Shown here: piece by piece, positions 1 through 64,000 of the stretch
Position numbering within the stretch: the first letter of the stretch is position 1
How the letters are laid out: every line of letters begins with the position of its first letter
Source: Terriglobia bacterium
Lineage (GTDB): Bacteria; Acidobacteriota; Terriglobia; 20CM-2-55-15
NCBI GenBank assembly: GCA_963664115.2
Contig: CAXWPJ010000012.1
Span: 32,001-96,000 of the forward strand
Direction of reading: 5' to 3'
Length of the DNA stretch: 64,000 nucleotides
The notes under the pieces: generated by a model
Seen by the model: only the letters and a program-made list of their open reading frames with translations
The model's database searches: none
Told to the model about the DNA's origin: nothing
Translations under genes and position numbers: made by a program

Positions 1-1569
1 GGCATCGCCGTCGATTCGGACAACAGAGAACTCTTCCTTGCCAGCCAGCACAACGCCGCGCTTGCGGTTTTCCGCCTCGATGCCGAGGAGAACGAACTGC
101 CGATCCGCCTGCTCCAGGGCGACCGAACGCGACTGGCCAACCCTCATGGGATTGCTTTCGACAGCCAGAATGGCCTGGTCTACGTCAGCAACCATGGACA
201 GGTATCGAGTCGGCCGGTGCGGGAGGCGGTGGAAGACCGGGACGACGTGCAGCCCAACGTCCCCCTGCCAAGAAGTATGGCGTTGCCGGGATCAGGCCGG
301 TTCCTGCCGCCGTCGATCAACGTGTATCGCCGTACCGCCAGCGGCAACACACCGCCGCTGCGCGTGATCGAAGGACCCAGGACGCAGTTGAATTGGCCTG
401 CGGGAGTTGCGATCGACGAGCGCCGAGGCGAGCTCTATGTCGCCAACGACACCGGTAATTCGGTGCTGGTGTTCCGCGCGGATGCATCGGGCGACGTGGC
501 GCCTATCCGCGTGATCGAGGGACCCAACACTAAATTGGATGCCCCCGGGGGCGTGTTCCTGGATACCCGGAACAACGAACTTTGGGTCTCCAACTACGGG
601 AATCACTCGCTGACCGTTTTCGCTCTCACAGCGGACGGCGACACCGCACCGCTCCGGCTGATCAGAAGCGGACCGGCCGACAGCCCGGCGCTGATGATCG
701 GCAATCCGGGCGCTGTGGCCTATGACACAAAACGGGAAGAGATTCTGGTACCCAACTGAGTGGCCCATCCGCAGATTGCGGTATTCGCCAGGCTGGCGGA
801 GGGCACAGATGGAATGACTCGAAGGATTGAGGGACAGCAGACTTTGCTGACCCGGACCATGCACGCGATCCACTACAACGAAGTTCGTGACGAGATCGTG
901 GCGCCAAATCAGTTTGCGCAGGCCATCCTGACCTTCCGCGCCTCGGCCGTTGGGGAGGAACCGCCGATCCGTGTCATACAGGGCGATCGCACCCAGCTGG
1001 AAGGGTCGTCGGGCGTCGTAATCGACACCAAACACAACGAGATTATTACGGAGCGCAAAGTCTTCCCGATTGACGCGGACGGCAACGTCCCGCCGAGCCG
1101 AACGCTCGAGTACTCGGTCAGTGCCGTCGACATGGACAACGATCTTTACATCGGCACGCGCGGACGTGACGGCGGAACCCAGCTCATGATCTTTGACCGC
1201 AACTCTGACAGTGCCGAACCGCTGCGGGTCATCAGCGGACCGAGAACGATGTTGGTCAATCCGAGGAGGATTCGAGTCCACAATGGCTGGATCCTGGTCG
1301 CGCACGACGGGATCCAGACTGACAATCCAAACAACCTGTCTTTTGTCGGGATCTGGAGCGTCAACGACGAAGGCAACGTCCCGCCCCGCTGGACTTATGG
1401 TGGACCCAACGAGATGCTCGATAAGCCCCGCGGTGTCGATGTCGACCCGAAGCATCAAACAATCATCGTGACTGACAAGACGTTGAACGCTGTGTTGACG
1501 TACTATGCGCCGGAGATTTTCGGAGAACCCGGAACCGGGAGCCGGCGGGTTGAAGAGCCGGCGGATTGA
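1..1569 (+). CDS. NHL-type beta-propeller repeat protein, 5'-partial; ORFs <1..759 and 760..1569 joined by an in-frame TGA (757-759), probable selenocysteine
   Basis: Frame is open from base 1 (GIAVDSDNRELFLASQ...). The blade motif G-x-A-x-D-x4-E-[IL]-x-V-x-N...VF...G...P.R.I.G repeats on both sides of the TGA. SECIS-like hairpin at 760-806. Confidence 0.75.
760..806 (+). promoter_or_regulatory. Candidate bacterial SECIS element
   Basis: GUG(G)CCC/GGGCAC, UCCGC/GCGGA and GCG/CGC stems close a GUAUU apical loop about 21 nt after the UGA; folded by eye. Confidence 0.5.
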
Positions 1570-1680
1570 TCAGAGCACGCCGACCGCGAGTCGGCATTGG
1601 TGCCCGTGGAGGTTCTCTGGCGGGCTTGAGCGATTGCCAGCAATATGAAGTGTCCGGTCCTCGAGGATCCCCCGACTGGA

Positions 1681-1800
1681 TCAGGAGGCCGTCGAAATGG
1701 TTCGCTCGTACACCTCCACGTAACGCGTGACGATCTTCACGCGACAGAATTTCACAATGCGCGTGCCCGCGGCCCGCCCCATGCCCAAGCGCAGTTCCCT
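1681..1800 (-). pseudogene. Possible C-terminal remnant of a GT4 glycosyltransferase
   Basis: Minus strand reads ...MGRAAGTRIVKFCRVKIVTRYVEVYERTISTAS*, similar to GT4 terminal helices. Confidence 0.25.
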
Positions 1801-2168
1801 GTCGCCCAACAGAGGATCCACAGCTGCCTGTATTATTTAACGTCAGTTTTGTATCGGAGATGGTCCGGCACCGACAGTGACAAAAAATGATGCCGGGGCA
1901 TGTCGGATAGAATGGTTTGAAGTGAGGCGCAGGCGCGGCCGGGAACGAGAAGACCTATGGGTTTTCAATCCATGGATTGGAGGCTGAATCGGGGAGACGC
2001 AGTGATGGTGGGGGGTGGTTGTAGCGGAAAATCACTGTCGATCGCCCGAGTGGGGTGGGTTGGATATAGCGAAAGGGCACTTGAGCACGCGTGTTTTTGG
2101 CGTCTGGACACACTTCGGCGATGCAGTCTGGACGACCGCGTTGGGCTGGAATTGTTGAGTGTCGATGG

Positions 2169-3353
2169 CTACGCACTATCCTGAATTGGAACCTCCTTTG
2201 ATTCGAGAGCGGCGAGCTGTGCCGCGGTTAATCGCTCGACCAGACGCATCGGTCCCCGGCAGATCGGACACGGTGCCGGTGGGGTAGCACCCGCCTCGGA
2301 CTCCGGCTCGGTGATGGACTCCTGACCTAAGAGGTGCCGACAGAGTTCCAGCATCGTCTTGCGTTTCCGATTTGCCATCCATCCGTAGTACCGGATGCGG
2401 GGAAAGCCTTTCGGTAAGACATGCAGGAGGAATCGACGGAGGAACTCTTCGGGTTGGAGTGTCATTGTTCGTGGACGGCCATTGTGGCGATAGTCCTTCC
2501 AGCGGAATGTAACGCCGGATTGGTTGACATCGAGGATGCGATGATTCGAGATGGCCACCCGATGGGTATAGCGGGCCAGGTACTGAAGGACGTGTTGGGG
2601 TCCGCCGAATGGTTCTTTGGCGTACACCACCCAGTTCCGATCCTTCAGATCGTCGAGGAACCGCTCGAAGGTGGATTCGGTGGCCAGTTCCAGACACTCC
2701 CCATGGAAAACGAGCGTCTTGTTTCCGAAGGCTTCGGCTAAACCGTCGAGAAACTTTTCTCTGAAAACGTAGCTGAGCTTCTGGACCGGGAGGAAGAAGT
2801 CGGTCCGGGAGGAGTGGATCCACCGGTCGTGATCCGGGGACAGTCCGCCACCGGGAACCACACAGTGGATATGGGGATGGCGTTGCAGGGTTTGTCCCCA
2901 GGTATGCAGGATGCTGAGGAATCCGATCTCGCCGCCCAGATACCTGGGGTTTCGGGCCACTTCGATCAGCGCCGCCGCACTGGTTCGGAACAGAAGCGCA
3001 TAGAGCACCTTCTTGTTCTGCCAGATCAATGGGATCAACTGATGGGGCAGGCTGAAGACCAGATGGAAGTATCCGATCGGTAGCAGTTCCTGTTGCCGTT
3101 TCTCGACCCAGGTGTTCCGCGCATTGGTCTGGCACTTCGGGCAGTGGCGGTTCCGGCACGAGTGGTAGACCAGCGTTTGGTGGCCACAGTGGTCGCATCG
3201 TTTCCGGTTCCCGCCCAGTGCGGCGGTCCGGCAATGGGTAATCGCGTTGAGGACCTTGACCTGGGGCCAGGCCAGCGCTTTCAAATACCGTTGTCGGAAT
3301 CGGTCTCCGACGATGCGAATCACGTCAGCCACCTCAAAGGGTGGCCGGCTCAC
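2169..3353 (-). CDS. IS91 family (Y2/HUH) transposase with Zn-binding domain
   Basis: CRTAALGG, SCRNRHCPKCQ, LHTWG..HPHIHC, YLARYTHRVAIS motifs. Confidence 0.93.
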   Translation of the reverse strand: MSRPPFEVADVIRIVGDRFRQRYLKALAWPQVKVLNAITHCRTAALGGNRKRCDHCGHQTLVYHSCRNRHCPKCQTNARNTWVEKRQQELLPIGYFHLVFSLPHQLIPLIWQNKKVLYALLFRTSAAALIEVARNPRYLGGEIGFLSILHTWGQTLQRHPHIHCVVPGGGLSPDHDRWIHSSRTDFFLPVQKLSYVFREKFLDGLAEAFGNKTLVFHGECLELATESTFERFLDDLKDRNWVVYAKEPFGGPQHVLQYLARYTHRVAISNHRILDVNQSGVTFRWKDYRHNGRPRTMTLQPEEFLRRFLLHVLPKGFPRIRYYGWMANRKRKTMLELCRHLLGQESITEPESEAGATPPAPCPICRGPMRLVERLTAAQLAALESKEVPIQDSA

Positions 3354-4231
3354 TTCTTTGGATCCTTAACCACAGGTGAAAGCTTCAACTGATCCAGAGG
3401 ATTGCGCGCGGTTCGAAGATGGCGCCGGGACAGTTGCAGGTAGAGCGTGGTATCGCTGAGCCGACTGTGTCCCATCAAGAGCTGGATCGTGCGCAAGTCG
3501 GTCCCGGACTCTAGCAGGTGGGTCGCGAAGCTGTGCCGTAGCGTGTGCGGACCGATCCTCTGGGTCAGACCCGCACGCTGGGCGGCCCCATGAACGGCAT
3601 GCCAGACCACCTTGTCCGAGATCGGAGCATCCGTGCCCCGGTGTCCTGCACTGCTGTGAAACAGATAGACCTCGGGCTTTTTCAATAACCAGTACCCCCG
3701 TAACGCTTCAAGCAGATTGCGACTCAACGGGACATCCCGGTCCCGACGCCCTTTCCCGTCGCGGATATGCACCAGCATCCGTTCACTGTCGATGTCGGCC
3801 ACCTTCAACACGGCGGCTTCGGCCCGTCGCATCCCGGTCCCGTAGAGCACCATCAGGATGGCCCGGTGCATCGGACTCAATGCGGCTTGGATCAACCGGC
3901 GGACTTCAGACGGACCCAGGATCGTGGGTAGTTTCCGCGCACTCTTGGGCATGGGCAGATCATCCAGTTCCAGATCCGCACGTCGCAGCAGCACCTTCTT
4001 GTAAAGGAATCGTATCGCCGAGGTCCGCATCCCGACCGTACTCGCCGCCAGCTTCTTTTCGGTCAGTAAGTACAGCTGAAAACGCCGTACCTCCTCGGCT
4101 CCCATCAAGGCCGGAGACTTGCCGAAGTAATTCGCGAATTGTTCGACTGCCAGAATGTAGCCACGACTCGTGGCCGGGGAATAGTTCCGTCGCTGGAGTT
4201 CCTCCAGCATCCGTTCTCGTAGTTGGGTCAT
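3350..4231 (-). CDS. Tyrosine recombinase/integrase
   Basis: YGTGMRRAE, GKGRRDR, HTLRHSFATHLLE, LMGH...TTLY catalytic motifs. Confidence 0.93.
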   Translation of the reverse strand: MTQLRERMLEELQRRNYSPATSRGYILAVEQFANYFGKSPALMGAEEVRRFQLYLLTEKKLAASTVGMRTSAIRFLYKKVLLRRADLELDDLPMPKSARKLPTILGPSEVRRLIQAALSPMHRAILMVLYGTGMRRAEAAVLKVADIDSERMLVHIRDGKGRRDRDVPLSRNLLEALRGYWLLKKPEVYLFHSSAGHRGTDAPISDKVVWHAVHGAAQRAGLTQRIGPHTLRHSFATHLLESGTDLRTIQLLMGHSRLSDTTLYLQLSRRHLRTARNPLDQLKLSPVVKDPKK

Positions 4232-4607
4232 AAGACACCTCCTTATGACCGCTACTTTATGGGACAGACTCTATCTGCTGTACGCCGACTCCGAGCGCCT
4301 GCGGCTTAGTTCTAACCCCCTAACCGGAATAGTGGCTCTTGCTCAAGGACCCAGTCGCCTTTTGGGGAACCTGAAATGATCCGGGCAACGGTTACTCCCG
4401 AAAAACGCCGTTTCGTTTACCGATCCGATCTCAACAGCCCAGAATTCGGCTTCTGTCAACCAGCCCTAGCTTTAGAACGAGTGGGTTGGAAGCAATAATT
4501 GGAAGCATCCAGATCAAACGCGCCATGCCGAAAGATCTCAACGTCCGAGAAGATGATTTGTCAGGATTTGAGAATGGATATCAAGGCTGTTGAGGCTAGA
4601 AACTTGT

Positions 4608-5173
4608 CTACGGGACCGGCACCCGCTCCTTCAGTTCTTCAAACGAGTTCAGGACGATGTTGATTTGAGGGCGGGCGGTCTCGGTTTGTTCAGTGGGAAT
4701 GGTAATCAGGAATCGCTGGCCGTCTGGCATGACGTCGTACTGTCGACCAAGCATGATAATCGAAATCGGAAGAACTTGGGGATTACTGAATTCGAACGCT
4801 GGCGTCGTACGGACAGCAACCGCAACTAGCTCAGAACCCCTCCGATAGAATAACTCCGTTCCATCCCTAGACCAGATTGGATCGTCGGCTCCGCCGCGTG
4901 AAATCTGATGGATTCCTCCAGCCAGCGGAAATGGCTGGACAAATATCTCCTCACCAGCCCCTTGGTTTCCGCCTCTTGCAGATTCGTAGGCCACCCACTG
5001 CCCTGCTGGTGAAAACGCGGCAACGTCTGATCCCTCTTCAGCTATAAGGACCTCGGTCGTGTCGTCGTCCAGATGCAATATCTCGATATGATTTAGGGTA
5101 CTGAGCGCAAGATCCTGACCATCGGGGGTCCATGAGGTCGGGATGCCATTTACTTCTGCTGTCGTTAAGCGTT
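4608..5173 (-). pseudogene. C-terminal fragment of a TolB/PD40 propeller (Ser/Thr kinase-associated type)
   Basis: PTSWTPDG, FSPAGQWVAY, WSRDGTELFYR, YDVMPDGQRFL..VLNSFEELKERVP; the N-terminal part is missing. Confidence 0.7.
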
Positions 5174-5175
5174 TC

Positions 5176-5350
5176 GGTGCACAGATCGTGAAACTGGATT
5201 GGAACGGCGTGGTCCTGGGGGTGCTGGGAGAATTCGGGCGAAGGCCTGGGCGAGTTTGGCGAAGCCCACTATCTGACCGTGGACAGCCAGCAGAGTATCT
5301 AAGCGGCCGACGTGGTCAACCGCCGGGTCCAAAAATTTCTTCGGCGCTGA
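5176..5350 (+). pseudogene. C-terminal fragment of an NHL-repeat protein
   Basis: AQIVKLDWNGVVLGVLG / PGEFGEAHYLTVDSQQSI*AADVVNRRVQKFLRR*, with a frameshift and an internal stop. Confidence 0.55.
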
Positions 5351-5353
5351 CTC

Positions 5354-5740
5354 CTAAGGTATCGGCGCGCCGTCCCCTCGCGTGACCCCGCTCCCCGGGC
5401 CGCGAAGATTAACAGCGTATCCGTTGTTGGCCGGGTGGCCTTTCACGACAAGCTCTTCGCCAGGGGTGAAGGTCTCGGGCGAGAAGCCCAGCCGGCGCAT
5501 AGAGGCCACCCCGGACGCGCCGAAGGTGACCGTCCATATCGATCTCTGGCCGTCCTCCTCTCCGGCGATCTCCACGCGAAGGATAGGGTGCGGGTTCACG
5601 AAGTACCATTCGGTGACGGCGCCCCGCATCTCGACCACGCGCGTCTCGTCGAAGAGGTTGCGTTCGCTGTGGTGAGCCGCCCCGGGAAGGGTCAGCACAA
5701 ACATCAACGCTGCTGCTGCGACTGCCGCATCGACTTTCAT
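5354..5740 (-). CDS. DUF6152-like secreted protein
   Basis: Signal peptide ending GAA|HHS, G.V.EW...NPH, V.GHPA motifs. Confidence 0.8.
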   Translation of the reverse strand: MKVDAAVAAAALMFVLTLPGAAHHSERNLFDETRVVEMRGAVTEWYFVNPHPILRVEIAGEEDGQRSIWTVTFGASGVASMRRLGFSPETFTPGEELVVKGHPANNGYAVNLRGPGSGVTRGDGAPIP

Positions 5741-5779
5741 AGCTCTACCTCCTTGGAACCGGCGGCATACCGGTTCCGC

Positions 5780-6526
5780 CTATCTTTCGCGAACAACCGG
5801 TGGATCCTCCGGGTACTTCGAGGGGAAGACCGAGAGGATCTCCTGCGCGGCCTCGGAATTGCAATTCCAGGGCAGGGTCAGGGGATTATCGCTCCGCTCG
5901 GACTCGACAACGAACTCGATAGGCTCCACGAGGAAGACAGGATCTTCAGTTCTCACCTCGCGCCGCAGCCTGTCCCCATCTAGTGAGTAACGCTCCGTAA
6001 CGCGTTTCTGCGTCGACGACGGTACGTTGAAATCGCTATCGAGCCCTGCCGGATCGAACGCAAACCGCGTCGTCTCGACGATGAGCTGATTTCTCTCATA
6101 CCGCCCGGTCGAATATCCGGACGTAAAGAACTCGTTAACGCGCGGCTCCGGATGAGCGTGGCCTTCCAGCCAGACCGTACGCACGACGTCGTCCTTCTCA
6201 TAGGTCAGAATCACGCGGTCCGCCAGTTGACGGATCTCGAAAAGGTACGGGTCGGTAAACAGGTGCGGGATGGGCGTGGGCCAACAATCATATTTCGGAG
6301 CTGCAACCTCGTCGAACGCGGCCCGGAAAGCCTTCGCTCGGGCCGTCAGCGCGGGGTGATCGGGCCCAACGGAAGTGCATTGGTTCGGCCCGACACACAG
6401 CCCACGGTTCCAGACCCCGTCCAGCCCGGAAATTGCAGAGGAGCGCTCCTGTGACAGTCCCGGCCCGGGAGCCCCCAGAAGTGTCAGCAGAAACAGACAG
6501 AGCGCAATAGCAAGTCGCTTGGGCAT
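5780..6526 (-). CDS. Secreted hypothetical protein (DUF6152 partner family, beta-rich)
   Basis: Signal peptide; LDGVW, C.P...P, R.VWL.G, G.S.G.....L.V.T motifs shared with 29366 and 50834; RBS GAGGTG. Confidence 0.75.
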   Translation of the reverse strand: MPKRLAIALCLFLLTLLGAPGPGLSQERSSAISGLDGVWNRGLCVGPNQCTSVGPDHPALTARAKAFRAAFDEVAAPKYDCWPTPIPHLFTDPYLFEIRQLADRVILTYEKDDVVRTVWLEGHAHPEPRVNEFFTSGYSTGRYERNQLIVETTRFAFDPAGLDSDFNVPSSTQKRVTERYSLDGDRLRREVRTEDPVFLVEPIEFVVESERSDNPLTLPWNCNSEAAQEILSVFPSKYPEDPPVVRER

Positions 6527-6735
6527 CGGGCACCTCTTGGATCCAATTTCCTCAGGCGAGGATGCCATAACCCTACCCGAACTTTCAAAGAATATAAAAC
6601 TGCAGTACCTACTTCGCCTTGATCTCGGACGCGATCTTGACGCCTTTTTCCGGGATTCTCTGCCAGGGCGGCTTGGGTCCCCAGAAAATCACCGTCATCA
6701 GGTAGAGCAGCCATCGGGCCAGCCAGGACCGGGAG

Positions 6736-7130
6736 GGCACTGTCAAGTTAAGTGGCGCAATGCAGACGGATGCGATCGGTGTCGGCCCAACCGAAACGGA
6801 TTCTGAATCACTCCATGAATGTGCAGGAATCGCTGGGCCTGCTCTGCTGATTTGAAGCGTCGTATCAGTCAGTCGTTTCCTCCCCCGCGTCGGCTGATGC
6901 GAGACCTCGGCTCGATTGTTTGCGTATCGGTTGGTGTCATGCGTCACAGTGGGCATGACTTCTCGATGCGCGACACGGTAACTTCCCAGCTTGTCGGTGC
7001 ACTCACAGGAGTATCTGAACCAGGTTGCGCGCCAGATCAACGAACGGCCCCGCAAGACGCTGGACTTCGCTAATCCGGCAGAAACCTTAAACGCAGGTGT
7101 TGCATCGACCGGTTGATCCGAATCACATTG
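6736..7130 (-). mobile_element. IS6 family remnant (degraded transposase, one terminal IR)
   Basis: TDKLGSY...NNRAEVSHQPTR; GGCACTGTCAAGTTA end at 6736, similar to IS26-type termini; frameshifted. Confidence 0.75.
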
Positions 7131-7340
7131 TTGGACACTGAGAATTAAATTGGTTCAATCAGGTCTGTTCAGTCGAGGTTTACTTGCAGTTGGGGTACTT
7201 AGCGGTCTCCAGGTCCATAAAGTCCACCATGCGTCTCTGCGGGTGACTTTCTGGTGAGTCCAGCCGGACGGGATTGCAGCAACGGGGTACAGCAGAGCAA
7301 TCCGGGCTCGGTTGTTTCCGCTCCGGGTATCGAATTGTAT

Positions 7341-7619
7341 CTAAGCTGAGGTGGCAGTCGTGGGAGCAGGCGCCATGACGTTATAGATCCAGGCAAGGAT
7401 CAAGCCTCCTATGAAGCCATCCGCAAAACCGTATAGGGTTCCGATGATCACCTGCCCGAACGATGAGGTGGCAGCATAACCCGGGTACACCGACGCAAGC
7501 AGTTCGAGGAAGGCGCTGCCGTAATCGAGCCAGATCAAATTGGCTATGCCCACGAAGAGGATGGCCCCTCCCCAAGCGATTCCGAACGTAAACCCCAAAG
7601 CCTTGTTATCGAGTCTCAT
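7341..7619 (-). CDS. Small membrane protein (family often annotated holin-like)
   Basis: 92 aa, hydrophobic segments, YPGY and G..DGFIGG..AWIYN motifs; RBS AGGAGG. Confidence 0.65.
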   Translation of the reverse strand: MRLDNKALGFTFGIAWGGAILFVGIANLIWLDYGSAFLELLASVYPGYAATSSFGQVIIGTLYGFADGFIGGLILAWIYNVMAPAPTTATSA

Positions 7620-7804
7620 TGCTCCTCCTGATTAAATCAGCAACTTCACGTCACGAATTCCTTCTTTCGGATTTCCTACTCTCGAAATTACGGCACCCTC
7701 ACCTGCGTTGCAACACTGTTCGTATCCTCTCACCGAACAAAGTGTGGAGCATGAGTCGCTGGAACGGCCGCAATACCTCCCATCGCGTCCGCCGTAACGC
7801 TTCA

Positions 7805-10036
7805 CTAGAACCTGTGCGTGTAAACCAATTTCGTGGCGAGGCTGCGGTCGAGTGTTGTCAACCGGTCACCGGAATCCAACGAATTGTTCAGCCACACGAG
7901 GTATATGTCATTACCCGGCGTCAAAATCCATCGGAAGCGGAACTGCCAACCGAGAATGCGACTCACCGAATCGTACTGAATGTTGTTCGAGATCGACATG
8001 AAAGGGCTGAACTGTGCATTGATCACAGCACGGAGAGTCTTTGTGGAGAAACTTCCCTCGGTAAGCTCAACCCGGTTGAACGAGGCACTCAAAGCTGCAA
8101 ACAGTCCGGGCCGTGGTCTCAGGTTCAAATCGGCGGACAACTCGCGACGGTGCCCGGAATAAAAGGTACCGAACGTGGCGTTGGCTCCGCCTGAAATTTT
8201 TCTTCGAGCAGCCGTACTGACGCTGAACCTATAGCGCGAGTAATTGTGTTCAGATCCGGCGGGAAGGATAATTCCACCGCCAATTCGGAAATCTCGCTGC
8301 AACTGTTCATATGTTCGGGAGACGATAACACTTACCCTTTCACCCGAATGAAAGCTGACATCCGCTAATGAGAAATAGTAGCTGCGTTCGACCCATTTGC
8401 CTTCGGTATCGTCAGTAAAGAAGTCCGCACGCAGCAGGCCCATGGTAACCTGGCGAACCCAAGGGTTGTTGCTGGGACGGGGACGGAACTGAATGCGGGG
8501 GGTCAGTTTCCGGTAGTCGTTTCCGTCCAAAAAACCGACCGCCGGGTCGGCATTCCGCTGGATCACGCGATAAAAGGTATTGAAGATCCAACGATCGTTG
8601 GGATAATCCACGCGTACCCCGTAAGCCGCGTTGTCGCCATCGTTCACCCCATTCGGTGTCTTCATGTAGTAGCCGACGAATCGCAGGTTCTGAGATCCCT
8701 GGAACCGCGACGTGGCGATCTGAATGTCTGCGCCTATGGTGTGGCGATCCGGAAGATTCGACTCTCGCGTCGCGCGCCGCGTGTATATCAGGCCCGCGTA
8801 CGATTCGCTTAAGAAACGACGTTTCGATCGGAAAACAGTAAAGTCCTCACCCAACACCTCGCCTGCTCTGGCCGTACGGACCTGCAGGAAACCCAAATCA
8901 AAATTGTCGACGCTCCCGGTCAGCTTCCCACCGTAGTCGATTTTCTGGGGTTGTCCGCCTTCGGTGAGGCCGATGCGTCGTGAGAAGAACGCACTCAAGT
9001 TGCGCGACGGATCGCGCGAAAAATCGAAGTTGCCCGCACCTTCGAGAAAGAAATCGCGCTTCTCCGGAAAGAAGAGTCGAAAGCGAGTGAGGTTCACCTG
9101 GCGGTCGTCGACTTCGGTTTGCGCGAAATCCGTGTTGAGGGTGAAGTTCGCCTTGAGCTGCGGCGTCAGGTTGTAGAAGATGTCGAGACCGGCATCTCCC
9201 TGGGTGGTGGACCCAATATCGCGTCCCGGTGAATCGGTGTAGGTTCCGATCAGATAGGGTTTGATATCCAGACCGAGCCCCTGGGTCACGCCATTGATTC
9301 CTTCAATCCGGCCCGCTGCAGGCAGGCTTAAGAGACCCTGGTTGAGACCCCATCCACTCCATAAGCTCTCTTCGTTCTTGCGTCGCACCGTGCGTTGAAA
9401 GTTGGCGCCCCAGGCTTGGGCCTGAGGGTCGAAGTTCAACGTGCGGAAAGGAATCTCGATTTCAGCGGTCCAGCCTTGATCGTGACGCGTGACTTGAGCC
9501 ATCCAGATCCCATCCCATGCCCGATTCTCTGTCATGCCGAAACCGCCGCCGCCCTGGGCCGGTACCAGTTGCGCATCGCCCATGGCGCCTGCCGGATTGA
9601 TCTCGAAGAAATAGCCGCTGGTTTGATCGTAAAACGGGTCGAGCATCCACATGAAACGGTCGTCCGCGGACAGGGCTCCATCACGGACCATTTGATTGCC
9701 GAGCAGGCCGTTCGGATCGGAATCGTAGAGTTCGACTCCGATATACAGAATGTCGCTATTGAAGACGACCCGAATCTCCGTCCGCTCGGTGGCCGGCGTG
9801 CCGGTCTCAGGTTCGGATTGCCTGAAGTCGGTGGTGGGTTCCCCGCGTTGCCATGCGTCTTCGTCCAGGCTTCCGTCGATCGTGATCTCCTCGCCGACCT
9901 CCAGGCGAAGGGCGCGGAGCACCGGCGTATCCCCGATCACCGTCACTTGGGACGCGGCGCTGGCAGCTCCGGGAAACACGGACCCGGGGATCAAAAGAAA
10001 GGCGAGCCAGTGCTTCATCGTGGAGCAAGATAACAT
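7805..10036 (-). CDS. CBM9-like/DUF5916 secreted (probably outer-membrane) protein
   Basis: IDGSLDEDAW, W.AEIEIPF.TL.F, NTDFAQTEVDDRQVNLTRF.LFFPEKRDFFLEG; C-terminal Phe. Confidence 0.85.
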   Translation of the reverse strand: MLSCSTMKHWLAFLLIPGSVFPGAASAASQVTVIGDTPVLRALRLEVGEEITIDGSLDEDAWQRGEPTTDFRQSEPETGTPATERTEIRVVFNSDILYIGVELYDSDPNGLLGNQMVRDGALSADDRFMWMLDPFYDQTSGYFFEINPAGAMGDAQLVPAQGGGGFGMTENRAWDGIWMAQVTRHDQGWTAEIEIPFRTLNFDPQAQAWGANFQRTVRRKNEESLWSGWGLNQGLLSLPAAGRIEGINGVTQGLGLDIKPYLIGTYTDSPGRDIGSTTQGDAGLDIFYNLTPQLKANFTLNTDFAQTEVDDRQVNLTRFRLFFPEKRDFFLEGAGNFDFSRDPSRNLSAFFSRRIGLTEGGQPQKIDYGGKLTGSVDNFDLGFLQVRTARAGEVLGEDFTVFRSKRRFLSESYAGLIYTRRATRESNLPDRHTIGADIQIATSRFQGSQNLRFVGYYMKTPNGVNDGDNAAYGVRVDYPNDRWIFNTFYRVIQRNADPAVGFLDGNDYRKLTPRIQFRPRPSNNPWVRQVTMGLLRADFFTDDTEGKWVERSYYFSLADVSFHSGERVSVIVSRTYEQLQRDFRIGGGIILPAGSEHNYSRYRFSVSTAARRKISGGANATFGTFYSGHRRELSADLNLRPRPGLFAALSASFNRVELTEGSFSTKTLRAVINAQFSPFMSISNNIQYDSVSRILGWQFRFRWILTPGNDIYLVWLNNSLDSGDRLTTLDRSLATKLVYTHRF

Positions 10037-10106
10037 GTCTCTCCACGACCCGAAATTGAACGAGTTATGCTTGCGGGCATGGCGGCGTTGGCATGCGAGC
10101 CTCAAT

Positions 10107-10874
10107 CTAAACAAAAGCCGGAGAGATATCGGCGTCGTCTTTCTGGAGTTTCGAATCAAAAAGCGAATATGGATTGACGTTGGCCAGAGCTGCTGTAACC
10201 GATTCAGGCACATCGACGTAGTCTTCGCTCATCTGTTTCAAGAAGGCACGAATGTCCTTGCGGGGCCCCTCCTTTTCAGCGCAGACACACCCGATTTCCA
10301 CCAGATCGTCCTGCTCCACATATCTGCACGTGAGTTCCTCGGAAACGAACACCAGGGGCCGGATCACGCGCATGGAACCTTTCCGCGATTCGGCTACCGG
10401 TGGCAGGGCGGCGATCCGGCCGTTGAATAAAATATTCCTGATCAAAGCCTCGGCGCAATCGTCGGCCGTATGACCCAAGGCCAACGCGGTGCAGCCCAGT
10501 TCTGATGCGACCTGATACAGCGCACTTCTCCTGTTCCGGCTGCACACATCGCAGCCATGTGCAACACCGTTGCCGACCAGAGCGAGAGTTCTCGGTTCGT
10601 CCCGGAGAATCCAGGCTATCCCCAGTCGTTCAAATCGCTCTTTGAGTCCTCCGACAGGTTCGGTGAATTTCCCCTGCTCCAGCGTTACCGCCACAATCTC
10701 AAAGGAAAACGGCGCAGGCCCACGGTAGGCCGCAAGTGCGTGCACGAGACAGAGGCTGTCTTTACCCCCGGAGACACCCACCGCAACTCTGTCGCCACTG
10801 CGAAGCATAGAGAACGTGCCCATGGCACGGCCGATCCGATCAAGGACCTTTCTTTGGATCTCTGTATCGTTCAT
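10107..10874 (-). CDS. ttcA: tRNA 2-thiocytidine(32) synthetase (PP-loop)
   Basis: SGGKDS, CxxC, ALGHTADD, VIRPL. Confidence 0.8.
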   Translation of the reverse strand: MNDTEIQRKVLDRIGRAMGTFSMLRSGDRVAVGVSGGKDSLCLVHALAAYRGPAPFSFEIVAVTLEQGKFTEPVGGLKERFERLGIAWILRDEPRTLALVGNGVAHGCDVCSRNRRSALYQVASELGCTALALGHTADDCAEALIRNILFNGRIAALPPVAESRKGSMRVIRPLVFVSEELTCRYVEQDDLVEIGCVCAEKEGPRKDIRAFLKQMSEDYVDVPESVTAALANVNPYSLFDSKLQKDDADISPAFV

Positions 10875-10886
10875 GATTGTTCCTGT

Positions 10887-12185
10887 CTATTTCGGCTTGC
10901 TGCGGTCCTTTTTCAGTCCCGTGACGCGGGCAGCTATCTCACCCTCCCGCACCACGACATCGATGTCCGCTCCCAATGCGACATCCCGGGTAGACCGGAC
11001 AACGGCTCCGTCGGTGGTTTTGCAGACCGCATATCCGCGTTCCAGGACAGCCAGCGGACTCAAAGCTTCCAGAGTCTCCGTCAGCGCTCGAAATCGTTCC
11101 TTCGAACCCTGCACCTTCATCCGGATTGCGGTCGAAACAGAAAGCTGCGCCCGCTCCAGACCGTTGGCACGCGATGAAAAAAAGCGGCTTGACCGTGCAA
11201 ACCGTTCCAGGCGGAACACGCCCTCGTCCACGCGCTGCGACAACTGGCGCACCCGGTGTTCGGCCACGACAAATCCACGCCCACCGGCACGCTCTGCTAG
11301 AAAACGATGGAACTGCGACAATCGGTATTGGAGGGCGGCGGTGATCCGGCTCTCGGCGGTCTCCAGCCTCTCAAGCACTTCCCTTTTCGACTGAACCACC
11401 ATCTCCGCAGCGGCGCTCGGTGTGGGTGCACGTTGATCGGCAACAAAATCACTGATCGTAAAGTCAATTTCGTGGCCCACTGCCGAGATGACCGGCTTCT
11501 CGCATCTGAAAATGGAGCGCGCCACACTTTCGTCGTTGAACGGCCACAGGTCTTCGATCGAGCCGCCACCACGTGTCACGATGACGACGTCCACGTCGGA
11601 AGCGCTGAGATAATCAATCGCTTCAACAATCTGGGGCGCGGCTTTATCGCCCTGAACGTCGGTCGGGTAGATCAAGATGTCAATCGCGTCGTGCCGTCTC
11701 TCTAAAACGGACAGGATATCCCGAAGTGCCGCACTTGTCGCGGATGTCACCACCCCGATACTGGACGGATGTCGCGGTAAGGCGCGCTTACGGTCCGTAT
11801 CGAAAAGTCCTTCCCGGTTTAACTTTTCTTTCAGACGATCAAAGGCTTCCTGGAGGGCACCCCGTCCGACGGACTCCAGAACCTCCACAATGATCTGATA
11901 TTCTCCGCGCGCCTCGTAGGTACTCAAGCGGCCACGGACACGGAACGACTCACCATTTTGGGGCTTGAATCGCAAATACATGGCCGCGTTGCGGAAACAC
12001 ACTGCCGGAATTTGCGAACTCTGATCTTTGAGGGTGAAGTAAATATGGCCTGCGGCCGAACGGCGGAGGTTGGACACCTCGCCTTCGATCCAGACGTCGG
12101 TGAACTCGCGCTCAACCAGGTCTTTGATGCGGCGACTGACTTCGCTGACCGTGTATATCTTCCGCTGCCCCGGACGGGTCTCCAT
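10887..12185 (-). CDS. xseA: Exodeoxyribonuclease VII large subunit
   Basis: GHIYFTLKD, RGGGSIEDLWPFN, SAVGHEIDFTISDFVAD.RAPTPSAAAE. Confidence 0.95.
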   Translation of the reverse strand: METRPGQRKIYTVSEVSRRIKDLVEREFTDVWIEGEVSNLRRSAAGHIYFTLKDQSSQIPAVCFRNAAMYLRFKPQNGESFRVRGRLSTYEARGEYQIIVEVLESVGRGALQEAFDRLKEKLNREGLFDTDRKRALPRHPSSIGVVTSATSAALRDILSVLERRHDAIDILIYPTDVQGDKAAPQIVEAIDYLSASDVDVVIVTRGGGSIEDLWPFNDESVARSIFRCEKPVISAVGHEIDFTISDFVADQRAPTPSAAAEMVVQSKREVLERLETAESRITAALQYRLSQFHRFLAERAGGRGFVVAEHRVRQLSQRVDEGVFRLERFARSSRFFSSRANGLERAQLSVSTAIRMKVQGSKERFRALTETLEALSPLAVLERGYAVCKTTDGAVVRSTRDVALGADIDVVVREGEIAARVTGLKKDRSKPK

Positions 12186-12211
12186 AGGGGTTCCCTTTGG
12201 ATTCGAAGCCC

Positions 12212-13264
12212 TCAGGCGACGGTAATATCTTCCGCCAGGTAGACATCCTGAATTGCGTTCAATAACTGAATGCCTTCGGCCATGGGGCGCTGGAAGGCTT
12301 TCCGCCCGGAGATCAAGCCCATGCCCCCGGCCCTCTTGTTAATGACAGCCGTCGTCACAGCTTCCTTGAGATCACTTTCACCGCTGGAAGCGCCTCCGGA
12401 GTTGATCAGCCCCGAGCGTCCCATGTAGCAATTCGCAACCTGATAGCGCGTGAGATCGATGGGATGATCCGATGTCAGATCGGAATACACCTTCTTATGA
12501 GTCTTACCGAAATTCAGCGCCGTGTAACCTCCGTTGCTCTCCGGAAGCTTCTGCTTGATGATGTCGGCTTCAATCGTCACACCGAGATGGTTCGCCTGGC
12601 CGGTCAGATCCGCCGCAGAGTGATAGTCCATGTCCTTCGTCTTGAACTCCGCATTTCTCAGGTAGCACCAGAGTATCGTGCACATCCCCAACTCGTGCGC
12701 GTACTGAAACATCTCGGTGACCTCCTGCAGTTGCCTTGCTGATTCGTCGGACCCGAAATATATGGTCGCACCCACACCCACAGCACCCATATCAAATGCC
12801 TGGTCGATACTCGCAAACTGGATCTGATCGAAGTTATTGGGATAGGTCAGAAACTCGTTGTGGTTGAACTTCATGATGAACGGGATTCTATGGGCGTATT
12901 TCCGCGCGACAGCACCTAGAACTCCCAGCGTTGATGCAACCGCATTGCAACCACCCTCCATCGCGAGCTCAACGATATTAGCGGGATCGAAATACATAGG
13001 ATTCGGAGCAAAAGACGCACCCGCTGAATGCTCGATACCCTGATCAACCGGCAAAATGGACACATAGCCTGTTTGGGCCAGTCGCCCCGAACCAGTCAGC
13101 GTTGCAATACTCCGTAAAACACGAGCAGGCCGATCAGAAAGTGCGAACACTCGATCCACAAAATCCGGCCCGGGCAAATGCAGAGATTCTTTAGGGATGG
13201 TCTTGCATTCGTGTTCGAGCAGCGCTTTCGCGTCACCACCAAGTATTTCTTGAATCTTGCCCAT
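12212..13264 (-). CDS. fbaB: Class I fructose-bisphosphate aldolase
   Basis: [35 protein letters not shown]. Confidence 0.95.
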
Positions 13265-13335
13265 GATGTAGTCCTCTGTGCTTAAAAAAGTCTGTCGTAG
13301 TGCAGGGATGCTCAGAATTATAGCGAAGTTTCTCT

Positions 13336-13554
13336 CTAACGCCGATTGATTGCCATCAAGATCAAACTGATGATGACACTCAGAAGAATCGATGTACCCA
13401 AAGGAAAGTAGAACGAAAAGTTATCCCGCTGAAAGCGAAAGTCCAGGGGCAGACGGCCGAAGCGAAACGGCAATCGCTCGCTATAGGTGAGCGCGAGGCC
13501 GAACACAACCATGATCGCGCCAAATATGACAAGTGCCCGCCCCAGTTGCGTCAT
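13336..13554 (-). CDS. DUF2905-like small membrane protein
   Basis: GRLP.D..F....[13 protein letters not shown]. Confidence 0.8.
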
Positions 13555-13608
13555 ATGCGAGCATCCTCGGGCCGTGACCGGCCCTACTGCAGGCCCAGTG
13601 CGTTACGT

Positions 13609-14022
13609 TCAGGCAAGCTCCAGACGCCCGAAGAAATAAGAAATCTCAAAGTTGGCCGTTTCCGGCGCATCCGAACCATGAATCGAATTGCGTTCGATAT
13701 TGGTCGCGAATTTCTTTCGGATCGTTCCCTCGTCTGCTTTTGCTGGGTCGGTCGCGCCCATCAACTTGCGCAATCGCGTGATCGCGTCCTCGGCTTCCAG
13801 AACCATTACGACCACCGCACCTTCCGTCATGAACTCGACCAGGCTTGAGAAAAACGGACGTTCGCGATGGACGGCGTAGAACCCTTCCGCTTCTTCTTTT
13901 GAAAGGTGGACCATCTTGACAGCCCGGACCTTAAGTCCTGCGTCTTCGATCATGGCGATCACGGCACCCGAGCGACCGGCACTCACCGTGTCCGGCTTAA
14001 GAATGGTCAGGGTCTCTTCCAT
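13609..14022 (-). CDS. ndk: Nucleoside-diphosphate kinase
   Basis: KPD, FYAVHRERPFF, NSIHGSD. Confidence 0.97.
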   Translation of the reverse strand: MEETLTILKPDTVSAGRSGAVIAMIEDAGLKVRAVKMVHLSKEEAEGFYAVHRERPFFSSLVEFMTEGAVVVMVLEAEDAITRLRKLMGATDPAKADEGTIRKKFATNIERNSIHGSDAPETANFEISYFFGRLELA

Positions 14023-14023
14023 G

Positions 14024-14896
14024 CTAGGAAATTACCTCTTCGATCGCGGCGCCCATGTCGGCGGGACTTCGGACAACATGGATACCGGCCGCTTCCATTG
14101 CTTTCATCTTTTCCTCGGCCGTCCCCTTCCCGCCAGCGATGATTGCTCCGGCGTGTCCCATCCTCCGTCCGGGCGGCGCCGTCTGGCCGCAAATGAATCC
14201 CACAACCGGCTTCTTGACGTTCTCCTTTACGAACGCGGCAGCATCCTCTTCCGCGTTGCCTCCAATTTCGCCAATCATGACGATGGCTGTGGTTTCAGGA
14301 TCTTCGTTGAACAACCCGATCGCATCAATGAAGTCAGTACCGATGATAGGATCTCCGCCGATACCAATACATGTGGATTGGCCAATGCCCCGGACCGTCA
14401 ACTGACCCACCGCTTCGTAGGTGAGCGTCCCGCTGCGCGAGACCACACCGACGTGGCCCTCGAGGTGAATGTGCCCTGGCATGATCCCGATCTTGCACTT
14501 ATCCGGAGAGATGATGCCCGGGCAATTCGGTCCGATCAGACGGGTGGACTCTCTGCCCTCCAGAAATTTCATCGTCCGTATCATGTCGAATGTCGGCACA
14601 CCTTCGGTTATGCAGACGACGAGTTCGATTCCAGCATCCGCGGACTCCATGATGGCGTCTGCCGCAAACGGAGGTGGAACGAAAATCACGGAAGCGTTCG
14701 CGCCCGTCTTCCGGCGTGCCTCGTCCACACTGTTGAAAACGTCGATGCCCTCATGCTTCGTTCCCCCCTTTCCCGGAGTCACGCCGCCTACGACATTGGT
14801 TCCGTACTGAACCGCTTGAGACGTATGAAAGCTTCCCTCTCGACCCGTTATGCCTTGAACGATCAACCGTGTCGATTTGTCGACCAGAATACTCAC
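14024..14896 (-). CDS. sucD: Succinyl-CoA synthetase alpha subunit
   Basis: [26 protein letters not shown]. Confidence 0.97.
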
Positions 14897-14913
14897 TGAA
14901 TCTTCACCCTTAA

Positions 14914-16071
14914 TTATTTTGCGGCTGCAACAACCTGTTCAGCTGCATCTTTCATGTCCTTAGCCACAAGGAAATTCAGACCCGAGTTCCGCAGAATTTC
15001 CTGCCCCTTTTCAACGTTCGTCCCTTCAAGGCGAACAACAACGGGAACTTTTATGCCCATCTTCTTAGCCGCCTCGACAACGCCCGCCGCCACAATATCG
15101 CAGCGCATGATGCCTCCGAAAATATTAATCAGTACAGCCCTGACGTTTGGGTCGGACAGGAGGATGTTGAACGCGTTCTCCACTTGTTCGGCTGAAGCGC
15201 CCCCGCCGACATCCAGGAAGTTCGCCGGGTTCCCCCCGGCGAGTTTGATAATATCCATCGTCGCCATGGCCAACCCGGCACCGTTGACCATGCAGGCAAC
15301 GTTTCCGTCGAGCTTGATGTAGTTGAGACCGTACTTACTGGCTTCGATCTCCGAGGGATCCTCTTCGTTCAGGTCCCGGAGTTCAGCGATATCCCCATGT
15401 CGGTGTAAAGCGTTGTCATCAAAGGTCATCTTGGCATCCAGCGCATAGACCTGGTCATCGCCGGTCACGAGAAAGGGGTTGATCTCCGCCAGCGAGGCAT
15501 CCGTGTCTTCGAAGGCGCGGTAGAGCGCCATCATGAACTTCGATGCGTCGCGCACGAGCTTGGGATCCAGGCCCAATCCGAAGGCCACTTTGCGTGCCTG
15601 GAAGGCCTGGAGACCGAGGCCCGGCTGTATCCATTCCTTCAGGATACGTTCGGGAGTCTTGGCGGCCACCTCTTCGATATCCATCCCGCCTTCGGTGGAC
15701 GCCATCAACACGGGCAAGCCGGCCTGGCGGTCGATCACGATGCCAATGTAAAGCTCCTTCCGGATGTCGAGACCTTCCTCGACGAGGACTGTCTCGACTT
15801 TACTCCCTTCCGGACCCGTCTGATGGGTGACCAACTGCATCCCGATGATTTCGCGCGCCAGTTGTTCGGCTTCCTCGGGGCTGCGCGCCAGCTTTACGCC
15901 ACCCCCCTTGCCGCGGCCACCGGCATGAATCTGCGCTTTCACGACAACCGTTCCTCCCAAGCGTTCGGCTATCGCCCGCACTTCGGTCGGGTCGCTGGTG
16001 ACTTCTCCGCGGGGGATCCGGACCTTGTAGCGATCCAGGATCGCTTTCGCCTGATGTTCATGAATCTTCAT
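14914..16071 (-). CDS. sucC: Succinyl-CoA synthetase beta subunit
   Basis: [30 protein letters not shown]. Confidence 0.97.
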
Positions 16072-16165
16072 CGATCGTCTACCTCAGTAATAGTCGCGGT
16101 CACAGATCAAACTCGTAACTTTACGGAACTGGCATGGTCCGTGTCAACGGAGGGGAAAAGGGTGG

Positions 16166-16241
16166 AGGAAGGGGACGGACACTTCATGCAACATTGGTAG
16201 CCTGACGATTGTATTTCGGCTGAAGTGTCCGTCCCCTTCCT
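16166..16241. repeat. REP/MITE-like palindrome family A, copy 1
   Basis: 21-bp perfect IR AGGAAGGGGACGGACACTTCA...TGAAGTGTCCGTCCCCTTCCT. Confidence 0.85.
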
Positions 16242-16257
16242 TCCCCGCCCCCTTCCA

Positions 16258-17668
<1,411 letters not shown>

Positions 17669-17863
17669 AGCTGACTCCTTTGAAATAATCGAAGGCCGGA
17701 CGGCACTCGGGGACCGCCCCACCATTATCCAGCATTTTAGCAACCATGTCCGTTTCCCGGACCCGCCCGATACTACGGCGGGCAGCAACGGTCCCCGAAA
17801 GGGCCCACGCGCCTATGCTACAATTCAGCCGCTCTATTTCGGGCGATTCAGAGAGCTTAAGGG

Positions 17864-19186
17864 GTGGAAGTGATTGAAAAAGATGTCTCTATCGAGCCTG
17901 CCGAAGGAAAACTTGGCGTCCTCATACCCGGTCTCGGTGCGGTCAGCACTACCTTCATTGCCGGCGTCGAAGCCATTAAGAAACAGATCGCTCAACCTAT
18001 TGGATCTCTGACACAACTCGGCACCGTCCGCTTGGGAAAACGGACCGATGACACGGTGCCGCTCATCCGGGACTTCGTGCCCTTGGCCGGGTTGGAAGAC
18101 CTGGTCTTCGGGGGTTGGGACATTTACGAAGACAATTGCTTTGATGCCGCGTCGAAAGCGGGAGTTCTGGAGCCACAACTCTTAGACCAGGTGCGGCCCG
18201 GGATCGAGCGCATCGTTCCCTGGAAGGCCGTGTTCAGCCGCGACTACGTCAAGAAGCTCGATGGCAAGAACGTCAAGACCGGTAAAAGCAAGATGGATCT
18301 TGCCGAACAGGTTATGGCCGACATCGACGGCTTCAGCGAGGCCAACAACCTGAAGCGGATGGTCATGATCTGGTGTGGTAGCACCGAAGTGTACATGCAG
18401 CCCGGACCCGCGCATCAGACCATCGAATCCTTCGAAACAGCCCTCCGGAATAGTGATCCGGCCATCGCGCCCAGCATGGTTTATGCCTACGCCGCACTGT
18501 CTCGCGGCATCCCGTTTGCCAACGGAGCTCCAAACCTGACCCTCGACGTACCGGCTCTCGTTCAATTGGCTCACGACAAAGGCGCCCCAATCTGTGGTAA
18601 GGACTTCAAGACCGGACAGACGCTGCTGAAAACGATTATTGCGCCCGGCTTGAAGTCGCGCATGATCGGGCTGAACGGATGGTTTTCGACGAATATCCTG
18701 GGAAATCGGGATGGCGAGGTTCTCGACGATCCGGAGTCTTTCAAGACGAAAGAGGAAAGCAAACTGTCGGTGCTGGATCAGATATTACAACCGGACTTAT
18801 ATCCCGAACTCTACGGAAACTTCACTCACAAGGTCCGCATCAATTATTATCCGCCACGCGGAGATAATAAAGAAGGCTGGGATAACATCGACATATTTGG
18901 CTGGCTGGGACGTCCCATGCAGATCAAGATCAATTTTCTGTGCCGCGACAGTATCCTGGCCGCGCCCATCGTGCTGGACCTCGTACTTTTTCTCGACCTG
19001 GCCAAGCGATGCGGAATGCGCGGGATACAGGAGTGGTTGAGTTTTTACTTCAAGAGCCCGATGTCTGCGCCGGGCCTGTACCCGGAACACGACCTCTTCA
19101 TCCAATCGATGAAGCTGAAAAACACGCTCCGTTATTTGCGTGGAGAGGAGTTAATCACGCATCTCGGCATGGAGTACTACGACTGA
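17864..19186 (+). CDS. ino1: Inositol-3-phosphate synthase
   Basis: GLGAVS, GGWD, GKDFKTGQT, NILGNRDG, RDSILAAPIVLDL. Confidence 0.93.
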   Translation: MEVIEKDVSIEPAEGKLGVLIPGLGAVSTTFIAGVEAIKKQIAQPIGSLTQLGTVRLGKRTDDTVPLIRDFVPLAGLEDLVFGGWDIYEDNCFDAASKAGVLEPQLLDQVRPGIERIVPWKAVFSRDYVKKLDGKNVKTGKSKMDLAEQVMADIDGFSEANNLKRMVMIWCGSTEVYMQPGPAHQTIESFETALRNSDPAIAPSMVYAYAALSRGIPFANGAPNLTLDVPALVQLAHDKGAPICGKDFKTGQTLLKTIIAPGLKSRMIGLNGWFSTNILGNRDGEVLDDPESFKTKEESKLSVLDQILQPDLYPELYGNFTHKVRINYYPPRGDNKEGWDNIDIFGWLGRPMQIKINFLCRDSILAAPIVLDLVLFLDLAKRCGMRGIQEWLSFYFKSPMSAPGLYPEHDLFIQSMKLKNTLRYLRGEELITHLGMEYYD

Positions 19187-19285
19187 GAAGGGCGGAACTA
19201 AATTATTTGCTCGCCCAAAACGCACACAACCGTCCATAATTGAGCAAGGTAGGTCGATCGAAGATTTCCCAGGACGAAACTTGAG

Positions 19286-20314
19286 ATGAAATCGAAAGTA
19301 TTGCTGCTGACAGCCCTCGCCTTTCTGTTCGTTTCCCCCAACCCGGCAAGCGCTCAGGAGTTTCAAACCAAAGCTGAGTATGATGCCTATATGGCGCTCT
19401 ACAATGAAACAGCCACCGGCACCAAAGTCGATCTTGGAGAGACTTTTGTTGCCGAGTACCCGGAGTCGGAGGCCGCTCCAATCGCCTACCAGATTCTGGT
19501 TGCGACACACTTCAGCGAAAGGAATTGGCGCGGCGTTGTCGATGTGACCGAGCGTTTCGAGAGAGCCTTCCCCGGTAGCGACGCAGGGACCCAGTCGTTT
19601 ATTTACCGGCGCGCAATGGCCTCCGCTCAGCAAACGAGCGATTCGGAGAAAATCATCCAGTACGGGGAACACATCCTGGACCTGGACCGCACCGACCTTG
19701 GCGCGCTCTTGACTCTGCCTCCGGTCATACTGGACAGCCTTCCCGCTTTTGGCGGCGGCCGTGAGAGGGGTCTGGCACGATCGTTCGAGCTGGCCAACCG
19801 TGCACGTTTGGGTGCCCAGACGACCTATCCGCGCCCGAGCAACGACCCACAAGCGAACACGCAAAGAGTGCAGGTTTTCTCAAGCATCCACATGTCTCTG
19901 GGGACAGTCCATTTCTTGCGGGAAGACTATGACCGCGCGGTTCAGGAATACGAGACGGTCCTCAGTTTTGACCGTCAGCATCCGCTGGCCTACCTGCAGA
20001 TTGGATTGGCGCGTCAGTACCAGGCGGCTCGCAGTTCCCGCCTCCTGCAGGAAGCTGCGGGAGACACCCTGACCGAAGCTGACGCCTTACCACCGGAGGT
20101 TGCGGCATTGGAACAGGCCGTCATTGCCAGCACTGATCTCGCGATGGACTCACTGGCAAAGGCCGTTTCCCTGGGAGGTCAAGCCGCCAATCAGGCCCGG
20201 ATCGAACTCGAACGGCTCTACCGAAACAAGAACGAAGACTCGCTGGAAGGTCTGGACGAGTTTATCGAGACAAAACAGGCCGAACTCTCAGAGGGAGAAA
20301 CCGAAGAACGATAG
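19286..20314 (+). CDS. Secreted TPR-like helical protein
   Basis: Signal peptide (ASA|Q); TPR-like LG.VHF...DY..A...Y segments. Confidence 0.7.
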   Translation: MKSKVLLLTALAFLFVSPNPASAQEFQTKAEYDAYMALYNETATGTKVDLGETFVAEYPESEAAPIAYQILVATHFSERNWRGVVDVTERFERAFPGSDAGTQSFIYRRAMASAQQTSDSEKIIQYGEHILDLDRTDLGALLTLPPVILDSLPAFGGGRERGLARSFELANRARLGAQTTYPRPSNDPQANTQRVQVFSSIHMSLGTVHFLREDYDRAVQEYETVLSFDRQHPLAYLQIGLARQYQAARSSRLLQEAAGDTLTEADALPPEVAALEQAVIASTDLAMDSLAKAVSLGGQAANQARIELERLYRNKNEDSLEGLDEFIETKQAELSEGETEER

Positions 20315-20340
20315 GTACGATCATCGCTCAATCGTTACAG

Positions 20341-20369
20341 GCGGCCTTCCCCGGGGAGGGCCGCTTTTT
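20341..20369 (+). terminator. Rho-independent terminator
   Basis: GCGGCCTTCC...GGAGGGCCGC stem followed by TTTTT. Confidence 0.75.
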
Positions 20370-20384
20370 AGTTGGAACTTTGGG

Positions 20385-20451
20385 AGGGGACGGACACTTC
20401 ATGCGATGTGGCGTCCTGGCTAGTGTATTTCGGCTGAAGTGTCCGTCCCCT
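20385..20451. repeat. REP/MITE-like palindrome family A, copy 2
   Basis: 17-bp IR AGGGGACGGACACTTCA/TGAAGTGTCCGTCCCCT; spacer shares TGTATTTCGGC with copy 1. Confidence 0.85.
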
Positions 20452-20459
20452 TCAGGATA

Positions 20460-20984
20460 TTAGGGAGCAGGATTTGTTTCGTGGCAAGTCAGACAGGTGA
20501 CGGTCCCCCTCAGCTTGGCGCTCGCTCCATAGTCGTCACTGTTCAGCCGCCCGACCCATTTACGCATCAGGTCGGCCATGAATTCAGGATTGTTTTCAAA
20601 GGTGGCAACCAAGGGGAGACGCTGCTTCGGGATATTCGCGAAGTTGACCTGTCCGGAAACGTGACAATCGGTACACCAAACGCGGCCATCGACAGGATCG
20701 ATCAATGGAGAGCTCCAGTCCGGATTCGGATTCCGATTCGCGGGAACGCTATAGAGAGCTTCGACCCAGGTATGCATGAAAAACGCTTTGACGAAAGGCG
20801 GCGCATCGGCCTCTTCACCATCTTCACCCCCAGTGAAAAACTCGGGCATGGCTAAGGGACTGGCCAGGGGTGCTTCCCGTAGAGGCATATCTTCCAGACG
20901 CGACCCATTACTGATGCGCTCAATGTTCTGGTTGCAGGCCGCGACAAGCAGAACGAAGACAGCAGAAAGAACCCTCAGTTTCAT
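20460..20984 (-). CDS. Diheme c-type cytochrome lipoprotein
   Basis: Lipobox LVAAC; CTDCH and CLTCH heme motifs. Confidence 0.75.
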   Translation of the reverse strand: MKLRVLSAVFVLLVAACNQNIERISNGSRLEDMPLREAPLASPLAMPEFFTGGEDGEEADAPPFVKAFFMHTWVEALYSVPANRNPNPDWSSPLIDPVDGRVWCTDCHVSGQVNFANIPKQRLPLVATFENNPEFMADLMRKWVGRLNSDDYGASAKLRGTVTCLTCHETNPAP

Positions 20985-21130
20985 AACTACGGTATTCTAA
21001 CAGAGACAGGGTTGAAGACAGGTCTCGATGTAAGTCCGGGCATGGCAGGACAGTCCGGCCGAGGGTGGGGCCCACAACCGGGATTGCCACCCTAGCAGGC
21101 TCTTCGCCCCGACCCCGAAACGAATTCATC

Positions 21131-21682
21131 ATGATCGACAGACGGACATTTTTCTCAGGCTTCTGGAAACTCGGGCCTCAGGTTCATCGGACCGTAGCGG
21201 ACCGCAAAACGCGTTACAAAGCTCTCGAAGTACACGTTCAGATCCACTTGCTCCCAAACGACTTCGCCCTGACCGAAGCGGAAGAATCTTATCTGTGGGG
21301 GCGTGTCCGCTCCCTTCTCGAGCGGACCGACGACAAGAATCTCTTTTCTACGGACATCACCAGACAATTAAGCCGCTTGGTCGAGGACATCCTCGAACCA
21401 TTGCGCATGTCCAGTGAGGAAGTCACTCCAAACAGACAGCCTGCCCCACTGCGTCAGGCGGCAATAGAAAAAGTAACTACCTTTCTAAACAATGTGTCTG
21501 AGCCAGAGATCGAAGCGTTAAAAAACAGATTCTCCCTGGCAAGTCGGGCCGATCTGGAAAAACACCTGCGGCAGGAAATCACAACTTGGATAGATGCAAT
21601 GGAAGACAGCGAGGTACTTAAACACGATTCCTTCAGCATCCAGGATCCGGTGTTCGCGCATCTCCGTGCCCTACGTCCGTAG
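21131..21682 (+). CDS. Hypothetical helical protein
   Basis: Long ORF filling the gap between genes; no recognised motif. Confidence 0.55.
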   Translation: MIDRRTFFSGFWKLGPQVHRTVADRKTRYKALEVHVQIHLLPNDFALTEAEESYLWGRVRSLLERTDDKNLFSTDITRQLSRLVEDILEPLRMSSEEVTPNRQPAPLRQAAIEKVTTFLNNVSEPEIEALKNRFSLASRADLEKHLRQEITTWIDAMEDSEVLKHDSFSIQDPVFAHLRALRP

Positions 21683-21910
21683 TGCGCTTGCAGACGGCTC
21701 CCCGGCCCTGCTAGACTTCTTCGCCTATGCCTTCGTTGAGAGAGTCAGCGTAGTCCCCGGCCCCTTGGAAAGGTTACCGAGTGTCGCAGGCTTGGGCCCA
21801 ACAACAGGCCTTTCGAAGCGCCGCGGCCTTCTAAAGCGCTGCGGCTTTTGAATAAGCTGTCAAGCTCACCATCGATGGGACAGGGTACTAAGGAAGGGAA
21901 AGCGAATTCC

Positions 21911-22243
21911 ATGCGTGCGTCAATCCTCAAGAAATACAAGAAGATTCTCGTTGGCAAGAGAGAGGAGATCGCATCCTCGCCAGACCGCTCTACTGTAGCC
22001 GACGAAACCATGCGAACAGGTGACTGGGTCGATCATTCCAGCCAGGAAAACGATCTTCATGTAAATCTGGCACTGAAACAGACCGATACGAAGCTAGTTC
22101 GCGCTATCGAAGACGCGCTCCAGCGGGTGGATCAAGGCACATTCGGCATCTGTATGGATTGTGACGAACCGATTGCTGAAGTCCGCCTGGTCGCCGTCCC
22201 CTGGACCCGGGTGTGCATCGACTGCAAAGAAAAGCAGGACTAG
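21911..22243 (+). CDS. TraR/DksA family C4 zinc-finger regulator
   Basis: GDWVD coiled-coil tip, GTFGICMDC...RL.AVPW...CIDC. Confidence 0.9.
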   Translation: MRASILKKYKKILVGKREEIASSPDRSTVADETMRTGDWVDHSSQENDLHVNLALKQTDTKLVRAIEDALQRVDQGTFGICMDCDEPIAEVRLVAVPWTRVCIDCKEKQD

Positions 22244-22388
22244 ACGCAAGACCTCATCCGACTAGACCTTATCCCACCACAGCGCCGGCGATCCGCTGCC
22301 AGTTTTGAGCCCAGATGGCGAGTAAGGGAAGCGACTCTTACAGAAGTTGATCATCGGAAGCCCACTATCTCTAATTTTTGTACCCTTT

Positions 22389-22408
22389 CCGACGCCGACC
22401 GGCCTCAG
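22389..22408 (-). promoter_or_regulatory. Candidate bacterial SECIS element
   Basis: CUGAGGCC-GGUC-GGCGUCGG starts 11 nt after the UGA; same spacing and GGUC loop as the E. coli fdhF SECIS. Confidence 0.7.
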
Positions 22409-22917
22409 CTTTTGGAGCTTCAGCCTGGCCGTCTGTCCGGCAGATTGTCACCATCAGAAAACACCGATGGAATCGGGCAACCGAGCGAATCCGCCAACTC
22501 CTTCGCGATCGTATTAAGCGCGGGTTTGCTGAAACCGAAATCGGCCATGCGAACCCTCCGCTCGCTATCTATCAAGTAAAGGGTTGGAACATAGTGTACT
22601 TCGTAAGAAGACGACACCCGATAGGGGTGTTCATCGATGACGACCGGGAATTCGAGTTTATATTCGGCGATAAAGCGAAGAGTTTCCGTGAAGTCGTCCT
22701 GGGAAATTCCCCAAATTCGGGGATTTTTATTCACGGTCAAACCGCTGAAAATATTTTGGATGAACGGAAACGTTAACTGAGAGGTGGGGCAGGAACTCTT
22801 ATAGAAGGCCAGCGCTATGGGGCCGGACTGAATCGCTTCCGAGAGTTTCAGCCGCGCGCCATCGGGCGTCTGCAACTGGAATTCGGGTGCAATGATTCCT
22901 TCTTCGAGGTGATCCAT
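22405..22917 (-). CDS. AhpC/TSA-TlpA thioredoxin-fold protein with probable C-terminal selenocysteine (...RPG-U-SSKS)
   Basis: APEF.L, FYKSSCPTS, GISQD, VPTLYLID; TGA at 22420-22422 followed by SECIS-like hairpin; next stop at 22405-22407. Confidence 0.8.
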
Positions 22918-23136
22918 ACTTGTTTTTCTATCCCAAAGCGTTTAAATACTTTGGACTTGTGCCGCAGTCGATATAATAACCCACGCAGATTCGTGGTCTA
23001 AGTCTTGGATCAAAATGTGAACCCGGTGGCCCGCAATTTCACAGCCCGACCTGGAGATTACGTCCGACTGACTCAGCATGTTACCTAGAAGTTTGGCGGC
23101 CTCCGGACGTCGAGCTGGTAAAGGACATAAGGACCC

Positions 23137-24335
23137 ATGGCGAAAATCGATGCTTTCTTTAATTTGATGAACGAAACAGGCGCGTCGGACCTTCATTTAG
23201 TTGCAGGGTCCCAGCCCATTCTCAGAGTCAGTGGAGAGTTAGAGCGTGTCAAGTACGACCCACTGGACGGCGATGAACTGAAGGCGATGCTCTATGAGAT
23301 CGCGCCCGAATTCAAAGTCAAGATCTTTGAGGAGACCGGCGACGTCGACTTCGGATACGAAATCCCGGGAGTCGCCCGCTATAGGGCAAACTTCTTTAAC
23401 CAGGCGCGTCGGACCTTCATTTAGTTGCAGGGTCCCAGCCCAGAACGGTCAAGTACGACCCACTCGCGATGCTGAAGGCGATGCTCTATGAGTCGCGCCC
23501 GAATTCAAAGTCAAGATCTTTTCACGTCGGCAGAGTCGCCCGCTATAGGGCGTCCACGATTTTGTTCAGGCCGTCCTGACCGCAATTGGGGCTCCCGCCT
23601 ATCCTGACGAAGTTCGCCATGCTCCACAAAGGATTGATACTCGTCACCGGCCCTACGGGTAGTGGCAAATCGACCACCCTGGCCGCCATTGTGGACCATG
23701 CGAACAAGAATCGAAAGGATCACATTTTGACCGTTGAGGATCCGATCGAGTTCGTTCACGAGAGCAAGAATTCCATCGTCAATCATCGTGAAGTCGGCCT
23801 GCACACGAAGTCGTTCGCCGCCGCGCTCCGTGGGGCCTTGCGTGAAGACCCCGATATCATTCTCGTCGGCGAGATGCGCGACCTGGAAACAATCTCGTTG
23901 GCAATAGAAGCCGCGGCAACCGGTCACCTCGTGTTTGGAACCCTCCATACGCCAAGCGCCGCCAAAACGGTAGACCGCGTGATCGATGTTTTTCCAGCCG
24001 GCCAGCAGAACCAGATTCGAAACACGCTGTCGGAGGCTCTTAAGGGTGTCGTCGCACAGAACCTGTTCAAGCGCATCGATAAAAAGGGCCGCGTTGCCGC
24101 GCTGGAAATCCTTGTCGTAACCCCTGCGATTTCCAACCTGATCCGTGAGGCAAAGACCTTCCAGATCCCGGGCATGTTGCAGGTGGGTAAGAAATTCGGC
24201 ATGCAGACACTCGACGACGCCATTATGGGCATGTTGAACAAAAAGATCATCAGCCCGGAAGACGCGTACAATAAAGCAAACGATAAGAATAAGTTCCGGC
24301 CGTTACTCAAGAATCCGCCTGAAGAATGGCAGTAG
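23137..24335 (+). pseudogene. pilT: Type IV pilus retraction ATPase PilT, disrupted by a scrambled duplication at 23401-23551
   Basis: GASDLHL, YRANFF; then [33 protein letters not shown]. Confidence 0.85.
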
Positions 24336-24401
24336 TGATTTTTGACCACGCGTGAAGCGCGATGGGGCTCGAATCTCTCGTGTTTTTGGAGTAGATGGAC
24401 T

Positions 24402-25564
24402 ATGAGAAGAGCCGAAGTTGATTACATTCTCGGTACTATGCTGGACTTCGACTCCGGAGTCTCGGATCTGAACATTACGGCGGACAAGCCGTTCCAGGTC
24501 GAAACGTCCGGTGAACTGGTCAAAGTGGATATTGATCCACCGATTGAAAAACTCACGCCGTTCCAAACCGAGACTCTGGCCCTCAATCTGATCAACAGCA
24601 GCCGCCGACTGACCAGCGACCTTCTAAAAACCGGCTCCTGTGACCAGTCGTATTCTCTGGGCCAGAAGGCCCGCTTCCGCGTCAACATCTTCACCCAACG
24701 CGGCCACTACACGATCATCCTCAGAAGATTATCGACTGAAATACCCTCGTTGTCGCAATTGAACCTTCCTCCGGTGTTTGGAACGATGGCCAAGGAAAAA
24801 ACAGGCCTAGTTCTGGTTACTGGAGCAACTGGTAGCGGTAAATCGACCACGCTGGCTGCGTTGTTGAATGAATTCAATGAGACCAAGTCGATTCATATCG
24901 TCACGCTAGAGGACCCGGTCGAGTTCGTCCACCCCCAGAAGAAAGCGACCTTCAACCAACGTGAAATGGGAGGCGACTACGACACCTTCGCCTCCGGACT
25001 CCGTGCCGCCCTCCGCCAGGCGCCGAAGGTCATTCTCGTCGGCGAGATGCGCGACCGGGAGACCGTCGAGATCGGCCTCTCGGCCGCCGAAACGGGACAC
25101 CTTGTGCTGAGCACATTGCACACAATCAACGCCGGACAAACGATCAACCGTATCGTGGTATGTTTGAGCAGGAAGAGGAAAAGCAGATACGCATCCGGCT
25201 GGCCGAAACGCTGAGATGGATCGTCGCTCAACGGCTTCTGCCTAAAGTAGGGGGAGGCCGCGTGGCCGCGCTTGAGATCATGGGCAGCAACCTGCGCACC
25301 CGGGACTCGATCGAGCATGGAGAGTCTGAAGGCAAAACTTTTTACGAGATTCTCGAAGCTTCAGCCTCTTTCGGTTGGAAGAACTTCGACATGACAATGA
25401 TCGAGTTGTTTGAGGAAGGTGTCGTCACAGAAGAGTCGGCGCTGCTCTATTGTACGAGCAAGGGCGTCACCTCCCGGGGTATCGACAGGGTCAAGAAAGA
25501 ACGGGGCGAGGATACGAGCGGGGTCACTGGCTTGAGTATGGACGTAGAATACGGGAAGAAATGA
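24402..25564 (+). pseudogene. Second PilT/PilU ATPase with a 1-nt frameshift near 25157
   Basis: [26 protein letters not shown]; ATCGTGGTATG lacks one G relative to I-V-G-M. Confidence 0.85.
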
Positions 25565-25565
25565 T

Positions 25566-26030
25566 ATGAGTAGCGAAGACAACGAAATTGTAGAGATTGG
25601 AGATAAGACCGCCCTGATTTGTGACGACGGACCTTTAGCAAATGACCTCAAGGCCACACTGCAAGAATTGGGGTTCAAGTGTCACACCGCAGAGGCAGCG
25701 GACCGGGCGATCGAGCGCATGAAATATACTGCTTACGATGTCATCGCAGTCGCTGAGAACTTTGCGGGATCAACCCTTGAAACCAACGGGGTCATCCAGT
25801 ACCTGGCTCCCCTACCGATGGCGCAACGCCGGAACTCCTACGTGGTCGCGGTGGGAGATTCCTTCCGAACTCTCGACGCCATGCAGGCCTATGCGAATAG
25901 CATCCACCTTGTCGTCAATCCGACTGATGTCCCCAACCTCGGGGCAATCCTGAAAAAGGGTCTCGCCGACTTCGAACTCTTTTACAGGGTCTACAGGAGT
26001 GTTCTGGTGGAAACGGGAGAAGTCGCGTAA
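25566..26030 (+). CDS. Receiver-like hypothetical protein
   Basis: ALICDD...LGFKC..A...A...YDVI pattern; directly follows the pilT pair. Confidence 0.6.
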   Translation: MSSEDNEIVEIGDKTALICDDGPLANDLKATLQELGFKCHTAEAADRAIERMKYTAYDVIAVAENFAGSTLETNGVIQYLAPLPMAQRRNSYVVAVGDSFRTLDAMQAYANSIHLVVNPTDVPNLGAILKKGLADFELFYRVYRSVLVETGEVA

Positions 26031-26048
26031 GGACTTGGAAGACCACTG

Positions 26049-26420
26049 CTAGCGGTTTTCGAAAGCAGCGGCGTGTTGGAACTCTCTGCGATATGCGATG
26101 TCGGTAATTAGCGGGATATCGATTTCCACCGCGTAGGTTACCGTAAGCCCGAGAATCGCCTCGTCGTCCTGGACGTCAAACCTGATTGTCTCTGTGGGTA
26201 TTTTGAGCTCACGGGCTTTAGCGCTAACCAACTGCAGCAGGTCATCACTGCTCCGCTCCTGCGAACCCGCCAATTGGACGGCGAACGCGATGTATTCCCC
26301 GAATTCATCATCGCGCATGACAGCACTGATGTAACCCGACGCCAGGTAGGTATAAAAGACCGCGACGAACAACCAGAGGAAGAGAACGATGCGCGCGCGC
26401 CCTGCTTTCTCTTTCTCCAT
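26049..26420 (-). CDS. Hypothetical single-pass membrane protein
   Basis: Charged N-terminus followed by a hydrophobic helix. Confidence 0.55.
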   Translation of the reverse strand: MEKEKAGRARIVLFLWLFVAVFYTYLASGYISAVMRDDEFGEYIAFAVQLAGSQERSSDDLLQLVSAKARELKIPTETIRFDVQDDEAILGLTVTYAVEIDIPLITDIAYRREFQHAAAFENR

Positions 26421-26469
26421 TGTTGTGTTCCCCAAAAGCTCCGTGTCGGTGTTTCGCTGGAACGAAGCT

Positions 26470-26748
26470 CTAAGATTCGTCAGACTCTGATTCTAAAGAC
26501 TGACCAAAATCAAGCTGGCCGGAATTTCCATTCAAAGATCGAACGAATTCCAGTACGTCTGTTTTCTGCGGTCCCGAAAGTTCTTTCAGCCCGTCCATGA
26601 TCTCGATGAGCGTCCGGTCCCGGGATGAACCATTGCGGGAAGAACTGCGGGAAGAACTGCGGGAAGAACCGTTGCGACGACCGTTTCCGTTCAGCTTCAT
26701 CAGCCGCTCGAAATGCTCGTCAATTCCGTCCAGAAAGTCATGATCCAT
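26470..26748 (-). CDS. Hypothetical protein with low-complexity Ser/Arg linker
   Basis: SSRS repeats; tail L...QKTDVLEFVRSL. Confidence 0.5.
   Translation of the reverse strand: MDHDFLDGIDEHFERLMKLNGNGRRNGSSRSSSRSSSRNGSSRDRTLIEIMDGLKELSGPQKTDVLEFVRSLNGNSGQLDFGQSLESESDES
26634..26669. repeat. 12-bp tandem repeat x3
   Basis: TGCGGGAAGAAC three times. Confidence 0.9.
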
Positions 26749-26829
26749 GACCACGGTACTCCATTCACTCATTATCGAACAGGGACATCAAACGTTCAAA
26801 AACCCGATCGAAACCCACCCGGGCCACCG

Positions 26830-27015
26830 TCAGGTCTTGAGGCGAACATCGTCTTTGGGACATACCCAGTACATGCCGCCCGGCATGCGTGCCGATTTGA
26901 TCACTTTCGTAGCGATCATTGGCGTTTCACACTGGGGACAGGGCTTAACAAATCCACCCGTCCTGTCCTTGCCGAGGCTGGCGCGAGCCGTCTTACTGAG
27001 TTTTCCACCTGCCAT
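26830..27015 (-). CDS. Small basic zinc-ribbon-like protein
   Basis: CPQC...WVCPKD. Confidence 0.55.
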   Translation of the reverse strand: MAGGKLSKTARASLGKDRTGGFVKPCPQCETPMIATKVIKSARMPGGMYWVCPKDDVRLKT

Positions 27016-27125
27016 ATTACTTTCAAGCCTCCGATACTCTCAAAGTCGCTAACTACCAATGATAACTGAACTTCGCCGCAACCGCTAATAAATGGGGAGG
27101 TGGGATCGTGCGCCAGGTCGTTCGT

Positions 27126-27713
27126 TCAGAGGTCCTGTTTGAACGAGGGGCGACCCAGATTCTGGAACTCCTCCGGTGTATCGACGTCCACCAATATTCC
27201 GGGATCGTCAACGACCACTTCCAGAACGCGTTCCGGCCTGGCATCGACGATAAGATTCGCTCCCCTCTGGGGCGAAAGCCCGAGTACTTCATCCAGCGGA
27301 ACCCGGCCAAAGAGAGCAGGGTGACCGCGACGTCCATTCCGAACGGGCAGGACAATAGACTCTGCTGATGCCTGGCTTCCCAGCTTTTCAACCGTGTCGC
27401 GCGTGACGAGAGGATGGTCGACGAGAAAAAGCATCGCTGCAATCGCGTCATCGGGAAGCACTCGTATCGCTGCCTGGAAGGACGTCGTCATCCCTTCTTT
27501 GTAGTTTGGGTTGTAAATCCATTCGGGAATCTCGATCCTTTCCAGGATCGCGTCCCTGTCGTGGCCGAGAACCACGATCGGGCTTCGAATCGAAGATTGA
27601 GCGATTGTGCTAAGAATGCGCTTGAGAAAAGTTTGACCCTGGTATTCCAGGAGAGCCTTGGGCTGACCCATCCGTTCTGACTTTCCTGCAGCGAGAATGA
27701 TAGAGCTTATCAA
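27126..27713 (-). CDS. MocA/MobA-like nucleotidyltransferase
   Basis: ILAAGKSERMGQPKALL, LVDHP, GHP, DVDTPE. Confidence 0.88.
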   Translation of the reverse strand: MISSIILAAGKSERMGQPKALLEYQGQTFLKRILSTIAQSSIRSPIVVLGHDRDAILERIEIPEWIYNPNYKEGMTTSFQAAIRVLPDDAIAAMLFLVDHPLVTRDTVEKLGSQASAESIVLPVRNGRRGHPALFGRVPLDEVLGLSPQRGANLIVDARPERVLEVVVDDPGILVDVDTPEEFQNLGRPSFKQDL

Positions 27714-27717
27714 TGGG

Positions 27718-28524
27718 TCAGTGGGTCAGTGCGTAGACGACGAAGTTGATAGCCAGCCGGTAGGCGAAGCCCGAGAAGTAGTTGGGATACTGAGGGTGAT
27801 CGGCATGCTCATAAGCATCGCCTAAATCCGTATTGTGGTTGATCACAACCATGAGCCGGCCCATGTCATCCCAAATTCCCTTGCAATAGGCCTCAAATCC
27901 GTCCTGTTCGACGACGATGCCGTTGAAGATGTAATTCAGGCTCGGTACCTGTACGAGTGCATCAATATCGTAAACGGTGTGGAAAATTGGATGATCGCCC
28001 GGGATGTCCTTGATCTCTGCACCCGGAAGAATCTTCTCAATCTGAGCTTCCATATTGCGCCACTCGAAGCTCCCCCAAAAGTCGTCGAGAACCCAGAAGC
28101 CGCCGCGGTTCAGATACTCCCGCATGATAGCCGCATCGGCGTCGCTCAACACCATCTGGCCCGGCTCGCTCGTGTAGAGGAATGGATACTGAAATAATTC
28201 CGGGTCGTTCAGCGGAACCACACGCTCATGGTCCGCAATGCTCACGTTCGAAAGCCTCTGAAGTCCCATGATCAGTTGGCGATCGGACTTCGGCCAATCC
28301 GTGTACCAGTTCTTGATGTAATGGGGGATCATGCCGTTGTAGACGAGTCGAGCAAATACAAACTGGTTCGTCCGCCCTGAATCCTGGACGATGCGCTTGA
28401 CGTCTTTGTAGTTTCCCTCGTAGTAAAGCTGGGGCTGGTCGGGAAAGGAATCGTATTGGCCCAGCAATCCCGAGGCAAACAACAGGCCGACGACGATAGA
28501 CAAGACGACTCGTGGGCGGGTCAT
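27718..28524 (-). CDS. DUF4159-like secreted protein
   Basis: W.TDWP.SD, YPFLY, LNRGGF..LDDFWG, HPIF, NTDLGDA.E. Confidence 0.85.
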   Translation of the reverse strand: MTRPRVVLSIVVGLLFASGLLGQYDSFPDQPQLYYEGNYKDVKRIVQDSGRTNQFVFARLVYNGMIPHYIKNWYTDWPKSDRQLIMGLQRLSNVSIADHERVVPLNDPELFQYPFLYTSEPGQMVLSDADAAIMREYLNRGGFWVLDDFWGSFEWRNMEAQIEKILPGAEIKDIPGDHPIFHTVYDIDALVQVPSLNYIFNGIVVEQDGFEAYCKGIWDDMGRLMVVINHNTDLGDAYEHADHPQYPNYFSGFAYRLAINFVVYALTH

Positions 28525-28769
28525 CCGCCCTCCTGCACTTGCACCTGAGGACCCAGATACAGGGTCCTCAAAGTGTAGTAAACGGGAATCAAGAACATCA
28601 CCAGCAGTATCAGAGCGACCACACGCAATACCACCTTCTTGAACGGATGCTCCCCGACTGCGTCATCGATTGGATGAACATCGGCGTGGTCTTCGCAAAA
28701 GTCGTCTCCAGGAAAAGCTTCCCTGTCGCACTGCTGACCGGACATGTAGAGATGTAGGCAACGTTCCAT
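28521..28769 (-). CDS. Small membrane protein with a C3H zinc-finger-like N-terminus
   Basis: C-x9-C-x10-C-x2-H followed by a TM helix; ATGA overlap with the next gene. Confidence 0.6.
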   Translation of the reverse strand: MERCLHLYMSGQQCDREAFPGDDFCEDHADVHPIDDAVGEHPFKKVVLRVVALILLVMFLIPVYYTLRTLYLGPQVQVQEGG

Positions 28770-28816
28770 GAGGTCGATACGGTTATCATAAATAGAACCG
28801 ACAGACATCTTCAACG

Positions 28817-29302
28817 ATGAAACGACTTATTCGACCCGCGCTACCCGACGATTTCGCAACTCTTGTAGCCATTGATCAGAACTGTTTCGAAGAAGACGTC
28901 GCCTACGATGCATACGAATTAAGATATTTCATGTCACAAAGCAGTGCGACGACTCTTGTCGCTGAAGTGGATGGAGCCATAGCCGGGTTTCTATTGTTTG
29001 AAATCAGAGGGGCTCAATCCGGGGCCACCCTGGCCACTCTGGTCACTCTGGACGTTACAGACATCTACAGGAACGCGGGAATCGGCTCCGCGCTTCTAGC
29101 CCACTCTGAAGAACTACTGGCAAACCACCACACTACCTGTTACCGATTACAGGTTGACACGACCAACAGCGTAGCCCTTGAGTTCTACAGCCGACGCGGC
29201 TTCCAAGTCGTTCGTACGCTCCGGCATTATTACCCTAACGGCGCGGACGCTTATCTTATGGAAAAACGGCTTGGTGCATTGACCTGCGTGCGTGAGGGTT
29301 GA
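28817..29302 (+). CDS. GNAT N-acetyltransferase (RimI-like)
   Basis: RNAGIGSALL, N..AL.FY...GF, YYPNGADAY.M. Confidence 0.85.
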   Translation: MKRLIRPALPDDFATLVAIDQNCFEEDVAYDAYELRYFMSQSSATTLVAEVDGAIAGFLLFEIRGAQSGATLATLVTLDVTDIYRNAGIGSALLAHSEELLANHHTTCYRLQVDTTNSVALEFYSRRGFQVVRTLRHYYPNGADAYLMEKRLGALTCVREG

Positions 29303-29365
29303 CGCCCTGAGCGTTCCGATTCCCCGCCAAAGCCGCACCCGCCACGGGAGATTCTGCGCCGACAA

Positions 29366-30229
29366 CTATTGATCTGGACTCGCCCCCGATCCAAAGAGCG
29401 CGGGATCGCGAACCGTCAGATTGAAACTATCCACCTCGTTCATCGGCGCACAGATCGCTTCGGTAATGCCGGAGAACAAGCCTTTCCATCCGGAATAGTT
29501 ATAGGATTCGGGTGGCTCACGCGTGAAGGTCTTCGGCCGGATCTCGGTCCAGGGAGCGGTATAAAACGTTGGGTCATCAATAGTCAATCGAACTTCTATG
29601 GTATCTGCATCAATCCGTTTGATGCGCTCTTCCACCCGCGCGTGGAGACTGAGAGGATAGGCTCTGCTCTGATCGGCCCAGGCTCTTTCATCCAGCCCCA
29701 CCGTATTGACAACGAGTGTGTCTCCCTCCCATTCACCAACGGAGTGCCCATACCACGCCGGCCCGAGGTCATCGAGGTTCTCACCCGTGGGCAGGTCCCG
29801 GCCGTCAAGCCAGACTTCACGGAGCGTTCGCTCCCACTGGAACAGTTGCAATATCCTGTCTCCGACTTGCAGAAATTCTACCGGTTCGTTTTCATCGTAA
29901 ACGAGACGTGGGAAACCCTGGGGGTTACAGGCATAGATCGGGTCGTTGGAAAGCGCCGGAGAACCCGCTTCACGGTCGGTGAGTCGCGCACCATGCAGCA
30001 GGGCCCCTTCCGGCGTCATCGGAGGTGCGGGTTCGACCCCACGCCCTTGGGTCAGGCGCCAGATTCCGGACAAATCGCGTGGGTCGAAATCCTGCCTCGC
30101 CGAGCCTGCCTCACCTGCAGGTCCGCGCTCTGGAAGCGGAACTGCCGCGGTTCCACTCACGGATGTCATGAAGGCGATGAAGAGCATGGACGCCAGGAGA
30201 GGCGCAAAAGGGACGAAGCGAACTCTCAT
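29366..30229 (-). CDS. Secreted hypothetical protein (DUF6152 partner family)
   Basis: DPRDLSGIW, CNPQGFP, GHSVGEWEGDTLVV, ICAPMNEV; close paralog of 50834..51649. Confidence 0.8.
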   Translation of the reverse strand: MRVRFVPFAPLLASMLFIAFMTSVSGTAAVPLPERGPAGEAGSARQDFDPRDLSGIWRLTQGRGVEPAPPMTPEGALLHGARLTDREAGSPALSNDPIYACNPQGFPRLVYDENEPVEFLQVGDRILQLFQWERTLREVWLDGRDLPTGENLDDLGPAWYGHSVGEWEGDTLVVNTVGLDERAWADQSRAYPLSLHARVEERIKRIDADTIEVRLTIDDPTFYTAPWTEIRPKTFTREPPESYNYSGWKGLFSGITEAICAPMNEVDSFNLTVRDPALFGSGASPDQ

Positions 30230-30299
30230 TTGATTGATCCTCCCGCCGATCAAAGGTTTACGTCACAAGGTTTCCAATCATGCTGAACGCTGACAACCA

Positions 30300-30794
30300 T
30301 CAATTCTTAACTTCCCTTGCAAACAACGGTCTGAGTTTCTGGTAGGACACCGCGAGATCTTCGGGCAACACGCGCGTTTCTCCTGTTGCGGTCATGAAAT
30401 TCACATCAGCACACCAACGTGGAACGACGTGGAGGTGCAAGTGGTCGCGAACGCCGGCGCCGGCGCATTCTCCAATATTCATCCCGATATTGAAACCCTC
30501 CGGACGGTACACCTCTTCCAGGATACGGACCGCGTCACCCGACAAAGCCATCATCTCGTTCATCTGCTCCGAATCGGTCTCGGAAAGCCTGGCGCAGTGA
30601 GCGTAGGGCACCACCATAAGGTGACCTGTGCTATAGGGGTACAGGTTCATGATGACGAAATTGAATCGGGCGCGGAAGAGCACCAGCCGTTCTGTGTCGT
30701 CGTCGGGCAACTCGCCGATACAGAATACACAGCTCTTGGAGGCGGTGGTGGAAGACACATAGGCGTACCGCCACGGACTCCAGAGTAAATCCAT
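30300..30794 (-). CDS. HIT family hydrolase
   Basis: LWSPWR, NLYPY..GHLM, HLHLHVVPRW. Confidence 0.92.
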   Translation of the reverse strand: MDLLWSPWRYAYVSSTTASKSCVFCIGELPDDDTERLVLFRARFNFVIMNLYPYSTGHLMVVPYAHCARLSETDSEQMNEMMALSGDAVRILEEVYRPEGFNIGMNIGECAGAGVRDHLHLHVVPRWCADVNFMTATGETRVLPEDLAVSYQKLRPLFAREVKN

Positions 30795-30808
30795 TTCCAG
30801 CGCTGCCG

Positions 30809-31129
30809 CTAAAAGCTGGGTGGGGCGGCGGGAGGCTCAACGACCGGATCGGTCTTCGGGTTGATCAGATCCTTGAGCTCTTTGCTGGGCTTGAAGTAAG
30901 GTACGCGCTTAGCCGGCACCTCGACTTTCTCGCCGGTCTTAGGGTTCCGCCCAACACGGGCGTTTCGCTCACGAACCCTAAAGCTTCCGAAACCCCGTAC
31001 TTCAAGTTTGTCGCCGGCTCTGAGAGCCTTGATCACGCTCTCGAATAGGGTATCCACGATGACTTCCGAGTCCTTGCGTGTCAGGTCGGTTACCCGAGCC
31101 ACTTCTTCAACCAGGTCTGCCTTGGTCAT
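30809..31129 (-). CDS. ihfB: Integration host factor beta subunit
   Basis: MTKADL, RGFGSF, GRNPKTG, FKPSKEL. Confidence 0.9.
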   Translation of the reverse strand: MTKADLVEEVARVTDLTRKDSEVIVDTLFESVIKALRAGDKLEVRGFGSFRVRERNARVGRNPKTGEKVEVPAKRVPYFKPSKELKDLINPKTDPVVEPPAAPPSF

Positions 31130-31154
31130 TACCCTTTAACTCCTTACCGTTATT

Positions 31155-32048
31155 TCACTTCCACAAGTACTGAAATCGCATATGCGACTCCGCAACCCCT
31201 CTGTTGAAGGGAAGGATGCGCGAAATGTCGCCGGTGAAAACATCGAGCAGTGTTACGCGTTCCTGTCGGAGCTCAATCAAACGTGGCTTCCCTTCGATCC
31301 CGGCAAGCCGTGCCGTCAGATCGATCGCATCCTGCAGGTTCCCAGTTTCATCGATCATGTTCAAGTCTTTAGCCTCTCGACCCGTAAACACTCGCCCATC
31401 CGCAAACTCGCGGACCACGTCGACATCCAGATTGCGGCCCAAAGCCACAGCCTCCACAAACTGGTCGTACATGTCGTCGATCAGCCCCTGGAAATACTCC
31501 CTCTCCGAAGCGGTCAGGTCCCGGGTCGGTGTACCGGTATCTTTAAATTCCCCGCTCTTCAGGATGATGTTGGATACGCGGGCCCATTCCAACAACTCGC
31601 CATAGTTCAACCACTCGGCAATCACGCCGATGCTACCGACAATCGTGCCCGGACTGGCAAGAATCTCGGCGGCGGCGCAGGCAATGTAATAGGCGCCTGA
31701 TGCTCCAACCGAAGACAAGTAGGCAACGACCACCTTTCCTTTATCTTCCCGAAGGCGTCGAACTTCAGCATAAAGTTCTTGAGAAGTTGCAACCCCTCCA
31801 CCCGGCGAATTGATGTTGAGCAGAATGCCCCGGACGGACTCGGAATCTTCATACCGCTTCAACTGATCCAGAAGCATCCGGGAATCGGTCAATTCCCCGT
31901 CTATGTTGACAACCTGAATGCGATCTCCGAAAGCAAACTCGCCGCCGTCGCCCGAACCAATCGTCACGACCAGGGCTGCTACTGTCACCAGGAAAAGCAC
32001 AAAGGCTCCCCCAGCCAGGAGGAGCCATATAAACATACGGTTGCGCAT
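31155..32048 (-). CDS. sppA: Signal peptide peptidase SppA
   Basis: NSPGG, ASGAYY, GSIGV, DGRVFTG. Confidence 0.92.
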   Translation of the reverse strand: MRNRMFIWLLLAGGAFVLFLVTVAALVVTIGSGDGGEFAFGDRIQVVNIDGELTDSRMLLDQLKRYEDSESVRGILLNINSPGGGVATSQELYAEVRRLREDKGKVVVAYLSSVGASGAYYIACAAAEILASPGTIVGSIGVIAEWLNYGELLEWARVSNIILKSGEFKDTGTPTRDLTASEREYFQGLIDDMYDQFVEAVALGRNLDVDVVREFADGRVFTGREAKDLNMIDETGNLQDAIDLTARLAGIEGKPRLIELRQERVTLLDVFTGDISRILPFNRGVAESHMRFQYLWK

Positions 32049-32110
32049 AGAACGCCTCGTTACTATTTTCCGATCAGCCGATTGCCTGCCGATGCACCTG
32101 TCCGATCCGG

Positions 32111-33868
32111 CTACTGATCCGCATCCTTTGCCTGAAACAAGTCTGCGAGCGTCGCACTGCCATCGTCACCCTCGCGATAGGGTTCTGCTGCTTCCTGATG
32201 ACGTTCGGCTTCTTCCGCTGTCGCTTTCCAACTCAATCCAATTTTCCGCTCAGCGGGATTCAGCTTGATGATCCGGAGTTCAATCTCATCACCGACATTG
32301 AATCGCGCTTCCGGATTGTCGCGATCGGCATCGTCCAATTCCGAAACGTGACACAGACCTTCAACGCCATCGGCAAGTTCGACGAATATCCCGAACGGCG
32401 CATGCCGGATCACCTGACCCTTGACGTTCGCACCAACCTTGTGCGTATCGAAGAATTCATCCCAGCCGTCCGGTTCCAACTGCCGGATGCCCAGCGACAG
32501 GCGGTGGCTGTCGACATCGATGTTAAGAATGACTGCATTCACCAGGTCGCCCTTCTTCAAGGCCTCTGATGGATGTTTGATTCTGCGTTGCGAAATGTCC
32601 GACACGTGAACCAGGCCATCGATACCTTCTTCAACTTCAATGAATGCACCAAAGTCCGTCAAATTGCGAACCCGCCCGGATATCACCGAATCCACGGTGT
32701 AACGCTCGGCAAGGGTGCTCCAGGGATCCGGTTCGATCTGTTTCAGCCCTAAGGAAATCCGCCGATTCTCGCCGTCCAAATCGAGTACAAGCGCCTCGAT
32801 GTCCTGACCGACTTCGAGGACCTTGGACGGATGCTTCACCCGTTTGCTCCAGGACATCTCTGACACGTGAATAAGACCTTCAACGCCCGCTTCCAGTTCA
32901 ACGAATGCGCCGTAGTCGGTAATGTTCACCACCTTACCCTGAACCCTGTCTCCGACAGGATAACGGTCCCTCACGACGGACCAGGGATCCGGAGACAACT
33001 GCTTGAAGCCCAACGAAACCCTTTCCTTTTCTCTATCGAACTTCAGTATCTTCACTCTTGTCTCATCACCGACTTTGAACATCTCGGAGGGATGGTTCAC
33101 TCTTCCCCAAGACAGGTCGGTAACGTGAAGCAGACCATCGAGGCCGCCCAGATCGACAAACACGCCGTAATCGGTAATGTTCTTCACCACGCCTTCGATA
33201 ATCGCGCCTTCTTCGAGCGTCGCCAGGGTTTCTGACTTCTTCACATCCAACTGTTCTTCGAGGACGAGTTTGCGGGACAGGACGATGTTGCCACGCTTGC
33301 GGTTCAGCTTGATCACCCGGCACTGTATGTCCTGACCTCTGAGCGAATCCAGGTTCTTTATCGGCCGCACGTCGATTTGGGAACCCGGCAAAAACGCTCG
33401 CACGCCGACATCCACACTGAGGCCGCCCTTGATCCGTTCGATGACGCGGCCGGTTATGATCGCGCCGTCATCGTAGGCCTTTTCGACGTCTTCCCAAACA
33501 CGAACCTTTTCCGCCTTTTCCTTGGAAAGAACGATATGTCCATCGCGGTCCTCGGTCTTTTCTATGAAGACGTCAACCTCATCGCCCACAGCGACTTCAA
33601 CTTCTCCGGAATCGTTCCGGAACTGGCTAAGCGGAATCATTCCCTCGGACTTGTATCCGATATCTACTACAGCTTCATTCTCCGTGACCTTCAGAACCGT
33701 CCCCTTGAGAACTTCACCTTCTTCGAACTTGCGGAATCCGCCGTACTGATCTAAAAGTTGCTCGTAACTTACCTCCTCTTCTTCGCCTCCCTGGGAAGTG
33801 GCGAATTGTCCGCTCCCCTCTGCGTCACCGGAAGGGATATCGGTCAATTCTTCGGGTTTGTTAACCAT
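32111..33868 (-). CDS. rpsA: 30S ribosomal protein S1
   Basis: Multiple S1 repeats (TDYGVFVDLGG, TDFGAFIEV). Confidence 0.96.
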   Translation of the reverse strand: MVNKPEELTDIPSGDAEGSGQFATSQGGEEEEVSYEQLLDQYGGFRKFEEGEVLKGTVLKVTENEAVVDIGYKSEGMIPLSQFRNDSGEVEVAVGDEVDVFIEKTEDRDGHIVLSKEKAEKVRVWEDVEKAYDDGAIITGRVIERIKGGLSVDVGVRAFLPGSQIDVRPIKNLDSLRGQDIQCRVIKLNRKRGNIVLSRKLVLEEQLDVKKSETLATLEEGAIIEGVVKNITDYGVFVDLGGLDGLLHVTDLSWGRVNHPSEMFKVGDETRVKILKFDREKERVSLGFKQLSPDPWSVVRDRYPVGDRVQGKVVNITDYGAFVELEAGVEGLIHVSEMSWSKRVKHPSKVLEVGQDIEALVLDLDGENRRISLGLKQIEPDPWSTLAERYTVDSVISGRVRNLTDFGAFIEVEEGIDGLVHVSDISQRRIKHPSEALKKGDLVNAVILNIDVDSHRLSLGIRQLEPDGWDEFFDTHKVGANVKGQVIRHAPFGIFVELADGVEGLCHVSELDDADRDNPEARFNVGDEIELRIIKLNPAERKIGLSWKATAEEAERHQEAAEPYREGDDGSATLADLFQAKDADQ

Positions 33869-34064
33869 TTGACTTGGCTTCCTCCTGCATAAATTGCGAG
33901 CCGCTAAGGTACCGGATTTCACCCACTATTGCAACCTTGCCGCAGGGCTCCGACTAGCCTCAGCTATCTGATCCTCGGGCATTTATCGCGCTTGCCCTCC
34001 CGGCCTGAAGGACAATCTCACAGGGCGAAACAGACCCCCAATTCCCCTACCCTGGCTCCGAGTC

Positions 34065-34093
34065 TTGTCGAGACTGTGCAGGCCCTCTATAAT
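34065..34093 (+). promoter_or_regulatory. Sigma70-type promoter of rpmE
   Basis: TTGTCG-17 nt-TATAAT. Confidence 0.7.
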
Positions 34094-34101
34094 GGGAGCT
34101 T

Positions 34102-34308
34102 ATGAGAAACGGTATCCACCCTGACTACGTCGACTCGGTTGTCACCTGCGCCTGCGGAGAGACGTTCCGCACCCGATCGACCAAGGCCGAGATCCACCTG
34201 GACATATGCTCCAAGTGCCATCCATTCTTCACCGGCAAGCAGAAGCTGATCGATACCGCGGGCCGGGTCGAACGATTCCAGCGCAAGTACGCTAAAAATA
34301 AGGAGTAG
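34102..34308 (+). CDS. rpmE: 50S ribosomal protein L31 (Zn-binding type)
   Basis: [18 protein letters not shown]. Confidence 0.96.
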
Positions 34309-34469
34309 GCGGGCCATGCGATTCCTTCCCCGCCTGAAGTGCATCTGTTTGACGCAGACAGGATGGGAACATCGGAATCGGGTCCCGGCGCATGTTGCTC
34401 CGAACAGACTGAAACTACTGCGGCAGGAACTGCGAGAAGCCCTGACCGCGGGCACGGAAATGTTTAGCG

Positions 34470-35558
34470 ATGAATGACGCGCTTCTTGTCGAAAAACTAG
34501 CCACGCTGGAAGTACGCTACCAGGAACTGACCGAGGAACTGGGTGATCCTGAGGTCGTGACCAACAACCTCCGCTATCAGAAGATCGCCAAGGTACATAG
34601 CGAACTTGGCGAAATCGTTGAGAGATTCGACCAATTCCGTACTCTACAGAAAAAGCTCGCTGAAACCAGAAGTATGTCGGAAGACGGAGACGAAGATCCG
34701 GAAATGAAAGCCCTGGTGGGCGAAGAGTTGGCAACTCTTGAATCCAGCCTGGAAACCTGCCGCCAGGATCTGAAAGTCCTGTTGCTGCCAAAAGATCCCA
34801 ACGACGAACGAAACGTGATTCTTGAAATTCGGGCCGGTACCGGCGGGGATGAAGCCACACTCTTCACGGCCGACTTGTTCCGGATGTACTCCCGGTATGC
34901 CGAACGCCACCGCTGGAGGGTCGAGATCATGTCATCCAATCCAACCGGAGTTGGCGGTTTCAAAGAAATCATCCTCTTGGTCGAGGGTCATCAAGTGTAT
35001 AGCCAGCTGAAATATGAGAGCGGCGTTCACAGGGTGCAACGCGTACCGGCCACTGAAACCAGCGGAAGGACCCACACTTCAGCCGTGACGGTGGCGGTGC
35101 TTCCCGAAGCCGATGAAGTTGAAGTCCAAATCAGCGACAAGGACCTGCGCGTCGACACTTTTTGTTCTTCCGGGCCAGGCGGTCAGAGCGTCAACACCAC
35201 GTATTCGGCCATCCGCATCACACACATTCCAACTGGACTGGTCGTTTCGTGTCAGGACGAAAAATCCCAAATCAAGAACAAGGCCAAAGCCATGCGCGTG
35301 CTGCGCTCCCGCCTTTTCGACCTGGAACTGGAAAAACAACAGCAGGCCATGGCCCAGGAGCGGCGTTCGATGGTCGGCACCGGAGACCGGAGTGAGAAGA
35401 TCCGAACGTACAACTACCCTCAAAACCGCGTTACAGATCACAGAATTGGTCTGACACTTCACCAGCTGGAAGCTGTCACCGGCGGCGAACTCGACGTAAT
35501 CCTGGAAGCGCTCACCACGCACTACCAGGCGGAACGACTCAAGAAAGCAGTGGCGTGA
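34470..35558 (+). CDS. prfA: Peptide chain release factor 1
   Basis: PAT motif, GGQ. Confidence 0.96.
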
Positions 35559-36385
35559 CGCTCGGCGAAACCCTCGCGGCCGCAAGCAAATCCCTGGACG
35601 AACATCGCATTGCGTCCGCGCGCTTGACCGCCGACGTCCTGCTCGCGCACTGCATGGACGTCGACCGGCCTTTCCTTTACGCTCACACCGATAATCGTCT
35701 CAGCGAAAAATCGTATAAGTCCTACCGATCAATGATAGCCCGCCGCATCGCGGGCGAACCGCTCCAATACATCACCGGTGTCCAGGAGTTTTACGGCAGA
35801 CGCTTTTCTGTCGACCCTTCGGTGCTCATACCCCGACCGGAAACCGAGGGTGTCATCGCAGCGGTCCTCGAAATCAAGCCCGGACCCGACTCGAGAATCA
35901 TCGACATCGGCACCGGTTCCGGATGCATAGCCTGCACGATGGCGCTGGAGTTGCCCGGGGTATCCGTATCGGCTTCGGACATTTCCCTGGCGGCCCTGCG
36001 AACGGCTCAAAAAAACGCAACAGCGCTGCGGGCGCAGGTGGATTTCGTCTGTATGGAATCGCTTGGCGCATGGTCCGGACATTTTGACGTGATCGTCTCC
36101 AACCCGCCCTATGTGGCTGGGGAAGACTACGATGGTCTGCAACGTGAGGTCCGCGATTTCGAACCCAGGGTGGCGCTGATCGGTGACCCCGACCCGCTCG
36201 AGTTCTACCGGCGCCTGTGCTCCCAGGCCCACGAACGCCTGGTCGATAGCGGCACTCTTGTGGTCGAAATTGGATATTCGATGGAGACGGCTGTCCGGGG
36301 TCTCTTTGACCGGGGATGGGAATTGTTGCCCACACGCAACGATCTTCAGGGCATACCCCGTGTCATCGCCGCTCGCAAACGTTAG
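35555..36385 (+). CDS. prmC: Release factor glutamine methyltransferase
   Basis: [20 protein letters not shown]. Confidence 0.95.
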
Positions 36386-36450
36386 GGGACGGACACGTCC
36401 TGTTGAATTATGGCCTGATTCGTCAATGTCGTTTGAAGTGTCCGTCCCCT
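36384..36450. repeat. REP/MITE-like palindrome family A, copy 3 (degenerate)
   Basis: AGGGGACGGACAC...TGAAGTGTCCGTCCCCT; overlaps the prmC stop codon. Confidence 0.8.
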
Positions 36451-37753
36451 GAGGTTTTTGTCTAGACGAAGTTTCGAGAACTGAGCTAAGCTTGCGACCG
36501 CGGCTTCAAAGTTATTCGAATTGCTGGCTTTAACTCCTGCCTCGTCGGATAATCCGGAGTACACGAGGATTCTTATGCATCGGTATTTGCTCATTGTCCT
36601 CCTGGGAAGTCTTGCCGGCACCGCATTCGGGCAAGCGGACCAGGAAAATACGACCCGCATGACCCGTATCTCCAAGATGAGCGCGACGACATCCGGCGAT
36701 CGCGGCACGTTCACTGTCCCCGGCGTTGAGACACTGAACCGGAACCAGTTTTCCTTTGGGATGGGGTGGAACAATTTTGACCGCACTCCCCGGGATCTGG
36801 ACATCAATTCCGTACCGGCGTTCCTCTCCTACGGTCTCACAGGCAGGTTTACCGTAACCGCAACTTTCGAAACGCAAAAACAAATTGCGGCGCGGAACCT
36901 GTCGCAGCCGGGTTTTTTCACTCGATTACCTTTTATTAACAGCCGTTTTTCGGAAGGGTTCGGAGACACCCTGCTGAACTTCAAGTACCGCATTCAACGC
37001 AAAGCGGACAACGTTGGGGGCATTGCCCTGTCGGGCTTCGTAAAGATTCCCACAGCTGACGAAACCCAGGGTCTGGGTACCGGCAAGGTCGACGGAGGTA
37101 TCGAATTGCTGTTCACTTCCCTGTTGCCACTCAATTTCATGTTGCACTCAAGCATGGGACTGGTTTCAACGGCGGATCCGGAGGTGCCCGTACCCATCGG
37201 TTTGAAGGACGAAATGCGGAGCGGTATCGGCGTTGCGTGGCCGGCGTCTGGAATCAGCCTGCTGGGAAACGAGCATCTGCTCCAGGGGATCTTCGAGTAC
37301 ACCAGTGTCACGTTCATTGGCGCAGGGACTCTGAACGACGTCATTCAAAGCCCTTCGGATCTGACGGTAGGACTCCGCTACCTCAGCCTTGGCCGCGGTC
37401 TGACCTTCAATGCCGGATACAGGCGTAACTCTAATTTTGACCTATCTTTTCCAGGAAATACTGAAAGTGATGGATTCATATTTGGCATCAGCTACACCCA
37501 GCCGGTTGAAGCCGTGCTGACCAACAATTCTCCGCTGGTTCTCCTGGAGGCGCCTTCCGATGAAGTCTCCGTTGGCGCTGCCCTCGAAATCACCGCAACG
37601 TCCTTTGACGCAGACAACGACGACCTGAGCTTGGCCTGGACCACAACGGGCGGACAGATTATTGGTGAAGGCGAAACCGTAAGTTTCGACGCTACAGGCC
37701 TCACACCCGGCCCCTACACCGTCCGAGCCCTCGTAACCGACGGTCAAGGCGGA

Positions 37754-39138
37754 GAGTTATTGTCAAAAGTGGTGTTTAGGAGATTGATTCAAGCGGCGGC
37801 CTGATCGACTTGTGTCGCTTCGACACCATCGTTGAATTTCACTCCGATGATTACCTTGCTCAGATCATCGAATCCTCGTAATCGTCGCCAATTGTTCTCA
37901 GCGCACTGGCCCAGTTTGAACATCATGTGCAGCATGCCATCCCGTGTCAGGCAACCTCTGGATCGCTTCGTTCGGTGTCGAATGGTGGCAAAGGTCGACT
38001 CAATGGGATTCGTCGTTCTGATGCTCTGCCAGTGCTTGGCCGGAAAGTCGTAAAAGGCCAGCAGTTCCTCTCTGTCTTTCTGCAGGCAGAGTGTGGCTTT
38101 CGGATACTTCGGTTCATAGGTTTCAATGAACAAGTCGAATGCCTTCTCGGCGTCTGCCTTCGTCTCGGCCTGCCAGATCGAGTGCAGGGCCTGTTTCGCC
38201 TTCGCCTGGACCGACTTGGGCAGGCAGTTGAGGACGTTCATGACTTTGTGCATCCAGCAACGTTGTTGACGTGTCTCGGGATAGATTTCCTCCAGTGCGG
38301 CCCAGAACCCCATCGCACCGTCACCGATGGCCAACTTCGGAACATTCATCCCACGGGACTTCAGCTTCAACAAGACCTCGCGCCAACTCTGTGTCGATTC
38401 CCGTACACCGTCTTCGATCGCCAGGAAACGCTTCTCTCCGCGTTCATTCACGCCGATCACGACCAATGCACACAACTTGGTTTGTTCCGCCCGAAGTCCG
38501 CTGTAGATGCCGTCGGCCCAGACATAGACCCAGCGATCTGCATCCAAACGCTCCTCGCATCCGAGGCGGTACTGTTCGCCCCAAACCTGTTTCAACCGCG
38601 ATACCGTGCTCGCCGACAGACCCTGCGCCTGGGGACCGACAAGAACTTTTAGGGCCTCACCCATCTCGCCGCTGGAAACGCCTTTCAAATACAACCACGG
38701 CACCGCTGCTTCCAGCGACTTCGTCTTCCGAATGTACGGTGGTACCAGGGCCGATCGGAACGTCACAGCTTCGCCCGTCTTGGCACGGACCTTCGGGATT
38801 TGGACTGTTACCGGACCCAATCCCGTCTGCAGTTCGCGTTCCGGCAGATAACCGTTGCGTACCACCCCGGCGTTTCCTGTCTCAGTTCGCCGGCCACCGT
38901 GCTGGGATAGCAGCTCTGCCAATTCGGCTTCCACTGCGCGTTGGATCAGTTGCTGTGCCCCAACTCGTAGTAGTTCTGTTACTGGATCCTCAATCGTTTC
39001 TCGACCTTCCGGTCCATTCACGTTACTCTTGCTCACAGTGGCGTATCTCCTATGGTTGCTTTGAAGTTTTGTCACAACAAATCAACCAGATACGCCGCTC
39101 TTATTCAATCCCTCAAACACCAGATTCGGTTATAACTC
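37754..39138 (-). mobile_element. IS256 family element
   Basis: Terminal IR GAGTTAT.../...ATAACTC; 9-bp TSD CAAGGCGGA at 37745-37753 and 39139-39147. Confidence 0.93.
37789..39036 (-). CDS. IS256 family transposase
   Basis: RNGY, WADG, GDGAMGF, QRCWMH, TTNPIES. Confidence 0.95.
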   Translation of the reverse strand: MSKSNVNGPEGRETIEDPVTELLRVGAQQLIQRAVEAELAELLSQHGGRRTETGNAGVVRNGYLPERELQTGLGPVTVQIPKVRAKTGEAVTFRSALVPPYIRKTKSLEAAVPWLYLKGVSSGEMGEALKVLVGPQAQGLSASTVSRLKQVWGEQYRLGCEERLDADRWVYVWADGIYSGLRAEQTKLCALVVIGVNERGEKRFLAIEDGVRESTQSWREVLLKLKSRGMNVPKLAIGDGAMGFWAALEEIYPETRQQRCWMHKVMNVLNCLPKSVQAKAKQALHSIWQAETKADAEKAFDLFIETYEPKYPKATLCLQKDREELLAFYDFPAKHWQSIRTTNPIESTFATIRHRTKRSRGCLTRDGMLHMMFKLGQCAENNWRRLRGFDDLSKVIIGVKFNDGVEATQVDQAAA

Positions 39139-39227
39139 CAAGGCGGATCGAGTCAGGCGGAAGTCACTATTACGGTCACACCGTAAGGCAGAACCAGTTA
39201 AGAGTTAAAAGTTAAGGCCGATGGCTC

Positions 39228-40169
39228 TTAACTTTTAGCTTCCTTCCGGTACCACTCGATCGTTCGTTCCAGTCCTTCAGGGAAAGTTACCGAAGGGCTC
39301 CAGTTGAGAATCTCACGCGCCCGCGAGATGTCGGCCCTCGAGTGTCGGATGTCGCCGGCTCGCGCGGCCGCATGGATGGCCTCAACATTTTGGCCCGTCA
39401 AAGCCCGCGTTTCCTCGAAGACTGCCTTCACCGTAACTTCTTGGCCTGATGCAATATTGAATATCTGTCCCACCCCACGCCGGGCCTCCGCAGCCCGAAG
39501 ATTAGCCGCGACAACGTCAGCCACATAGACGAAGTCCCGGGTTTGCAGTCCGTCTTCATAGATCGTGGGGACACGTGCCTCAAGGACGGCGGGAATAAAC
39601 TTTGCGAACACTCCGCTGTAGTCGGAAGACGCGTCCTGCCGCGGACCGAACACGTTGAAATATCTTAGCGAGACGGTCTCCAGTCCGTAGCTACTCCAGA
39701 ATAGCTGCGCATAGACCTCTCCAAGGTATTTCTGAGCGCCGTATGGAGATATCGGCTCGGCCGGCATGTCCTCAAATTTGGGCAGTACCGGATTGTCTCC
39801 GTATACCGCCGAAGACGACGCATAGACAACGCGGCGCACACCGGCATCCCGGCAGGCTACGAGGAGGCGTAGCGTAGCACTGACATTGGCTTCGTGGGAG
39901 GCAAGCGGATCGCTGATCGAACGAGGGACCGACGGGATCGCTGCCTGGTGAAATACCGTATCCACACCCACCAGATGTTGTTCAAGGCTTGCCTCCCGGA
40001 CGAGATCAAGCTTTCGAAATTCAATTGATTTCTCAACACCTCGAAGATTCTCCGGCTTCCCCGTCGATAAATTATCGAGTACGACAACCTTGTCGCCTCG
40101 CTCGACGAGGGCTTCCGCAATGTGGGAGCCAATGAAGCCGGCCCCACCGGTAACGACATGAACAGCCAA
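39228..40169 (-). CDS. NAD-dependent epimerase/dehydratase (extended SDR)
   Basis: GGAGFIG, SSSAVYG, YGAQK, RYFNVFGPRQ. Confidence 0.92.
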   Translation of the reverse strand: MAVHVVTGGAGFIGSHIAEALVERGDKVVVLDNLSTGKPENLRGVEKSIEFRKLDLVREASLEQHLVGVDTVFHQAAIPSVPRSISDPLASHEANVSATLRLLVACRDAGVRRVVYASSSAVYGDNPVLPKFEDMPAEPISPYGAQKYLGEVYAQLFWSSYGLETVSLRYFNVFGPRQDASSDYSGVFAKFIPAVLEARVPTIYEDGLQTRDFVYVADVVAANLRAAEARRGVGQIFNIASGQEVTVKAVFEETRALTGQNVEAIHAAARAGDIRHSRADISRAREILNWSPSVTFPEGLERTIEWYRKEAKS

Positions 40170-40199
40170 AGTTCCTCCGTATCGGGTCTATTTCGGGTG

Positions 40200-40678
40200 G
40201 GTGTCTGCCGGCGGGTGCGCTGTAAGCCGAATTCTGTTCCCCGACCGGGGCCGGGGCGGCAATCATTCATCTGGATCCCGGCTTTCACCGGGATTCGAGC
40301 GGCCTACCCGGAAGCTCGGACGAGCCGTCCTTCGACGCGCCTAAGCGCGACACACTTCCCTATTTGGCCTTGCTCCGTGTGGGGTTTGCCAAGCCGGTCC
40401 GTCACCGAACCGCTGGTGCGCTCTTACCGCACCTTTTCACCCTTACCGCTATTAAATTGAGGTCAGAGCCCTATTTCCCCTTTTAACCGGAACATTCCCG
40501 GCCGTCGAAATTAGGGAAATAGGGCTCTGACCCCAATTTCAAACAGCGGCGGTATATTTTCTGTGGCACTTTCCGTCCCTTTCGGGCCCCCGAATTACGG
40601 GGCACACTGCCCTGTGGAGTTCGGACTTTCCTCTCCCTTGACGGAAGCGATTGCCCACCCACCCGCACTGCAGACACC
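40200..40678 (-). ncRNA. rnpB: RNase P RNA, type A
   Basis: GAGGAAAGTCC, GAAAGTGCCACAGAAA, GGTAAGGGTGAAA.GGTGCGGTAAGAGC, ACAGAATTCGGCTTA; P1 GGTGTCTGC/GCAGACACC. Confidence 0.95.
40454..40539. repeat. REP-like palindrome family B inside rnpB
   Basis: 26-bp IR AAATTG(A/G)GGTCAGAGCCCTATTTCCC, 25/26 identical. Confidence 0.85.
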
Positions 40679-40719
40679 TCCAATATAGATACCACAGCGA
40701 TGCGGGCCAACGCTTTTCT

Positions 40720-41646
40720 TTAAGCAGAGCCCTTGAGCCGACGCCAAAGCTCTTCAAGCTCGGGAGGCAAGGGTGAATGAAATGTCATAGCGGTTCCGTT
40801 CGATGGATGGGAAAACGCCAGGTCCGAAGCGTGCAGGAAATAACGATGAAATTCCCCCCACTTACGAACAAAAGCCCGATGCCGTTTTTCTCCGTATACC
40901 GTGTCGCCCACCACAGGATGCCCGATCGCGTTCAGATGGACCCGGATCTGGTGCGTACGTCCCGTTCGAATCCTTACCTCGAGCAAGGAAAACGAGGCCG
41001 ACCCCTCCAGCACCCGATAGTCTGAGAAGGCCGTTCGTCCACCCTTGTTACGTACAGCCATTCGGGTGCGTGCACTGGGATGACGACCGATGCTCAGCTC
41101 AACCGTCCCAGTCTCTTTGGACAGCCGGCCGTGAACGAGCGCACGGTAGGACTTTCGAACCTCACGTTTTTCGAAGCTCCTGGACAGTCGAGAGTGCGCC
41201 TCGTTGGTCTTGGCGATCAGAATTAATCCAGAAGTCCACTTGTCCAGTCGATGCACAATTCCGGGCCGACCCGCCCCTCCCGCGTCGGACAGATCGAGAA
41301 AGCGCGCCTGGAGCGCGTTAGCGAGCGTGCCGCCCCGATTACCTGAGCCCGGGTGGACAACCATCCCTGCCGGTTTTTCTATGATCGCGAGAGCTCGATC
41401 TTCGTAGTGAACTTCGAGAGGAATCGGCTCGGGCTCAAGCCTCAACGGTTCGGCGCTGGGTGGGGTAACCTGGATCATGTCGCCGGTTTGAAGCCGGTAC
41501 CCTGCTTTCTCTGCCTCCCCATTGACCAGAATCGCGCCACGCCGGTTCATAGACTGGAGTCGGGACCGCGTCAGGTCTTCAAAAAAGCGGGTCAGGAATA
41601 TGTCGAGTCGCGTACCGCGATCCTCAGGACCGGCTTCGAATTTCAT
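40720..41646 (-). CDS. rluD: RluA-family pseudouridine synthase (RluD-like)
   Basis: S4 domain, KPAG, GIVHRLDK.TSG, TGRTHQIRVH. Confidence 0.88.
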   Translation of the reverse strand: MKFEAGPEDRGTRLDIFLTRFFEDLTRSRLQSMNRRGAILVNGEAEKAGYRLQTGDMIQVTPPSAEPLRLEPEPIPLEVHYEDRALAIIEKPAGMVVHPGSGNRGGTLANALQARFLDLSDAGGAGRPGIVHRLDKWTSGLILIAKTNEAHSRLSRSFEKREVRKSYRALVHGRLSKETGTVELSIGRHPSARTRMAVRNKGGRTAFSDYRVLEGSASFSLLEVRIRTGRTHQIRVHLNAIGHPVVGDTVYGEKRHRAFVRKWGEFHRYFLHASDLAFSHPSNGTAMTFHSPLPPELEELWRRLKGSA

Positions 41647-42136
41647 CTCGAATAATTTCCACCCCCAGGAGGGCTACGCCGACCGAAATCGCCGTGTCGG
41701 CAACATTGAAGTTTGGCCAGTAATAGGCATCCAGATGAAATTCCAGAAAATCAACGACATATCCATAGATCAAACGATCGTAAAGGTTGCCGATCGCGCC
41801 TCCGAATATGAGGGCGAGCCCTGTCTGCAAAACGCTCTGCCCGATCGGGCTCCGAACACTGTAAATCGCAACCACAACGGCGGCTGCAACGGCGAATCCC
41901 GACAGGACGACAACCCGGTACGGAGAGTCGGCTGAGGCAAACACGCCGAATGCAACACCGGTGTTGCGAACGTAGGTCAGGTTGAAGAAGCCGGCAATGA
42001 GCGTCAGGGATTCCCCCACCTCAAAGCGCTGATCGATGAGGAATTTCGTCAGTCGATCGACGAAAACCACTGCACCACTGAGAGCCAGGTAGGGCAATCT
42101 TTCCCTGATAATAAAACTGTCCCTCTGAGTCGTCAT
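41624..42136 (-). CDS. lspA: Lipoprotein signal peptidase
   Basis: NTGVAFG, GGAIGNLYDR, VVDF, FNVAD. Confidence 0.95.
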   Translation of the reverse strand: MTTQRDSFIIRERLPYLALSGAVVFVDRLTKFLIDQRFEVGESLTLIAGFFNLTYVRNTGVAFGVFASADSPYRVVVLSGFAVAAAVVVAIYSVRSPIGQSVLQTGLALIFGGAIGNLYDRLIYGYVVDFLEFHLDAYYWPNFNVADTAISVGVALLGVEIIRDEIRSRS

Positions 42137-42227
42137 GCTATGGTTCTAGGAAATCGCAAGTATGGTACTCTTGACTACGTAAACCATAGTATAGACAAGT
42201 CCAATGCCGGTCACCGACGATTCCATG

Positions 42228-43319
42228 AAGACCGTTGAAAAGAAAGAGACGATTCCGAATTTTCAATCGGTTCCCTCCGATTCGTGGATCGTTTCTCTGC
42301 GCAAGCAGCTGCGACAGCTTGCCGATGAACGCAAAAACCCTCCGGTTGAGCCGCAGCTTTCGGCTCCGCCCGATCCCACTGCGCTCGACAAACTTGTCGA
42401 TACGCCCACTCCGTTCAGCTCGCTGATCGCACAGATACGCAGGGGCATTGACGATGTCCTCCATCCCAAGGAAAAATTTAAAGCTTCAGCCGAGCCGATT
42501 GAAGTCGAGGCCGTCTGGTCTACGCACGACCAGAGAACACCCGGCGCGATTTCAATGGCAGCCCATGTTGTCGTTGTTGTGCTCTTGATGTTTCCCTTTT
42601 TCGGGTCGGGGTCCGATCCGCTCCAGATTACGGAGACGTTTATCCCCCTCGTGGCCCCAGGTTTGATTCTGACTCTGCCGCAAGAGGATGAGCAGTCCGG
42701 TGGTGGCGGTGGTGGTGGACAACTCGATGAAACACCGCCAATTCTGGGTGAATTACCGGAAATAGACGATGAACAACTCGTACCTCCGTCTCCTGAAATA
42801 CTCAACTTCGATCCCATTCTGGTTGCGGCACCGACGGTGATAGCCCCGCAGCTGGTCGATCTGGATCAGACGATCGACCTGGCAATGCTCGGAGCGTTTG
42901 ACGGCATTCCAGGTCCTCCATCGGCCGGGCCCGGAGTGGGCGGCGGTATCGGGACCGGGCAAGGACGCGGTGTCGGCGAAGGAAGCGGTCCGGGCGTTGG
43001 CGAAGGAGAAGGGGGCGGTTTTGGCGGCGGAATTTTCAGCATTGGTGGCGGTGTAACAACACCGACGCTGCTTGCGCAACTGTTGCCCGAATACTCTGAA
43101 GAAGCGCGTAAAGCTAAATATGAAGGCACCGTGATCCTGGAAACGATTGTCCGGAGAGACGGCACGGTCGAAGTGGTTCGAGTGACGCGCAGCCTGGGAT
43201 ACGGTCTCGACGACAAAGCTATTGAGGCGGTCACTCAATGGCGATTCCGGCCCGGCATGCGCAACGGCGAGCCCGTCGATGTCGCCCTGAAGATCGAGGT
43301 CAATTTCAACCTCCGATAG
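42228..43319 (+). CDS. Energy transducer TonB family protein
   Basis: TM helix, Gly-rich linker, PEYSEEARKA..EG.V.L, WRF.P C-terminal domain. Confidence 0.88.
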   Translation, partial: KTVEKKETIPNFQSVPSDSWIVSLRKQLRQLADERKNPPVEPQLSAPPDPTALDKLVDTPTPFSSLIAQIRRGIDDVLHPKEKFKASAEPIEVEAVWSTHDQRTPGAISMAAHVVVVVLLMFPFFGSGSDPLQITETFIPLVAPGLILTLPQEDEQSGGGGGGGQLDETPPILGELPEIDDEQLVPPSPEILNFDPILVAAPTVIAPQLVDLDQTIDLAMLGAFDGIPGPPSAGPGVGGGIGTGQGRGVGEGSGPGVGEGEGGGFGGGIFSIGGGVTTPTLLAQLLPEYSEEARKAKYEGTVILETIVRRDGTVEVVRVTRSLGYGLDDKAIEAVTQWRFRPGMRNGEPVDVALKIEVNFNLR

Positions 43320-43472
43320 CCCACCACCCGAGGGAACAATCCGCGCTGCCCCCGTGGCCAGTTCCTTTCATTCAGCCTGGACATCAAAGCGTGGACGGAG
43401 AAGCCCGTCCCTGGCCGGCATCTCACCATATGAACAGCGTCGCCTGTCGCCGTTTATGGTAACTTCGCCGTC

Positions 43473-44651
43473 ATGAGGGACGCCGTGATCATCAGCGCTC
43501 TGCGAACGGGCGTGGGCAAGTTCCAGGGCTCTATCAGCCCACTCTCTGCAACTGAACTCGGTGCGGCGGTTGTCCGGTCCGTCGTGAAACACGCCGGCTT
43601 GACCCCCGGTCAGGTTGACGAAGTCATCATGGGTAACGTGGTGTCGGCAGGACTCGGCCAGAACCCGGCGCGTCAGGCAGCGCTTGGGGGCGGACTCTCA
43701 CCAGAAGTCGCCGCTATGACGATCAACAAAGTGTGTGGTTCCGGTTTGAAGGCTGTCGGACTGGCCACGCAGGCCATTCAGACCGGCGAAGCGGAAATTG
43801 TTGTGGCGGGCGGGATGGAGAGCATGAGCAACTGCCCCTACTTGCTCCCTAAGGCCCGCGAAGGCTACCGCCTGGGCGATGCCAGGATGGTGGATTCGGT
43901 GATCCATGACGGTCTGTGGGACGTATACGAAGACTTCCACATGGGCTGCACCGGAGAAGTCATTGCCGAGAAATACAGCGTGTCTAGAGAAACCCAGGAC
44001 CGTTATGCACTCGAAAGTCACAACAAAGCCGTCGCGGCCATCCGAGCAGGGCGTTTTAAGGACGAAATCATCCGGCTCGAAGTACCTCAACGCAAAGGCG
44101 CCCCTCTTCCCTTCGACACGGATGAATGTCCACGCACGGATACGTCGATGCAGGCACTGGGCAAACTCAAGCCCGCCTTCAAGCCAGGCGGTACCGTAAC
44201 CGCGGGAAACGCACCTGGCCTCAATGACGGCGCTGGGGCCGTTATCGTCACCTCCCGTGAAGGTGCCCGGCGGGCCGGACGGACACCGATAGCACGCATT
44301 TCAGGCCAGGCGGTATCGGGCATCGAACCCGCCCTCGTGATGATGGCTCCGGTAAAGGCCGTCAATAAATTGATCAGAAAAATCGGCTGGAGCCTGGATG
44401 ACGTCGACCTGATCGAACTCAACGAAGCCTTCGCCGTTCAGGCCGTCGCCGTAATGGCCGAACTCAAGCTCGATCCCAAGCGAGTGAACGTGAACGGCGG
44501 CGCCATCGCGATCGGACATCCGATCGGAGCCAGTGGCGCCAGAATTCTGGTTACGCTATTGCATGAATTGGTTCGGCGGGATGTCCACCGGGGTATAGCA
44601 ACACTGTGCCTGGGCGGCGGCAATGCCGTAGCCCTGGCCGTTGAACGTTGA
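43473..44651 (+). CDS. atoB: Acetyl-CoA C-acetyltransferase (thiolase)
   Basis: [24 protein letters not shown]. Confidence 0.9.
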
Positions 44652-44720
44652 GGGGCCTTTACCCCAAAGTTAAGTAGTGTCAGGCAATCTTAGATAGTCT
44701 AAATTGAGGTCGAGAACATC

Positions 44721-45572
44721 ATGACGGCAGTGGAGTCCGTGGGCGTCGTCGGCGCCGGCACAATGGGAAACGGTATCGCGCACGTCGCCGCACGGACCGG
44801 CATCTCAGTCGTTCTTTGTGACCTGGACCCAGCACTTCTCGATCAGGCATTGTCCACGATTTCGCGAAATATGGACCGGGAAGTCGCCAAAGGAAAGCTG
44901 ACTGAAACTGAAAAGCAGGAAGCCCTGAACCGGATCACGCCCACTACGGATTGGAATCATTTGAAGGAAATCGACTTTCTGATCGAAGCCGTCAACGAGG
45001 ATTTTCAGGTGAAATCGCGTGTCTTCGAGCAGGCAGACCGCATCACAAAACCGAAGACCATCCTGGCATCCAACACCTCGTCGATTTCGATCACAAAGCT
45101 CGCTGCCGTCACCGAGCGGCCGGAACAAGTCGTCGGAATGCACTTCATGAACCCCGTCCCTGTCATGCAACTGGTTGAAATCGTTCGTAGCCTGACGACT
45201 GCAGAAGCGACCCTTGTCGGGACGCGGGAATTGGCCCAGCGACTCGGAAAGAAACCCGTCGAGGTAAACGACCATCCGGGCTTTGTGTCCAACCGCATAC
45301 TGATCCCCATGATCAATGAAGCAGCGTTCTGCCTGATGGAAGGCGTGGGCACTGCCGAAGCGATCGACAGCATAATGGAACTTGGAATGCGACACCCGAT
45401 GGGACCGCTTGCGCTTGCCGACCTGATCGGTCTTGACGTCTGCCTCGACGTCATGGAAGTCCTGCATCAGGGACTGGGCGACTCAAAGTACCGGCCCTGC
45501 CCCCTGCTCCGAAAACTGGTCGATGCCGGTCATCTGGGCCGAAAAACGGCCCGCGGATTTTACAGTTATTAA
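44721..45572 (+). CDS. hbd: 3-hydroxybutyryl-CoA dehydrogenase
   Basis: GAGTMG, SNTSS, GMHFMNP, PMGPL.LAD.IGLD. Confidence 0.9.
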
Positions 45573-45623
45573 GAGTTTACAAAAAAGGACCTCAGCTGGC
45601 CCATCCGTTAAGGATTCTTAGGC

Positions 45624-46775
45624 ATGATCCACTGCCAGAATTGCACCACGCGAAACGCACTGACGCGCCAGTTCTGTTGGAAATGCGGCACGAAGCTCCT
45701 GTTGGCGTCGGGGGCAGCGACGGCCGAGTCACCGATGAACTTCATGGACGAGCACGCCCTGGAACGGGTAAGCGCGCTGGAATACGCCATGTCTATCATG
45801 AACAAGCGTTTGGAGTCGTTAGCAGAAACGGTCGAACGCGTAGGAGCGAACAACTTCATCGACCACACGATGATCGAAACCCTGACCGATTCCCTGGAGT
45901 CAGCCGGTATAAACCTTTCCAACCTGGAAACGGAATGGCGAAAACGAATCAATTCGCGACTGACCGAGAACGAAGAAGTCGACCGGTTGGGGTCCCGGAT
46001 GGAAAGGATCATCGAATTCTACAGGGGATCCCAACGTAAGCAGTTCATGCTCTGGATTGAACGGGCCTACGAACACATTGCATCGGACCGGCCGGCTGAA
46101 AGCCTGGGCTCGTTGCAGTCAGCGTTCGAACACGATCCTTCCAACTACGAACTGGGGATGCTTTTAGCCGAAGTTTTTTTCCAGACACAGGATTTTACTG
46201 AGTCTCATGCGTGCCTGTCCCGCGTCCTGGAGTTCAAACGCGATCATTTCGAAGCCACTCTCCTGATGGGACTGATCGAAAAACGACACGGAAATGCCAA
46301 TGAGGCCCAGCGGCTCCTCGAGGTCGCAGTCCACCTCAGGGACAATTCTCCGTCGGCACACGCGACGCTCGCATCACTGCTTATCGACAATGGTAAGCGC
46401 AAACAGGCGATGGGCCACCTGAATCGCGCGCTTGAGCTAAAACCCAGCGCGCCCACTCATTTCATGCTGGGCGCGATTTACTATCAGGACGGTCGCCAGA
46501 AACGCGCAATCAGCCACCTGAAGCAAGCTACGCAACTGGACCCCGAATTTGGCGAAGCCTTCTATCAACTCGGACTTTTATGCCTTGAAATGAAGTGGCG
46601 CCGTAAGGCACAAGAGTGTTTTAACCACGCGCAACAGCTCGATCCCCGGGAAGATCGATACCGCAAGAAGGCACAGAGGTATTTCAAGGGGAACGTGACT
46701 CCGGACCAATTGAGCGGTCTCGTCCGCGACGAACTACACCTAACGACGTGCTGGAGCAATAAAAGCTCCGATTAA
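45624..46775 (+). CDS. Zinc-ribbon + coiled-coil + TPR protein
   Basis: CQNC...CWKC followed by TPR repeats. Confidence 0.8.
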   Translation: MIHCQNCTTRNALTRQFCWKCGTKLLLASGAATAESPMNFMDEHALERVSALEYAMSIMNKRLESLAETVERVGANNFIDHTMIETLTDSLESAGINLSNLETEWRKRINSRLTENEEVDRLGSRMERIIEFYRGSQRKQFMLWIERAYEHIASDRPAESLGSLQSAFEHDPSNYELGMLLAEVFFQTQDFTESHACLSRVLEFKRDHFEATLLMGLIEKRHGNANEAQRLLEVAVHLRDNSPSAHATLASLLIDNGKRKQAMGHLNRALELKPSAPTHFMLGAIYYQDGRQKRAISHLKQATQLDPEFGEAFYQLGLLCLEMKWRRKAQECFNHAQQLDPREDRYRKKAQRYFKGNVTPDQLSGLVRDELHLTTCWSNKSSD

Positions 46776-46863
46776 AAGGCTGAGAGAGTGGCTCATAGCC
46801 CTTGAAGTCACGCGCTCTATGGAAGGCGTGACCCACCGGCCCAATTAACGATAAAGAGGAACC

Positions 46864-47922
46864 ATGGCAGAAGACAAACGTAAAGAAAAGACGCGGGCGC
46901 TGGATCTGGCTGTTTCACAGATCGAAAAACAGTTCGGTAAGGGCTCGATCATGCGCCTCGGTGGCGGACACGAAATTCCCGCGATGGAGATCATTCCTTC
47001 CGGTTCCATCGCACTGGACGCTGCGCTCGGAATAGGTGGCTTCCCGAGAGGCCGGGTGATCGAGATATACGGGCCGGAATCCAGTGGCAAAACCACGTTG
47101 TCGCTACATGTGATAGCGGAAGCACAAAAGTTGGGAGGGACTGCGGCCTTCGTGGATGCCGAGCATGCACTGGATGCGGCTTACTCAAGAAAACTGGGCG
47201 TTGATATCGACAACCTGCTCGTTTCGCAACCCGACAGTGGCGAACAAGCCCTTGAAATCACAGAAGTGCTGGTTCGCAGCGGTGCAGTCGACGTCATTGT
47301 GGTGGATTCGGTGGCGGCACTCGTGCCGCGCGCCGAACTTGAAGGCGAGATGGGAGACGCGCAGATGGGCCTCCAGGCCCGATTGATGTCGCAAGCGCTC
47401 CGCAAACTGACCGGTGTCGTTTCTAAATCAAAGACCAGCCTGATTTTCATCAATCAGATTCGGGAAAAAATCGGGGTCATGTTCGGAAGTCCGGAAACGA
47501 CCACAGGCGGCCGGGCTCTGAAATTTTACGCATCGATTCGTGTCGACATCCGGAGAATCGGCGCCATCAAGGACGCTGACAAGATCGTCGGAAACCGAAC
47601 CAAGGCAAAGGTGGTCAAAAACAAGGTGGCTCCGCCCTTCCGCGATGCCGAATTCGACATCATGTACGGGGAAGGCATCTCGCATGAAGGAGAGTTGCTC
47701 GACCTGGCCGTCGGAGCGAACATCGTCGACAAAAGCGGCTCCTGGTTCTCCTTCGATGGCGAACGATTGGGACAGGGGCGGGAAAACTCCAAGCATTTTC
47801 TCAAGGAACACCCTGAGTATTATGTACGCATCGAGGAAGAAGTCCGGGAGGCCCTGGGTCTGGGGGTCGCCAAGGCAACCGCAGCTGTCGCAGGTCCCAG
47901 TAACGGCAAAAAAGGGAGTTAA
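46864..47922 (+). CDS. recA: Recombinase A
   Basis: [23 protein letters not shown]. Confidence 0.98.
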
Positions 47923-48044
47923 GAACAGGGACGGCTGAGGGGCCAAATACCCTTCCGCCAGGGTGAGCAAAAATAGCGCTAATGTGAAACGAGACCTTCG
48001 CCGATAAGGTCAGTATCTCACTCAGTTCTCACAACTCGTTGCAC

Positions 48045-48073
48045 AAGGCCCCGCTCCGGCGGGGCCTTTTTTT
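48045..48073 (+). terminator. Rho-independent terminator
   Basis: AAGGCCCCGC-TCCG-GCGGGGCC followed by T7. Confidence 0.9.
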
Positions 48074-48432
48074 GTATATATGCCGCTCATTCCACTCTTA
48101 AATAGACCGGTTCAATCATTTAACCTCGTTCAAGCCGGTATGGCCGCACCCTAGTGGCCTGCAGCAGAGATATCGCCCGTGGCATTCGGAGCGCACCGGC
48201 ACCGCTTGCGATATCTCTGTAGCCGGGCGTTAGGCAGTTCGGCTTGAAGTTCGCCTTCTAAAGAGGCCCGTTGGGTTAGAATGGGACCCGCGAGACCTCA
48301 GTTTTCCTTTCTGGGCGACTGACGGCCTGGATCCCGCTTCGCTCGTACGGACCCGGGGTGGTCTACGCGTTAGCGAATGGCGCATCGATGGGTCACCCGA
48401 CCCGCTCAAAGCGTCAAACCAGGGAGAAAGCC

Positions 48433-48825
48433 ATGAAGAAATTCCTCACTTTCTTTGTTGTTGCCGTTGCACTGTCGATGATTCCTACACCTGCTCCGGC
48501 TCATCACGGCCGCGGACAGACCTACGATATGGAGCAAGAGTTCACCCTGCGTGGCAGTGTGACCCAAGTGCTGTGGCGCAACCCTCACGTCTTGTGGTAC
48601 ATGGATGTCGAGGACGACAACGGCAACGTCGTCAATTGGGCTTTTGAGCATGGAAGCACGAGTTCGCTGTCCCGGGAAGGCTATCATCGGAATACTCTCA
48701 AAGCAGGCGATGAAATTGTCGCGACTGTCCATCCCGCCCGCAATGGCGCGCCAACTTCGATTGTGGTGAAGGTCATTCTACCGGACGGAACGGAAATGAT
48801 GTGTCGCGGCAGCGGCTGCGACTAG
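48433..48825 (+). CDS. DUF6152-like secreted protein
   Basis: Signal peptide APA|HHG, NPH, VHPARNG, LPDG. Confidence 0.82.
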   Translation: MKKFLTFFVVAVALSMIPTPAPAHHGRGQTYDMEQEFTLRGSVTQVLWRNPHVLWYMDVEDDNGNVVNWAFEHGSTSSLSREGYHRNTLKAGDEIVATVHPARNGAPTSIVVKVILPDGTEMMCRGSGCD

Positions 48826-50674
48826 ACCCTGAACAAGCGTGATTGACGAGGAAATGATAGTGCAATAAGAGCGGAAGTACCCGAAATGCCCCCTCTCCGT
48901 GCGAAAAAAACCTTGAACAGATTCTTCGGAAAAGGAGGCATTTCAGATGAACGATTATACGCGCAAGAACATGAGGAACCGCAAGCGGCGAATCGAACGT
49001 CGGCTTGGGGACCGGCATTGGACGGATCAGGTAGAGCCGATGTTTTCGGCGAGCAACATTCAGTACGAGATGGGAGAGCGGACGCGGGGCACATCGGTTG
49101 GTGGTATCGGGACGATGCAACTGGTGGCGCGGCGGACCGGGCTGATCGAAGCCATCGACAAGGGCGTGCATGTGTTGAAGCGGCACCTGCCGTATCACGA
49201 GTCGGATCACGTGCTGAACATCGCCTACAACGCCTTGAGCGGAGGAACGTGCCTGGAAGACATCGAACTGCGGCGCAACGATGCGGTGTATCTGGATGCG
49301 CTGGGAGCGCAACGGATTCCGGATCCGACGACGGCGGGAGACTTCTGCCGGAGATTCGAGGCCGACGACGTGGAGTGTCTGATGGAGGCAACCAATCAAG
49401 TCCGGCTCGGAGTCTGGCGACAGCAACCGGCGGCGTTTTTCGAAGAAGCGGTGTTGGACGCGGACGGGACACTGGCCGAAACCACGGGGGAATGCAAGCA
49501 AGGGATGGACGTGGCCTACGACGGGACGTGGGGATATCACCCGCTGATGATCTCGCTGGCCAACACCGCCGAACCGCTGTATCTGGTCAATCGTAGCGGC
49601 AACCGGCCGTCGCATGAAGGAGCCGCGGTCCGGTTCGACCAAGCCATCGCATTGTGCCGGCATGCGGGGTTTCGCCAGATCCTGCTGCGCGGGGACACGG
49701 ACTTCAGCCAGACCCGGCATCTGGACGGATGGGACGACCAGCAGGTGGGTTTCATATTCGGGATTGACGCGATGGCGAACCTGAAGGCCCGGGCCGATGA
49801 ACTGGAGCCGCGCCAGTGGAAGCGCCTGGAACGGCCCGCGAAATACGACGTGGCGACCGAACCGCGCCAACGTCCCGACAACGTGAAGGAAGAGATCGTT
49901 CGGCAGCGCGGTTTCGACAATATCCGCTTGCAGGGTGAGGATGTGGCCGAGTTTCGGTATCGACCCGGAGCCTGCGATCGGGACTACCGTGTCGTCGTGG
50001 TGCGGAAGAATCTGTCGGTGGCCAAAGGAGAGCAGGTGTTGTTTGACGACATCCGGTACTTCTTCTACATTACCAACCGTTCGGATCCGGCCGACCAGAT
50101 TGTGATGCGTGCCAATCAACGGTGCAATCAGGAGAATCTCATTGAGCAGTTGAAGAACGGCGTTCAGGCGTTGCGGATGCCGGTCGGAGATCAGACCAGC
50201 AACTGGGCCTACATGGTGATCGCGTCACTGGCCTGGACACTGAAAGCGTGGTTTGCATTGCTGCTTCCCGAAACCGGACGTTGGGGCCAAAAATATCAGG
50301 CTGAGAAGCAAACCGTGCTGCGCATGGAGTTCAAAACCTTCTTGAACGCTTTCATGCTTGTGCCGTGCCAACTCGTGCGCACCGGGCGGCGCATTCTGTT
50401 CCGGATCCTGGCCTGGAACCGGTGGTTGCCGGTCTTGTTCCGCGGGGTGGATGTGTTGCGTCAGCCTCTGCGATGTTGACCCGATCATGACTCTGAGCCC
50501 GGGCGATCGAGGTCCCGGTTTCTGTCAACCGTCCAACACCAGCGAGGCTGAACTGAAACAGATTCAACAGAAACTCGATACCTGGAACAGGCCATCCGGG
50601 AACGGGATTCTATGCCTCGAATTCTATCGGCGCGAACTGGGCCTCGGCGGACTGGTTATGCGCTTGTTTTGGGA
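48826..50674 (+). mobile_element. IS1380 family element
   Basis: Ends ACCCTGAACAAGCG / CGCTTGTTTTGGGA; CTAG duplicated at 48822-48825 and 50675-50678. Confidence 0.88.
48947..50479 (+). CDS. IS1380 family DDE transposase
   Basis: PDPTT, LDADGT, GYHPL, RGD..F, R..QENLIEQLK. Confidence 0.9.
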   Translation: MNDYTRKNMRNRKRRIERRLGDRHWTDQVEPMFSASNIQYEMGERTRGTSVGGIGTMQLVARRTGLIEAIDKGVHVLKRHLPYHESDHVLNIAYNALSGGTCLEDIELRRNDAVYLDALGAQRIPDPTTAGDFCRRFEADDVECLMEATNQVRLGVWRQQPAAFFEEAVLDADGTLAETTGECKQGMDVAYDGTWGYHPLMISLANTAEPLYLVNRSGNRPSHEGAAVRFDQAIALCRHAGFRQILLRGDTDFSQTRHLDGWDDQQVGFIFGIDAMANLKARADELEPRQWKRLERPAKYDVATEPRQRPDNVKEEIVRQRGFDNIRLQGEDVAEFRYRPGACDRDYRVVVVRKNLSVAKGEQVLFDDIRYFFYITNRSDPADQIVMRANQRCNQENLIEQLKNGVQALRMPVGDQTSNWAYMVIASLAWTLKAWFALLLPETGRWGQKYQAEKQTVLRMEFKTFLNAFMLVPCQLVRTGRRILFRILAWNRWLPVLFRGVDVLRQPLRC

Positions 50675-50833
50675 CTAGTCAGCCTAGGGCGTCAGACAAA
50701 CACTCGTGGGTCGAAGAGAGATCTGGCGGCGTCTGACGCTGAAAGACTTCAATAACGTCTGGAAGAACGAATCCCTGACACTCGAAAATCCGATACCGGA
50801 CTACGAGGCCGGGATTTGCACGGAGGTACAATC

Positions 50834-51649
50834 ATGCAAAGCCATTCCATCCGCGTGATCATCGCCGCAATGTCAGTGCTCTGCGTCTTGTCATTGACGG
50901 CATGTGCCGGAGCCCCGGAGGACGGGAGCCAATTTGACCCACGTGATTTCTCGGGAGTGTGGCACATGGAAGGGGGATCGGGTCAATTTGGCCCACCAAA
51001 TCCTCCAGCTCTGACATCGGCGGGAATGGCAGCGATGCGAGGGCGTATTCCTTCCCGCAGCGTGGACGATCCCAGCCTTTCAAACGACCCTTCCTATGAG
51101 TGCAATCCGGAGGGCTTTCCGAAGATCCTCTTTGATGCGGAGCCCATGGAAATCTTACAACTCCCCGACAGAATGTTGCAAACCTTCCAGTGGGAAGGAC
51201 GGATTCGCTACCTCTGGCTGGACGGAAGGGAGCTACCAACGGGAGAGAACCTCGAGAATCTAGGCCCGGCCTGGTATGGGCACTCGGTCGCTGAGTGGAA
51301 AGGGAACACGCTCGTCGTGAATACAGTAGGTTTCGACGACAGAGCCTGGCTCGACAGGCCGGGCCACCCGAGAAGTTTCAACGCACGCATCGAAGAACGT
51401 TACCAACGTCTCGATTCAGACACGATTGAACTTCGGTTGACGCTCTACGATCCCGAAAACTATAGCGACACCTGGGCGGGTGAACCGAAAATCTTCAGGA
51501 GACTTCCCAGCGACGAATACACTTTTTTCGGCTGGGAAGGGATCTTTTCGGGAACAACGGAGCAGATCTGTGCGCCGATGAACGAGGTTGAAACGTACAA
51601 TCAGCTGTTTCGGGATCCAGGAGCGGAGGGAATTTCTTCGACCCCATGA
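50834..51649 (+). CDS. Lipoprotein, DUF6152 partner family
   Basis: Lipobox LTAC; DPRDFSGVW, CNPEGFP, GHSV.EW, ICAPMNEV; RBS GGAGG. Confidence 0.8.
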   Translation: MQSHSIRVIIAAMSVLCVLSLTACAGAPEDGSQFDPRDFSGVWHMEGGSGQFGPPNPPALTSAGMAAMRGRIPSRSVDDPSLSNDPSYECNPEGFPKILFDAEPMEILQLPDRMLQTFQWEGRIRYLWLDGRELPTGENLENLGPAWYGHSVAEWKGNTLVVNTVGFDDRAWLDRPGHPRSFNARIEERYQRLDSDTIELRLTLYDPENYSDTWAGEPKIFRRLPSDEYTFFGWEGIFSGTTEQICAPMNEVETYNQLFRDPGAEGISSTP

Positions 51650-51886
51650 AAACCGGCATCGGATGCACCTGCGCTTTCAATGCAGGTGTTCGGTCCGACG
51701 GCTTGGCGAGCAGGCGCTCTTTGAGGCTTCGGTCCCATCTCGGCCAAAGGTAAACCAGTGCTCCTCACGACACTTGCCTTCCGCCGGGCTGGATTTACCG
51801 GATCTGGTTTTCCGACGGAGGTCTTCCGTCCCGCCGACCCCGCGCCGGAAAGTTTTCCTGCCTGTCTTCGTGTAAGGAGGGGACAG

Positions 51887-52612
51887 ATGAACTCACAAAC
51901 GAGATGTCGACTTTCGTTGTCCTTGGTTGTTGCGCTGGGCGCTGGCAGTGTGTTGGCGGCGGCCCCACACCGCACAACCGTGTCTCTTCAGGAATTTCCA
52001 CCGGAGTTTTCCGGCGAGGGAGCACGGCAGGTTCTCGACAACGAGCGAGCAGTAGTGTGGGCGGCTACCGGGACGAAAGGGCAGCCCACGACCCTGCACA
52101 CGCACGAACGCGATCGGGTTAGTGTGGATCTTGCCGATGCATCTGTTCGATTCACGAGGGCAGATGGGGTTTCCGAGTCTGTGTCACTCACGACCGGTCA
52201 AGTGCATTTCGAGCCGAAAGGCACGACGCACCGCGTAGAGATCGTCAGCGATAGTCCACGGCATGTGATCCTGATCGATCTGAAGGAAGTGGTGGTGCCC
52301 CTGAGTGAGAACTTGAGTGGCTTTGCGAACGCTTATCCGAGGGCGGACGCTGTCAAGCTGTTGGAGAACGATCGTGTCGTTGTCTGGGAGTACACATGGA
52401 CGACAGGTGTGCCGTCGCCAACGCACTTTCACGACAAGGACGCAGTGATCGTTTTCATGGGCGCCGGCGAACTCAGGGCCACAACTCCTGATGGAACGGT
52501 CCGGGGTGGCACCAGATCGTTCGGGGATGTCGTGTTCAGCCCAAGAGACGTCACTCACGTCGAAGAATTGATCTCCGGGTCCGCCAAGTCGATTGTTATC
52601 GAGCTGAAGTAG
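51887..52612 (+). CDS. Secreted double-cupin protein
   Basis: Signal peptide; two repeats of (L)DN.R..VW...H.H..D...H.(V/E)E...I(D/E)LK. Confidence 0.75.
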   Translation: MNSQTRCRLSLSLVVALGAGSVLAAAPHRTTVSLQEFPPEFSGEGARQVLDNERAVVWAATGTKGQPTTLHTHERDRVSVDLADASVRFTRADGVSESVSLTTGQVHFEPKGTTHRVEIVSDSPRHVILIDLKEVVVPLSENLSGFANAYPRADAVKLLENDRVVVWEYTWTTGVPSPTHFHDKDAVIVFMGAGELRATTPDGTVRGGTRSFGDVVFSPRDVTHVEELISGSAKSIVIELK

Positions 52613-52725
52613 GCCAATCCCAACCAAGTGTAACGATTCACATCGCTGCCTCGAAAATAGCCCAGTCTAAGCCAGGCTAATCTTTCAAAAAGCACATTAA
52701 TGTTCAGGAATCAGATAAAGGGTCA

Positions 52726-53358
52726 ATGATCTCAGCGACAGAAGCACTCGAGCGCCTGAGGGACGGGAACCGCCGCTTCGTTTCTGATACGGGAAGGCCT
52801 CGCCCGCTGACGAATCATAGACGCCGCAGCGAATTGGTGCCGGGCCAGGAGCCTTTCGCGATCGTTCTTGGATGTTCCGACTCCCGAGTCCCTGCAGAGC
52901 TGGTTTTCGACCTGGGCCTTGGCGATATGTTCGTCATCCGGGTCGCCGGAAACATCGTTGCGCCTTCTCAGATTGGCAGTGTCGAGTTTGCGGCACACCG
53001 TTTCGGCACACGCCTCGTCGTGGTCTTGGGCCACTCCACATGTGGCGCCGTACTGGCCACCCTGGATGAACTCAGACGGCCGACCGAAAGCCGTCAGGGT
53101 AATATTAGATCGATCGTTGACCGCATTAAGCCATCAGTGGAAGGCTTACTCGAAACCGAAGGTGCCGACGATCCAAAGATTCTGGAAAAACACGCCGTCC
53201 GGGCCAACATCCGTGCTTCTGTCAATCAACTGCGGCACGGGTCCGAAATCCTGGAGCATTTGGTCCGAAACGATAGACTGCTCGTTGTCGGTGCTGAGTA
53301 TTCACTCGATACCGGAATCGTTGACTTCTTCGACGATGGCCCGGAGGCGGGCGGATAA
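52726..53358 (+). CDS. Beta-class carbonic anhydrase
   Basis: CSDSR, RVAGN, GHSTCGA. Confidence 0.93.
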   Translation: MISATEALERLRDGNRRFVSDTGRPRPLTNHRRRSELVPGQEPFAIVLGCSDSRVPAELVFDLGLGDMFVIRVAGNIVAPSQIGSVEFAAHRFGTRLVVVLGHSTCGAVLATLDELRRPTESRQGNIRSIVDRIKPSVEGLLETEGADDPKILEKHAVRANIRASVNQLRHGSEILEHLVRNDRLLVVGAEYSLDTGIVDFFDDGPEAGG

Positions 53359-53578
53359 GAATCTTGGCTTCTCGGCTAGCCAAGTCACCCTCCCTTCCGA
53401 AGGCTTCGCCCTCACACAACTCACCCAAACAGCCGGCATCCATGCGTCAGATACGCTGGCACACAACACCATCGACGGCTGAGCAGGTCAACGATGCTTC
53501 GGCTCCTTCCCGGTTTACATGCTTTCAACACAAGGCCCTGGAAGGTCGCCTTAAATTTTCCATGCTAAGTTAGGAGGG

Positions 53579-56500
53579 ATGTTCAAGCGACTACCAGACA
53601 AGCTGCAGCTTCCCAAACTGGAAGAAGAAGTCCTCGCTTACTGGGACGATCACCAGATCTTCGAGCGGACGCTCGACAGGCACGATGCCCCCCACTTCAC
53701 GTTTTACGAAGGCCCCCCGACCGCGAACGGCAAACCCGGAATCCACCACGTTTTTTCGCGGACGATCAAAGACCTCGTGTGTCGTTACAAGACCATGCGT
53801 GGATACCAGGTCCATCGGAAGGCAGGCTGGGACACCCATGGCCTCCCGGTCGAGATCGAAGTGGAACGCCGGCTTGGGATCAAACACAAAGAAGAAATCG
53901 AGGAATACGGCGTCGACCGTTTCAACCAGGAATGCCGAAAGAGCGTCCTTGAATACAAGGACATATGGGAAGAGCTCACGCGCAGAATGGGCTATTGGGT
54001 CGACATGGAACGGCCCTACATCACATGTGACAACGACTATATCGAATCGGTCTGGTGGGCACTGGACTCCTTCTTCAAGAAAGACCTGATCTACCAGGGT
54101 TTCAAGGTTCAACTGTATTGCCCACGCTGCGGCACTCCCCTCTCCTCGCACGAAGTTTCGCTCGGCTACCGGGACGTCGACGATCCATCCGTATACATCA
54201 AGGCACGGCTCAAAGACGAACAAGACACCTTCTTCCTGGTCTGGACAACAACACCATGGACGCTGGTTTCTAACGTCGCTCTGGCGGTTGGACCTGAAAT
54301 CGAATATGTCAAAGTCCGTGTCGCAGACGAATATCTGATCTTGGCAAAAGATCGGCTCTCCGTTCTCGGAGAAGACACCCAGGTTGTGGACTCGTTCAGT
54401 GGCAGCGCGTTGGCAGGAAAGGAATACGAACGCTGGTTCGATTTTTTTCCCGTTGAAGAAAAGGCCTGGTATGTCATCGAAGCCGAGTTTGTGACCACGA
54501 CCGATGGTTCGGGAATCGTCCATCTGGCACCGGCATATGGTGAAGACGACTATCAGGTGGCCAAGGATCATGGTTTGCCGATAATTCAGGCCGTCGGGCA
54601 AGAAGGCGAATTCAGCGCTCAGGCCGGTCCGTTCGCAGGGATGTTCTTCAAAGAGGCCGACCCCGAGATCACGCGTGACCTGAAACGCCGAGGGCTCTTG
54701 TACTCCAAAGAGACCTATCACCACAGTTACCCCCACTGCTGGCGCTGCGACACCCCGCTGATTTTTTACGCACGCAAATCCTGGTATATCCGTACAACGG
54801 ACTACGCAGAACAGATGATCGAACAGAACCGCACGATCAACTGGCATCCACCCGAAGTGGGAGCCGGTCGCTTTGGCAACTGGCTCGAAGAAAACAAGGA
54901 CTGGGCCATATCGCGCAACCGTTATTGGGGCACACCGATACCGATATGGGTTTGCAAGGACTGCGAAGCCCAACGTTCCATTGGAAGTATCGCCGAGCTA
55001 CGCGAGCAGGGCCATGGTGTGGCTGAACCTCTGGACCTACACAAACCGTTTATCGATGCGGTGACGCTGGATTGCACCTGCGGCGCTGTTATGCGAAGAA
55101 TCCCCGAAGTGGTGGACGTGTGGTTTGATTCCGGATCGATGCCCTTTGCCCAATGGCATTACCCCTTCGAAAACAAGGATATTTTCAAACACGCTTTTCC
55201 TGCGGATTTTATTGCGGAAGGGGTCGATCAGACGCGTGGGTGGTTCTACACGCTGCACGCGATAAGCTCCCAATTGTTCGGCCAACCCAGTTTTAAGAAC
55301 GTCATCGTCAACGACATGATTCTGGACCGCCACGGGCAGAAGATGTCTAAATCCCGCGGGAATACGGTCGCCCCCTTTGAAATCATCAATAAGTACGGCG
55401 CCGACGCCGTCCGGTGGTTTCTGATCTCGTCGAGTCCCCCGTGGAAACCCAAGATCTTCGATCCGGATGCGATCTCTGAAATCCAACGGAAGTTGTTGAA
55501 TACCCTTTTGAACACGTATTCGTTCTTTGCGCTTTACGCAAATATTGACGGTTTCGGCAAGGGGGAAAACGAAGAAGAACATGTCAGCTTAGAAGCCAGA
55601 CCTGACATTGATCGGTGGATCCTCTCCGTCCTGCACTCCACGGCAAGAGACTACACAGACGCCATGGACAGCTATGACCCGACCCGCGCCACACGTCTGG
55701 TGACGCACTTCGTTATCGAAGAATTGTCCAACTGGTACGTCCGCCGGAACCGAAGACGGTTCTGGAAAGGTGATTTGAGCACGGACAAGCTTGCTGCGTA
55801 TCAGACTCTGGCCGAATGCCTCCTGGGAGTCATCAAGATGATGGCACCAATTGCGCCGTTCGTTTCTGATGCACTGTACCGTCGCCTGGTCAAAGGACAG
55901 AGGCTCAAAGACCATCCATCGATCCACGTCGCAGCGATGATCGAACCACGGGAGGAACTCATCGATGCTGACCTCGAACGCCGGATGAAAATTGCACAGC
56001 AAGTTGTTTTTCTCGTGCGATCCATGCGGTCCCGCAGTGAACTGAAGGTGCGCCAGCCCCTGGCGCGGATAGCGATTCCGGTGTCCGGCTCATTGCGCAG
56101 TCTTGTCGGGCAGAGCCGCGACATCATATTGGAAGAAATCAACGTTAAGGAAATCGAATTTGTCGAAGAGAATTCGCCTCTCATCGAAAAAACGGCAAGG
56201 CCGAACTTCCGGCAGCTTGGACCGAAATTCGGAAAAACCGTAAATCAGGTTGCAGCTCGAATTCGCGAAATGACACAGCCCGAAATCGCCGAGTTCGAGC
56301 AAAACGGACGCTTTGAGACTTTGCTTGACGGCGCGCCTGTCGTTCTCGAATCCGGGGATCTCTCGACGTCCACAAAAGATATCGAGGGATGGATCGTCGA
56401 ATCCGCCGATGGCCTCACCGTGGCCCTGGACACTACATTGACGGACGATCTCGTCGATGAAGGTTTTGCACGCGAGTTCGTCAACCGCATTCAGAACATG

Positions 56501-56716
56501 CGAAAGGACGCAGGGTTTGAAGTCACCGACCGGATCCGCGTCGGATTCAAGGCAGCGGACCGTTTGAAGGATGCCATCCAGAATATGAGCGACTACGTGA
56601 AATTGGAAACCCTGGCTCTCGCAATCGAGCCCGCACCCCTTGAGAGCGCACACGTGTCCGAGCATGAAATCGATGGTCAGACCTGCGAGATTGCTATCGT
56701 CAGGGTGTCGACGTAG
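53579..56716 (+). CDS. ileS: Isoleucine--tRNA ligase, type 2
   Basis: GPPTANG.PGIHH, GWDTHGLPVE, WTTTPWT, KMSKS; type-2 C-terminus EGFAREFVNRIQ. Confidence 0.96.
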   Translation: MFKRLPDKLQLPKLEEEVLAYWDDHQIFERTLDRHDAPHFTFYEGPPTANGKPGIHHVFSRTIKDLVCRYKTMRGYQVHRKAGWDTHGLPVEIEVERRLGIKHKEEIEEYGVDRFNQECRKSVLEYKDIWEELTRRMGYWVDMERPYITCDNDYIESVWWALDSFFKKDLIYQGFKVQLYCPRCGTPLSSHEVSLGYRDVDDPSVYIKARLKDEQDTFFLVWTTTPWTLVSNVALAVGPEIEYVKVRVADEYLILAKDRLSVLGEDTQVVDSFSGSALAGKEYERWFDFFPVEEKAWYVIEAEFVTTTDGSGIVHLAPAYGEDDYQVAKDHGLPIIQAVGQEGEFSAQAGPFAGMFFKEADPEITRDLKRRGLLYSKETYHHSYPHCWRCDTPLIFYARKSWYIRTTDYAEQMIEQNRTINWHPPEVGAGRFGNWLEENKDWAISRNRYWGTPIPIWVCKDCEAQRSIGSIAELREQGHGVAEPLDLHKPFIDAVTLDCTCGAVMRRIPEVVDVWFDSGSMPFAQWHYPFENKDIFKHAFPADFIAEGVDQTRGWFYTLHAISSQLFGQPSFKNVIVNDMILDRHGQKMSKSRGNTVAPFEIINKYGADAVRWFLISSSPPWKPKIFDPDAISEIQRKLLNTLLNTYSFFALYANIDGFGKGENEEEHVSLEARPDIDRWILSVLHSTARDYTDAMDSYDPTRATRLVTHFVIEELSNWYVRRNRRRFWKGDLSTDKLAAYQTLAECLLGVIKMMAPIAPFVSDALYRRLVKGQRLKDHPSIHVAAMIEPREELIDADLERRMKIAQQVVFLVRSMRSRSELKVRQPLARIAIPVSGSLRSLVGQSRDIILEEINVKEIEFVEENSPLIEKTARPNFRQLGPKFGKTVNQVAARIREMTQPEIAEFEQNGRFETLLDGAPVVLESGDLSTSTKDIEGWIVESADGLTVALDTTLTDDLVDEGFAREFVNRIQNMRKDAGFEVTDRIRVGFKAADRLKDAIQNMSDYVKLETLALAIEPAPLESAHVSEHEIDGQTCEIAIVRVST

Positions 56717-56772
56717 TCCGAACTTTCCGGTATCTTAAGAGCGCCGATCCTCTGGCAGAAATCGCTCCCTCA

Positions 56773-56845
56773 GCCTAGGTAGCTCAGTCGGTAGAGCGCT
56801 GCCCTGAAAAGGCAGGCGTCGGCGGTTCAATTCCGTCCCTAGGCA
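56773..56845 (+). tRNA. tRNA-Phe(GAA), CCA not encoded
   Basis: Acceptor stem GCCTAGG/CCTAGGC, anticodon arm CTGCC-CTGAAAA-GGCAG, T loop TTCAATT. Confidence 0.95.
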
Positions 56846-56893
56846 TTCCGCCCCCCGGAAATAGCAGGAAGAATTAGTAAGAAAGGACTGATA

Positions 56894-57655
56894 GTGCCCA
56901 GCCAGGCTCCGAAATCAGAGTGGTGGGAAGCTTTTTTCGCCACCAACTGGCCCGAAATCCTGCCCTACATCAAACCCGCGGATGCCACGGCCGAGGAAGT
57001 GGAGTTTGTCCGCTCGGTGCTGGACCTTCCAACAGGAAGCCGTGTTCTTGACGTTCCCTGCGGTAACGGGCGACTGGGGATCCCTTTAGCTCTTTCAGGA
57101 TATGAAGTCACTGGAATCGATTATCAGGGAAGCCTCGTCGAGGATGCTGCTTCGCTAGCCCAGGGTAAGAGTGCCAACTTCACCGCACGTCAGGGTGACA
57201 TGCGGGACCTGCCCTGGTGGGACGAATTCGACGGCGCCATCTGTTTCTGGAGTAGTTTCGGATACTTCGATGGAGACGGTGACCGGGAGTTCGCCGACGC
57301 CGTATGGCACGCCTTGAAGCCCGGAGCACCCTTTCTACTGGAAACCCTGACCCTAGAAACCGTGCTTCTTCCCGGCTTCGCGGACAAAGATTGGTTCTCT
57401 TACGGCGAATGGCTTGTACTTGAAGAACGCTCCTTTGATACCGCCACCGGTCGGCTCGACTCCGTATGGACCTTTATCAAAGACGACGTTAAGGAAATAA
57501 AGAAAGCGTCGATCCGCTTATACACACACCGCGAACTCGTGGAACTGTTAAGTTCCTGCGGTTTCACTGATATTGTCGGACTCGATACCTTGACAGAAAA
57601 TCCGTTTTCCACCGATGCTTCCCGCTTGAGCCTGGTTTCAAAGAAGCAGTCATGA
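56894..57655 (+). CDS. Class I SAM-dependent methyltransferase
   Basis: VLDVPCGNGR, GDMR.LP, SSFGYF. Confidence 0.88.
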   Translation: MPSQAPKSEWWEAFFATNWPEILPYIKPADATAEEVEFVRSVLDLPTGSRVLDVPCGNGRLGIPLALSGYEVTGIDYQGSLVEDAASLAQGKSANFTARQGDMRDLPWWDEFDGAICFWSSFGYFDGDGDREFADAVWHALKPGAPFLLETLTLETVLLPGFADKDWFSYGEWLVLEERSFDTATGRLDSVWTFIKDDVKEIKKASIRLYTHRELVELLSSCGFTDIVGLDTLTENPFSTDASRLSLVSKKQS

Positions 57656-58227
57656 AGATCCGCTGTGAATGGGTTGCGACTGACCCGTTGATGGTCGCAT
57701 ACCACGACAATGAATGGGGCGTCCCCCTTCACGACGACAGGGACCTCTTCGAGTTTCTTAACTTAGAAGGGGCTCAAGCCGGACTCAGCTGGTCCACCAT
57801 ACTCAAGAAGAGGCCGCACTATAGGAAAGCTTTCGACAACTTTGACGCAAAAAAGATGGCCCGATACACGGAGGCAAGAGTCCGGAAACTGCTCAATAAT
57901 CCGGGCATCGTCAGAAACCGGCTCAAAGTCGCCGCTGCCCGGACGAACGCATTGGCTTTTATAAAGGTCCAGGCCGCGTTTGGTTCCTTCGACAATTACA
58001 TCTGGCAGTTTACCAGCGGCAAACCCATCCAGAATCAGCAGAAAAGGCTATCTGAAATCCCGGCAAGGACTTCCATCTCCGATTTAATGTCTCGCGATCT
58101 CAAGAAGCGAGGCTTCAAGTTTGTCGGACCGACGATCTGTTACGCCTTTATGCAGGCGACCGGAATGGTCAACGATCACACGATAGACTGTTTCCGACAC
58201 CCTCAGATCGCCAAAATGGGCAATTAA
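57652..58227 (+). CDS. tag: DNA-3-methyladenine glycosylase I
   Basis: YHD.EWG, QAGLSW, FMQATGMVNDH...C. Confidence 0.95.
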   Translation: MKIRCEWVATDPLMVAYHDNEWGVPLHDDRDLFEFLNLEGAQAGLSWSTILKKRPHYRKAFDNFDAKKMARYTEARVRKLLNNPGIVRNRLKVAAARTNALAFIKVQAAFGSFDNYIWQFTSGKPIQNQQKRLSEIPARTSISDLMSRDLKKRGFKFVGPTICYAFMQATGMVNDHTIDCFRHPQIAKMGN

Positions 58228-58258
58228 GGAACATAACGCTAAATCTCGCTTTCTGTTT

Positions 58259-58352
58259 TTTCAACACGAAGACACGAAGTTAACGAAGGTCGAATGTCCT
58301 AAGACAAAACGGTTTCGTGAACCTTCGTTGACTGCGTGTCTTCGTGTTGAAA
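58259..58352. repeat. REP-like palindrome family C
   Basis: TTTCAACACGAAGACACGAAGTTAACGAAGGT ... ACCTTCGTTGACTGCGTGTCTTCGTGTTGAAA, ~32-bp imperfect IR between convergent genes. Confidence 0.85.
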
Positions 58353-58386
58353 TTCGATCCCTGATGCCTGGCCGGACAGAGTTCGA

Positions 58387-59760
58387 TTAGTGGATCAATT
58401 CCGTCTCTGGAAACTGCGCGTACCAACCGAACCAGAACGCGCGGTTGGCCGTAAAACGGGCAAGTTCAAGTCCTGAGCTGTCTTCGGCGACCAGGGCGTC
58501 TTCTTCCAATCTCCAATTTCGACCGGTCTCGTCGACGATATCGATGGACTCGCTCTGGGGATCAAACCCGACACCTTCCGAGCGGTAAACGCGGTTCTCA
58601 CCACCTGGAGTAGTGATCACCACGAATGGGCGCCCAGCGACGTTAAAAGGATAGATCTGATTCGCTCGCAAAAACTGCTCGGCAATAGCTACGGGAATTC
58701 GATCTCCCGTCTCGGAGTCGACACGTAGTACGAGCACTTCATCCTTATTGTTCAACCGGTCATCCAGCCGCGGCACCTGAAACATCAGCGCATCCGTTGC
58801 GAAGTAGTCGCGATAGGCAACGCCTTCACCGTAATCGCGTTCATAACCGGTATCGATGGAAAGCACTCTTGTGTCGGGATGCCGCCGTCTCCAATCACCC
58901 CAGGTCGTCGTCACCGACGACCGTAGACTAAGACTCAGACCGCTGCCGGCCAGCTGACCGATTACAGGCCTCCCTTCCAGTGTCGACCAGAGGCTCATCG
59001 TTGTTTCATCGAAGAAGAGTTTGTTGGATCTATATAGCAGACCACTGGTACCAAATTTACGGAGTTCGCCGCCCACCTCGCTCTCGTAGGGCAAGACGGT
59101 TCCGCACAAAGTGCAATAGATGATCGTCAAATCGACGCCACCAATTTCATCCAGAGCCATCTCGTGCCAGGCGAAAATCCGTTTGGGATACGCGCGCGCT
59201 TCACCATTGATCGAGATACCGAATACGATGTTGCTGTCTTCGAGATAATCCGCTTCCACTGCCGATACATGAACGGGATGATCCAGTGGTGGTATGCCGT
59301 TCACCACCACACCGCCCCACTCCACTTCGTCAAGCCGGATATCTGAGCGGACACCGAGAGGGAAAAACTCTCGCATCCGGGGATCGATCTGGCCGTAGAT
59401 AAGGCCCTTGAAGATTCCGTAGTCCGGATGCAGGTCCGCGGGAAGATCCCACATCCAACTGCCCCAACGCACGAGATCCTGACCAAACTGCTGGCCTGTC
59501 TGGGTTTCCAGGAAGCCAATCAATCTCTGGCGAATGGGAGAACTGGGGGCGATCATTCGGGACATGTTGATGATGAAAGGGGTATAGCCGTCACGCCAAC
59601 TGGCCGCGATTTCATCCAACGCGGCTTCGGCAACAGCAGGATCAGAACGGGCCGCTTCAAAGAAGAGCAAGATATCGGGTACTTCGGTCTGGGCCGCGCT
59701 GACCCCACATGCGGTAACGAACGCTGCAATGATGAGAGACAGGATGAACCGTTGTTTCAT
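58387..59760 (-). CDS. DUF3179-like secreted protein
   Basis: WGGV..NGIP.LD.P, ARAYP, YCTLCG, FGTSG.LY.SN, FWFGW. Confidence 0.85.
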   Translation of the reverse strand: MKQRFILSLIIAAFVTACGVSAAQTEVPDILLFFEAARSDPAVAEAALDEIAASWRDGYTPFIINMSRMIAPSSPIRQRLIGFLETQTGQQFGQDLVRWGSWMWDLPADLHPDYGIFKGLIYGQIDPRMREFFPLGVRSDIRLDEVEWGGVVVNGIPPLDHPVHVSAVEADYLEDSNIVFGISINGEARAYPKRIFAWHEMALDEIGGVDLTIIYCTLCGTVLPYESEVGGELRKFGTSGLLYRSNKLFFDETTMSLWSTLEGRPVIGQLAGSGLSLSLRSSVTTTWGDWRRRHPDTRVLSIDTGYERDYGEGVAYRDYFATDALMFQVPRLDDRLNNKDEVLVLRVDSETGDRIPVAIAEQFLRANQIYPFNVAGRPFVVITTPGGENRVYRSEGVGFDPQSESIDIVDETGRNWRLEEDALVAEDSSGLELARFTANRAFWFGWYAQFPETELIH

Positions 59761-60002
59761 ATGAAATTCTCTTTATGCCATGAAACAGACCGGGCGTCTG
59801 TATTCTACCGTCCATTCAGCGAGACACCTATTCCCTGTTCCTATTCGGACCAGTCCGGAGTTGCCGCACCATTATTCAGAAATGCCCGGTGCGGTTGACT
59901 TGATCTCGGCTTCCTGCTACAAATTGCCCCTTCTTGCGCGCTAATCGAGTTGGATTCAAACAACTCGAAGGTGAATCACAAACGCAGCCCGTCGAAGCAT
60001 CG

Positions 60003-61328
60003 ATGTTTCCAACTCTCAGCCAGGACCAGTTGCGGCATTCATTGGGCCACCGTCTCCGCAAAGCTCGAGCCACAACAGATGCACTGTTTTCAATGCTGGC
60101 CCCGAAAGCCATCGCCGAACGTCCGATTGCTGAGCGGCATCGAATCATTTTCTATCTCGGCCATTTCGAAGCCTTCGATTGGAATCTTCTTGGCCGGTCG
60201 ACACTGGGGCTCGAACCTTTCAACGAGTCATTCGACGAGCTGTTCGCGTTCGGGATTGACCCGGTCGAGGGTGACCTCCCCAGCGACACACCGTCAGATT
60301 GGCCAGACGTTTCTGAAATCAGTACCTATAATCAACACGTCAGAACCGCAGTGGACGATATCCTCGAGACGGCTGACTTCGAGGCTTCCGAAGATCTCCA
60401 GAACGGACTCGCCTTTCAAGCTGCCGTAGAACACCGCCTGATGCACGCTGAAACTCTCACATACATGCTCCACAGGCTGTCTCTCGACCAAAAAACATCT
60501 CCAGTGTCCGAGCACGAAATCTCCGGGCCCGGACGGAACGTGAAAGGAAAAGTTGAAATTCCGGCGGGACGGGCCACGCTCGGACAGACAGGGGATCAGG
60601 GACGCTTCGGCTGGGACAATGAGTTTTCCGAAGTCATAAACCACGTGCCTCCATTCCTGATCGATATTTCGAACGTGACGAACGGACAGTTTCTGGAATT
60701 CGTTCGCAGTGGAGGATACGATGACCGGAATCTCTGGCACGATGCTGACTGGGCGTGGAAATCGCGAACAGGCGTCAGTCATCCATGCTTCTGGGAAACT
60801 GATGGCGAAGCATGGATGCAGCGGAACATGTTTGACGTCCAGCCTCTACCCTTGTCGTGGCCTGTCTACGTAAGCCACGCCGAAGCCACGGCGTATGCCC
60901 GTTGGAGGGGAGCCGCTCTGCCTACGGAGTCCCAGTTGCACCGGGCCGCGTACGGCACTCCGAACGGAGGAGAACGAGACTATCCCTGGGGCTCGGATGC
61001 TCCCTCTGTCGCGCGTGGCAATTTCGACTCTCACAGCTGGAATGCCGCACCGGTCGGGTCGTTTCCAGGTGGTGACAGTGCATTTGGTGTCGCCGACCTC
61101 ACCGGCAACGGATGGGAATGGACCTCGACGGTATTCGAACCGTTTGACGGCTTCGAACGCTTTCGCTTTTATCCCGGCTATTCCTCGAACTTCTTCGATG
61201 GCAATCACTATGTGATGAAAGGAGGCTCCTCCCGGACCTCGAAATGCATGCTCCGCCGCTCGTTTCGAAACTGGTTTCAGCCGCACTATACTCACATCTA
61301 CTCTACTTTTCGTTGCGTGGAAGCATGA
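60003..61328 (+). CDS. egtB: EgtB/OvoA-family non-heme iron sulfoxide synthase (DinB + FGE domains)
   Basis: RHRIIFYLGH, EHRLMHAET, FGWDNE, GNGWEW, FRNWF. Confidence 0.8.
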   Translation: MFPTLSQDQLRHSLGHRLRKARATTDALFSMLAPKAIAERPIAERHRIIFYLGHFEAFDWNLLGRSTLGLEPFNESFDELFAFGIDPVEGDLPSDTPSDWPDVSEISTYNQHVRTAVDDILETADFEASEDLQNGLAFQAAVEHRLMHAETLTYMLHRLSLDQKTSPVSEHEISGPGRNVKGKVEIPAGRATLGQTGDQGRFGWDNEFSEVINHVPPFLIDISNVTNGQFLEFVRSGGYDDRNLWHDADWAWKSRTGVSHPCFWETDGEAWMQRNMFDVQPLPLSWPVYVSHAEATAYARWRGAALPTESQLHRAAYGTPNGGERDYPWGSDAPSVARGNFDSHSWNAAPVGSFPGGDSAFGVADLTGNGWEWTSTVFEPFDGFERFRFYPGYSSNFFDGNHYVMKGGSSRTSKCMLRRSFRNWFQPHYTHIYSTFRCVEA

Positions 61329-62305
61329 GCCAGCCACTAGCTGCCGCCCAGGATCCGGATCCACACATCAGTGAATTCATTGACGCCGTACAACGAGGGC
61401 TGGGGGACCGCTCGCAAAAGACTCTCGATTCCAAATACTTCTACGACGCGATCGGGTCCGCTCTCTTCGAAGTCATTACACGACTCCCTGAATATGGCGT
61501 GACACGTGCCGACGAGCGGCTTATAGAACGCCACGCCGGAGAACTGGGGAAGCAGATGGGAGGCAAGGTCGTGCTGGCGGAGCTGGGGAGTGGAAACGGA
61601 ATCAAGACCCATCGCATTATTTCTGCGCTGAAACTCGAAGGCGCACTGGTCTATATGCCGATCGACGTCTCCGCTTCGGCCCTCGCCCGATGTCAGCGGG
61701 AACTCGAAAACATCGATGGTGTCGATGTCCAACCCATTCAATCGTCGTACTTTGAAGGCCTGCAAGTGGCCATGGAACGTGCGCCGCGAGACAAACGCCT
61801 GCTGCTTCTGTTTTTGGGCGGAACCATCGGCAACTTCGACCGACCCGCCATACCCCGGTTTTTGAAGGAACTGCGCGCCACTATCCGCACCGGGGATGCC
61901 TTCCTGCTCGGAGCCGATCTGGAGAAACCGGCGTCGCAACTGCTGGCAGCCTACGACGACCCCCTCGGTGTGACAGCCGCCTTCAATCTGAACATTTTGG
62001 CCAGAATCAATCGGGAGCTCGACGGCAACTTTGATCTCGCTGAATTTGAACACGTCGCCCTTTACGACGAACACGAGCGACGGATCGAGATGCACCTCCG
62101 GGCCCGCTCCGACCAGGAAGTCCGGATAGCGGCTGCGGAACTCGACATCAAGATCAGGGGAGGAGAGACGATCTGGACGGAGAGCAGTCACAAGTTCGAC
62201 GTCGAAGAAATCGCTCGCTGGAGCGTGGACTGCGGCTTCCGCTGTGCTGCTCAGTGGGTCGACACAGAATGGCCGTTTGCCGAGACTCTGCTGATCGCCG
62301 ATTGA
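61325..62305 (+). CDS. egtD: Histidine N-alpha-trimethyltransferase
   Basis: KYFYD..GS.LFE.IT.LPEY, ELGSG...KT, AYDD..GVTAAFN.N, TE.SHKF. Confidence 0.92.
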   Translation: MSQPLAAAQDPDPHISEFIDAVQRGLGDRSQKTLDSKYFYDAIGSALFEVITRLPEYGVTRADERLIERHAGELGKQMGGKVVLAELGSGNGIKTHRIISALKLEGALVYMPIDVSASALARCQRELENIDGVDVQPIQSSYFEGLQVAMERAPRDKRLLLLFLGGTIGNFDRPAIPRFLKELRATIRTGDAFLLGADLEKPASQLLAAYDDPLGVTAAFNLNILARINRELDGNFDLAEFEHVALYDEHERRIEMHLRARSDQEVRIAAAELDIKIRGGETIWTESSHKFDVEEIARWSVDCGFRCAAQWVDTEWPFAETLLIAD

Positions 62306-62387
62306 TGCAGATGAAACTTAATAGTTAAAGGATACGAACTATGAGAGACGCGCCGCGATTCTCATATCCATCACCCGCAACTTCCCC

Positions 62388-62996
62388 TCAATAGGTCGTC
62401 CAGGCCTCGTACATCCTGCGACGGAGAGCCGATCGCCGCGACTCCAGTTCGCGGATCTCACGCCGATAACGTCCGCGCCGGATGTAGTCATAAAACCCCA
62501 TCATTGCCATCATTGCACCGATAAGCGCAAAGAATCGGGCAAAGGACACGTAGAAAAACGTAATCCCAGATGGGACCAGGGTTCTCGACATCAAGATCAC
62601 GGTAATGATCGACAGTACGCTTGCCACACTGCCGAGCATAATCTTGATCCTGCAGTTCGAATACTTTCCGCTCAGATTCATGATCTCGACCGCAACGCGC
62701 GCATGCTCACGCTGCAGAGCGTACTCCTGACGGGGACTCCGACGGGGTCGGCGGAACATCCCTCGCTTATGTTTTTCAACGAGTTCGTCGTATTCGGTGC
62801 GTCTCTTTGAATCCAGCAAGGTATCGACGATGAAGTTCAACCGGCTCATCTGTTCGTGAGCCCAGTCCTTCTTGTCGGGAGGGTTCATATCCGGGTGGTA
62901 GACCTTCGCGATGTCCTTGAAGGCACGCTTGATCTCGGGCGCACCAGCCTCGCTGGTCACTCCCAACTCATCATAAAACGTACGCATTTCTGGCAT
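62388..62996 (-). CDS. J-domain protein with two C-terminal TM helices
   Basis: FYDELGV...EIKRAF....HPD. Confidence 0.85.
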   Translation of the reverse strand: MPEMRTFYDELGVTSEAGAPEIKRAFKDIAKVYHPDMNPPDKKDWAHEQMSRLNFIVDTLLDSKRRTEYDELVEKHKRGMFRRPRRSPRQEYALQREHARVAVEIMNLSGKYSNCRIKIMLGSVASVLSIITVILMSRTLVPSGITFFYVSFARFFALIGAMMAMMGFYDYIRRGRYRREIRELESRRSALRRRMYEAWTTY

Positions 62997-63136
62997 CGGT
63001 ATGGAGGATTATAAAACCGGCGTCGGGCCAAATCCAGCCGCAGGGAGGATGGTGGACGGAAACCGGCTTCTTTTCATGTCAGTGGTTTGGTGATCGCGGC
63101 GCGGACATCGGTCTCCGTCTCCGATCTTCCCAGTCT

Positions 63137-64000
63137 CTATTTAAGGCGGGGATCGGCCGCGTCCCTCAGTCCTTCACCAACCAGGTTGTATGACGTGACC
63201 GTGACAAAGATCGCCAGACCGGGAAACAATGTCAACCACCAACCACTGGGCAACAGCACACGCGAACTCGCAAGTATTGCGCCCCAACTGGCCGTCGACG
63301 GCGGCACACCAAAACCGAGGAAGCTCAACGTCGACTCGATCAGAATAGCGGAGGCCACACCGAAAGTCGCCGCGACAAAGATTGGCGCCAGACTATTGGG
63401 AAGGACGTGGCGCAACATCGTTCTGAAATTGCTCGCGCCAAGCGCTTGCGCCGCCAGAATGTAATCGAGGGACTTTGTCCTGAGGAATTCCCCGCGCGTC
63501 AAACGAGCCACTGTCGGCCAACTCGTCAAGCCGATCACGACCATAATGTTGAAGATGCTTTGCGGAAGGAAAGCAACGACCGTAATGATGAGGAAGAAGG
63601 TCGGAATCGTCAGCATGATTTCAATCAGTCGTGATGCGATAATGTCGATCAATCCCCCGTAGTAACCGGCCAAGGCACCGATGATCAATCCGATGAGCAC
63701 GTAAATTGAGACAGCGACGAATCCGACCGATAGCGATACACGTGCCCCGTGAACCATGCGGCTGGCAATATCACGGCCGATATCATCGGTGCCCAGCCAA
63801 TGCACACTGGATGGAGGTTGTATGACCGAGAAGAGATCCGTCTCTGTCGGAGAGTACTTGATCGGTGGGAAGACAGCCCAATCTTCATCGCTGAAATTTC
63901 TTTCGGAAAACTGCTTATAACGAGCGTTCAGAAATTGCGGTTCCCATTGTGTCAGTCCAAGCCAGACTCCGTAGCTGTTCAACACAGGAAAATACGTCCC
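63137..64000 (-). CDS. Peptide/nickel ABC transporter permease (OppC/DppC-like), 5'-partial
   Basis: HWLGTD..GRD, AAQALGA (EAA loop), LSFLG, GEGLRDAADPR. Confidence 0.92.
   Translation of the reverse strand, partial: GTYFPVLNSYGVWLGLTQWEPQFLNARYKQFSERNFSDEDWAVFPPIKYSPTETDLFSVIQPPSSVHWLGTDDIGRDIASRMVHGARVSLSVGFVAVSIYVLIGLIIGALAGYYGGLIDIIASRLIEIMLTIPTFFLIITVVAFLPQSIFNIMVVIGLTSWPTVARLTRGEFLRTKSLDYILAAQALGASNFRTMLRHVLPNSLAPIFVAATFGVASAILIESTLSFLGFGVPPSTASWGAILASSRVLLPSGWWLTLFPGLAIFVTVTSYNLVGEGLRDAADPRLK

Follow-up and report, generated by a model that had tools for sequence, protein, structure and literature searches.

Near the left edge of the window, the whole 64,000-nt stretch of DNA analysed here (G000:C12:32001-96000), an NHL propeller reading frame runs into a TGA and continues in frame directly behind it. 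Does this TGA separate two genes, or is it a selenocysteine (Sec) codon within a single gene, and what kind of protein would then carry the residue?

An in-frame TGA within a propeller gene

Frame 1 is open from upstream of window base 1 to the TGA at 757-759 (window coordinates are used unless stated otherwise), where GTG-GCC-CAT follows in frame with zero gap and the frame stays open to the TGA at 1567-1569. A sequence-only reading of this DNA had described ...EEILVPN-TGA as abutting GTG-GCC-CAT (VAHPQIAVF) in exactly this way, and reading the frame confirmed it. The ATG start of the frame lies at G000:C12:31314, 687 nt upstream of the window, and the read-through product is 751 aa long with position 482 (U482) at the TGA (Table 1). 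When called separately, the part behind the TGA (760..1569) is a 269-aa ORF, for which no Pfam or NCBIfam match was found. We conclude that the UGA is very likely read as selenocysteine in a SelB-dependent manner and, with high confidence, that this recoding yields from one gene a protein predicted to be exported and to form two six-bladed NHL propellers.

Table 1 Features of the propeller gene, its RNA element, its surroundings and further Sec candidates.
Feature	Position	Strand	Remarks
5' part of fused gene	G000:C12:31314-32000, upstream of window		First 229 codons; hydrophobic export/anchor segment (aa about 36-52), C181
Codons 230-481 of fused gene	1..756	+	Remainder of predicted propeller 1 (up to about 1-650), followed by blade 7 strands a-b
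Inferred selenocysteine codon for U482 (in-frame TGA)	757..759	+	Motif N-U-V-x-H-P, on blade 7 in the loop between strands b and c
3' part of fused gene, codons 483-751 with closing TGA	760..1569	+	Rest of predicted propeller 2; H485, invariant R514, H517, D721, N725
Long hairpin of the sequence-only reading	760..806	+	Lowest-energy fold of window copy, in competition with both short hairpins; no family-wide conservation
Hairpin 1, CCGCA-NNU-UGCGG	769..781 (+10 to +22)	+	Small, conserved; 96.1% of cells paired
Hairpin 2, UUCGCC-AGGYU-GGCGRA	784..800 (+25 to +41), loop 790-794	+	Best candidate SelB-binding SECIS; 98.9% of cells paired
Divergent paralog with same TGA	L001:4995-10883, upstream of window		TonB-type outer-membrane barrel gene between both copies
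IS91-type Y2 transposase and tyrosine integrase gene	2169-4231	-	Just downstream of gene
DUF6152	5354-5740	-	
262-aa ORF	5780-6568	-	No Pfam match
DUF5916 protein	7805-10213	-	
Further Sec candidates (11)	L149-L159		AhpC/Prx x3, deiodinase x3, Rdx, OsmC, ArsC, rhodanese, MerB (MerB below cut-off)
Candidate selenoprotein, deiodinase-like, with several EF-hands fused to it	L159, G000:C12:267902-268900	-	
DUF3179 gene with in-frame TGA (UxxC)	L051:9707-11359, G000:C2, TGA at 360043		Just after C2 paralog, as is a redoxin gene

Sequencing error does not account for the TGA: orthologs at 90-94% identity repeat it, and contigs from other sequencing runs span it with zero mismatching letters. Nor is it unique to this strain, which the sequence-only reading had named as a point to be checked. 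Using tblastn, 13 paralogs could be identified in the source genome, 39-60% identical and each interrupted by a stop at one shared column, and this stop is TGA in all 13 of them.

The TGA column alternates with cysteine

Across 134 distinct homologous DNA sites (all fetched loci with identity of at least 40%, with one site at a contig end dropped and weaker matches falling on other blades) the column holds TGA 120 times, TGC 13 times and TGT once, with no TAA or TAG and no gap. The protein search returned 2041 matches among 8000 scored. Within the best 120, 76 carry Cys at the column, one carries Trp and 43 end exactly at ...PN, which bears out the earlier claim that gene callers split the protein in two. 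Cys is thus found in 76 of the 77 full-length database homologs and Trp in one (P0043), a tally in line with the Sec codon proposed by the sequence-only reading. The Sec-form halves are labelled 'hypothetical', 'lactonase' or 'YncE' in databases, Atlas clusters closest to the Cys form are half-length (273-504 aa), and a Cys-form query run against a class-wide sample gave 76 genome matches, of which 75 contain one TGA.

On a FastTree phylogeny with 192 tips (105 Sec; Sec and SECIS columns removed; Trp form counted as Cys), the Cys forms make up 19 separate clades, and parsimony requires 18 Sec/Cys changes, whereas each of 200 shuffles needed 54 or more. Sec and Cys interchange repeatedly in the propeller family, although the tree is midpoint-rooted and its root does not fix the direction of the changes. 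With natural Cys and Sec forms and many independent exchanges, the Sec-versus-Cys question becomes testable on one scaffold.

Some copies deserve separate mention. Two paralogs, L051:7005-9326 and L049:5021-7342, lie on different contigs and are near-identical in the propeller region, which suggests a recent duplication. Directly after a full copy lies an orphan C-terminal fragment of 98 aa (L047:4062-4358, minus strand) that belongs to the family. The second stops in the two C5 paralogs are true gene ends.

A conserved two-hairpin element lies 3' of the UGA

In the sequence-only reading, the SECIS element was placed in a long hairpin immediately behind the UGA. This hairpin is a real fold of the window copy, with its loop GUAUU 21 nt after the UGA (-22.1 kcal/mol, z -2.1, matched by 4 of 200 shuffles), but it is not conserved: across 46 distinct sequences 76.5% of its cells are paired, a value reached by 319 of 500 shuffles, and its loop belongs to the dominant fold at only 5 of 120 TGA sites. 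It was therefore rejected as the family SECIS. A model with two smaller hairpins pairs 97.6% of cells, with 0 of 500 shuffles as high, where it should be noted that the structure was derived from the same rows it was scored on and that these rows are kin. Hairpin 2 is the dominant fold at 92 of the 120 TGA sites, and the conserved G-containing loop sits within it, 30 nt from the UGA rather than at the position first proposed. Two-sided changes are few in the two-hairpin model (three pairs, 4 cells), two of these pairs being in hairpin 2.

Constraint on the element follows the TGA. Hairpin 2 has all 6 of its pairs intact at 112 of the 120 TGA sites, compared with 5 of the 14 Cys sites, and the fold energy 3' of the site is -11.9 kcal/mol in TGA genes versus -7.2 in Cys genes. 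TGA genes use CCG for Pro+4 (120/120), GCG for Ala+7 (119/120), GCC for Ala+10 (115/115) and AGG for Arg+11 (114/118, compared with a genome-wide AGG share of 7.5%), and GG is present at +32/+33 in 116 of 120 sites. Cys genes are relaxed, with AGG in 3 of 13 and GCC in 5 of 11. Within the candidate SECIS, synonymous codon choice is frozen where the gene carries TGA and relaxed where it carries Cys. Cys-coding copies at L043:2573 (minus strand), L095:6261 and L106:2724 retain the AGG loop codon and are possibly recent Sec-to-Cys changes. A depth spike at 701-840, present in all four runs mapped, both DNA-like and RNA, indicates many homologs that are at least 90% alike in that stretch only.

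A ribosome positioned at the UGA would hold the first 9-15 nt open by its footprint. Folded alone, the window copy favors the long hairpin (pair probability about 0.8, versus 0.15-0.18 for hairpin 2), whereas with +1 to +9..15 held open, the pair probability of hairpin 2 is 0.73-0.96. We propose that the ribosome at the UGA would melt the first 9-15 nt, after which SelB-tRNA(Sec) could bind hairpin 2 through its A-GGY-U loop at a distance of 30 nt. In the bSECIS model as outlined in PMC13188914, a 3-9 nt loop with G in one of its first two positions tops a 4-16 bp stem 16-37 nt from the UGA; measured against this outline, hairpin 2 fits, with a 5-nt loop (AGGYU), 6 bp and 30 nt. With respect to the -7.5 kcal/mol energy criterion, the window copy is borderline (-7.6 with one extra pair), paralogs range from -7.2 to -13.5 kcal/mol and the 6-bp core alone reaches -7.5 or lower at 34 of 120 sites. 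At 30 nt, loop spacing in the window gene exceeds that of the 13 Sec candidates outside the family in this genome (17-26 nt), and this distal two-hairpin element offers a clean test of the reach of the bacterial SECIS model.

Selenocysteine machinery and selenoproteome of the source genome

The source genome encodes selA, selB and selD above curated cut-offs as well as tRNA-Sec, that is, every component for which the sequence-only reading had suggested looking, and selD itself carries an in-frame TGA. The selA and selB matches are free of internal stops, and tRNA-Sec is the sole tRNA called with a UCA anticodon, tRNA-Trp having CCA. Among tested family-bearing genomes, selA was matched in 14 of 16, one match being merely a fragment, and the two genomes with no selA match both carry selB and tRNA-Sec. 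Co-occurrence of selA and the family does not discriminate, because selA is found in 53 of 61 genomes overall, including most family-free ones. One 95% complete genome (G056) has 18 family matches, selB and tRNA-Sec, with no selA match to TIGR00474.

A genome scan yielded 858 TGA candidates, 137 of them with a SECIS-like hairpin, and recovered all 13 family copies. Eleven scan rows picked by eye all match Pfam families of catalogued selenoproteins (Table 1). Together with SelD and the DUF3179 protein, these make at least 13 other Sec candidates, so that roughly every second selenoprotein gene found belongs to the propeller family. The C2 paralog, the DUF3179 Sec gene and the redoxin gene form a small selenoprotein cluster. 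Internal stops were found in 0 of 5 Fdh-alpha matches in this genome.

A predicted double propeller with a probable Sec on a blade loop

The AlphaFold model of the fused protein, based on 89 sequences, is all-beta and contains 12 blade repeats (pLDDT 90.2, pTM 0.88). Its first six blades (model residues 65-384) match NHL propellers with Z 28.7 and rmsd 2.3 over 252 residues, and Pfam NHL (PF01436) scores 59 bits against a cut-off of 20. In the second half the model shows another six blade repeats of high pLDDT, the fold matches spanning the first half, and an N-terminal strand would complete blade 12 in the model. In this model U482 follows strand b of blade 7 and sits in the b-c loop. The TGA thus separates strand b from strand c within one blade, in agreement with the earlier claim that the stop interrupts a single repeat, and the prediction for the fused protein likewise upholds the earlier picture of one multi-propeller protein on a non-thioredoxin scaffold. 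Neither a UxxC/CxxU motif nor a thioredoxin fold was found in the fused protein, whose site motif is NUVAH. A Foldseek search for tandem-propeller matches gave only generic ones, with TM of at most 0.32 among the matches listed, which does not prove a new propeller arrangement; a sequence search of solved structures gave only designed Pizza propellers (E about 1e-3). One N-terminal hydrophobic segment is present in 13 of 13 copies by hydropathy scan, and the protein is predicted to be exported on the basis of this segment.

In an alignment of 194 rows, Sec and Cys forms combined, U/C482, R514, H517 and D198 are invariant, and D142-E143-N144, Q245, H278, N293, N378, H431, N464, H485, D721 and N725 are conserved in at least 90% (H278 in 188 of 194, compared with 194 of 194 for H517). 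Propeller topology puts the conserved residues of this protein on ligand faces, the b-c loop side being the usual ligand face of a propeller. C181, at the blade position equivalent to H517, is present in 87 of 106 Sec rows and 22 of 88 Cys rows. No row with an N-terminal arm lacks both C84 and C181 (0 of 179, one row duplicating the query), the four rows with neither residue all being N-truncated. Seven C84-less clades all retain C181, and eight C181-less clades retain C84 wherever the arm is present. All 19 of the 19 C84-less rows come from the source genome and its relatives, N-arms align poorly and sampling is skewed; with these limits, the pattern suggests that C84 and C181 are exchangeable resolving cysteines.

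The invariant U/C482, R514, H517 and D198 together with an always-kept partner Cys, either C84 or C181, suggest a redox site. We hypothesize that U482 lies on the b-c loop of blade 7, with H485, R514, H517 (blade 8) and D721/N725 (blade 12) on adjoining blades, and that its selenolate, stabilised by His and Arg, would attack a small periplasmic substrate. A distant Cys, C181 of propeller 1 or C84 of the N-terminal arm, would then resolve it as a selenenyl-sulfide, and the 13 paralogs may serve different substrates. To thiol-type redox chemistry of the selenolate with a distant Cys we assign even chances.

Given recoding, Sec/Cys482 could instead be a metal ligand or hydrolytic nucleophile acting with H485, H517, H278 and D198, making the protein a lyase or hydrolase, as six-bladed propeller enzymes elsewhere are, rather than a thiol oxidoreductase. 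Both propellers have many conserved His, Asp and Asn residues on what are inferred to be their ligand faces, no CxxU/UxxC motif is present, Pfam Lactonase (36 bits) and SGL (26.6 bits) score above cut-off, and gluconolactonases and SMP30 are among the fold neighbors. The His positions may resemble metal sites of the PAL or SMP-30 type. However, NCBIfam scores are far from their cut-offs (lactonase 25.2 vs 370 bits, YncE 18.9 vs 400 bits), the fold neighbors are generic propellers at no more than 24% identity, and a pure metal site leaves the always-kept second Cys unexplained. We consider such a site unlikely, albeit worth keeping in mind.

Distribution and genome neighborhood

Family matches were found in 15 of 60 relatives, with 1-26 matches each and at least 13 in 12 of them, these being matches and not copy numbers. 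In a class-wide sample the family is present in 27 of 300 other genomes, mostly from two families, and in a phylum-wide sample in 1 of 400. The closest named relatives are Terriglobia/Acidobacteria MAGs, and a search of viral contigs with an exact DNA motif gave no match. Metatranscriptome contigs contain pieces of both gene halves, which is not proof of transcription, as DNA carry-over is possible.

No conserved operon was found in the neighborhood of family loci. TonB-type barrel genes are present in 22 and DUF6152 genes in 13 of the 128 loci examined, raw counts that give no more than a functional hint. DUF6152 and DUF5916 genes recur next to paralogs.

These neighbors bear on a non-catalytic role, in which the recoded protein would be exported and act in binding, together with TonB-type receptors, its selenol capturing a soft metal or electrophile. 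A TonB-type barrel gene lies just upstream of the window gene too, the closest folds are NHL binding domains and paralogs are numerous. TonB-type receptor genes are, however, common near many genes here, and the invariant Sec/Cys-His-Arg set points rather to catalysis, being more typical of it than of binding. Provided the UGA is recoded, we regard a pure binding role as improbable.

Alternative readings of the TGA

The TGA could also be a true stop separating two genes coupled in translation (TGA-GTG), with halves that assemble in trans and Cys forms that are fusions. GTG directly follows the TGA at 103 of 120 sites, the N-half would contain a complete first propeller and both halves are listed as proteins in databases. 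Against this, the other 17 sites, including orthologs at 94% identity, have no GTG at +1, and TAA, TAG or a gap occurs in none of the 134 sites. The sequence-only reading had seen no Shine-Dalgarno sequence before the GTG, and anti-SD pairing there is indeed weak, at -2.8 kcal/mol in the window copy and reaching -4 at 3 of 120 TGA sites (9-nt probe, uncalibrated on true starts). Moreover, the C-half has no export signal and begins mid-blade, and the fused forms carry Cys precisely at the stop position, in 19 separate clades. A true stop is very improbable. Read-through of the UGA as Cys or Trp by a variant code or special tRNA, for which the single Trp homolog and the role of Cys as natural substitute speak, is just as remote in view of the anticodons called, the selA and selB matches free of internal stops, the hairpin constraint tied to TGA and the genome's 13 other TGA genes that belong to catalogued Sec families.

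Returning to selenocysteine, the UGA lies just past propeller 1, so that selenium supply could switch between one-propeller and two-propeller output. Taken as a whole, we lean slightly towards a large and overlooked family of exported double-NHL Sec enzymes on a beta-propeller scaffold, with a dozen or more Sec copies per genome in some Terriglobia lineages and about half of the selenoproteome in the source genome, a distal two-hairpin SECIS, a long-range interdomain Sec-Cys pair and a selenium supply that possibly switches between the two products. If true, this would bring a new fold, and probably a new chemistry, to the selenoproteins, a group dominated by thioredoxin-like members, and change the picture of selenium use in Acidobacteriota, as the 13 copies equal in number the 13 other Sec candidates found.

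Comparison with known systems

The sequence-only reading had mentioned NHL-repeat selenoproteins as previously predicted, which our literature search did not bear out: no prior description was found, although subscription papers, other supplements and BSepDB could contain one. Table 1 of the 2026 catalogue of 119 prokaryotic selenoprotein families (PMC13188914) has no entry named NHL or propeller, and the Pfam matches of the fused protein are absent from the ids in that table, its cd and PTHR entries being compared by name only. The main texts of PMC1976440, PMC5029168, PMC9312934, PMC2398784, PMC13326102, PMC12013277, PMC13745706, PMC1794560 and PMC1088965 mention neither NHL nor propeller, nor do the searched part of one supplementary file of PMC13326102 and the supplements of PMC12013277, where the matches listed are letters within sequences. 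No NCBIfam model scored above cut-off for the fused protein.

Like the families in Table 1 of PMC13188914, most of which are presumed redox proteins, the propeller has a single Sec and Cys homologs, but it differs from those tabulated in its motif NUVxHP and in lacking a thioredoxin fold. With lactonase, YncE and SMP-30 propellers, as labelled in databases, it shares weak Pfam matches and the propeller fold, whereas its NCBIfam equivalog scores are below a tenth of the cut-off and it has 12 blades and an invariant Sec/Cys. Propeller 1 aligns with six-bladed NHL propellers (TRIM2 7qrv, TRIM71 9jur, SOQ1 7djl, NHLRC2 6gc1, PknD 1rwi); unlike in these solved structures, to which identity is at most 24%, two propellers are predicted in one chain. 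In NHLRC2 the redox-type domain is, according to the entry title, a separate thioredoxin-like fold, while here Sec would sit on the propeller itself.

In its decoding, the gene resembles bacterial SelB/bSECIS genes of the E. coli fdhF type, with an in-frame UGA, Cys homologs and selA/B/C/D in the genome, and its intragenic hairpin follows the bSECIS outline of PMC13188914 (N-G[G/U]-N-N loop within 16-37 nt). It departs from such genes in a loop at the far end of this range, a second conserved hairpin before it, a double NHL propeller scaffold and 13 paralogs in one genome. The catalogue checked does not list this family. Its mode of recoding is a known one, and what is new is the scaffold, together with the number of copies and the two-hairpin element.

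Follow-up and report, generated by a model that had tools for sequence, protein, structure and literature searches.

The window, i.e. the whole 64,000-nt stretch of DNA analysed here, carries on its minus strand an ORF (22917-22420) that starts with the ATG at 22917 and codes for 165 residues up to RRPG. Past the first TGA (22420..22422), which is preceded by CCAGGC, the frame continues through the tail codons S-S-K-S (22408..22419), in line with the family pattern x-[SA]-[KR]-[NS], and reaches a second TGA, the true stop (22405..22407). The full CDS with read-through and true stop (22405..22917, minus strand) would code for a 170-aa ResA/TlpA-type thioredoxin-fold protein with the C-terminus ...RRPG-U-SSKS, the first TGA likely specifying Sec166, a position at which homologues align Cys. 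The active-site motif is S-C43-P-T-S46 (CxxS; 22780..22791 for C43-P-T-S46, minus strand), as read from the sequence and an alignment of 136 rows, and Pro111 (22585..22587, minus strand), present in 136 of the 136 rows, occupies the thioredoxin cis-Pro position, with the cis geometry suggested by the fold. The Pfam families AhpC-TSA (PF00578) and Redoxin (PF08534) both score above the cut-off. Since no signal peptide is evident on reading the N-terminal sequence, the protein is likely cytoplasmic. A further cysteine, Cys147 (about 22477-22479, minus strand), follows the last helix and is common to all five members of genus g1, four of which are CxxS, but is not conserved in the alignment of the wider family.

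The 11-nt SECIS spacer AGCTCCAAAAG (22409-22419, minus strand) overlaps the tail codons and leads to a bacterial SECIS-like hairpin, CTGAGGCC-GGTC-GGCGTCGG (22389..22408, minus strand), which begins 11 nt past the first TGA, has its loop (22400-22397) 19 nt from the UGA and one G.G mismatch (22404/22393), and holds the true stop within its 5' arm. The CPTS motif, the added U-S-S-K-S and a true UGA stop inside the SECIS stem had all been reported in a preliminary description of this DNA and were found again here. The folding energy of the hairpin is -9.9 to -11.2 kcal/mol, and taken alone the structure is modest (z -2.2 for a 28-nt folding window, z -0.4 for 63 nt); Rfam contains no match for it. 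Its GGTC loop at 19 nt agrees with the published bSECIS constraints, which in the available text of PMC13188914 comprise a loop of 3-9 nt, a G among the first two bases, a distance of 16-37 nt after the UGA and an energy of -7.5 kcal/mol or lower. Assembled short-read contigs from three public runs, one of which may represent the source sample, are identical to the window over 22200-22985 or beyond, and the TGA is not a sequencing error because these contigs show zero differences. In the one RNA-labelled run the tail is covered by a variant contig only, which is not evidence of expression.

As for the surroundings of the gene, in family f1 a pilT-like cluster (pilT by sequence reading) diverges from it on one side and a dksA-like gene converges on it from the other, and in family f9 it is found downstream of a co-directional mutY-like gene and upstream of a co-directional peptidase-like gene (labels by sequence reading). 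The f9 mutY-like neighbour, a DNA glycosylase, was seen at L045-L048, L050, L051 and L060 and gives a weak hint of an oxidative-stress role. The pilT-like gene of the window (from 23137) is split by a garbled stretch at 23404-23581, in which parts of the gene's beginning recur and the frame is interrupted; the split is an assembly error because the contigs of the three runs have 56 different bases in place of these 178. The gene at 20460-20984 (minus strand) probably codes for a lipoprotein; its product contains two CxxCH heme-binding motifs, and no family model scores above the cut-off.

The codon at position 166 and its hairpin across the family

Altogether 97 loci were read, six of which have no recognisable tail and were left out (L034, L078, L086, L090, L110 and L111). 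The codon is TGA in 70 of the 91 loci with a readable tail and TGC or TGT in the other 21, with no case of TAA or TAG; homologues stopping here at TAA or TAG and having no Cys tail, which the preliminary description had named as evidence against recoding, are thus absent from these 91 loci. The true stop of the 70 TGA forms is TGA in 39, TAG in 24 and TAA in 7, their first four tail codons are stop-free, and the tail is conserved in its amino acids, with third codon positions being the most variable. A search with the tail-less protein in 61 genomes returned, among the best 30 loci, 28 of the form PG-TGA-x[SA][KR][NSI]-stop, one PG-C-GSNN and one contig end. With a tail-bearing profile, matches were obtained in 51 of 301 and 63 of 401 sampled genomes of the phylum, the two samples overlapping; the unpublished genome G082 enters only these tallies and that of selA. 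Of 186 homologues in the protein databases, 149 have this Gly (165) as their last residue and 18 go on with G-C; the NCBI records inspected are shortened and named "TlpA family protein disulfide reductase". Alignment A1 was chosen for rows ending in G or G-C, and the invariance of Gly165 in it is therefore due to selection. The gene thus belongs to a large Acidobacteria family which is shortened in databases, with a likely catalytic residue missing.

Homologues of the PG-C-GSKN type provide the Cys/TGA pair at the C-terminus that the preliminary description had proposed to look for. Twenty of the 21 Cys forms run on as long frames, and the complete ones are fusions to a domain of about 370 residues, which has no match in the Pfam and NCBIfam libraries searched and was not found in the genome of the window. 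This partner domain has thousands of relatives, is linked to PF24696 UGSC by one Atlas cluster (41% of members), and may correspond to the protein called "Unknown_1" that partners UGSC proteins in the accessible part of PMC2398784. The fused Cys loci with a Cys-rich partner are L054-L058, L061, L062, L068-L071, L088 and L089. A UGSC selenoprotein gene follows in 7 of the 12 fused loci examined, its motif matching the catalogue representative as given in the available portion of the catalogue. The structure matches listed for the fused form are dominated by the redoxin domain. In genomes G238 and G010 the domain occurs in two versions, stand-alone with TGA and as a long Cys form. L028 (G028:C193:941-1447) is a stand-alone Cys form, PG-C-GSNN, which is nested among Sec forms and has no hairpin, in a genome retaining selA, selB and tRNA-Sec; it likely represents a single Sec-to-Cys change.

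Loose matches to a UGA followed by a hairpin are frequent by chance in the 64-kb window, amounting to dozens, and the hairpin has its weight from being conserved across homologues. The idea that two UGA-plus-hairpin cases in the window support each other is a weak one, chance matches being common, and the other case was not identifiable in the window. When 28 tails were aligned as DNA without guidance, no consensus base pairs emerged because stem length and position vary, and the hairpins were therefore scored singly, with controls. A fixed, ungapped detector, which misses E. coli fdhF itself and 13 of the 70 family members, called a hairpin in 57 of the 70 TGA forms versus 1 of the 21 Cys forms; its control rates were 42 of 1737 for long TGA-terminated ORFs of the same genome and 79 of 2100 for shuffled sequences. 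The stems comprise 40 distinct arm pairs, with cross-pairing between sequences in just 178 of 1560 combinations, and the true stop lies within or adjoining the 5' arm in 51 of the 57 hairpins. Among the TGA forms the G-led loop is held at 18-25 nt from the UGA.

The sel genes, which the preliminary description had suggested locating, are present in the genome: selA, selB and selD are all over the cut-offs in a profile search, selD carries an in-frame TGA of its own, and the tRNA-Sec is the sole TCA-anticodon tRNA found, which completes the required set of selA, selB, selC and selD. The relatives are Terriglobia (Acidobacteriota) MAGs. A selA match was obtained in 68 of the 70 TGA-form genomes, the remaining two (G015 and G273) having selB and tRNA-Sec. 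Because selA is common in the phylum (71 of 80 and 56 of 78 of the genomes searched), its co-occurrence with the gene is informative only in family f9, where it was found in 7 of 7 genomes with the gene versus 1 of 17 without it, these genomes being kin and not independent. A genome scan of G000 revealed at least 13 further UGA-plus-hairpin cases with loops at 17-25 nt (C2:141203+, C2:701068+, C9:74840-, C12:242716+, C2:768686+, C5:131175-, C12:268903-, C10:288080-, C12:463339-, C5:202820+, C10:107907+, C2:249668- and C9:453331+), the contexts of which resemble SelW, Prx-like, deiodinase-like, rhodanese, ArsC-like, PS-U-GCC, formate dehydrogenase-like and SelD proteins (labels from motifs). 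On this motif-based reading the source organism would be a selenoprotein-rich acidobacterium.

Two explanations without Sec have to be weighed against these data. The UGA could be a real stop and the hairpin a transcription terminator, perhaps of the convergent dksA-like gene, as on the plus strand the hairpin is followed by CTTTT, a convergent dksA/traR gene is present in about 21 family-f1 loci, the A-rich K-N codons would give a T run on the opposite strand, and the hairpin by itself is modest. This is nevertheless very improbable given that TAA and TAG never occur at the first stop and the next stop varies, that Cys homologues exist and that the tail is conserved as amino acids; moreover, the hairpin is retained in f9 loci with a co-directional downstream gene, a terminator scan calls no site at it and its G-led loop stays at 18-25 nt from the UGA. 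Reading of the UGA as Trp or Cys through an altered code or leaky read-through would account for the Cys aligned at position 166, but is hardly credible at all, since the only tRNA with a TCA anticodon is tRNA-Sec, the hairpin tracks the TGA forms only, and TGA ends 1737 long ORFs of the genome and serves as the true stop of the gene itself. Sec insertion at the UGA at 22422-22420, as claimed from the outset for the annotated stop, is very likely on the strength of the codon counts and the conserved hairpin.

Active site, predicted fold and possible chemistry

Cys43 is found in all of the 136 aligned rows, while position 46 is Cys in 112 and Ser in 24. The 70 TGA forms include 58 CxxC, 11 CxxS and one CxxT. 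The second cysteine is thus missing from 12 of 70 Sec forms versus 0 of 19 readable Cys loci, although this makes a weak contrast for tying CxxS to Sec, as the Cys forms are nearly all one fusion clade. In a set of 120 proteins, 111 fused Cys forms combine CxxC with a Cys tail and CxxS was seen in none; the remainder were fragments, proteins without the domain and one mis-picked motif. In an unrooted tree of 90 rows, with one short row left out and the active-site column retained, which favours fewer changes, CxxS/T corresponds to 7 changes, at least 5 of them forced by strong branches and all among Sec rows, and the U/C label to 2 changes. Sec is independent of CxxS because 58 of the 70 TGA forms retain CxxC. 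The preliminary description had suggested testing whether CxxS co-occurs with TGA: in these loci CxxS/T occurs only in Sec forms, 12 of the 70 having it. The data fit a Sec tail as the shared state, with the second Cys probably lost repeatedly on the unrooted tree, and the simplest interpretation would make Cys43 and residue 166 the constant pair, with Cys46 optional in the presence of the Sec tail.

The AlphaFold2 model, folded with Cys in place of Sec from an alignment about 13 of whose 136 rows carried the tail, has a pLDDT of 95.9 overall and 96 over the last ten residues. It shows strand bridges at 109-110, 129-130, 162-163 and 166-167, the backbone of residues 162-163 and 166-167 bridging the Gly128-Phe129 loop and the cis-Pro loop. 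In thioredoxins the cis-Pro and Gly-Phe loops grip substrates, the position being the one that holds the substrate cysteine. Because the bridged loops are these substrate-gripping loops, the tail seems to occupy the groove and to bring residue 166 next to Cys43. The same bridge pattern is present around Cys159 in the model of a natural fused Cys form. The tail had earlier been described as flexible, which does not agree with its pLDDT and the backbone bridges. Cys43 and Sec166 are quite likely a redox pair because the model appears to align through the Cys tail of PDB 2ywi, 2cvb and 3u5r, their contact being read from DSSP bridges and structural-alignment end points. The partnership of the Sec tail with Cys43, as judged from the model and structures, is in line with one part of the initial proposal; its other part, that the Sec replaces a missing resolving Cys, is not supported, as most Sec forms keep CxxC. 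The product is thus probably, at a slightly lower confidence than the pair itself, a 170-residue thioredoxin-fold selenoprotein with Sec on a five-residue tail which is predicted to dock across the active site and would act with Cys43.

A possible sequence of events may be outlined. SelB bound to the GGUC loop would insert Sec at the UGA, and the ribosome would add four residues and terminate at the stop codon within the SECIS stem; where recoding fails, the product would be the 165-aa form, as it stands in databases. The docked tail, according to the model only, would place Sec166 beside Cys43. The selenolate would then take the hit from a small oxidant, e.g. peroxide, which is the least certain step, and Cys43 would resolve the product to form a Se-S bond, which would be reduced via Cys46 where the motif is CxxC and, where it is CxxS as in the protein of the window, by a thiol from outside or by thioredoxin. 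Cys46 would thereby be dispensable. Reduction of a small oxidant is favoured, as the tail in its modelled position takes up the groove for a protein substrate, and peroxide-type chemistry is proposed tentatively; no substrate is indicated.

The protein might instead be a ResA/TlpA-type protein-disulfide reductase or isomerase in which Cys43 attacks and the Sec tail swings in as a resolving residue or electron carrier, an arm that would act like the C-terminal arm of large thioredoxin reductases. The closest folds are indeed ResA and DsbE, a peroxiredoxin motif is lacking, and members with CxxS require some other residue for resolution; relay chemistry is suggested by the Cys form being fused to a Cys-rich domain next to UGSC selenoproteins. 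We consider this a serious but less likely alternative, as the modelled tail, confidently placed and showing no disorder, occupies the protein-substrate groove. It is improbable that the tail is regulatory, with partial recoding giving a long form, its groove closed by Se-S, and a short open form, so that the selenium supply switches the enzyme. Recoding in E. coli, at 30-40% efficiency in the available text of PMC4513850, would give both forms, and the short form retains the whole fold, but Cys forms make the tail constitutively and a short CxxS form would have no resolving residue.

Comparison with known systems

On balance we lean towards regarding the gene as a member of a selenoprotein family that is very common in soil bacteria and has not been described, its architecture being new for bacteria: a C-terminal arm of the thioredoxin fold would place the protein's own Sec in the substrate groove, the stop codon would lie inside the SECIS stem and the Sec arm would repeatedly have made the second Cys of CxxC dispensable. 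Within this reading, Cys/TGA searches missed the family because Sec forms outnumber Cys among stand-alone members. If true, it would add a large family to the bacterial selenoproteome and reveal a systematic annotation error, the 149 of 186 homologues being stored without their likely catalytic residue. It would also provide a natural compact SECIS over a stop codon after a four-residue tail, a layout that has to be engineered for recombinant production of C-terminal selenoproteins, and a natural series (CxxC+U, CxxS+U, CxxC+C) in one scaffold, making the advantage of Sec over Cys directly testable.

The family is apparently uncatalogued as far as the accessible parts of the sources go, Sec recoding itself being a known mechanism. 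No description was found in the literature search, including the available text of PMC1976440, PMC5029168 and PMC13326102. None of the thioredoxin-fold entries among the 119 selenoprotein families tabulated in the available text of PMC13188914 shows a tail motif of this kind, and the representatives of that fold in the accessible part of PMC12013277 Table S1 have Sec in the active-site motif. In the available part of the PMC2398784 supplement, GISQD and UGSKN give 0 matches each, and the 5 passages listed for RPGU/KPGU/KAGU belong to other families. No NCBIfam model (June 2026) reaches the cut-off for the protein of the window, the best selenoprotein models scoring 22.7 bits against 250 and 12 against 120, and 34 family members gave just weak E-values to NF041054 and NF053656.

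The catalogued thioredoxin-fold selenoproteins (Prx TxxU, Prx-like UxxC/UxxU, Trx, UGC-containing TlpA NF041054, AhpC/TSA UxxS, redoxin UxxC and Prx-SUH) share with the family the thioredoxin fold, a UGA with a downstream SECIS and Cys homologues. Their representatives, in the parts of the catalogues available, have Sec in the N-terminal active-site motif, whereas the protein of the window has Cys there and Sec166 on the C-terminal arm. Prx-SUH is compared here by its listed motif, which is CxxU in the accessible text of PMC13188914. The near-terminal Sec proteins KCU-star (NF033934), SaoC (NF040734) and UXX-star resemble the family in that the SECIS must extend beyond the stop; their representatives, as far as the catalogue text available goes, end in CU and are unrelated by name and sequence, and their NCBIfam models do not match here. 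As to the hairpin, the likeness to the E. coli fdhF SECIS put forward in the preliminary description (an 11-nt spacer and a GGUC loop) was verified on fdhF itself, where the loop lies at 18 nt compared with 19 nt here. The fdhF stem has a bulged U, in place of which the window hairpin has the G.G mismatch, and the latter has no lower stem, most of it falling within the 3' UTR and enclosing the stop codon.

The closest fold is that of ResA/TlpA/DsbE (CcmG; NF002854; PDB 1st9, 2f9s, 3gl3 and 4nmu), matching at residues about 4-146 with Z 19.4, rmsd 1.9-2.0 and 136-137 aligned residues. The likeness consists in a thioredoxin fold with an N-terminal insertion, an N-terminal active Cys and the cis-Pro loop and position. 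The NF002854 score of 49.9 bits is below the family cut-off of 170, and unlike these proteins that of the window has no evident N-terminal membrane anchor, is CxxS (most relatives are CxxC) and possesses an extra C-terminal arm of about 25 residues bearing Sec/Cys. The peroxiredoxin motif PxxxT/SxxC (PxxxTxxC) is absent, position 36 being Leu in 102 and position 40 Lys in 124 of the 136 rows.

Among the top 50 structures only PDB 2ywi, 2cvb/2ywo and 3u5r align to model residues 1-170 (Z 16.4-16.9, rmsd 3.0-3.1, 149-154 aligned). We take this group to be CDD PRX_like1. Its members have a single active-site Cys in C-P-x-V (CxxV) and a tail G-C-x-I-K-W, and the Cys of the 2ywi tail is termed "resolving cysteine" in the available text of PMC3091736. 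A close 2ywi/3u5r homologue (CPFV ... GCNIKW) is encoded as a separate member in the same genome (G000:C12:194068-194679, minus strand). Compared with the protein of the window, which has neither C-N-H-C-P-x-V nor the GCxIKW signature, these redoxins are longer, use Cys and share about 20% identity, the profile comparison covering residues 3-123 only. The alignment ranges reach residue 170 and end by numbering at the tail Trp, and with a gap-free alignment of the five terminal residues G-C-x-I-K would match G-U-x-S-K position by position.
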